Assembly: GCA_963843975.1 (NCBI GenBank)
Contig: CAWJMG010000003.1
Location: 1,050,001-1,082,000 of the forward strand
Source of the DNA: an uncultured Actinomycetes bacterium
GTDB lineage: Bacteria > Actinomycetota > Actinomycetes > S36-B12 > CAIYMF01
DNA length: 32,000 nt
Reading direction: 5' to 3'
A program made the position numbers and the translations under genes. The notes below the pieces were generated by a model. That model had not been told where the DNA came from, ran no database searches, and worked only from the letters and a program-made list of their open reading frames with translations. Below, in pieces: positions 1 through 32,000 of this stretch; within the stretch, counting starts at the first letter, position 1, and each line of letters opens with the position of its first letter.

Positions 1-1511
1 GCGCGTCCGGCGCGGCGGCGGGCAGCACGTCCGACCGGAGCGACGCGACGAGGTCCTGCGTCGCAGGGTCGGACGGCGCGGTCGAGGGCTGCGCCGAGAG
101 CCGCACGACGAGGCCGTCCGCCGACACCTGCGGCGGTGACACCGCCACGACGCCGTCGGCCCCCTTCACCGCGGTCGCGAGCGCCAGGGCTGCGGGGTCC
201 GTCGGGCCGGTCAGCGCCGAGGGGTACGTCGCCGTCACGAGCAGCGGTCCGTTCGCGCCGGGCCCGAAGCCGACGGCGAGCTTGTCGTACGACTGCCGCT
301 GCTCGGTCGAGGCGGGCCAGGAGCCGGCGTCGAGCTGGCCGAGCTGAAGGCTCAGCGCGGGGGCGGCCAGGAGCGCGAGCACCACGGTGCTGCCGATCAG
401 GACCAGCCACGGCCGCAGCGCCACGCGACGCGCGAGCCTCGCCCATCCGCCGGCCTCCCCCAGCGACTCCGGCTTGCGCGTCGCGAGCCGCGGGCCGAGC
501 CAGGCGAGGCACGCGGGCAGCAGCGTGACGGCGGCGACGCAGGCCACGAGCACCGCGAGCCCCGACGCGATCGCCAGGCTGCGCATCAGCGGCATGCCCA
601 CCAGCGCGAGGCCGGACAGCGCCGCGATGACCGAGAAGCCGGCGAACAGCACCGCACGTCCGGCCGTCGCGGTCGTGGTGGTAGCGGCCTTGACCGGGTC
701 GTCGCCGTCCACCAGCGCCCGCTGGAACCGGTTGAGCCCGAAGAGCGAGTAGTCGATGCCGACGCCCAGCCCGATCATCGAGGCCAGCGAGGGCGCCACG
801 GCCGGGATGTCGACGGCGTGGCCGAGCAGGCCGAGGCCGAGGATGGCCACGGCGAGGCCGACGATCGCGGTGCCCAGCGGCAGCAGCGCCGCGGCCACCG
901 AGCCGAACGCCACGAGCAGGATCACGAGGGCGGCCACGAGGCCGATCAGCTCGGCCCGGCGATCGGTCTCGCGGTCGAGCACGGCGGCCAGCTGGTCGGC
1001 TGCCGTCACCTCGATGCCGCCGGCGGCCACCGCATCCGTGGTGACGGTCCTGAGCCGCTCGGCGACCGGCTTGGTGATGTCCTTGCCCGACACCGTGAGC
1101 ACCAGATTGATCGTGCCCGTGCCGGAGTCCGCGGAGAAGCTGGCCGTTGCGCTCGCTGGGCGCGGTGGCGCTGGCGACCTCGGGCTCCGCCTCCAGCGCC
1201 GTCACGGCAGCGGCGATCGCCGCGCTCTGATCCGCACCGGACAGGGACGGAGCCGTGAGGACGAGCCGCTGGGCCGGGTTCGGCGCGTCGGGGAATGCCG
1301 CACGAGAGGTGTCGATCGCGGCCTGGCTGTCGGCGCCGGGGATGGTGAGGTCGTCTGTGGTCGCGGCGCCGAACCGGCCGACGAGCAGCCCGAGCACGAG
1401 CGCGAGCAGGATCCATGCACCGACGACGCGGCGGGGGCTCCGGGCGCAGGCCCGGCCGAGCCGCGCCGTCCAGCCGAGGGGCGGCGCGGTCGCGGGTGCA
1501 GTGGTCTCCAC
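1..1511 (-). pseudogene. MMPL/RND-superfamily membrane transporter, N-terminal part (3' end lies outside the window); frame changes by 1 nt near 1139-1160
   Basis: The reverse strand from GTG (1511) reads VETTAPATAPPLGWTARLGRACARSPRRVVGAWILLALVLGLLVG, a typical MMPL N-terminal TM. In a frame offset by 1 nt it continues FSADSGTGTINLVLTVSGKDITKPVAERL...AELIGLVAALVILLVAFGSVAAALLPLGTAIVGLAVAILGLGLLGH...GVGIDYSLF...FAGFSVIIAALSGLALVGMPLMRSLA. It is absent from the ORF track because it runs off the window edge. Confidence 0.75.
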
Positions 1512-1514
1512 CCG

Positions 1515-1544
1515 CGCACCCTAGGGGTGCGGCGGCCCCGGGGC
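1515..1544 (-). terminator. GC-rich hairpin plus palindrome between the yqeY-like stop and the MMPL start
   Basis: A 7-bp stem cGCACCC/GGGTGCg with loop tag lies at 1515-1531. A 10-bp perfect palindrome GCCCCGGGGC lies at 1535-1544. There is no U-tract. Confidence 0.3.
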
Positions 1545-1560
1545 GCGCTGGCTCGCGGGC

Positions 1561-1932
1561 TCAGGACCGGACGGTGAGCAAGCCCTCGAGGACGACGACC
1601 TCCGCCGCGAGCCGGTGCGAGGCTGCGCTGCTGCCGTACACCTGCATCGCCGAACGTCGCTCGGCGATCTCGGCACGGACGATCTCGGCGACGTCGTCGT
1701 CCGAGAGCTGTCGGCGCTGGGCCTCCGCAGCGCCGACGCCGAGCGCCGCGCCGGCGACGTGCTCGGAGCTGGACGCGGGCGCGGTGTCGACCGGGACGGC
1801 GACGGCCTCGGCGTTGCCGATCGCGCCGAGCAGGCTGCGCAGCGCCGACACGGTGACCGTGTCGCGCGACCGGACCGCCTCGCGCAGCCAGGTGCGCGCG
1901 CGGTTCTCGATCGCCGTCGTGTGGTCGTTCAC
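1561..1932 (-). CDS. GatB/YqeY-domain protein
   Basis: The C-terminal 124 codons of ORF 1561..2064 read VNDHTTAIENRARTWLREAVRSRDTVTVSALRSLLGAIGNAEAV...RRQLSDDDVAEIVRAEIAERRSA. The upstream part of that ORF is Arg/Gly-rich junk, so a GTG start at 1932 is preferred. The start remains uncertain. Confidence 0.65.
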   Translation of the reverse strand: MNDHTTAIENRARTWLREAVRSRDTVTVSALRSLLGAIGNAEAVAVPVDTAPASSSEHVAGAALGVGAAEAQRRQLSDDDVAEIVRAEIAERRSAMQVYGSSAASHRLAAEVVVLEGLLTVRS

Positions 1933-2067
1933 GTGGTCGATCCTGTCCTGTCCGGCGCCCCGGCGCCTCACAACACTCCGGCCGCCGCACACCCGTCGTC
2001 CCGAACCGTCCCCACCCCGCGGCGTCGCGCCCCTCGGCATCCTCCCGCCCGGTTGCCTATCCACATG

Positions 2068-2079
2068 TTAACTGGTTAA
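2068..2079. promoter_or_regulatory. Perfect inverted repeat TTAAC-tg-GTTAA, candidate MarR operator
   Basis: It lies in the only clearly AT-rich patch of the window (ccacatgTTAACtgGTTAAgtcatttccATG), 10 nt upstream of the marR ATG, in the intergenic region shared with the divergent yqeY-like gene. Confidence 0.45.
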
Positions 2080-2088
2080 GTCATTTCC

Positions 2089-2547
2089 ATGATCCCGGGA
2101 GAGCTGGCCCGCTCGCTCCACCTGCTGACCGCCCGGCTCGACGCCGCCGCGGACGACCTCCTGCGCGAGGAGTTCGGGCTCAGCCACAGCCAGCTGGGCT
2201 TCCTCATGCCCCTGCTCGAGCACGCCGAGCTCGACGTCACCTCGCTGGCGGCCGCCCTGAACGTGTCGGTGCCCGCGGTCAGCAAGCGCGTCGTCTGGTT
2301 CACCGAGCGGGATCTCGTGCGCTCGCGCAGCCACCCCGACGGCGGACGCCGAGTCGCCCTCGCCCTGACCCCGAGCGGACGTCGCCTGGCGGTCCGCGCG
2401 TCGACCCGGCTCCGCACCCGCCTCGACCAGCTGGTGGCCGGCTGGCCGGAGGCGCGGCTCGAGCAGCTGCACGCCCTGGTGGTCGAGCTCTCAGCCACCG
2501 TGTCGTCCGCGGAGGCAACGAGCGCCGCGAGAGGGAGAACGGCATGA
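2089..2547 (+). CDS. MarR-family transcriptional regulator
   Basis: The 152-aa ORF has a winged-HTH-like core: LSHSQLGFLMPLLEHAELDVTSLAAALNVSVPAVSKRVVWFTERDLVRSRSHPDGGRRVALALTPSGRRL. Confidence 0.8.
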   Translation: MIPGELARSLHLLTARLDAAADDLLREEFGLSHSQLGFLMPLLEHAELDVTSLAAALNVSVPAVSKRVVWFTERDLVRSRSHPDGGRRVALALTPSGRRLAVRASTRLRTRLDQLVAGWPEARLEQLHALVVELSATVSSAEATSAARGRTA

Positions 2548-3068
2548 ACAGACGCCTGCAGGTCAGCCTCGTGGCGCTCGGAACCCTCGTCGTCGTCGGT
2601 CACCTCGTTGCCCTCGCCGTCGCCGGGATGGCGCTGTCGAGCTGGCTCACGGGGACGGCGGTCGGCCTGCTGCTCGCCGTCGTCGGCAGTGCTCACCTGC
2701 TGCTCGGCCGCGACCCGTCGACCTCGGCCGGTCGGCAGACCCTGTACGGCGTGATCGCGCTGGCGCTCGGCGTGGTGTGCGGCCTTGTCGCGACCGTCGT
2801 GCCCGTGCCCGGGTGGTGGCTCCTGCTCCCGTGGGCCGTGGCCGCCCTCGCGATCGGGATGCTCCTCGACGGCCCCCCACGCGAGAAGGCCGCACGGCTC
2901 GCGGCCTACGGCTTCGCCTCCGCAGTCATCCCCGCCGCGGCCGCCCACGAGCTGACGGGCGCGCTCGACGGGATCGTCGTGCTCGCCCTGGGCCTCGCGG
3001 GAGCGGCCGGCGCCGTCGCCGTCGGCGCTACCGCGCACGCCGTGGTGCAGCGGGCCCACCCGGCCTGA
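2544..3068 (+). CDS. Hypothetical polytopic membrane protein, translationally coupled to marR
   Basis: An ATGA start/stop overlap with marR lies at 2544-2547. The 174-aa product has about 5 hydrophobic segments (LVALGTLVVVGHLVALAVAG, LLLAVVGSAHLLL, VIALALGVVCGLVATVV and others). No recognisable catalytic motif is present. Confidence 0.6.
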   Translation: MNRRLQVSLVALGTLVVVGHLVALAVAGMALSSWLTGTAVGLLLAVVGSAHLLLGRDPSTSAGRQTLYGVIALALGVVCGLVATVVPVPGWWLLLPWAVAALAIGMLLDGPPREKAARLAAYGFASAVIPAAAAHELTGALDGIVVLALGLAGAAGAVAVGATAHAVVQRAHPA

Positions 3069-3079
3069 GGTCGGACCGG

Positions 3080-3637
3080 TCAGTCGAAGAGCGTGCCGCT
3101 CTCGGCGGTTCGTGCTCCTTCGTGCACAAGGAGGGCGGCCTTCACCGGCAGGCCGTAGGCGTAGCCGCCGAGCGTGCCGTCCGTGCGCACGATGCGGTGG
3201 CAGGGCACGAACGGCGCGACCTTGTTGCGCGCGCAGGCCTGGCCCGCAGCCCGCACGGCGGCGGGGCTCCCGGCCCGCTCGGCGAGACCGGCGTAGGAGT
3301 CGGTCTCCCCCGCCTTCACCCCGCGCAGCTCGGTCCAGGCCCGCTGCAGGAACGGCCCGCCGGGCTGGCTGACGAGCACGTCGTCGAGCGCGTCGAGGCC
3401 GCCGGCGGCGTACCGCCCGAGCGCGTCCACCGCGGCCTTCGTCGACCCGCCGCCGCGCGGGGCCGGGCGGTGGCCGCGCGCCTGCTCGGCCTCGGTGAGG
3501 AACGCGAACGTGTCCTCGAGGCTCTTGTAGCCCGAGGCGACGACCGCGCCGGTGGCCGGATCTGCGACCACGACGACGGTGCCGCCCGGCAGGGCGACCT
3601 CGGCGGTCTCGTACGGCGGCAGCGTGCTGGTCGTCAT
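3080..3637 (-). CDS. ogt: Methylated-DNA--protein-cysteine methyltransferase (O6-alkylguanine alkyltransferase)
   Basis: The protein starts MTTSTLPPYE and carries the active-site motif VPCHRIV within ...ARNKVAPFVPCHRIVRTDGTLGGYAYG. Its ATG overlaps the upstream gene's stop (ATGA at 3634-3637). Confidence 0.88.
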   Translation of the reverse strand: MTTSTLPPYETAEVALPGGTVVVVADPATGAVVASGYKSLEDTFAFLTEAEQARGHRPAPRGGGSTKAAVDALGRYAAGGLDALDDVLVSQPGGPFLQRAWTELRGVKAGETDSYAGLAERAGSPAAVRAAGQACARNKVAPFVPCHRIVRTDGTLGGYAYGLPVKAALLVHEGARTAESGTLFD

Positions 3638-5139
3638 GAGGTCTCCTCGGTCGAGGCGGGGGTGAGCGAGGTCCAGAGGTGCTGGGCGGCGTACGACCGC
3701 CACGGGCTCCACGCCGCGGCACGTGCTGCGAGCGCGCGGGCGTCGTCCGGAAGGCCGAGCGCGCGGGCGCCGTGCCGGATGCCGAGGTCGGTCGCCGGGA
3801 AGGCGTCCGGGTCGCCGAGCGCGCGCAGCCGCACATATCCGGTCGTCCACGGGCCGACGCCGGGGATAGCGAGCAGGTGCGACTCGAGGTCGTCGAGGTC
3901 GGGCGAGGCGAGGTCGACGCGTCCATCGGCGACGGCCTCCGCGACCGCGACGAGCGACCGTGCGCGCGAGGCGGGCATGCCCGTGATCGTCGCCGGGTCG
4001 ACCGCCGCGATCTGCTCGGCCCGCGGGAACGCGCGCAGGCTCTCGCCCTCGAGCTCCGCGCCGTGGCCCGCCACGAGCCGGCCGAGCAGCGTCGACGCGG
4101 CAGCGACCGACACCTGCTGCCCGACGACCGCGCGCACGACCGTCTCCCACGGGTCGACCGTGGTCGGCACGCGCAGGCCAGGTCGACGGGCGACCAGCGG
4201 GGCCAGAGCCGGGTCCTCGACGAGCGCGGCGCCCACGGCTGCGGGGTCGGCGTCGAGGTCGAGCCACCGGCGTAGGCGGCGGACGAGGGCGGCCGTGTCG
4301 CGCAGATCTGAGCCGGAGCGGACGACGACGTGGTCGCCGTGCACGCTCACCTCGGTGACGGCGGCGCGGGTGGGCAGGGGCACGACGCGTCGATGCGTCC
4401 AGCGGCGTCCTGGCACGTGCTCCTCGAGCCCCACCACGGCACGTGCGGCCAGGAACGAGCCGAGCGCCTCGGCGTCGTACGGTGGGCGCAGCCGCAGGCG
4501 CAGCACCAGGGCCTGGTCCGCGGACGGCACCTGTGCGGACGGCGTACGTCGCAGGCCCGACGGCGCGATGCCGAACTCGCGGCGCATGACGTCGTTGAAC
4601 TGCCGGATGCTCGAGAAGCCCGAGGCGAACGCGATCTCGGCGAGCGGCAGGTCGGTCTGCTCGACGAGCAGCTTCGCGGTCTGCGCGCGACGGCTGACGG
4701 CGAGCTGCAGCGGGCCTGCTCCGACCTCCGCGACGAGGCTTCGGTGCAGGTGCCGCTCGCTGACGTGCAGCGTGCGGGCGAGGCCGGCGACGCCGCCGTC
4801 GTCCACCGAGCCGTCGGCGATCAGGCGCAGCGCCCGGCCGACGAGGTCGCCCCGGTGGTCCCAGTGGCGCGAGCCCGGGGCGGAGTCCGGGCGGCAGCGC
4901 CGGCAGGCACGGAAGCCGGCGCTGACCGCCGCGGCCGGTGCGGCGAAGAAGCGGACGTTCTGCGGCTTCGGCGTCTGCGCCGGGCAGACCGGCCGGCAGT
5001 AGACACCGGTGCTCGTGACGCCGAACCAGATGCGGCCGTCGAACCGCCGGTCACGGGCGGCGAGGGCTGCGTACGCGGCGTCGGCGTCCAGACCAGCGGG
5101 GGCCAGGCCCGGCTGGTCGACGACGGCGGCACTGCTCAT
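3634..5139 (-). CDS. alkA: Ada-AlkA fusion: Ada N-terminal Zn domain + AraC-type HTH + DNA-3-methyladenine glycosylase II
   Basis: The 501-aa product has Cys-rich Ada motifs (VYCRPVCPAQ, FRACRRCRPD) and an AraC HTH (LAEIAFASGFSSIRQFNDVMRREFG). It also has an HhH-GPD glycosylase region (LLAIPGVGPWTTGYVRLRALGDPDAFPATDLG). Confidence 0.88.
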   Translation of the reverse strand: MSSAAVVDQPGLAPAGLDADAAYAALAARDRRFDGRIWFGVTSTGVYCRPVCPAQTPKPQNVRFFAAPAAAVSAGFRACRRCRPDSAPGSRHWDHRGDLVGRALRLIADGSVDDGGVAGLARTLHVSERHLHRSLVAEVGAGPLQLAVSRRAQTAKLLVEQTDLPLAEIAFASGFSSIRQFNDVMRREFGIAPSGLRRTPSAQVPSADQALVLRLRLRPPYDAEALGSFLAARAVVGLEEHVPGRRWTHRRVVPLPTRAAVTEVSVHGDHVVVRSGSDLRDTAALVRRLRRWLDLDADPAAVGAALVEDPALAPLVARRPGLRVPTTVDPWETVVRAVVGQQVSVAAASTLLGRLVAGHGAELEGESLRAFPRAEQIAAVDPATITGMPASRARSLVAVAEAVADGRVDLASPDLDDLESHLLAIPGVGPWTTGYVRLRALGDPDAFPATDLGIRHGARALGLPDDARALAARAAAWSPWRSYAAQHLWTSLTPASTEETS

Positions 5140-5262
5140 GGAGGAGATCCTGCCTCATCCCACGGACCTCTAACTGGCGGAAATCGGACCCCACCGCGTC
5201 CGCGGTCGTGCACTCCCGGCCGTCTAGGCTGGCGATGTCGTCGTCGACAACAGGGGGCACAG

Positions 5263-6850
5263 GTGGCTGCGGCAGGATCCGCCGGCGCTCAGCTGCGCAC
5301 CTACCGTGCCGCCGTCCTGGGCGGCGCCGTCGTCGCGGCGCTCGGCCTGCTCCGCATGATCCTGCTCGCCCATGACCCGAGCGACCTCTACGTAGCCGCC
5401 GTGCCCGACGACGCCTTCTACTACTTCCAGCTCGCGCGGAACATGGTCGAGGACGGCAGGTGGACCTTCGACGGCACCGCGCCGACCACGGGCTTCCACC
5501 CGCTCTACGCCTACCTCCTGGTGCTGCTGCAGCACGTGACGGGCGACCTCGACGCGCGAACCCTGCTGATCGTCGTAGGCACGGCGTCCGCCCTCGCGCT
5601 CGGGGCGGCGGCGACGCTCACCGGCGTGACCACGACCCGTCTTCTCGGCTCCTCGACCGTGCCGCTCGTCGTGGCCGTCTTCGCGACTCCGCTGGCGCTA
5701 CTGCAGGCGACGTACCTCATGGAGTCGTGGCTCGTGGTGCTCGCCGCAGCAGCCACTGTGTGCGCGGTCTCGGCCCGGCGTACGCCGGGCGTCGCCGGGT
5801 CGGTAGGGCTCGTCGCGCTCGGCGTGCTGGGCTCGACGGCGCGAAGCGACTTCGGGATGCTGCCGTTCTGCCTTGTCGCGGCCGCGCTCGTCACGAGGCG
5901 ACTGACCGGTGGGGATCCATGGCTGCGCCGTGGGCTGCTCGTGCTCGCCGGCGCAGTGGCAGGCCTCGCCCTCGTGACGCTGCAGAACTACGCGATCGCG
6001 GGAGAAGCTGCTGCAGGCCAGCGTGCGCGTGAAGGCGCACTGGGCCGACGTGCTCGCGACCACCGGCGGCGGCGCAGCCTCGGGCGCGGCTGACGTACCG
6101 ATCACCCTCGTGACAGGCACCCTGACGCCGTTCTTCCCCGAGGTGCCGTTCGCCGGGCCGGCCTGGCTCGCGGTAGCGGGACTGATGCTGGTCCTTCTGG
6201 TGCGAGGGATGCGAAGCGGCGACGTGCCGGCGAGATCAGTCACCCTCGCTCTGGCGTGCGTCCTGGCGGTGATCGGCTACGTGCTCGTCTACTCGCGCAA
6301 CGCCGACGTCCAGTACTGGTACACCGCGTCGTTCATGGTGCCGTGCGCGGTGCTGCTGGCCAGCCTCGGCCGCGCCGCGCTCGGCCGTCATCTGTTCGTG
6401 CCTGCGGCACTGGTGGCGGCGGTGTACGCGGCTGTGGGTCTCAGCATCATCATGGCGGCGCCGTGGCCCAACCAGATCCCCACCAAGGCCGCGGCCCTGT
6501 CCCTGCGGACGCAGGACCTCGGCGCGACGGTAGGCGCGTGGAACGCCGGCGTGCTCGCGTTCTACTCCGAGCGCGACGTGGTCAACCTCGACGGGCTGGT
6601 CAACGACGACGTCGTGCCGTACGTGCTCTCGGACACGCTCGCCGACTATGTCGATGCGCGCGGCATCGAGTACGTCGTCGACTACGACTACCAGTTCACG
6701 CTTCCGGCGCGGCGCGCACGCGGGGGCGACTCCGACGGGCGACTGGTCGGCTGCCTCAGCGAACCCCTACGGACGTACCGCGAGCCCGGTGTGCCCGAGC
6801 TGGAGGCCGTGCAGGTGCGCAGGGTCGTGCCCGGCTGCCTCGAGCCCTGA
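5263..6850 (+). pseudogene. Polytopic membrane protein, possible GT-C-fold glycosyltransferase; frame changes near 5990-6010
   Basis: The first part lies in the frame of ORF 4330..6093: VAAAGS...AAVLGGAVVAALGLLRMILL, AVPDDAFYYFQLARNMVEDGRWTFDGTAPTTGFHPLYAYLLVLL, then multiple TMs. It continues in the frame of ORF 6023..6850: (E)KLLQASVRVKAHWADV...YSRNADVQYWYTASFMV...GAWNAGVLAFYSERDVVNLDGLVNDD. The span is 3n+1 long. The GTG start at 5263 is tentative. Confidence 0.55.
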
Positions 6851-8212
6851 TCAGGGACGCGGACGGTCGAGCAGGAAGTCGGCGACGTCGAACGCGAGCT
6901 CGAGGCTCTGCACGCGGTTCAGGCGTGGGTCGCACGCGGTCTCGTAGCGGTCGCCGAGCTGGTCCTCGGTGACGCCCTCGGTGCCGCCGACGCACTCGGT
7001 GACGTCGTCGCCGGTGAGCTCGACGTGGATGCCGCCGGGGAACGTGCCGAGGCGCTTGTGCACCTCGAAGAAGCCGCGCACCTCGTCGGCGACGTCGTCG
7101 TACGAGCGGGTCTTGTGGCCGGACGCCGCCTCTCGGGTGTTGCCGTGCATCGGGTCGCAGACCCAGACGACCGGGTGCCCGCTCGCGGTGACCTTCTCGA
7201 CGATCGGCGGCAGCGCCTCGCGGATGGTGCCGGCGCCCATGCGCGTGATGAGCGTGAGGCGCCCCGGCACCTTGTCGGGGTTGAGGCGGTCGCAGAGCTC
7301 GACGGCGAACTCCGGCGTCGTGGTCGGGCCGAGCTTCACGCCGACCGGGTTGCTGATCCGCGCCGCGAAGTCGACGTGGGCGCCGTCGAGCTGACGGGTG
7401 CGCTCGCCGATCCAGACGAAGTGGCCGGAGACGTCGTAGAGGTCGCCCGTGCGCGAGTCGATGCGCGTCATGGCCTTCTCGTAGTCGAGGACGAGCGCCT
7501 CGTGCCCGGCGTAGAACTCGACCCGCTTGAACTCCTCGGGATCGGCACCGCAGGCCGCCATGAACGACAGCGCGCGGTCGATCTCGCCCGCGACCTTCTC
7601 GTACCGGTCACCCGCGGGGGTCTCGGCGACGAAGTCCTGGTTCCAGGCATGGACCTGGCGCAGGTCGGCGTACCCGCCCTGGGTGAAGGCGCGCACGAGG
7701 TTGAGCGTGGAGCTCGCGGTGTTGTAGCTGCGGAGCAGCCGCTGCGGATCCGGCACGCGCCCGACGGTCTCGAACGGCAGCGCGTTGACGCCGTCACCGA
7801 AGTACGACGTCATCTCGACGCCGTCGCGCAGCTCGAGCGCCTTGCTGCGCGGCTTGAAGTACTGCCCGGCCATGCGGCCGACCTTCACCACGGGGAGCGA
7901 GGCGCCGTACGTGAGGACGATCGCCATCTGCAGCACGGTCTTGAGCTTGGCGCGGATGTCCTCGGCGGTCGCGGTGTCGAACGTCTCCGCGCAGTCGCCG
8001 CCCATGAGCACGAACGCCTCACCGCGGGCGGCCTGGGCCAGCCGGTCGGTCAGGTTGTCGCACTCGCCCGCGAACACGAGAGGCGGCAGCGTGCGCAGCC
8101 GCGCCACGGCCTCGTCGAGGGCCGCGGCGTCCGGCCACACGGGCTGCTGCGCCGCGGGCAGGTCGGGCCAGGAGATGTGATCCACCATGGGTCCAGGGTA
8201 GTTGCGGGTCAT
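6851..8212 (-). CDS. 3-deoxy-7-phosphoheptulonate (DAHP) synthase, class II
   Basis: The 453-aa product has class II hallmarks: AAQQPVWPD, GEAFVLMGGDCAETF, GRMAGQYFKPRS, ERTRQLDGAHV, VWVCDPMHGNT. Confidence 0.92.
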   Translation of the reverse strand: MTRNYPGPMVDHISWPDLPAAQQPVWPDAAALDEAVARLRTLPPLVFAGECDNLTDRLAQAARGEAFVLMGGDCAETFDTATAEDIRAKLKTVLQMAIVLTYGASLPVVKVGRMAGQYFKPRSKALELRDGVEMTSYFGDGVNALPFETVGRVPDPQRLLRSYNTASSTLNLVRAFTQGGYADLRQVHAWNQDFVAETPAGDRYEKVAGEIDRALSFMAACGADPEEFKRVEFYAGHEALVLDYEKAMTRIDSRTGDLYDVSGHFVWIGERTRQLDGAHVDFAARISNPVGVKLGPTTTPEFAVELCDRLNPDKVPGRLTLITRMGAGTIREALPPIVEKVTASGHPVVWVCDPMHGNTREAASGHKTRSYDDVADEVRGFFEVHKRLGTFPGGIHVELTGDDVTECVGGTEGVTEDQLGDRYETACDPRLNRVQSLELAFDVADFLLDRPRP

Positions 8213-8279
8213 CGGGGCGCCGTACCGAGGCCTCGCCGCGCTGCCGGTGAATGCCGCGTGTGTTGCGCTCTAGGCGACG

Positions 8280-8312
8280 AAGGCCCCCTTCATCGCAGAC
8301 GAAGGGGGCCTT
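8280..8312 (-). terminator. Strong hairpin downstream of pfkA
   Basis: A 12-bp perfect stem AAGGCCCCCTTC / GAAGGGGGCCTT (8280-8291 / 8301-8312) encloses a 9-nt loop, 19 nt after the pfkA stop. There is no clear U-tract on the minus strand; TTTCGT follows on the plus strand. Confidence 0.55.
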
Positions 8313-8330
8313 TCGTAGGCGTTCGGTGGC

Positions 8331-9357
8331 TCAGCCGAAGAACGGCCGGGCCTCCTCGTAGCGCTCGAGCGGGACGGTCTTGAGGACGCCGGTCGCCTCG
8401 ATGAAGGGCACCCGCACGATCGCCGTGCTCTGCAGCGCGACCATCTTGCCGAAGTCCTTCGCCGCGATGGCGTCGACGGCCGAGAGGCCGAAGCGGGTCG
8501 CGAGGACGCGGTCGAACGCGGTCGGCGTGCCACCGCGCTGGATGTGGCCGAGCACGACGGCGCGGGCCTCCTTGCCGGTGCGGGCCTCGAGGCCCGAGGC
8601 CAGCCAGTCGCCGATGCCGGAGAGGCGCACGTGCCCGAAGGCGTCGAGCGACTGGTCCTTGGTGACCATCTCGCCGTCCGCGGGCAGCGCGCCCTCGGAG
8701 ACGACGATGATCGGCGAGTAGTTGGTCTGGAACCGGCTCTCGACCCAGCCCACGACCTCGTCGAGGTGGAACGGGACCTCGGGGATGAGGATGCCGTTGG
8801 CGCCGCCGGACATGCCGGCGTGCAGCGCGATCCAGCCGGCGTGCCGGCCCATGACCTCGACGACGAGCACACGGTGGTGCGACTCGGCAGTCGTGTGGAG
8901 GCGGTCGATAGCCTCGGACGCGATGTTCACGGCGGTGTCGAACCCGAACGTGTAGTCGGTCTCGCTGAGGTCGTTGTCGATCGTCTTGGGGACGCCGACC
9001 ACGGGAACGCCGAGCTCGTCGCAGCTTGGTCGCCACGCCGAGGGTGTCCTCGCCGCCGATGGCGATGAGGGCGTCGACGCCGGCGGCGTCCATGTTCGCC
9101 TTGATGCGGTCGACACCGCCCTCGATCTTGATGGGGTTGGTGCGGCTCGAGCCGAGGATCGTCCCGCCGCGCGGCAGGATGCCGCGGACCTGCGGGATGC
9201 CGAGCGGCATGGTGAGGCCCTCGAGGGGCCCCTTCCAGCCGTCCCGGTAGCCGACGAACTCGAAGCCGTACTCGGTGACGCCCTTGCGGACGGCCGCTCG
9301 GATGACTGCGTTCAGACCGGGGCAGTCGCCGCCACCGGTCAGCACACCGACGCGCAT
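8331..9357 (-). pseudogene. pfkA: 6-phosphofructokinase (PfkA family); one extra base at about 9021
   Basis: MRVGVLTGGGDCPGLNAVIRAAVRKG...ALIAIGGEDTLGVATKL lies in the frame of ORF 8290..9396. It then continues DELGVPVVGVPKTIDNDL...VMGRHAGWIALH...GHIQRGG in the frame of ORF 8331..9116. The L codon occupies 9024-9022 and the D codon 9020-9018, leaving base 9021 supernumerary. Confidence 0.88.
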
Positions 9358-9618
9358 GGTTCTCCTCATGCGGTTGGGGACAGGGATGGGAGGCATGACC
9401 GCACTGTCAACGCCTGACCTCCCCTATCCAACCGCACCGATGGCAGCGTGTGCACGCTCCCCCTCCGACCGGGCAGGAGACGTACGAGACACCCGGGCGG
9501 ACAGGGTGAACGACGGGACAGCGGGAGGTGCTCCACGCGTGCCCTCCGGCCGCGCTAGCGTGCGCGGCAGAGGGGGCCCGGGACCGCCGGCCCCACCGCC
9601 ACCCGGAGGTCCTCCCCC

Positions 9619-11106
9619 GTGAGCGTGCTCGCCCTGGATGCCGGCACGACCGGCGTCACCGCCCTCATCGTCTCGGCCGACGCGCAGATCGTGGCGCGCG
9701 GCTACTCGGAGTTCCCGCAGCACTTCCCGCACCGAGGGCTGGGTCGAGCACGAGCCGAGGGAGGTCTGGGAGGCCGCGCTCACCGCCGTGCGGGAAGCGC
9801 TCGAGATGCTCGGGCCGGACGGCGACCAGCCCACGGCGGTCGGCATCACGAACCAGCGCGAGACCGCCGTCCTCTGGGACCGCGAGACGCTCGGCTGCCC
9901 CGCGGCGAGCGATCGTGTGGCAGGACCGGCGTACGGCGGGCCTGTGCGACCAGCTGCCGCGAGGACGGCCACGAGCCGCGCGTCGCGGCCCTCACCGGGC
10001 TGCGGCTCGACGCGTACTTCACCGCGACCAAGCTGGCGTGGATCGCGCTCAACGAGCCGCACGTCTGGGCGAGCGTCACGGCCGGGCGCACGGCCGTCGG
10101 CACGGTCGACTCGTACCTCGTCGCTCGGATGACGCGCGGCCTGCACCACGTGACCGACGCGTCCAACGCCTCCCGCACGCTGCTCTACGACATCCACGCC
10201 GGCGCCTGGAGCCAGGAGCTGTGCGACGTCTTCCACGTGCCGATCGACGCGCTGCCGGAGGTGGTCCCGTCGTACGGCGTCATCGGCCGCACCGACCCGT
10301 CGACGTTCCTCGGCCTCGACCTGCCGATCGCGGGCATCGCCGGCGACCAGCAGGCGGCGCTGTTCGGCCAGGCCTGCTACGCCGTCGGCACGAGCAAGTG
10401 CACCTACGGCACAGGATCGTTCGTGCTGGTGAACACCGGTGCGCGCCCGGTGGCGTCCTCGACGGGCCTGCTCACGACGGTCGCGTGGCAGCACCCGGAC
10501 GGCCGGCTGGAGTACGCGCTCGAGGGCGCGGTGTTCGTCACGGGCGCCGCCGTCCAGTGGCTGCGCGACGGCCTGCAGATCGTGGCGAGCGCATCGGAGA
10601 CCGAGGCGATCGCGCGGTCGGTGCCCGACTCCGGTGGTGTGGTGTTCGTGCCGGCGCTGACCGGTCTCGGCGCTCCCGACTGGGATCCGCACGCGCGCGG
10701 CACGATCCTCGGGATCAGCCGCGGGACGACCCGCGCCCACATCGTGCGGGCCACGCTCGAGGCGATCGCGTGGGAGGTGCGCGACGTCGTCGACCTCATG
10801 GTCCGCGAGGGCGGCCTCGAGCTCGCCGAGCTGGCGGTGGACGGCGGCGCCTCGGCGAACGGGTTCCTCTGCCAGCTGCAGTCGGACGCCCTTCAGGTGC
10901 CCGTCGCCCGGGCCGCCCAGCTCGAGACGACGGGCCTCGGGGCGGCGTTCCTCGCCGGCCTCGCGACCGGCGTGTGGGCGAGCCAGGACGAGATCGCGAC
11001 GACGGTCAAGCGGGACGCCCGGTTCGAGCCGGGGCCGCGGGACGACCGCGCCCACCGCCGTTGGCGCGTCGCGGTCGACCGCAGCAAGTCCTGGGCGACC
11101 CTCTAG
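9619..11106 (+). pseudogene. glpK: Glycerol kinase; three local frame changes (about 9733, 9908-9911, 9957) that sum to zero
   Basis: Conserved GlpK sequence hops between frames. It reads MSVLALDAGTTGVTALIV...PQHFPH in frame 0, then EGWVEHEPREVWEAAL...GITNQRETAVLWDRETLGCPAA in frame +1. It continues AIVWQDRRTAGLCDQL in frame +2, then REDGHEPRVAALTGLRLDAYFTATKLAW...GDQQAALFGQ...YGTGSFVL...DGGAS back in frame 0. Confidence 0.9.
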
Positions 11107-11113
11107 CCCGGGG

Positions 11114-11853
11114 TCAGGCGGCGGAGGAGGAGGCGCGGAGGTCGTCGGGGTTGGGCTGTTCGACCTCGAGCGCAGCGTCGGCCGAGAGCGTCTTGGCCTT
11201 GGCGGCGTACATGTCGACGTACTCCTGGCCGGAGAGCTGCATGAGCTCGTACATGATCTCGTCGGTCATCGAGCGCAGGACGAAGCGGTCGTTGGCCATG
11301 CCCTCGTAGCGCGAGAAGTCCAGCGGCGCGCCGATCGCGATCTTCACGCGCATGATCCGCGGGCGCACGCGTCCGGGCGGCTGGATGAGGTGCGTGTTGA
11401 CCATCGCGCACGGGATGACGGGCACGCCTGCCTCGAGGGCCATGCGGGCGACGCCGGTCTTGCCGCGGTAGAGGCGGCCGTCAGGCGAGCGCGTGCCCTC
11501 GGGGTAGATGCCGAGCAGGGCGCCCCCGTCGAGCACCCGGAGCCCGGTGCGCAGCGCGGCCTCGGACGCCTTGCCACCGGACCGGTCGACCGGCACCTGT
11601 CCGACGGCGGACATGAAGAGCTGGTCAGCCAGCCCTTGAAGCCGGGCGTGTGGAAGTAGTCGCTCTTGGCGAGGAACGTGATCTTCCGCTTGCACACCAT
11701 GGGAAGGAAGATCGAGTCGGAGAACGACAGGTGGTTGCCCGCGAGGATCGCGGCGCCGTCCTCGGGCAGGTGCTCGAGGCCCTCGACCTGGGGTCGGAAC
11801 AGGAGGCGGAGCAGCGGACCGATGAGGATGTACTTGCACACCCAGTAGAACAC
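11114..11853 (-). pseudogene. 1-acyl-sn-glycerol-3-phosphate acyltransferase (PlsC family); frame change near 11624-11634
   Basis: A GTG start at 11853 is preceded by a GGAGGAGG SD. The HX4D motif NHLSFSD and ...DYFHTPGFKGWL lie in the frame of ORF 11344..11853. The sequence then continues ADQLFMSAVGQVPVDRSGG...GIYPEGTRS...VPVIPCAM in the frame of ORF 11114..11983. The span is 3n+2 long. The break lies in a ggctggct repeat. Confidence 0.85.
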
Positions 11854-12069
11854 CGGCTGCCTCCTCCTCCCCGTGCAGAGTCGGGCCTGTCGGCCCCACC
11901 TGGCTCACGAGCCTGTCCCGCGCCCGTCGCCGCTGGTCAGCGGCGCGACGCCGACAGTACGGCGCGTGAAGGGCCCCCGGCAACGCAGGCGCGGCGGTAG
12001 CGTCACCCTCGCACCTCCCCGCACCCCCTGCCGCGGCCCCGGCGCCGCCCCGCGCACCCTGGAGTCCCG

Positions 12070-12832
12070 TTGCCGCTGATCCCCGGAGCCGAGCCCCTGT
12101 CGCACGAGGGCGGCCCTGTCGGCGTGCTCGTGATCCACGGCTTCACCGGCTCGCCGAAGTCGATGCGGCCCTGGGCGGAGCACCTCGTCGAGGCCGGGTT
12201 CACCGTCGAGATGCCGCGCCTGCCCGGGCACGGCACGACCTGGCAGGACATGTCCGTCACCCGATGGGAGGACTGGTACGCCGAGGTCGACCGCGTGCTC
12301 ACCTCGCTGGTGTCCCGCTGCGAGCAGGTCTACGTCATGGGCCTGTCGATGGGCGGCTCGCTGACGCTGCGGCTCGCGGAGAAGCGTGGCAGCGACATCG
12401 CCGGCATCGTGCTGGTGAACCCCGCGGTGCACTCCGAGCGCAAGGACGCCGTCCTCCTCCCCGTGCTGCGGCACCTCGTGAAGGCCTTCCCCGGCGTCCG
12501 CAACGACATCAAGAAGCCCGGGGTCGACGAGGGCGCCTACGAGAAGATGCCGCTGCACTGCGTGTACTCGCTGCAGTCCGCCTGGAAGGACATCAAGGCC
12601 GACATCCGGTCTGTCACGGTCCCGGTGCTGCTGCTGCACTCGCGCGAGGACCACGTCGTCGAGCCCAGCAACGCCGCCTGGATCCTCGCCAACGTCGCGA
12701 GCACCGACGTCACCGAGGTCGTCCTCGAGAACAGCTACCACGTGGCCACGGTCGACAACGACGCCGAGCTCGATCTTCGAGCGGTCGGTGGAGTTCGTGC
12801 ACCGGGTCGCGGGCTCGTCCGCCCAGGCCTGA
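12070..12832 (+). pseudogene. Alpha/beta hydrolase (carboxylesterase/lysophospholipase-like); one extra base at about 12772 alters the C-terminus
   Basis: The gene has a TTG start. It carries HGFTGSP, the nucleophile elbow GLSMGG, and SYHVAT. After ...DNDAEL the conserved-looking tail IFERSVEFVHRVAGSSAQA* lies in the +1 frame and stops at 12830-12832. Confidence 0.75.
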
Positions 12833-12842
12833 CACTGGTCCT

Positions 12843-13679
12843 ATGACGCCGACCGGTCGCGACAACGGGCTGCCCCGCGCGGCCCGCTACGTCGCGCTCG
12901 TCGACGTCGACCCGCCGGTCGCCGACCACGTGCTCGGGCTGCTGCGCGACGCCGGGGTGACGGCGCTCGCCGAGCCCGTCGTCGGTGAGATCGGCATGGC
13001 GTCACGTGCCACCACGCCGCCCAAGCGCCCCACCGAGCGTGTGCACGTCGACCACGAGCAGCTCGACCTCGCGCAGTCGGTCGTCGCCGGCGCGCTGCCG
13101 GGCCTGCGGGCCGAGTTCCACGCCGACGCCGCCCGCCGCGAGGACGCCGAGGACGCCGCCACCGCTGCCGAGGCGGCACGCGACCGGCGTCGCCGGCAGG
13201 AGCTCGGCACCGACGAGGTCGACTCGATGTTCGCCGACATCGTGGCCGGCTTCGAGGTGACCGGCAGCGACCCGGTCCCGCGCTGGTCCGTCCTCGAGGA
13301 CGTGCCCGAGACCGCGTCCGACGACGAGCCAGGCACGCCTTCGGAGCGGCCTCCGCTCTCCTCGCGGCTGGTGCGCCGATCCCCGGCCCCGGATCCTGCG
13401 GAGGCCCAGGAGCAGGCCCCGCGGGACGACGAGGACCACTTCGTGCCACCCCCGCCGCCGCCGCTGCCGGAGGCCGACCGCGTCACGCGGCTGGCCTGGG
13501 CGGCGCTGCTGGGAGGCCCGACGCTCATCATCATCGCCGCGCTGTTCGGCATCGGGCTCGAGAGCTGGGTGACGCTGCTCGCGCTCGTCAGCTTCCTCGG
13601 CGGCTTCGGCACGCTCGTGGCGCGCATGCACGACCGTCCGCGCGACGACGACGGCTGGGACGACGGCGCGGTTCTGTGA
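12843..13679 (+). CDS. Hypothetical acidic/proline-rich protein with two C-terminal TM segments
   Basis: This is the C-terminal 278 codons of ORF 12264..13679, from the ATG at 12843. It reads MTPTGRDNGLPRAARYVALVDVDPPVADHVLGLLRDAGV..., PPPPPPLPE, then LAWAALLGGPTLIIIAALFGIGL and WVTLLALVSFLGGFGTLVA. Confidence 0.55.
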   Translation: MTPTGRDNGLPRAARYVALVDVDPPVADHVLGLLRDAGVTALAEPVVGEIGMASRATTPPKRPTERVHVDHEQLDLAQSVVAGALPGLRAEFHADAARREDAEDAATAAEAARDRRRRQELGTDEVDSMFADIVAGFEVTGSDPVPRWSVLEDVPETASDDEPGTPSERPPLSSRLVRRSPAPDPAEAQEQAPRDDEDHFVPPPPPPLPEADRVTRLAWAALLGGPTLIIIAALFGIGLESWVTLLALVSFLGGFGTLVARMHDRPRDDDGWDDGAVL

Positions 13680-13683
13680 CACG

Positions 13684-13700
13684 CGAGCCGCAGCGGCTCG
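13684..13700. terminator. Hairpin between convergent genes
   Basis: CGAGCCG-cag-CGGCTCG forms a 7-bp stem. It sits between the stop at 13677-13679 (+) and the stop at 13711-13713 (-). Confidence 0.4.
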
Positions 13701-13710
13701 AGCGGTGGCG

Positions 13711-15144
13711 TCAGCCCGGCAGGGGGACGAAGCGGATCGACTTGGTGATCTGCCCGATCGCGGTCTGGAAGATCCGCGAGAACTCAGAGCCCGTGGCTGC
13801 GCAGAAGTAGAAGTCGCCGTCGGAGTTCTCGGCGGTGCGTCCGGCCGCGGTCGTGCAGTTCGTGTCGGCGCGGCTCGGGTTGCCCGAGGTGTCGGGCGAG
13901 GCGGCCTCGGCCAGGTAGGTGTTGGCGCTGCCGCTGCCGGTGCAGTTCTGGCTGATCGCGTCCCCGAAACCCACCGTCACGATGAGGATTCCCTGCGCCT
14001 TGGCGTTGGTGGCGACGGTGCGGAAGTTGTTGCACGCCGTCGTCGTGTTGGTGGATCCGACGTCGCCTGCGGTCGCGAGGGCAGTGGTGCCCGGGTCGTT
14101 GCCCTCGTTCGGGATTCCGTCGGTCTCGAAGATGATGACCTTGCGCGGGGTGCCGACCCGGTTGGGAAGGCTCGCGATGTTGTTGGCGGTGTCCCAGGGC
14201 GAGGTCGGTCCGAGCAGGAATCGCGCGCCCGCCTTCATGGGCGAGGCGAGGTCGGTGCCGCTGCCCGAGGCCGGGAGGCAGCTCAGGCCCTTCTGGAAGA
14301 TGCCCGTGCTGCTCTGGTAGTCGTTCGAGAAGCGCACCGGGATCCAGGTGGCCCCCGGTGTGGTCGAGCTGCCGGCGTCGTCGGTGGAGCACGCCGACGT
14401 GGGCAGGCTCTTGCCGATCGTGCCGAGGGCGACGTACTGCGACGCCGGGTCCATGGTGTTCACCATGCCCTTGATCGCCGCAACCATGGAGTTGCGGTCG
14501 GTCGTGGACATCGATCCCGTGCGGTCACCGATCACCAGCACGTCGAGCGGGTTGGGCGACGACTCGCCGCAGGAGCCCTTGCACGCGATCGAGGCGGTGG
14601 CGCCGGTCTGGCCCGACCCGATGCCGATCGCGGGCGCGAACGAGAACGGAACGTTCTTGTCGGCGACGGCCCGGATGGTGTTGCAGGTGGTGCCGTTGAT
14701 GCTGGCGTCGCAGGGGATCGCGCACCGCGAGGTGTTGCACACCAGGCCCGGGTAGCGCACTGCGTTGTACGGCGCTGCTCCGGGGCTGCAGGTGCTCGGG
14801 ATCTGCGTGGTGTCGACGGTCTTCGCAGCACCGGTCGAGGCGACGATGCACCAGAAGTCGATCGTGAGGCCGTTGGCCGGCGTGACGCTCGAGTCGGCGG
14901 CTGCCGCGAAGGCGAGAGCCTGCGCGCGGGCTGCAGTGGGGTCGGCGGGCAGCTCGTACGCGCCGGCCTGGGCCGCGGTGTCGAGCGTGTTCTGGAGGTT
15001 CTGCCGCTCGTAGGTGAGCTTGGCGACGTCGATCGCGAGGGCAGCGGCGCCGAACAGCGCCACGGCGAGGACGGCGACCAGGACCGCGACGGCGCCGCTC
15101 TCGCGGTCGGCGGTGATCGCGTGGCGGATGCGTCGGATGATCAC
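13711..15144 (-). CDS. tadG: TadG-like Flp-pilus pseudopilin/adhesin with vWA domain, Cys-rich
   Basis: The gene has a GTG start. The N-terminal TadE/G-like segment reads ESGAVAVLVAVLAVALFGAAALAIDVAKLTYERQNLQNTLDTAAQAGA. A vWA-like core carries LDVLVIGDRTGSMS (a MIDAS-type DxTxS) and KVIIFETDGIPN. I count 14 Cys. The product is Thr/Ser/Asn/Gly-rich. Confidence 0.8.
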   Translation of the reverse strand: MIIRRIRHAITADRESGAVAVLVAVLAVALFGAAALAIDVAKLTYERQNLQNTLDTAAQAGAYELPADPTAARAQALAFAAAADSSVTPANGLTIDFWCIVASTGAAKTVDTTQIPSTCSPGAAPYNAVRYPGLVCNTSRCAIPCDASINGTTCNTIRAVADKNVPFSFAPAIGIGSGQTGATASIACKGSCGESSPNPLDVLVIGDRTGSMSTTDRNSMVAAIKGMVNTMDPASQYVALGTIGKSLPTSACSTDDAGSSTTPGATWIPVRFSNDYQSSTGIFQKGLSCLPASGSGTDLASPMKAGARFLLGPTSPWDTANNIASLPNRVGTPRKVIIFETDGIPNEGNDPGTTALATAGDVGSTNTTTACNNFRTVATNAKAQGILIVTVGFGDAISQNCTGSGSANTYLAEAASPDTSGNPSRADTNCTTAAGRTAENSDGDFYFCAATGSEFSRIFQTAIGQITKSIRFVPLPG

Positions 15145-15148
15145 GGCG

Positions 15149-15622
15149 TCACTCGATCCGCATCTGCGACGAGCGGTTGATCGTGAGATCGCCCCCGAAG
15201 CCGCCGCCGACGAAGGTGATCCACTTGTAGGTGTACGTGACGGTGACGATCACGGTGCCGCCCGAGGTCGCGCCGGTGGCGTACGACGTGCAGTTGGCAC
15301 CGGCGGGCGTCTTGCAGGCCACGGTGACCGTGTTGCCCGGGAGGGTCGAGGCAGCCGAGGCCACCTGGGCACGGATCTGGGCCTCGCTGCCGCCGAGGCT
15401 GCCGACGCGCGCGCCCTCGCGCGCGGCGTTGGCGGCCACGATGCGGGCGTTGATCGCAAGGCCGAAGTCGATGATGCCGAAGACGAGCAGGAACAGCAGC
15501 GGCGCGACGAGGGCGAACTCGACGGCGGCGGCGCCGGAGTCCGAGCGCAGGCGCGACAGCCTGCGGCGCGGCGCCGCAGCAGCGGCGCGGCGGCTCGCGC
15601 GCGGCCCGGTCGTCCGGAGCAT
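15149..15622 (-). CDS. tadE: TadE-like pseudopilin
   Basis: The 157-aa product has a basic N-terminus followed by the TadE motif SGAAAVEFALVAPLLFLLVFGIIDFGLA. It ends 4 nt upstream of the tadG-like start. Confidence 0.85.
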   Translation of the reverse strand: MLRTTGPRASRRAAAAAPRRRLSRLRSDSGAAAVEFALVAPLLFLLVFGIIDFGLAINARIVAANAAREGARVGSLGGSEAQIRAQVASAASTLPGNTVTVACKTPAGANCTSYATGATSGGTVIVTVTYTYKWITFVGGGFGGDLTINRSSQMRIE

Positions 15623-15642
15623 GTGCCCACCCGTCTGTAACG

Positions 15643-15663
15643 CGACGGAACGATCCGTCGTTC
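15643..15663. promoter_or_regulatory. Two overlapping perfect palindromes in the tadE leader
   Basis: CGACGG-aacgat-CCGTCG occupies 15643-15660 and GAACGA-tccg-TCGTTC occupies 15648-15663. They lie 21-41 nt upstream of the tadE ATG (15622, minus strand). Confidence 0.35.
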
Positions 15664-15832
15664 TTCCACTGTCCCACGGAGGCCGCTACAGAGCGTCGAC
15701 CGTCGGTTCCGGACGTCATCGTACGTTCGGAGGACGGCGGTGACGCCGCCCGTGAGGGTGATTCACCCGTGTGTCACAACCCGTCACGCCCTGCTACGGC
15801 GCCGTCACGCACGCTCCAGGGGCGGGCCCAGG

Positions 15833-16810
15833 TCAGTCCTCGAGCAGGCGGGCGAGGTCCGCGGCCCCGGCCATGCCGGCGTCGTTGCCGAGCTGGGCCA
15901 TGACGACCGCGGCCAGCGGGCGGTGCGCCCGTGCCACGAGGTGGGCCTCGAACGCCGCACGCGTGGGGAGCAGCAGCAGGTCGCCCGCCTCGGACACCCC
16001 GCCGCCGATCACGAACATCGCCGGGTCGAGCAGCGCCGCGACGTCGGCGAGGCCCGAGCCGAGCCACTGGCCGATGTGCGCGAACGCCTCGAGGGCGACG
16101 GGGTCGCCCTGGCGGGCCGCGGCGGTGACGTGCTTGCCCTTGACCCCCTCGGGGGTGCCGTCGCCGAGCGAGAGCAGCAGCTGCGCGTGGTCGCGCTGGT
16201 CCGCCGCGAGCTCGCGCGCCTCGCGCAGCAGGGCGTTGCCGCTCGCGTACTGCTCCCAGCAGCCGCGCTTGCCGCAGCCGCAGAGGCGGCCGTCGGGCAC
16301 GCGGCTCAGGTGGCCGAACTCGGCCGCCATGCCGTACGCGCCGCGGACGAGGTGGTCGCGCAGGACGATGCCGCCGCCGATGCCCGTGCCGACGGTGACC
16401 ATGACGAGCGAGTGCTCGTCGCGCCCTGCGCCGAACCGGAACTCGCCCCAGGCCGCGGCGTTGGCGTCGTTCTCCACGACCACGGGGAGCCCGCAGCCGG
16501 CGCTGACCTGCGCCGCGAGCGGCTCCTCGGTCCAGCTGAGGTTGGGGGCGAACCGCACGACCTGGCGCGTCTCGTCCACGAGTCCTGCCGCCCCGAGGCC
16601 CACCGACTGCACCGCGCCGAGGCCGTCCCGCGATGCGAGGGCGACCAGCTCGTTGGCCACCTCGACGATGGCGAGCGCGATGGCGGAGGTCGACCGGGCC
16701 GGGGTCTCGCGCCGGGCGCGGGCGAGGATCGACCCGGACTCGTCGACGAGACCGCCGGCGATCTTGGTACCGCCGATGTCGACGCCGATGGTCAGGGACA
16801 TGCGGGTCAT
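15833..16810 (-). CDS. glk: ROK-family glucokinase
   Basis: The product carries IGVDIGGTKIAGG, VVVENDANAAAWGE, GTGIGGGIV and the ROK zinc motif GHLSRVPDGRLCGCGKRGCWEQYASG. Its ATG overlaps the upstream stop (ATGA at 16807-16810). Confidence 0.9.
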   Translation of the reverse strand: MTRMSLTIGVDIGGTKIAGGLVDESGSILARARRETPARSTSAIALAIVEVANELVALASRDGLGAVQSVGLGAAGLVDETRQVVRFAPNLSWTEEPLAAQVSAGCGLPVVVENDANAAAWGEFRFGAGRDEHSLVMVTVGTGIGGGIVLRDHLVRGAYGMAAEFGHLSRVPDGRLCGCGKRGCWEQYASGNALLREARELAADQRDHAQLLLSLGDGTPEGVKGKHVTAAARQGDPVALEAFAHIGQWLGSGLADVAALLDPAMFVIGGGVSEAGDLLLLPTRAAFEAHLVARAHRPLAAVVMAQLGNDAGMAGAADLARLLED

Positions 16811-17274
16811 CCTCCCGAGCGGGACGTGGCGGAGCCAGGGTCTGACGAGGTGCCGGGGGCGGTCGCGTCGTCGATCGGGATGCGCCGGACCCTGCGGGTG
16901 CGCGCATCATCGTGCCCTGCCGTCGATGCGTCGTCGGCACCGGGCTGGTCCGGTGCGGCAGCGTCGGGATCCCCGCCGTCGGCCGGAGCGGACTCCTGCG
17001 CCGGGGGCGACGTTCCGCCTGTCGCCTGGGCCACGCCGGCGGCCGCCTCGCCGAGCACGTGCTCGACCGCGGCCACGGCGCCATCCACCCAGCGGGCCAC
17101 GGAGTCCGGGTCGGTCTCGCGCAGGCGCACGATGCCGCGGCAGACCGGGCACGAGCAGGTCTCGCCGTCGGCGTCGACCGGCGCGAGGTGCGGGGCCGTC
17201 GTCCGCAGCCACTCCTGGGCCGCCGTCAGCAGCTTGGCGGCCTCGGCGCCGGCGCGCGGAGCCTGGTCGCTCAT
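16807..17274 (-). CDS. Small conserved hypothetical protein with CxCPxC motif and an acidic, disordered C-terminus
   Basis: This is the C-terminal 155 codons of ORF 16807..18234. It reads MSDQAPRAGAEAAKLLTAAQEWLRTTAPHLAPVDADGETCSCPVCRGIVRLRETDPDSVARWVDGAV... ATGA overlaps occur at both ends (17271-17274 and 16807-16810). Confidence 0.65.
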   Translation of the reverse strand: MSDQAPRAGAEAAKLLTAAQEWLRTTAPHLAPVDADGETCSCPVCRGIVRLRETDPDSVARWVDGAVAAVEHVLGEAAAGVAQATGGTSPPAQESAPADGGDPDAAAPDQPGADDASTAGHDDARTRRVRRIPIDDATAPGTSSDPGSATSRSGG

Positions 17275-18500
17275 GGCGTTCCTCCCGTGTCGGCAGGCAT
17301 GCGCCAGGCGTCGGCGTCCGGGCGGAACCGGACGCGCAGGACGCGACCCGCGTCGGTGAGGTCGAGCGATGCTCCGTGGACCTCGCAGCGCGCGAGCAGC
17401 GGCGGCAGCGCCACGACGCGGCGGTGCGGACCGAGGTCGACGACGAGATCGCCGTCGTCGGTCATCGAGAGCTCGAGGTCGTCGGCCTCGGCGCCGGGCA
17501 CCGGGAGGTCGAACCACCACAGGTCGTCGGCGCCGGCGAGGCCGTACGACGGACGCGCGGTTCCGAGGTCGAGCGGGTCGGAGCCGGCGAGCACGACGTC
17601 GGCGACGGCGAGCAGCGCCTCGACGCCGACCGGCTCCGCCTCGGTGTATGGCGCGTGCCGCACAGGCAGCGCCGCGAAGCGGTCGCGCGCGAGCAGCAGC
17701 ACCTCGCGGTGGCGGTCGACGAGCGGCGCCGGCCACCCGGGCCCGGCCGCCACGCGGTTCACGACGACGCTCTCCACGTGGTGCCCGAGCAGGGCCAGCG
17801 TGGTGCGGGCGCGCGAGGTCTCGGCGAGCACGACCTTCTCGGGCGTCGTCACGAGCCTGACGGCGGCGTCGGGTCCGGCGAGGAGCTCCCGGACGGCGAG
17901 CAGCCGCGCGCAGAGGTCGTCGAGCGCGTCCAGCGCCTCGGCCGTCTCGGGCCGGAAGCCCTGACCGGTGAGCAGACGCACGATGCGGCTCTCGACGGGG
18001 AGGCCGCGACGCACGAGGCGGTCGAGGGCCTCCGGGAGGGCGAGCAGCCGCAGCGTCTCGGCCGTCGGCGCGCAGTCGACGACCACCGCGTCGTACCCCG
18101 GGGCGTGCTCGGCGACGTCCAGGAGGGCGAGGATGTCCTCGATGCCGGGCACCGTGGCGATCTCCTCGGCCACGAGCGGATCCACGCCGGCGCCCGCGAG
18201 CAGACCGCCCGCGACCCGTCGGATCGTCGTCCACGAGGCGTCCACGCGTGCGCGGGCGTCGATCTGCAGCACGTCGAGGTGGCCCGGAGCCTCCGACACC
18301 CGCTGCGGCGTCGCGGCGACGCGCCAGTCGCGTGCCTGCGCTCCCCCGACCGTCAGCCCCAGCGCGTCGGTGAGCGAGTGGGCCGGGTCGGTGCTGACCA
18401 CGAGGGTGCGTCGGCCGTCCCGGGCGGCCGCGAGCGCCGTCGCCGCGGCGACGGTCGTCTTGCCGACGCCGCCCTTGCCTGCGACCAGGAGAACCCGCAC
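17271..18500 (-). CDS. ArsA/Get3-family P-loop ATPase with C-terminal HSP20-like domain
   Basis: The gene has a GTG start. It carries the deviant Walker A VAGKGGVGKTTVAAA, the STDPAHSL motif, and VVDCAPTAETLRLLALPE. The C-terminal beta-rich segment reads WWFDLPVPGAEADDLELSMTDDGDLVVDLGPHRRVVALP. Confidence 0.85.
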   Translation of the reverse strand: MRVLLVAGKGGVGKTTVAAATALAAARDGRRTLVVSTDPAHSLTDALGLTVGGAQARDWRVAATPQRVSEAPGHLDVLQIDARARVDASWTTIRRVAGGLLAGAGVDPLVAEEIATVPGIEDILALLDVAEHAPGYDAVVVDCAPTAETLRLLALPEALDRLVRRGLPVESRIVRLLTGQGFRPETAEALDALDDLCARLLAVRELLAGPDAAVRLVTTPEKVVLAETSRARTTLALLGHHVESVVVNRVAAGPGWPAPLVDRHREVLLLARDRFAALPVRHAPYTEAEPVGVEALLAVADVVLAGSDPLDLGTARPSYGLAGADDLWWFDLPVPGAEADDLELSMTDDGDLVVDLGPHRRVVALPPLLARCEVHGASLDLTDAGRVLRVRFRPDADAWRMPADTGGTP

Positions 18501-18526
18501 GGGACGAACCTACCCGTGCGCGGGGG

Positions 18527-18970
18527 TCAGCCCGTGCCCTCGACCCGCTCCTTGAGGCCGCGCAGGGCGGTGTCGACGATGACCTTCTCGGCCTTGCGCT
18601 TGATCATGCCGATCATCGGGATGCTCACGTCGACGGCCAGCTGGTAGACGACGGTGGTCGTGCCGTCGGCGTTGCCGCTCAGCTCGTAGACGCCGTCGAG
18701 CGCCTTGAGCATCTGGCCCGTCGTCAGGGTCCAGGACACCGACGAGTCGTCGTCGGCCCAGTCGTACTCGAGCTCGTACGTGTCCTTGATGGCGCCGGCG
18801 TCCACCACGAAGCGCGCGTCGGCGGGGCGGCCGTCCTCGTACTCGGTGAGCACGGTCACGGACTTCACGCCGTCGCTCCACTCGGGGTACGCCTTGATGT
18901 CCGCGATCACGGCCATGACGGCGGCGGGGGCGGCGTTGATGACGATGCTCGACTCGGTGCGGTCAGCCAT
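18527..18970 (-). CDS. SRPBCC-superfamily (polyketide cyclase/dehydrase-like) protein
   Basis: The 147-aa product reads SSIVINAAPAAVMAVIADIKAYPEWSDGVKSVTVL...YELEYDW...VVYQLAVDVSIPMIGMIKRKAEKVIVDTAL. Confidence 0.75.
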   Translation of the reverse strand: MADRTESSIVINAAPAAVMAVIADIKAYPEWSDGVKSVTVLTEYEDGRPADARFVVDAGAIKDTYELEYDWADDDSSVSWTLTTGQMLKALDGVYELSGNADGTTTVVYQLAVDVSIPMIGMIKRKAEKVIVDTALRGLKERVEGTG

Positions 18971-18994
18971 GGCGCGGACCCTACCGCCGCGCCG

Positions 18995-19774
18995 TCACCA
19001 GGACAGCGCGAACGGCGTCCGACCCGCGCGGAAGTGGCCGACGTTGACGCACTCGGTGCGTCCGATCCGCGCCCGGCGCGCGAGCGGCTGGTGGACGTGC
19101 CCGAACAGGACGGCGCGCGGCTGGGTGCGCCGGACGTGCTCGAGGATGGCGCGGGACCCCACCTCGAAGCGGCGGGCGACGACGTCGTAGCAGAGCTCGG
19201 GCAGCGCGGGTGGGATGTGGGCGCAGAGGACGTCGACCTCGCCGAGCGCCTCGACCTTGGCGGCGAACGCGTCCTCGTCGATCTCGTACGGCGTGCGCAT
19301 CGGCGACAGCAGCCCTCCGCCCACGAAGCCGAACCGGAGCCCGCCGATGTCTGCGGTCTGGCCGTCGAGCACGGTGTGCCCGGGCCGCAGGTGCCGCGAC
19401 CACAGCGCGGGCAGGTCGACGTTGCCGTACGTCAGGTACGCCGGCTCCGGCATCACCGCGAACATCTCGGCGTACTGCGCGTCGACGAGCGACTCGACGA
19501 TGTCAGGGCGCGCGCGCCCCTCGCGGGCGAGCACGTCCTCCCACCAGCCGGCCGCCAGCTCGCGCGCCTCGGTGAACCGGTTCGCGGTGCGCAGCTCGAC
19601 GAACAGGCGCGTGCGCTCGGCGCCGAACAACGTCGGGAAGATGCCCTGGCTGTAGTCCTCGTAGTCGAGGTACAGCACGAGGTCGCCCAGGCAGATCAGG
19701 GCGTCCGCGCCGTCGGCGGAGCGGGCGAGGGCATCGGTGCGCTCGTGGACGTCGCTGACCACATGGATGCGCAC
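18995..19774 (-). CDS. Metallophosphoesterase
   Basis: The product carries MRIHVVSDVHE, ALICLGDLV, YGNVD and VLFGHVHQP, which are calcineurin-like phosphoesterase metal ligands. Confidence 0.8.
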   Translation of the reverse strand: MRIHVVSDVHERTDALARSADGADALICLGDLVLYLDYEDYSQGIFPTLFGAERTRLFVELRTANRFTEARELAAGWWEDVLAREGRARPDIVESLVDAQYAEMFAVMPEPAYLTYGNVDLPALWSRHLRPGHTVLDGQTADIGGLRFGFVGGGLLSPMRTPYEIDEDAFAAKVEALGEVDVLCAHIPPALPELCYDVVARRFEVGSRAILEHVRRTQPRAVLFGHVHQPLARRARIGRTECVNVGHFRAGRTPFALSW

Positions 19775-19825
19775 GGCACGACCCTAGGAGGCGTGCGGTC
19801 GCTCCGCAGGTCCGGCTCGGCCGGG

Positions 19826-20371
19826 CTAACGGCCGAGGACGAGGCCCAGCACGGAGTAGACGGCCAGCAGGGCGATCACCACGACGACGGCACCGGCACC
19901 TGCGACGGCCCACTTGCCGCCAGGAACCCGGGACGGGTCGAAGATGCGCGGGCCCTGGTCGGACAGCGCGAGGCGGGCGAGCATCCGGTCTGCGAGCTCC
20001 TCGACCTGCTCGGGCGGCACCTCGCCGGTCGGGAGCTCGAGACCCTCGAGGTCGATGGGGTCGTGCGCACGGACGGACGCCCGGGGTGCGGCGGCGCGGC
20101 GGCCGGCCTCCCTGCGCCCGACGGGCTCGGGCTCCTTGGCGTGACGACCGGCCTCGCGGCGACCGACGGGCTCGGGCTCCTCCACGCCGGCGGCCATGGC
20201 CATGGCACGGGGAGGACGCGCGGCGGACGTCGTGGGCAGCACGTCGTCGACCGGGGGCGCGAGGCGGGCGGGCTCGCGCCGGGCGCGCAGGTCCGCGTGG
20301 CACAACGAGCACCAGGCCGCGCCCGAGGGGACCGCGGCCGAGCATGAGGGACAGCGTGACTGGATCGGCAC
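19826..20371 (-). CDS. Zinc-ribbon protein with internal repeat and a single C-terminal TM (tail-anchored topology)
   Basis: The gene has a GTG start. It encodes CPSC...CSLCH, a duplicated EPEPVGRREAGR, and a terminal KWAVAGAGAVVVVIALLAVYSVLGLVLGR*. Confidence 0.6.
   Translation of the reverse strand: MPIQSRCPSCSAAVPSGAAWCSLCHADLRARREPARLAPPVDDVLPTTSAARPPRAMAMAAGVEEPEPVGRREAGRHAKEPEPVGRREAGRRAAAPRASVRAHDPIDLEGLELPTGEVPPEQVEELADRMLARLALSDQGPRIFDPSRVPGGKWAVAGAGAVVVVIALLAVYSVLGLVLGR
20103..20181. repeat. 45-bp-period imperfect tandem duplication inside the zinc-ribbon gene
   Basis: ccggcctc..cgacgggctcgggctcct occurs at 20103-20136 and again at 20148-20181. An 8-nt block and an 18-nt block are identical, and the 8 nt between them match at 5 of 8 positions. 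A gccatg x2 repeat follows at about 20194-20207. Confidence 0.8.
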
Positions 20372-20440
20372 GATGTGGTCATCGGCAGGCGTCGCGACCG
20401 CCTTGACCGTCCGACCAGAGGGTTCCGGGCCCGGCGGCGC

Positions 20441-20911
20441 TCAGCCGACGCGCGACTCCCCCGGGCGCCGCCCGGCCTCGAGCTGGTCCTTGAGCGCCCA
20501 CACCGAGCGCTTCCACCGCCGCGCCCGGAGGGCGCGCTCACGGGCCGCCCGCCGCCACCCGCGCGGGGTGCTGGGCAGGGGCGCAGGCCCACCGGTGCCG
20601 GGGTCGACGGGGTCCAGGCGTGCGTAGTGGTGGACGAGCACGCCGTCCCCCATCGGCTCGAGCCAGATCTCCAGGGAGCCGACCCAGCGGCCCGACACCG
20701 ACCACCGGATGCCGTCGAGCCCCCGGTCCATGAAGACGACGAGCTCGAGCTCGGGCCACCAGGCGCGCCAGGACACCGGGTCGGCCACGACGGCGGCGAC
20801 GGCGGCGCGGTCCGACACGACGAACGTCTCGTCCACGAGATCCACAGCAGGCACGCCCCGATCCTGGCACGCTGCGCGGCACGTCCCGCGCTCCGGTGCG
20901 GCGTCCGTCAC
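20441..20911 (-). CDS. Hypothetical SRPBCC-like protein (start uncertain)
   Basis: The product reads VDLVDETFVVSDRAAVAAVVADPVSWRAWWPELELVVFMDRGLDGIRWSVSGRWVGSLEIWLEP, followed by a basic C-terminal tail. An alternative GTG start lies near 20854. Confidence 0.5.
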   Translation of the reverse strand: MTDAAPERGTCRAACQDRGVPAVDLVDETFVVSDRAAVAAVVADPVSWRAWWPELELVVFMDRGLDGIRWSVSGRWVGSLEIWLEPMGDGVLVHHYARLDPVDPGTGGPAPLPSTPRGWRRAARERALRARRWKRSVWALKDQLEAGRRPGESRVG

Positions 20912-20955
20912 GTGATCAACTTAGGGTGTCCTAACCACCCACCCCAGGAGGACCC

Positions 20956-22749
20956 ATGCGCGAGCACCACGAACCGGCCCTCGTCCCCGTCACCCGCTCG
21001 GCCCGGCTCACCGACGACGTCGTGCGCAACGCGGCCGAGGCACCGGCCGCGATCGCCCTCGCCCGCCGTGTGGGCGGCACCTGGGTCGACGTCACCGCCG
21101 CCCGCTTCGCCGAGGAGGTCGGGGCCGTGGCCCGCGGCCTCATCGCGACGGGCGTCCAGCCGGGCGACCGCGTCGGGATCATGAGCCGCACGCGGTACGA
21201 GTGGACCGTCACCGACTACGCCGTGTGGTGGGCGGGCGGCGTCGTCGTCCCGATCTACGAGACCAGCTCCGCCGAGCAGGTCTCGTGGATCCTCTCGGAC
21301 TCCGGAGCCGTCGCGGTCTTCCTCGAGAGCCCACGGCACGTCGACGTGTTCGCCGAGGTCTCCGACGGGCTCCCGGGCGTCCGCGACGTCTACGTCTTCG
21401 ACGACGGCGCCCTCGACACGCTGGCCTCGCAGGGCAGCGGGATCGCCGACGACGAGCTCGAGGCACGACGCACCTCGCGGGGGCCGAACGACCTCGCCAC
21501 GATCATCTACACCTCCGGCACGACCGGCCGCCCCAAGGGCTGCGAGCTCACCCACGAGAACTTCGCGTTCGAGGCCGAGAACGTCGTGGCCGCAACGCCC
21601 GAGGTCTTCAAGCAGCCGGGTGCCTCGACCCTGCTGTTCCTCCCCCTGGCCCACGTCTTCGGCCGGATCATCCAGATCGCCTGCATCCACGGCCGCGTCA
21701 CCCTCGGGCACGCGCCCGACCCCACCAAGCTCACCGAGGACCTCCCCGGCTTCCGGCCGACGTTCCTCCTCGCCGTTCCGCGCGTGTTCGAGAAGGTGTT
21801 CAACGGCGCGCAGCAGAAGGCGATCGCCGCGGGCAAGGGCTCGATCTTCGACAAGGCGGCGCACACCGCCGAGGAGTACAGCCGCGCGCTCGACGCCGGC
21901 TCGGTGGGCATCGGCCTGCGCCTGCGCCACTCGGTGTTCGACCGGCTCGTCTACGGCAAGCTGCGCACCGCGCTCGGCGGCCGCGTCGCCTGGGCGGTGT
22001 CCGGCGGCGCCCCGCTCGGCGACCGCCTCGGCCACTTCTTCCGCGGGATCGGCGTCACGATCCTCGAGGGCTACGGCCTCACCGAGACCGCGGGCGCGAC
22101 CACCGTGAACCGGCCGACGATGCTGCGGGTCGGATCGGTCGGACGGCCGTTCCCCGGCGCGGGCGTGGCCATCGCGGACGACGGCGAGGTGCTGCTGCGC
22201 GGTCCGCACGTCTTCACGGGCTACTTCAACAACCCGGCGGCCACCGCCGAGGTCATGACCGAGGACGGCTGGTTCCGCACCGGCGACCTCGGCGAGCTCG
22301 ACGCCGACGGCTACCTGTCCATCACGGGACGCAAGAAGGAGCTGCTGGTGACCGCCGGCGGTAAGAACGTCGCACCCGCCGTGCTCGAGGACCGGGTCCG
22401 CGCCCACTGGCTCGTGAGCCAGTGCATGGTCGTCGGTGACAACAAGCCCTACATCGGGGCGCTCATCACCCTCGACCCCGAGTCGCTGCCGGCGTGGGCC
22501 GCGCAGCACGGCAGGCCGGCAGGCACCGGCGCGGCCGAGCTCGCCGAGGACCCCGAGCTCCTCGCCGACCTGCAGGCAGCGGTGGACGAGGCCAACAAGG
22601 CGGTGTCCACGGCCGAGTCCATCCGCCGGTTCAAGGTCCTGCCCGTCGACTGGACCGAGGCGACGGGCGAGCTGACGCCGTCGATGAAGCTGCGCCGCGG
22701 CGTCGTCATGAAGGACTTCGGCACGGACGTCGAGGCGCTCTACTCCTAG
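20956..22749 (+). CDS. Long-chain fatty-acid--CoA ligase (AMP-dependent synthetase)
   Basis: The 597-aa product has an AGGAGG SD before its ATG. It carries the AMP-binding motifs IIYTSGTTGRPKGC, EGYGLTET and WFRTGDLGELDADGYLSITGRKKE. Confidence 0.9.
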   Translation: MREHHEPALVPVTRSARLTDDVVRNAAEAPAAIALARRVGGTWVDVTAARFAEEVGAVARGLIATGVQPGDRVGIMSRTRYEWTVTDYAVWWAGGVVVPIYETSSAEQVSWILSDSGAVAVFLESPRHVDVFAEVSDGLPGVRDVYVFDDGALDTLASQGSGIADDELEARRTSRGPNDLATIIYTSGTTGRPKGCELTHENFAFEAENVVAATPEVFKQPGASTLLFLPLAHVFGRIIQIACIHGRVTLGHAPDPTKLTEDLPGFRPTFLLAVPRVFEKVFNGAQQKAIAAGKGSIFDKAAHTAEEYSRALDAGSVGIGLRLRHSVFDRLVYGKLRTALGGRVAWAVSGGAPLGDRLGHFFRGIGVTILEGYGLTETAGATTVNRPTMLRVGSVGRPFPGAGVAIADDGEVLLRGPHVFTGYFNNPAATAEVMTEDGWFRTGDLGELDADGYLSITGRKKELLVTAGGKNVAPAVLEDRVRAHWLVSQCMVVGDNKPYIGALITLDPESLPAWAAQHGRPAGTGAAELAEDPELLADLQAAVDEANKAVSTAESIRRFKVLPVDWTEATGELTPSMKLRRGVVMKDFGTDVEALYS

Positions 22750-22761
22750 CCGGGCCTAGGC

Positions 22762-22799
22762 CGTACGGGCGGCGCTCGTCACGCCGCGTCGCCCGTACG
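22762..22799 (+). terminator. Long hairpin immediately after the acyl-CoA ligase stop
   Basis: CGTACGGGCG (22762-22771) pairs with CGCCCGTACG (22790-22799). The stem extends inward by a G-U pair plus 3 further pairs. It starts 13 nt after the TAG. There is no U-tract. Confidence 0.5.
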
Positions 22800-22847
22800 C
22801 CACAGGCTGACGCGCCGATCGGCCCGTCGCGGTGCAGGATTCTCCCT

Positions 22848-23570
22848 ATGACCGAGACGGGCGGCCAGCACGCGGCAGTGGACGTGCGAGGCCTGTCCGT
22901 CACCTTCGCCTCCGTCCACGCAGTCGACGGCCTCGACCTCCGTGTCCCGGCCGGCGGCGCCGTCGCCCTGGTCGGGCGCAACGGTGCGGGCAAGTCCACG
23001 ACTCTGCGCGTGCTCGGCGGCGTCCTGCCTCCCAGCGCCGGCACGGTCGTGGTGTCCGGCGTCGACGCCGTGCGCGAGCCGCGCCGCGCCCGCGAGGTCG
23101 TCGGCTACTGCCCCGACGTCGGCGGTCTCATCCCGCGCGCGACCCCCTGGGAGCACCTGCAGCTCGCCGCGCGGCTGCGCGGCATGGCCGCCTGGGAGGA
23201 TCGCGCCCGCGACCTGCTCGACCGGTTCGACCTCGCCGGGGCGGCCGACCGCGTGACGGCCGGCTTCTCCCACGGCATGGGGCGCCGGCTGTCGGTCCTG
23301 CTCGCCGCGTTCCACGAGCCCGGCGTGCTGCTGCTCGACGAGCCGTTCGACGGCGTCGACCCGCTCGGCGTCGAGGCCACGCTCGAGGAGATCCGCCGCG
23401 CCCGCATGCGCGGCGCCGCCGTCCTCGTGTCGACCCACCTGCTCGGGCTCGCCGTCCAGGCGTGCGAGGAGGCGGTGGTCCTCAGGGGCGGCAAGGTCGT
23501 CGCCGCAGCCCCTGCCTCCGACCTCGCCGGCGACGACGGCGCCGCGCGCTACCGGGCGCTGCTGTCGTGA
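22848..23570 (+). CDS. ABC transporter ATP-binding protein
   Basis: The ATG at 22848 lies within ORF 22494..23570. The product has Walker A GRNGAGKST, a degenerate signature FSHGMGRRL, Walker B LLLDEPFDGVD and the H-loop STH. Confidence 0.85.
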   Translation: MTETGGQHAAVDVRGLSVTFASVHAVDGLDLRVPAGGAVALVGRNGAGKSTTLRVLGGVLPPSAGTVVVSGVDAVREPRRAREVVGYCPDVGGLIPRATPWEHLQLAARLRGMAAWEDRARDLLDRFDLAGAADRVTAGFSHGMGRRLSVLLAAFHEPGVLLLDEPFDGVDPLGVEATLEEIRRARMRGAAVLVSTHLLGLAVQACEEAVVLRGGKVVAAAPASDLAGDDGAARYRALLS

Positions 23571-25129
23571 GCCGCGCCCAGGTCGGGCCGCTCTTCGCGC
23601 TGCGCTGGCGGATGATCCGCTCGCTGCGCGTCCAGACCGGCCTGGCCGTGCTCGGCGTCCTCGCGGTCGCGTTCATCGTGCTCGGCGTCGTGGGCGGCGC
23701 CGCCTCGCGCCTCGGCAGGGAGACCGCGTCCGACATCGGGCTCGGCGACCTCGGCGCCTCGATCGACCGCACCGGAGAGGTCGCGGCCCTGCTGCCCTCC
23801 GCGATGCTCGCGTTCGCGCTCCTGTGCATCGTCGCGCCGCTGGCTGCCGGCGGCGGCCAGAGCTGCGTCCCCGAGTCCCAGCTCGTCTCCTTCCCGGTGC
23901 GCATCGCCACGCTCGTGCGCGTCGGATTCCTGCTCTCGCCGTTGAACATCGCGTGGTACCTCCAAGTGCTGCTGCTCACCGCAGCCACCGGGTACGCCGT
24001 CCGCGGCGAGGGCGGCGCACTGCCCCCCGTCGGCGTGCTCGTGGCCTACCTGATCGCGTGCACCGCCGTCGGGCAGGCGCTCGGCTGGGGGATCGTCGGC
24101 GTACGCCGGACCAAGCGCGGGCGCCGCGGCACCTGGGCCCTGCTCGGCGTGCTGCTCGCGATCGGCGGCTGGGTCATCGCGACCGACCGCGGATCCGTGC
24201 TGCTCGACAACTCGCCCACCCTGTCGGTCCTGGGCGCGCAGCTCCAGGCCGCGGCGCTCGTCCCCTCCGGCTTCGTACCGTTCGTGCTCGGGTGCCTGGT
24301 CGTGACCGCACTCGGCTACCTCGTCGCCGTCCGCGTCGCGGACTGGGCCCTGCGACGCCCCGGCGACCTCGGCGTCGACGGCCCGCTGTCCCGACCGGTC
24401 GAGCGCCGAGCGTTCGAGTCCGGGCCGACGGCGTACCGCATGCTCGTCCAGGTCGACCGCGCCTCGCTGTGGCGCTCGCCGCCGCTCCGCCGCGGTCTGC
24501 TCGTGCTCGGCGTGCTGCCGGTGGCCGCGGCCGCGCTCGCCTCGCTGCCCTGGTCGTCCATCGCCCTGCTTCCGCCGCTCGTCGCCTCCGGCGCCGCGCT
24601 GCTGTTCGGCGTCAACGCGATGTGCCTGGACGGCTCGGGGTCGCTGTGGATCGCAACGCTCCCTCACGACCCTGACGACGTCCTGCGCAGCAAGGCCCGC
24701 GTCGTGGCCGAGGTGTGCTCGCTCCCCGTCGTCCTCGTGCTCGTGGGTGCGGGCCTGCGCGCCAGCTCGCCCCCGGACCTCGTCGACCTCGTCTGCGCGC
24801 TCGGGGCTGCGGTGAGCTGCACGGCGCTGGTGGTCGCGACAGCGATGCGGCTCTCGGTCACGCGCCCGCACCGGGCCGACCTGCGCGGACCCCGCGACAC
24901 GCCCGCACCACCCGGCACCATGGCGGTGTACTCCGCCCGCCTCGCCGTGGTCACCACCCTGGTCGGCCTCGGGTTCTCGGCGGCCACGTTCGGCCGCACG
25001 GTCGTCCCCCCGCTGCTGCTCACCGTCGGCATCCTCGCCTGGGCGGCGTACTCCTGGAGCCGCACGAAGCGGCGCTGGGCAGACCCCGTCGTGCGCGCCC
25101 ATGTGGTGGCGACGGTGGCCGCCGGATAG
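23567..25129 (+). CDS. ABC transporter permease-like polytopic membrane protein
   Basis: A GTGA start/stop overlap with the ATPase gene lies at 23567-23570. The 520-aa product has many hydrophobic segments (LAVLGVLAVAFIVLGVV, LLCIVAPLAAGG, WALLGVLLAIGGWVIA and others). Confidence 0.7.
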   Translation: MSRAQVGPLFALRWRMIRSLRVQTGLAVLGVLAVAFIVLGVVGGAASRLGRETASDIGLGDLGASIDRTGEVAALLPSAMLAFALLCIVAPLAAGGGQSCVPESQLVSFPVRIATLVRVGFLLSPLNIAWYLQVLLLTAATGYAVRGEGGALPPVGVLVAYLIACTAVGQALGWGIVGVRRTKRGRRGTWALLGVLLAIGGWVIATDRGSVLLDNSPTLSVLGAQLQAAALVPSGFVPFVLGCLVVTALGYLVAVRVADWALRRPGDLGVDGPLSRPVERRAFESGPTAYRMLVQVDRASLWRSPPLRRGLLVLGVLPVAAAALASLPWSSIALLPPLVASGAALLFGVNAMCLDGSGSLWIATLPHDPDDVLRSKARVVAEVCSLPVVLVLVGAGLRASSPPDLVDLVCALGAAVSCTALVVATAMRLSVTRPHRADLRGPRDTPAPPGTMAVYSARLAVVTTLVGLGFSAATFGRTVVPPLLLTVGILAWAAYSWSRTKRRWADPVVRAHVVATVAAG

Positions 25130-25213
25130 CTCGTCGGCGGGAGGGCGTCCGTCCGCGTGAGCGCCTCACCGATCGTCACGACCGGGTCGTCGGACCGGTC
25201 ACTCTGGGTCATA

Positions 25214-25265
25214 CGTTCGGCCGATCTGCCGTACCGAACGGAGCAACCCTCGTTGCTGAGCGTTC
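25214..25265 (+). promoter_or_regulatory. Cluster of alternative stem-loops upstream of cpaB
   Basis: CGTTCGG (25214-25220) can pair with CCGAACG (25234-25240). GAACG (25236-25240) can instead pair with CGTTC (25261-25265), enclosing the hairpin AGCAAC-cctc-GTTGCT (25242-25257). The cluster lies 133-184 nt upstream of the cpaB ATG. Confidence 0.35.
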
Positions 25266-25397
25266 CACCGGTGGCGACGACCGCTACCGTACGTGCGGGG
25301 TCATCGTGAGGGTGATGGCACCCGCCAGGGGGGTCGTCGGACCACCCCGGGCGTCCGCAGAGCCGCGCACGTCGTGGTCAGACCGCGAGAGGTCCTC

Positions 25398-26117
25398 ATG
25401 GGTCGTCGCACGATTCTGCTCATCGCCGCACTGCTGGCAGCAGTGCTCGGCGTGGTGCTGGTCTTCCTCTACGCCCAGAACGCCGAGAAGATCGCCCAGG
25501 AGGGCCAGGCCCTCGTCAAGGTGATCGTCGCCAAGTCGGAGATCGCCGCCGGCACCACGGGTGCTGCCGCCTCCAGCGCAGGCGCGTTCGAGGAGAAGGA
25601 GATCCCGGCGAACACCCAGGTGCAGGGCGTGCTGTCCGACGCCGCACCTCTCCAGGAGCTCGTCTCGCTCGTGACCATCTACCCCGGGCAGCAGATCATC
25701 GCCCAGCAGTGGGGCTCCGCCGGTCAGCTGACCCGCCTGCCGCTGCCCAAGGGCAAGGTCGCGCTCTCCCTCGAGCTCGGTGACCCGCAGCGCGTCGCCG
25801 GCTTCGTCTCGCCCGGCTCGACGGTCGCGATCTTCGCCACCGGCGGCCCTCAGATCCGCACGCTCCTCGCCAACATCACCGTGATCGGCGTCGGTGCGAC
25901 CGGCCTCAACGCCGCGCCGAACCAGAACGGCGACCAGCAGGCGTCGTCCGCGATCCTCACGCTCGCCGTCACCCAGGCCGAGGCCGAGAAGATCATCTAC
26001 GCCCAGGGCCTCGCGGCGGACCCGACCTACAACGGCCTCTACTTCGCCCTGATGGACGAGAACTCCGACGTCACGCCGGCCGACCCGGGTGTCGACGACA
26101 CCAACCTGTTCCGCTGA
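25398..26117 (+). CDS. cpaB: Flp pilus assembly protein CpaB/RcpC-like
   Basis: The ATG at 25398 lies within ORF 25293..26117. The product has the N-terminal anchor RRTILLIAALLAAVLGVVLVFLY and a SAF-like segment KVIVAKSEIAAGT. It also carries the CpaB C-domain VALSLELGDPQRVAGFVSPGSTVAIFAT...ILTLAVTQAEAEKIIYA. Confidence 0.8.
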   Translation: MGRRTILLIAALLAAVLGVVLVFLYAQNAEKIAQEGQALVKVIVAKSEIAAGTTGAAASSAGAFEEKEIPANTQVQGVLSDAAPLQELVSLVTIYPGQQIIAQQWGSAGQLTRLPLPKGKVALSLELGDPQRVAGFVSPGSTVAIFATGGPQIRTLLANITVIGVGATGLNAAPNQNGDQQASSAILTLAVTQAEAEKIIYAQGLAADPTYNGLYFALMDENSDVTPADPGVDDTNLFR

Positions 26118-26168
26118 TCACCGCTCCGCCATCCGTCAGCGCGAGCACGAGGGAACGAGGCACCGACC

Positions 26169-27366
26169 ATGACCGCGATCGTCGAGTTCGACCCGACGGG
26201 CGTCGAGGCAATCAAGGGCGCGCTCAGCTCTGACGCGCTCGTCCTTCCGAGCCTCGACGTCCTCAGGGCGCACCTCGACACGAACCCGTTCGAGGACTGC
26301 ATCGTCCTGGGGCCGAGCGTCGACCAGCAGGACGTCTTCGCCCTGGCGGAGACGCTGCGGGTCAGCCGGCCGAGCCTGGGCGTCGTGATGGTGCGCCGCC
26401 GCATCGACACCGCGATCCTGTCCGACGCCCTGCGCGCCGGCGTGCGCGAGGTCGTGCAGGAGCGCGACCTCGCCGGCCTCGCGGGGGCCGTACGCCGTCA
26501 GCGCGACATCGCGGGCCGCCTGCGCGAGCAGATGGAGCGCGGCGACGACTACGTCGACCAGCAGGCGCGCGGCCGTGTCGTCACCGTGTTCTCGGCGAAG
26601 GGCGGCTGCGGCAAGACCACGCTGGCCACCAACATCGCCACCTCGATCGCCATCAGCGGCAAGGGTACGGTCGCCCTGCTCGACCTCGACCTCGCCTTCG
26701 GCGATGTCGCGATCGCGCTGCAGCTCTTCCCCACGCACACGATCGGCGACGCGGTCGCGATCGGCGAGGAGCTCGACGGTGAGGCCGTCCGCTCGCTGAT
26801 GACGCCGCACCGCCAGCGGTGTCCAGGCGCTCGTCGCCCCGATGGAGCCGAGCACCGCCGACACCATCAGCGTGGGCCTCGTGACGCGGGTGATCGACGT
26901 CCTGCGCACGGAGTTCGACTACGTCGTCATCGACACCCCGCCCGCCCTCGACGACAACGTGCTGGCTGCCTTCGACCGGAGCGACATGGTCGCCCTGCTC
27001 GCCACGCTCGACATCCCGGCGCTCAAGAACCTCAAGCTCACGCTCGAGACGCTCGACCTCATCGGGTACTCGCGCGAGAAGCTGCGCATCGTCCTCAACC
27101 GCGCCGACTCCAAGGTGGGTCTCGCGCTGTCCGAGGTGGAGAAGACGCTCAAGGCGCCGATCGTGGCGCAGATCCCGTCGAGCCGGGACGTCCCGGCCTC
27201 GACCAACCGCGGTGTCGCCATCGTCGTCGACGAGCCGAAGAACCCCGTGAGCCTCGCCATCAAGGCCTTCGTCGACGAGCACGTGCTGGTGGCCCCGAGC
27301 AGCGATGACGCGATCCCCGCCCAGATGCGAGCAGACAGGCGCTCCGGGCGTCTGTGGAGGAGGTAG
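26169..27366 (+). pseudogene. tadZ: TadZ/CpaE-type ParA/MinD-like ATPase with N-terminal receiver-like domain; one extra base near 26811-26814
   Basis: Frame A runs to ...VVTVFSAKGGCGKTTLATNIA...ALLDLDLAFGDVA...RSLMTPH(R). The sequence then continues SGVQALVAPMEPSTAD...YVVIDTPPALDD...IVLNRAD...IPSSRDVPAS in the frame of ORF 26842..27366. Frame B has a TGA at 26800-26802, so the shift must lie between 26803 and 26815. Confidence 0.85.
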
Positions 27367-27368
27367 CA

Positions 27369-28751
<1,383 letters not shown>

Positions 28752-28754
28752 TCC

Positions 28755-30728
28755 ATGCGTGGTGGTTCAACTCGTCGGCGCCTGGCGCGCGCGGCCGCAG
28801 CGGCGGTCGCGCTGCTGGCGGCCGTCACTGTCGCCGGTCCGGCGTCGGCGACGACCACCCCGGTCACCGGACGCATCGACGGCTTCAGCCCGAACCCCGA
28901 CGGCACGCTGACGATCGGCTTCTCCGCGCTCGGTCTCCCCGCGGGCCAGACGCTCGACCCGAACTCGGTCAAGGTCACGATCGGCGGCTCGGACGTCGAC
29001 TCCCAGGCGATCCCGGCCTCGCAGGCCACCGCGCTGCCCAAGCGGGTCACCGTCCTGACCATCGACACCAGCGGCAGCATGGCGGCGCAGGGGTTCGCCG
29101 AGCCGGCGAAGGCCGCTGCTCGCGCCTACCTGGCCGGCGTGCCGGCCGACGTCCTGGTGGGGCTCGTCTCGTTCAACTCCACGCCCCGGATCGTCGTGGA
29201 GCCCACCGCCGACCACGCCGCGGTCTCCACGGCGCTCGACACCCTCGAGTTCAAGGGCGGCACCGCACTCTTCGACGCTGTCATCCAGGCCGACCGTCTC
29301 CTCGGCACCGACGGCATCCGCAGTCAGCTCCTGCTCTCGGACGGCAAGGACGTCGACTCCGCCAACACCGAGGCCAAGGCAGTCGCATCGCTGGCGTCCT
29401 CCGGCGTCACGCTGGACGCCGTGGCCCTGGGGCCGCAGGTCGACTCCGCCCAGCTGAACGCTCTCGCAGCGGCGGGCGGCGGCGGCGTCGTCGTGCCGGC
29501 CACGGACACCCAGCAGCTCACGGCCGCGTTCGAGGCCGCGGCGCTCGCGCAGGCAGGTGCTGTCGCCGTGACCGCGCAGGTGCCCGAGGCGATGCGCGGA
29601 ACGTCGGTCAACGTCACGGTCACGGCGGACGCCGGCGGCACGCAGGTCACCGACGACGCGCTCTACGTCCTCCCCGGCGCCGGTGCAGTCCCCTCGGCCG
29701 ACCCGACCGAGGCCTACGGCCCGGTGCCGGTCGCGCCCGCAGACCCTGGCATCTTCGGCAAGAGCTGGCTGCTGCCGGTCGCGCTCGGCGCGCTCGGGGT
29801 CGGCCTGTTCGCCCTGCTCGGTGTCGCGTTCCTCTCGACCGACCGCGACTCGCAGACCTCGGGTCGCCTGCGCCGCCGCCTGTCGCGCTACTCGCTCACA
29901 CCGCGCGCCGAGGAGGAGTCCGGCTCGGGCGTCGCCAGGTCCGCCGTCGAGTTCGCCGGCCGCATGGTCGAGCGACGCGACATCGACGGCGCCCTCGCCC
30001 TCAAGCTGGAGGCCGCCGGCGTGCCGCTGCGTCCCGCGGAGTGGCTGCTGATCCACATCGGCGTCGCCGTGGCGCTCGCCGTCCTCTTCACGCTGCTGTC
30101 GGGCTTCAACATCATCGCCACGTTCATCGGCCTCGTGATCGGGCTGCTCCTGCCCTATGCGTACATCGCGATCAAGGACGAGCGCCGCAAGGCCCGGTTC
30201 GCCGCGCAGCTGCCCGACACCCTGCAACTCCTCTCGGGCTCGCTGGCAGCCGGATACTCGCTGCCGCAGGCGATCGACACCGTGGTCCGCGAGTCCGACG
30301 GCCCGATGGCTGCCGAGCTCAACCGCGCGATCGTCGAGGCCCGCCTCGGCGTCCCGATCGAGGACGCGCTCGACACCGTCGCGCGCCGCATGAACTCGGT
30401 CGACTTCGCCTGGGTCGTCATGGCCATCCGCATCCAGCGGGAGGTGGGCGGCAACCTCGCCGAGGTGCTGAGCAGCGTCGCCGCCACCATGCGCGAGCGC
30501 GAGCGGCTCCGCCGGCAGGTGGACGTGCTCTCCGCCGAGGGTCGCCTCTCGGCCGTCATCCTCACGCTGCTGCCGATCCTGTTCATCGTGTACCTGGTCA
30601 TCGCACGCCCGGAATACCTGAGCGTGCTCTACCAGACGCCGATCGGCCTGCTGATGATCGTGGTCGGCATCATCCTGCTGATCGGTGGCTCGTTCTGGCT
30701 GCGCAAGGTCGTCAAGGTGGAGGTCTGA
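28755..30728 (+). CDS. tadB: Fusion protein: signal peptide + vWA/MIDAS domain + TadB (GspF-family) inner-membrane platform
   Basis: A single uninterrupted 657-codon frame encodes all parts. The signal peptide is RRRLARAAAAAVALLAAVTVAGPASA/TTT. The MIDAS motif VTVLTIDTSGSM falls at aa 104-108 (nt 29064-29078), followed by LVSFNS and LLLSDGKD strands. After an Ala/Pro linker comes the TM WLLPVALGALGVGLFALLGVAFL, then GspF-like LPDTLQLLSGSLAAGYSLPQAI...FAWVVMAIRIQREVGGNLAEVL and the C-terminal TMs. Confidence 0.8.
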   Translation: MRGGSTRRRLARAAAAAVALLAAVTVAGPASATTTPVTGRIDGFSPNPDGTLTIGFSALGLPAGQTLDPNSVKVTIGGSDVDSQAIPASQATALPKRVTVLTIDTSGSMAAQGFAEPAKAAARAYLAGVPADVLVGLVSFNSTPRIVVEPTADHAAVSTALDTLEFKGGTALFDAVIQADRLLGTDGIRSQLLLSDGKDVDSANTEAKAVASLASSGVTLDAVALGPQVDSAQLNALAAAGGGGVVVPATDTQQLTAAFEAAALAQAGAVAVTAQVPEAMRGTSVNVTVTADAGGTQVTDDALYVLPGAGAVPSADPTEAYGPVPVAPADPGIFGKSWLLPVALGALGVGLFALLGVAFLSTDRDSQTSGRLRRRLSRYSLTPRAEEESGSGVARSAVEFAGRMVERRDIDGALALKLEAAGVPLRPAEWLLIHIGVAVALAVLFTLLSGFNIIATFIGLVIGLLLPYAYIAIKDERRKARFAAQLPDTLQLLSGSLAAGYSLPQAIDTVVRESDGPMAAELNRAIVEARLGVPIEDALDTVARRMNSVDFAWVVMAIRIQREVGGNLAEVLSSVAATMRERERLRRQVDVLSAEGRLSAVILTLLPILFIVYLVIARPEYLSVLYQTPIGLLMIVVGIILLIGGSFWLRKVVKVEV

Positions 30729-30729
30729 C

Positions 30730-31659
30730 ATGAGCTCCGTCTTCCTCTGGGCCGGTCTCGCGGCCGTGTTCTTCGGGATCATCGGCGTCTTCTTCGCCTT
30801 CGCCGGCAGGAGCGAGCCGACGGGTGTCGCACGATCGCTCGCGGCGGTCGAGGCCATCAAGGCGGCGCCCGCGGGCATGCGCCAGGACCTCGACCGTCCG
30901 TTCGGCGAGCGCGTCGGCGAGCCGTTCTTCAACTGGCTCACCCGTCTCGGCCGCCGCTTCACCCCGAGCGACCAGACCGCGCGCATGCGTCGCAAGCTCG
31001 ACCTCGCGGGCAACCCGCCCGGGTGGGACAGCGACCGCATCGTGGCGTTCAAGATGCTCGGCCTGATCGTGGGCGGCTCGCTCGGCGTCGTGCTGCCGCT
31101 GCTCGCGGGCAGCGTCCTGTGGGCGATCATCCTCGGCATCGGCCTCGCCGTGCTCGGGTTCTACGCCCCGAACATCATCCTGTACCAGGCTGCGTACAAC
31201 CGGTCCGAGCGCATCCTCAAGGAGCTGCCGGACGCGCTCGACCTCCTGGTCATCTCCGTGGAGTCCGGCCTCGGGTTCGACGCCGCGCTCTCCCAGGTGG
31301 CCCGCAACACCCAGGGCCCGCTCGCGGACGAGTTCTTCCGCGTGCTGCAGGAGATGCAGCTCGGCACCTCGCGCTCGGACTCCATGCGGGCCCTCGCCGA
31401 CCGCACCGACGTCTCGGACCTGCGCGGCTTCATCACCGCGATGGTGCAGGCCGACTCCTTCGGAATCCCGGTCGCGAACGTGCTGCGCATCCAGGCCCGC
31501 GAGATGCGCACCCGACGCTCGCAGCGTGCCGAGGAGTCGGCTCAGAAGGTGCCGGTGAAGATCCTGTTCCCGCTGATCTTCTGCATCCTTCCGGTCCTCT
31601 TCATCGCGATCCTCGGCCCCGCCGTCATCCAGATCGCGAACGCCTTCAGCGGCGTGTAG
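30730..31659 (+). CDS. tadC: TadC (GspF-family) inner-membrane platform protein
   Basis: The ATG lies 1 nt after the tadB stop. The product reads LPDALDLLVISVESGLGFDAALSQVA...RGFITAMVQADSFGIPVANVLRIQAREMR...VKILFPLIFCILPVLFIAILGP. Confidence 0.88.
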   Translation: MSSVFLWAGLAAVFFGIIGVFFAFAGRSEPTGVARSLAAVEAIKAAPAGMRQDLDRPFGERVGEPFFNWLTRLGRRFTPSDQTARMRRKLDLAGNPPGWDSDRIVAFKMLGLIVGGSLGVVLPLLAGSVLWAIILGIGLAVLGFYAPNIILYQAAYNRSERILKELPDALDLLVISVESGLGFDAALSQVARNTQGPLADEFFRVLQEMQLGTSRSDSMRALADRTDVSDLRGFITAMVQADSFGIPVANVLRIQAREMRTRRSQRAEESAQKVPVKILFPLIFCILPVLFIAILGPAVIQIANAFSGV

Positions 31660-31662
31660 CCG

Positions 31663-32000
31663 CTACTCGACGTAGAGCCGGGCGTCGACAAGCTGCTCCT
31701 TCACGAGCTCGCCGCCGCGCTCGTAGCGCGCCTGCTCGAACCGCTTGCGGAACTCGAGGTCGATGCCCGCGAGCCCGCCGCGGTTCTTCTCGATCGAGAG
31801 CACGGCGAACTGGTGGAAGCGCTCGACGTTCGCCGCTCCGTAGACCAGGTGGTGCCGTGCGACGACGTCGTACTTCTCGTTGAGCACGAGGACGACGTCG
31901 GCCTCGTAGGCGAGGCTCGAGGCGCCGCGGAGGTTCTGCGTGCGCAGGCGCTTGCCGTCGCTGATGCCGGCGGCATCGCTCGCCGAGATCGCCATCACCG
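31663..32000 (-). CDS. DnaB-like/RecA-fold ATPase, C-terminal fragment (5' part outside the window)
   Basis: ...NLRGASSLAYEADVVLVLNEKYD...FAVLSIEKNRGGLAGIDLEFRKRFEQARYE resembles the C-terminal end of DnaB-type helicase or KaiC/RadA-like ATPase domains. The gene is convergent with tadC; the two stops are 3 nt apart. Confidence 0.5.
   Translation of the reverse strand, partial: VMAISASDAAGISDGKRLRTQNLRGASSLAYEADVVLVLNEKYDVVARHHLVYGAANVERFHQFAVLSIEKNRGGLAGIDLEFRKRFEQARYERGGELVKEQLVDARLYVE

What the first reader, a model, noticed from the sequence alone, without database searches (positions are those of the whole stretch)
28755..30728. TadB platform protein carries an N-terminal secreted vWA/MIDAS domain
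Canonical TadB/TadC platform proteins are about 300 aa and have no extracytoplasmic domain. Here one uninterrupted 657-codon frame joins four parts. They are a Sec-type signal peptide, a roughly 300-aa region with vWA hallmarks (a hydrophobic strand followed by DTSGSM, then later LVSFNS and LLLSDGKD strands), a TM segment, and a full-length GspF-type domain. The topology is self-consistent: the signal peptide places the vWA domain outside, the TM returns the chain inward, and the basic RLRRRLSRY segment is cytoplasmic. The arrangement would anchor a metal-ion-dependent adhesion or protein-binding module directly to the pilus base. I do not recognise this as a described Tad architecture.
Basis: partly seen in the sequence, partly recalled or inferred. 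Interest (0 to 1): 0.7.

Follow-up and report, generated by a model that had tools for sequence, protein, structure and literature searches.

The report
Tad pilus platform with vWA ectodomain

Summary
Window 28755-30728(+) is one uninterrupted 657-codon gene, in a single coding frame with GC3 of at least 0.88 throughout. It encodes a Sec-type signal peptide, a beta-sandwich/vWA ectodomain with a complete MIDAS motif, a short Pro/Ala tether and a full canonical actinobacterial TadB (TM1 to T2SSF to TM5). It lies between tadA and tadC in a cpaB-tadZ-tadA-tadB-tadC operon.

It is not an assembly artefact, although the assembly has indels elsewhere (tadZ, glpK, pfk). More than 100 homologues of about 650 aa, down to 29-32% identity, keep the fusion. 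They include isolate genomes of Longivirga, Nocardioides, Actinoplanes and Aquipuribacter, plus Nitriliruptoria and Acidimicrobiia MAGs. MIDAS D104/S106/S108 are invariant. The vWA is under purifying selection (dN/dS about 0.3).

Syntenic orthologues without the module also exist, so it is an accessory. The window also carries separate TadE-like and TadG-like (pilin-like plus vWA) genes, so the fusion does not replace TadG.

The tether is only 19-37 aa, which keeps the module within about 10 nm of the membrane. That favours a machine-internal docking role (three copies around the pilus exit) over external adhesion.

I found no paper or curated family describing it. Verdict: new variant of a known kind, of moderate interest.

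The parts
28755..30728 (+). vWA-TadB fusion gene (657 aa)
   Evidence: ORF. One coding frame throughout. VWA and T2SSF Pfam hits above cut-off. More than 100 full-length homologues.
28755..28850 (+). Sec-type signal peptide, aa 1-32 (RRR n-region, Ala/Leu/Val core, ASA|T)
   Evidence: Hydropathy and charge. An AxA motif occurs in 53 of 56 family members and a Tat-like motif in only 5 of 56. This is heuristic; no SignalP was run.
28866..29039 (+). N-terminal beta-strand segment of the ectodomain, aa 38-95
   Evidence: AF2 strands 38-46, 51-59, 73-87 with pLDDT about 90. D68 is conserved in 51 of 56 members.
29040..29558 (+). vWA domain, aa 96-268. The MIDAS residues are D104, S106, S108 (29064-29078), T170 (29262-29264) and D196 (29340-29342).
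   Evidence: Pfam. Foldseek TM-score 0.70-0.76 to vWF A3 and BatB. PDB profile hits: 4rck at 2e-22, plus ArnB and BatB. D/S/S are present in 56 of 56 members, T in 54 and D in 53.
29559..29672 (+). C-terminal beta-strand segment of the ectodomain, aa 269-306
   Evidence: AF2 strands 270-275, 284-293, 296-305 with pLDDT above 90.
29673..29762 (+). Pro/Ala/Gly/Ser-rich flexible tether, aa 307-336, carrying a semi-conserved GPxPV...PGIFG motif
   Evidence: pLDDT below 50. Family length is 19-37 aa with a median of 29.
29763..29837 (+). TM1, aa 337-361 (out to in), equivalent to the first TM of unfused actinobacterial TadB
   Evidence: Hydropathy. Unfused TadBs start directly at this helix and share the following RRRLSxY motif.
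29838..30728 (+). Rest of the TadB core: basic cytoplasmic segment, TM2-3 hairpin (aa 430-472), T2SSF domain (aa 490-615), TM4 and TM5
   Evidence: The core is 54-70% identical to unfused TadBs of 320-380 aa.
25293..26117 (+). cpaB/rcpC homologue, the first gene of the operon
   Evidence: PF16976 RcpC, E 1.2e-14. Syntenic in all related loci except L007.
26169..27366 (+). tadZ/cpaE-like ParA/MinD ATPase, frameshifted by one extra C at about 26813
   Evidence: Pfam ParA, CbiA and TadZ_N on two ORFs. Frame switch. A 1-nt insertion relative to L001, L002 and L005.
27354..28751 (+). tadA/cpaF secretion ATPase
   Evidence: T2SSE, E 1.7e-63. TIGR03819 TadA family, E 2e-100.
30730..31659 (+). tadC paralogous platform gene; its ATG is 1 nt after the tadB stop
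   Evidence: T2SSF, E 2.4e-22, with a weak DUF5936 hit. Frame switch at about 30700. Hydropathy.
15149..15622 (-). TadE-like pseudopilin gene, about 10 kb upstream of the operon
   Evidence: PF07811 TadE, E 2.1e-18. N-terminal G/AAAVEF motif.
13711..15144 (-). TadG-like gene: pilin-like TadE/G N-terminus plus a vWA-like domain (DRTGS)
   Evidence: PF13400 Tad, E 1.6e-7. VWA at E 1.9e-4, 22.1 bits, just below the gathering score of 23.8.

Best explanation
Shown: this is the TadB platform subunit of a monoderm (actinobacterial) Tad/Flp pilus machine. Its first transmembrane helix already points outward in unfused relatives. Here it has been extended at the N-terminus with a Sec signal peptide, a folded beta-sandwich/vWA module of about 270 aa with an intact MIDAS site, and a flexible tether of about 30 aa. 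Inferred: after export and probable signal-peptide cleavage, the vWA module sits on the outer face of the cytoplasmic membrane, within about 10 nm of it and directly above the platform. Published TadA:TadB:TadC stoichiometry is 6:3:3, so three copies would surround the site where the pilus emerges. Most likely mechanism (inferred): the MIDAS metal ion captures an acidic residue of a protein partner that belongs to the machine. Candidates are the TadE/TadG-like priming or tip complex, the base of the Flp fibre, and the CpaB ring. This would dock, align or retain the nascent fibre in an envelope that has no secretin. It is an accessory, lineage-variable elaboration rather than a core requirement, because syntenic orthologues lack it.
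For: Identity and architecture rest. Operon context is cpaB-tadZ-tadA-(vWA-tadB)-tadC, conserved in Longivirga, three to four MAGs, Nocardioides and Actinoplanes; the Actinoplanes operon also carries flp, tadE and a tadG-like gene. Functional constraint: MIDAS D/S/S is invariant, with T in 54 of 56 and D in 53 of 56 members down to 29% identity. Against Longivirga, dN/dS is 0.30 for the vWA, 0.40 for the whole ectodomain and 0.16 for the core. In an exhaustive search the ectodomain is found almost only fused to TadB: 109 of the top 150 representatives have the TadB core, and most of the rest look truncated or frameshifted. That ties its function to the platform. The short, length-conserved tether of 19-37 aa keeps it near the membrane. 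Unfused TadBs begin at the same TM1. [quoted passage not shown]
Against: No partner has been identified, and no multimer modelling or co-evolution test was possible. The module is dispensable in some lineages: L007 and L009 lack it in the same synteny, so it cannot be essential for assembly. Presence of the fusion shows no clear correlation with presence of CpaB or of a vWA on the TadG-like protein. The ectodomain evolves about three times faster than the core in dN, a pattern also seen in domains that face the environment. Signal-peptide cleavage and topology are inferred from heuristics and AF2 only.
Confidence: 0.55

Rival explanations
1. Surface adhesin: the vWA/MIDAS module binds an environmental or host ligand directly, making the pilus base itself an adhesion point. 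This is the 'adhesion' half of the first reader's reading.
For: vWA/MIDAS domains of pilus-associated proteins (PilY1, PilC1, S. sanguinis PilB, SpaC) mediate adhesion. The ectodomain diverges faster than the core.
Against: The tether is only 19-37 aa, about 10 nm at most fully extended, and its length is conserved. From general knowledge, actinobacterial walls are thicker than that, so a domain fixed to a five-TM inner-membrane protein should not reach the surface. Known adhesive vWA modules ride on pilins or at pilus tips, and this genome has such a candidate of its own, the TadG-like gene.
Confidence: 0.1
2. Cell-wall anchor or stator: the ectodomain binds a wall polymer (peptidoglycan or an anionic glycopolymer) through the MIDAS site. 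This would fix the platform in the envelope, resist pulling forces and possibly prevent platform rotation.
For: The domain lies in the wall-proximal zone. Monoderm Tad machines lack a secretin and a PilMNO-type scaffold, and what holds them together is an open question. Acidic wall polymers could in principle complete a MIDAS coordination sphere (inference).
Against: There is no recognisable wall-binding domain (LysM, SH3b, PG_binding, OmpA-like) in Pfam. MIDAS ligands characterised so far are mostly protein carboxylates (general knowledge). CpaB, the usual alignment or anchoring component, is already encoded in the operon.
Confidence: 0.12
3. Trans-membrane sensor: the vWA domain senses divalent cations, pilus load or a ligand outside. 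It passes the signal through TM1 to the cytoplasmic TadB domain and TadA, biasing extension against retraction in a single-motor Tad system.
For: vWA domains of PilY1 and CpaL are proposed mechanosensors. TadA/CpaF is bifunctional and its switch is unknown. The module is covalently coupled to the subunit that contacts the motor.
Against: This is purely inferential. The disordered tether of about 30 aa (pLDDT below 50) is a poor conduit for force or conformational change. Orthologues without the module exist.
Confidence: 0.1
4. Artefact: an assembly indel or gene-calling error has joined a separate secreted vWA gene to a normal tadB.
For: This assembly has indels in tadZ, glpK and pfk. One related locus (L008) shows separate VWA and tadB gene calls.
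Against: The gene holds one coding frame throughout. The same colinear fusion occurs in more than 100 clusters and in isolate genomes. The L008 split is itself a frameshift artefact in an assembly that also breaks tadA and tadC. No stand-alone version of the ectodomain was found.
Confidence: 0.01

Closest known systems
Canonical TadB/CpaG platform proteins (Aggregatibacter TadB, Caulobacter CpaG, and unfused actinobacterial TadB of 320-380 aa)
   Same: They share the T2SSF domain, the operon position between tadA and tadC, the N-out TM1 followed by a basic RRRLSxY segment, the TM hairpin and the C-terminal TMs. The core is 54-70% identical to unfused actinobacterial TadBs.
   Different: This protein adds a signal peptide, a beta-sandwich/vWA ectodomain of about 270 aa and a tether upstream of TM1. 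No extracytoplasmic domain is described for platform proteins in the literature I could search.
TadG (Aggregatibacter) and CpaL (Caulobacter): Tad proteins made of a pilin-like module plus a vWA domain
   Same: Both place a vWA domain with a MIDAS motif on the trans side of the membrane in a Tad system. CpaL is modelled sitting on the CpaG/CpaH platform before assembly.
   Different: TadG and CpaL are anchored by a pilin-like helix and are proposed to leave with the pilus tip. Here the vWA is covalently fixed to the five-TM platform, exported by a Sec-type signal, and has no PF13400 or PF07811 module. The window encodes its own TadG-like protein as well.
PilY1/PilC (T4aP) and the S. sanguinis PilB modular pilin
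   Same: Both are vWA modules associated with type IV pilus priming or tip complexes. PilB (7ba2) appears among the Foldseek hits.
   Different: They belong to a different pilus class, the vWA rides on the fibre, and their documented role is adhesion or mechanosensing outside the cell.
Membrane-anchored bacterial vWA proteins (BatA/BatB, PDB 4rck, 3ibs, 4jdu)
   Same: These are the closest solved relatives of the vWA by sequence profile (4rck E 2e-22, BatB 1e-14) and by fold (TM-score 0.70).
   Different: They have no T2SSF domain and no pilus context. They belong to Bat/MoxR-type operons (general knowledge), which are absent here.
ArnB (Sulfolobus) and other vWA-plus-beta-sandwich proteins (PDB 4fx5, ITIH1)
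   Same: These are the best Foldseek matches over about 310-350 columns, covering the vWA together with the flanking beta-strand segments (8s05 E 3e-11; 4fx5; 6fpy).
   Different: ArnB is a cytoplasmic, phosphorylation-dependent regulator of archaellum expression. The rmsd of 10-12 Å shows that the domain arrangement differs. The resemblance is in fold, not in system.

Membership tests
T2SSF / GspF-type platform protein (TadB) | T2SSF (PF00482) domain above Pfam's gathering score | tested here: met
   75.4 bits against a cut-off of 25.2, aa 490-615, covering profile positions 2-124 of 125.
T2SSF / GspF-type platform protein (TadB) | Encoded directly after the TadA/CpaF ATPase and before a paralogous single-T2SSF gene (tadC) in a tad operon | tested here: met
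   tadA 27354-28751, this gene 28755-30728, tadC 30730-31659. The same order holds in L001-L011.
T2SSF / GspF-type platform protein (TadB) | Polytopic inner-membrane topology with the T2SSF domain in the cytoplasm | tested here: inconclusive
   Hydropathy, charge bias and AF2 helices give a self-consistent five-TM topology, but no dedicated topology predictor or experiment was available.
T2SSF / GspF-type platform protein (TadB) | Forms a TadA6:TadB3:TadC3 complex and is required for piliation | not testable with these tools
   The stoichiometry is taken from the literature.
vWA domain with MIDAS | vWA Pfam models above the gathering score | tested here: met
   VWA_2 45.4 bits (cut-off 27), VWA 40.5 (23.8), VWA_3 29.3 (27).
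vWA domain with MIDAS | Rossmann-like alpha/beta vWA fold | tested here: met
   The AF2 ectodomain has pLDDT above 90. Foldseek TM-score (target-normalised) is 0.70-0.76 with rmsd 2.5-3.6 Å to vWF A3, BatB and 4jdu.
vWA domain with MIDAS | Complete MIDAS signature DxS/TxS/T ... T ... D | tested here: met
   D104-T-S106-G-S108, T170 and D196. D/S/S occur in 56 of 56 members, T in 54 and D in 53.
vWA domain with MIDAS | Binds a divalent cation and a ligand carboxylate | not testable with these tools
   This needs ITC or crystallography, or co-folding with ions.
TadG/CpaL-type pilin-like vWA protein | N-terminal pilin-like TadE/G module (PF13400 or PF07811) with a class III, prepilin-peptidase-type signal | tested here: not met
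   There is no PF13400 or PF07811 hit at E up to 0.01. The N-terminus is a Sec-type n-h-c signal with AxA. The neighbouring gene 13711-15144(-) does meet this feature.
Sec-exported protein (signal peptidase I substrate) | Basic n-region, hydrophobic h-region of 10-16 residues, AxA cleavage motif | tested here: inconclusive
   The pattern is present here and in 53 of 56 homologues, and a Tat-like motif occurs in only 5 of 56. No SignalP was run and cleavage is not shown. An uncleaved signal anchor would give the same ectodomain location.
BatA/BatB-type membrane vWA proteins | Stand-alone TM-anchored vWA protein in a Bat/MoxR aerotolerance-type operon | tested here: not met
   The similarity is at the vWA level only. 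The gene context is a tad operon, and none of the window ORFs that were scanned gave a MoxR or Bat hit.

The most novel reading that the evidence does not exclude
The three platform-tethered MIDAS domains form a functional collar that grips the pilus base or the TadE/TadG-like priming complex. Being covalently part of TadB, they either couple load or ligand state outside the membrane to the single bifunctional TadA motor (choosing between extension and retraction), or lock the platform to a static ring (CpaB or the wall). The second option would argue against models in which the platform rotates. Either way, this would be a monoderm-specific solution to the absence of a secretin and a PilMNO scaffold.
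Probability: 0.12. Interest if true: 0.8.

Novelty: new variant of a known kind. Interest (0 to 1): 0.55.

Why it matters
Platform proteins (PilC, GspF, TadB, TadC) are treated as membrane-embedded adaptors whose functional domains face the cytoplasm. Here a conserved, selected metal-dependent binding domain on the outer face of TadB is present in many Actinomycetota, including cultivable Nocardioides and Actinoplanes. That gives a concrete handle on two open problems. The first is how monoderm Tad machines, which lack a secretin and a PilMNO scaffold, are held together and guide the fibre (raised in PMC6916266). The second is how events outside the membrane reach the platform and motor. Natural variants make comparative and genetic tests straightforward: forms with no vWA, one vWA or two vWA domains occur in otherwise syntenic loci. 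The finding also corrects annotation, because these proteins are currently named only 'type II secretion system F family protein' or 'VWA domain-containing protein'.

Tried and rejected
1. Assembly or gene-call artefact. Rejected: single frame, colinear orthologues and isolate genomes.

2. A naturally split version (a VWA gene followed by tadB) in L008. Rejected as a frameshift artefact: the last ectodomain strands and the GPxPV-TM1 segment lie in different frames, and tadA and tadC in that locus are broken too.

3. 'The fusion replaces TadG'. Rejected: the window has a TadG-like gene and a TadE-like gene, and the Actinoplanes operon has both a PF13400 protein and the fusion.

4. Tat export. 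Rejected: a Tat-like motif occurs in 5 of 56 members and there is no TIGR01409 hit.

5. Monophyly of fused forms. A quick NJ tree of TadB cores interleaves fused and unfused forms, but many 'unfused' entries are contig-edge fragments or frameshifted calls, so this is inconclusive. Only two unfused orthologues (L007, L009) were verified by genomic context.

6. dN/dS against L001 and L002. These gave 0.6-0.8 for the ectodomain, but dS is compressed by 93-96% GC3. A first attempt on L005 picked the wrong ORF. The corrected L005 comparison is the one I rely on.

7. Look-up of the exact protein's contig failed: not on record. The organism is therefore inferred only as a relative of Longivirga (Sporichthyales).

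9. Kimura et al. 2019 on Actinoplanes zoospore pili is not held in the library, so a mention there cannot be excluded.

10. The PDB profile search gave no T2SSF hit at E up to 1e-3.
Full report

Yes. The window has an ATG-initiated ORF at 28755..30728(+) of 657 codons. It starts 3 nt after the tadA stop and has a GGAG about 10 nt upstream.

In this genome of about 72% GC, third-position GC is a sensitive frame indicator. The same method does detect frame switches in tadZ, glpK and pfk in this window.

Pfam places VWA_2, VWA and VWA_3 at aa 99-259 (E 1.4e-11, 4.4e-10, 1.1e-6; all above gathering scores). T2SSF lies at aa 490-615 (E 5.1e-21). No curated NCBIfam model reaches its cut-off.

**2. 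Anatomy**

Hydropathy and charge give these segments:
- aa 1-32: signal peptide (five Arg, an Ala/Leu/Val core, ASA|T).
- aa 33-336: acidic ectodomain (14 K+R against 30 D+E).
- aa 337-361: TM1.
- aa 362-428: basic cytoplasmic segment (RLRRRLSRY...).
- aa 430-472: TM2-3 hairpin.
- The T2SSF domain, then TM4 (598-617) and TM5 (629-649).

An AlphaFold2 model built on a 56-sequence family alignment has mean pLDDT 84.7, with the ectodomain mostly above 90. It shows beta-strands at 38-87, a Rossmann-type alpha/beta vWA at 97-267, more beta-strands at 270-305, a disordered tether at 306-336 and an all-helical membrane and T2SSF half.

Foldseek against the PDB finds vWF A3, BatB and 4jdu with target TM-scores of 0.70-0.76. 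The longest alignments (310-350 columns, covering vWA plus beta flanks) are to ArnB (8s05), a Catenulispora vWA protein (4fx5) and ITIH1. S. sanguinis PilB also appears. A profile search of PDB sequences gives 4rck (a membrane-spanning vWA protein, 2e-22), ArnB, CLCA1 and BatB.

**3. Not an artefact, but a family**

A search with the full protein returns 112 hits. Almost all are 620-690 aa and carry both VWA and T2SSF Pfam domains, at 32-78% identity.

An exhaustive HMMER scan of 1.84 billion representatives with the ectodomain alone gives 64 hits at E up to 1e-30. Of the top 150 representatives (50% identity clusters), 109 contain the TadB core, and 101 of those contain it essentially complete (median length 650 aa). 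Most of the 41 without it look truncated or frameshifted, a few are very large unrelated vWA proteins, and none looks like a stand-alone version.

tblastn shows the ectodomain and core contiguous in one frame in Longivirga aurantiaca (Sporichthyales) and in two MAGs. Gene calls in isolate genomes of Nocardioides sp. SOB77 (633 aa) and Actinoplanes sp. NPDC051346 (646 aa) show the same fusion between tadA and tadC.

Named carriers also include Aquipuribacter (Micrococcales), Nanopelagicales and Mycobacteriales MAGs, Acidimicrobiia, and Egibacteraceae (Nitriliruptoria). The Egibacteraceae version is about 890-900 aa with two vWA matches.

**4. Selection**

Across the 56 aligned members, which fall to 29% identity:
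- MIDAS D104, S106 and S108 are invariant.
- T170 is kept in 54 members and D196 in 53.

Against Longivirga, dN/dS is 0.30 for the vWA, 0.40 for the whole ectodomain and 0.16 for the TadB core. The module is therefore constrained, though less than the core. This matches the identities: 48-69% for the ectodomain, 70-84% for the core and 85-94% for TadA.

**5. Relation to ordinary TadB**

The C-terminal half is a complete TadB. Unfused actinobacterial TadBs of 320-380 aa share 54-70% identity with it, start directly at the helix equivalent to TM1, and keep the RRRLSxY motif after it. The ectodomain has thus been added to an N-terminus that already faces outward.

Two unfused orthologues were verified by genomic context in the same synteny (AMP-ligase, ABC ATPase, membrane protein, tadZ, tadA, tadB, tadC):
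- L007 also lacks cpaB.
- L009 keeps a signal peptide and a linker of about 50 aa but has no vWA.

A third apparent split (L008) is a frameshift artefact. The module is therefore accessory and variable between lineages. The direction of gain and loss is unresolved, because the core tree is confounded by fragments.

**6. The rest of the system**

The operon is:
- cpaB/rcpC, 25293-26117.
- tadZ, 26169-27366, here frameshifted by one extra C at about 26813.
- tadA, 27354-28751.
- vWA-tadB.
- tadC, 30730-31659.

About 10 kb upstream on the minus strand are two further genes. One is TadE-like (15149-15622; PF07811, E 2e-18). The other is TadG-like, with a pilin-like N-terminus and a vWA-like domain carrying DRTGS (13711-15144; PF13400, E 1.6e-7; VWA 22.1 bits, just under the cut-off).

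In relatives the Flp pilin gene lies about 3.7 kb downstream of tadC, which would be beyond the end of this window. In Nocardioides a histidine kinase and response regulator pair and two flp genes follow tadC. Because a TadG-like vWA protein coexists with the fusion, the fusion is not a substitute for TadG.

**7. How it most likely works**

Shown: the architecture, conservation, context and a short tether.

The tether is 19-37 aa (median 29), rich in Pro, Ala, Gly and Ser, with a semi-conserved GPxPV...PGIFG motif. Fully extended it spans about 10 nm. The folded module therefore stays in the wall-proximal zone above the platform, not at the cell surface.

Published models give TadA6:TadB3:TadC3 and a CpaB/RcpC ring around the pilus path. 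They also place the minor pilins and the vWA protein CpaL on top of the platform before assembly.

Inferred: three MIDAS modules surround the pilus exit. They bind an acidic residue of a machine partner (the priming or tip complex, the fibre base, or the CpaB ring) to dock, align or retain the fibre in an envelope without a secretin. I give this machine-internal docking reading about 0.55.

Rivals:
- Wall anchor or stator, 0.12.
- Trans-membrane sensor, 0.10.
- Surface adhesin, 0.10.
- Artefact, 0.01.

None of the partner assignments could be tested here.

**8. Comparison with what is known**

It is a member of the T2SSF/TadB family and of the vWA/MIDAS superfamily; the defining features that could be tested were met. 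It is not a TadG/CpaL-type protein, because it has no pilin-like module.

Searches of 8 million full texts found no description of a platform-vWA fusion. The queries were TadB with von Willebrand or VWA, T2SSF with VWA, platform protein with von Willebrand and type IV pili, and Tad pili with VWA and TadG. One relevant subscription paper could not be read. Databases carry only generic names.

**9. Verdict**

This is a real, conserved variant of a known machine component for which I found no published description. The architecture is solid and the mechanism is inferred. It is of moderate interest: surprising for a platform protein, and experimentally tractable because cultivable carriers and natural variants with no, one or two vWA domains exist. 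It is still a domain fusion within a system already known to use vWA modules.

Noticed in passing
window 26169-27366 (frameshift at about 26813): The tadZ/cpaE-like ATPase gene is split over two frames by a single extra C (CACCGCCAGCGG against CACCG-CAGCGG in L001, L002 and L005). This is either an assembly indel or a genuine pseudogene. If genuine, the Tad system of this strain may be mislocalised or inactive.
   Followed up: yes
window 9540-9900 (+) and about 9050-9100 (-): The glycerol-kinase (FGGY) and phosphofructokinase genes also change coding frame internally. GC3 frame switches are seen, and their Pfam matches start at profile positions 107 and 113.
   Followed up: partly
window 13711-15622 (-): TadE-like and TadG-like (pilin-like plus vWA-like, DRTGS) genes sit about 10 kb away from the tad operon, next to a ROK kinase gene. 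The same Tad-TadE-ROK adjacency is seen in L009. The system therefore has two vWA modules, one pilin-borne and one platform-borne.
   Followed up: partly
L001 about 16.5 kb, L002 about 16.6 kb, L005 about 16.6 kb; L010 12827-15686: The Flp pilin gene (…EGASAVEYGLLVAAIAA…) lies about 3.7 kb downstream of tadC in close relatives, beyond this window's end. In Nocardioides and in L007-L009 a HisKA_3 kinase and GerE-type response regulator pair sits between tadC and one or two flp genes, which suggests dedicated two-component control.
   Followed up: no
P0229, P0247, P0250 (889-899 aa; Egibacteraceae and metagenomes): Longer variants carry two vWA matches upstream of a complete TadB core, so the ectodomain has been duplicated in some lineages.
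   Followed up: partly
L009 8001-9143 (P0378) and L007 8001-8987 (P0299): These are syntenic orthologues without the vWA. L009's TadB keeps a signal peptide and an Ala/Pro/Ser linker of about 50 aa before TM1, which looks like a remnant of domain loss. L007 lacks both the vWA and cpaB.
   Followed up: partly
window 22494-25129 (+): An ABC ATPase (PF00005) is followed by a membrane protein of about 509 aa with no Pfam hit. The pair is conserved immediately upstream of cpaB in L001, L002 and L005-L008. Its link to the tad operon, if any, is unknown.
   Followed up: no
window 29673-29762 (aa 307-336): The otherwise disordered tether contains a semi-conserved GPxPV…PGIFG…W motif just before TM1 in the closer half of the family. 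It could be a binding site or a membrane-interface element.
   Followed up: no
window 31663-31998 (-): The convergent gene right after tadC has no Pfam hit for its visible 111-aa C-terminus, yet it is 77-94% identical in all close relatives. It marks the conserved end of the operon in this clade.
   Followed up: no
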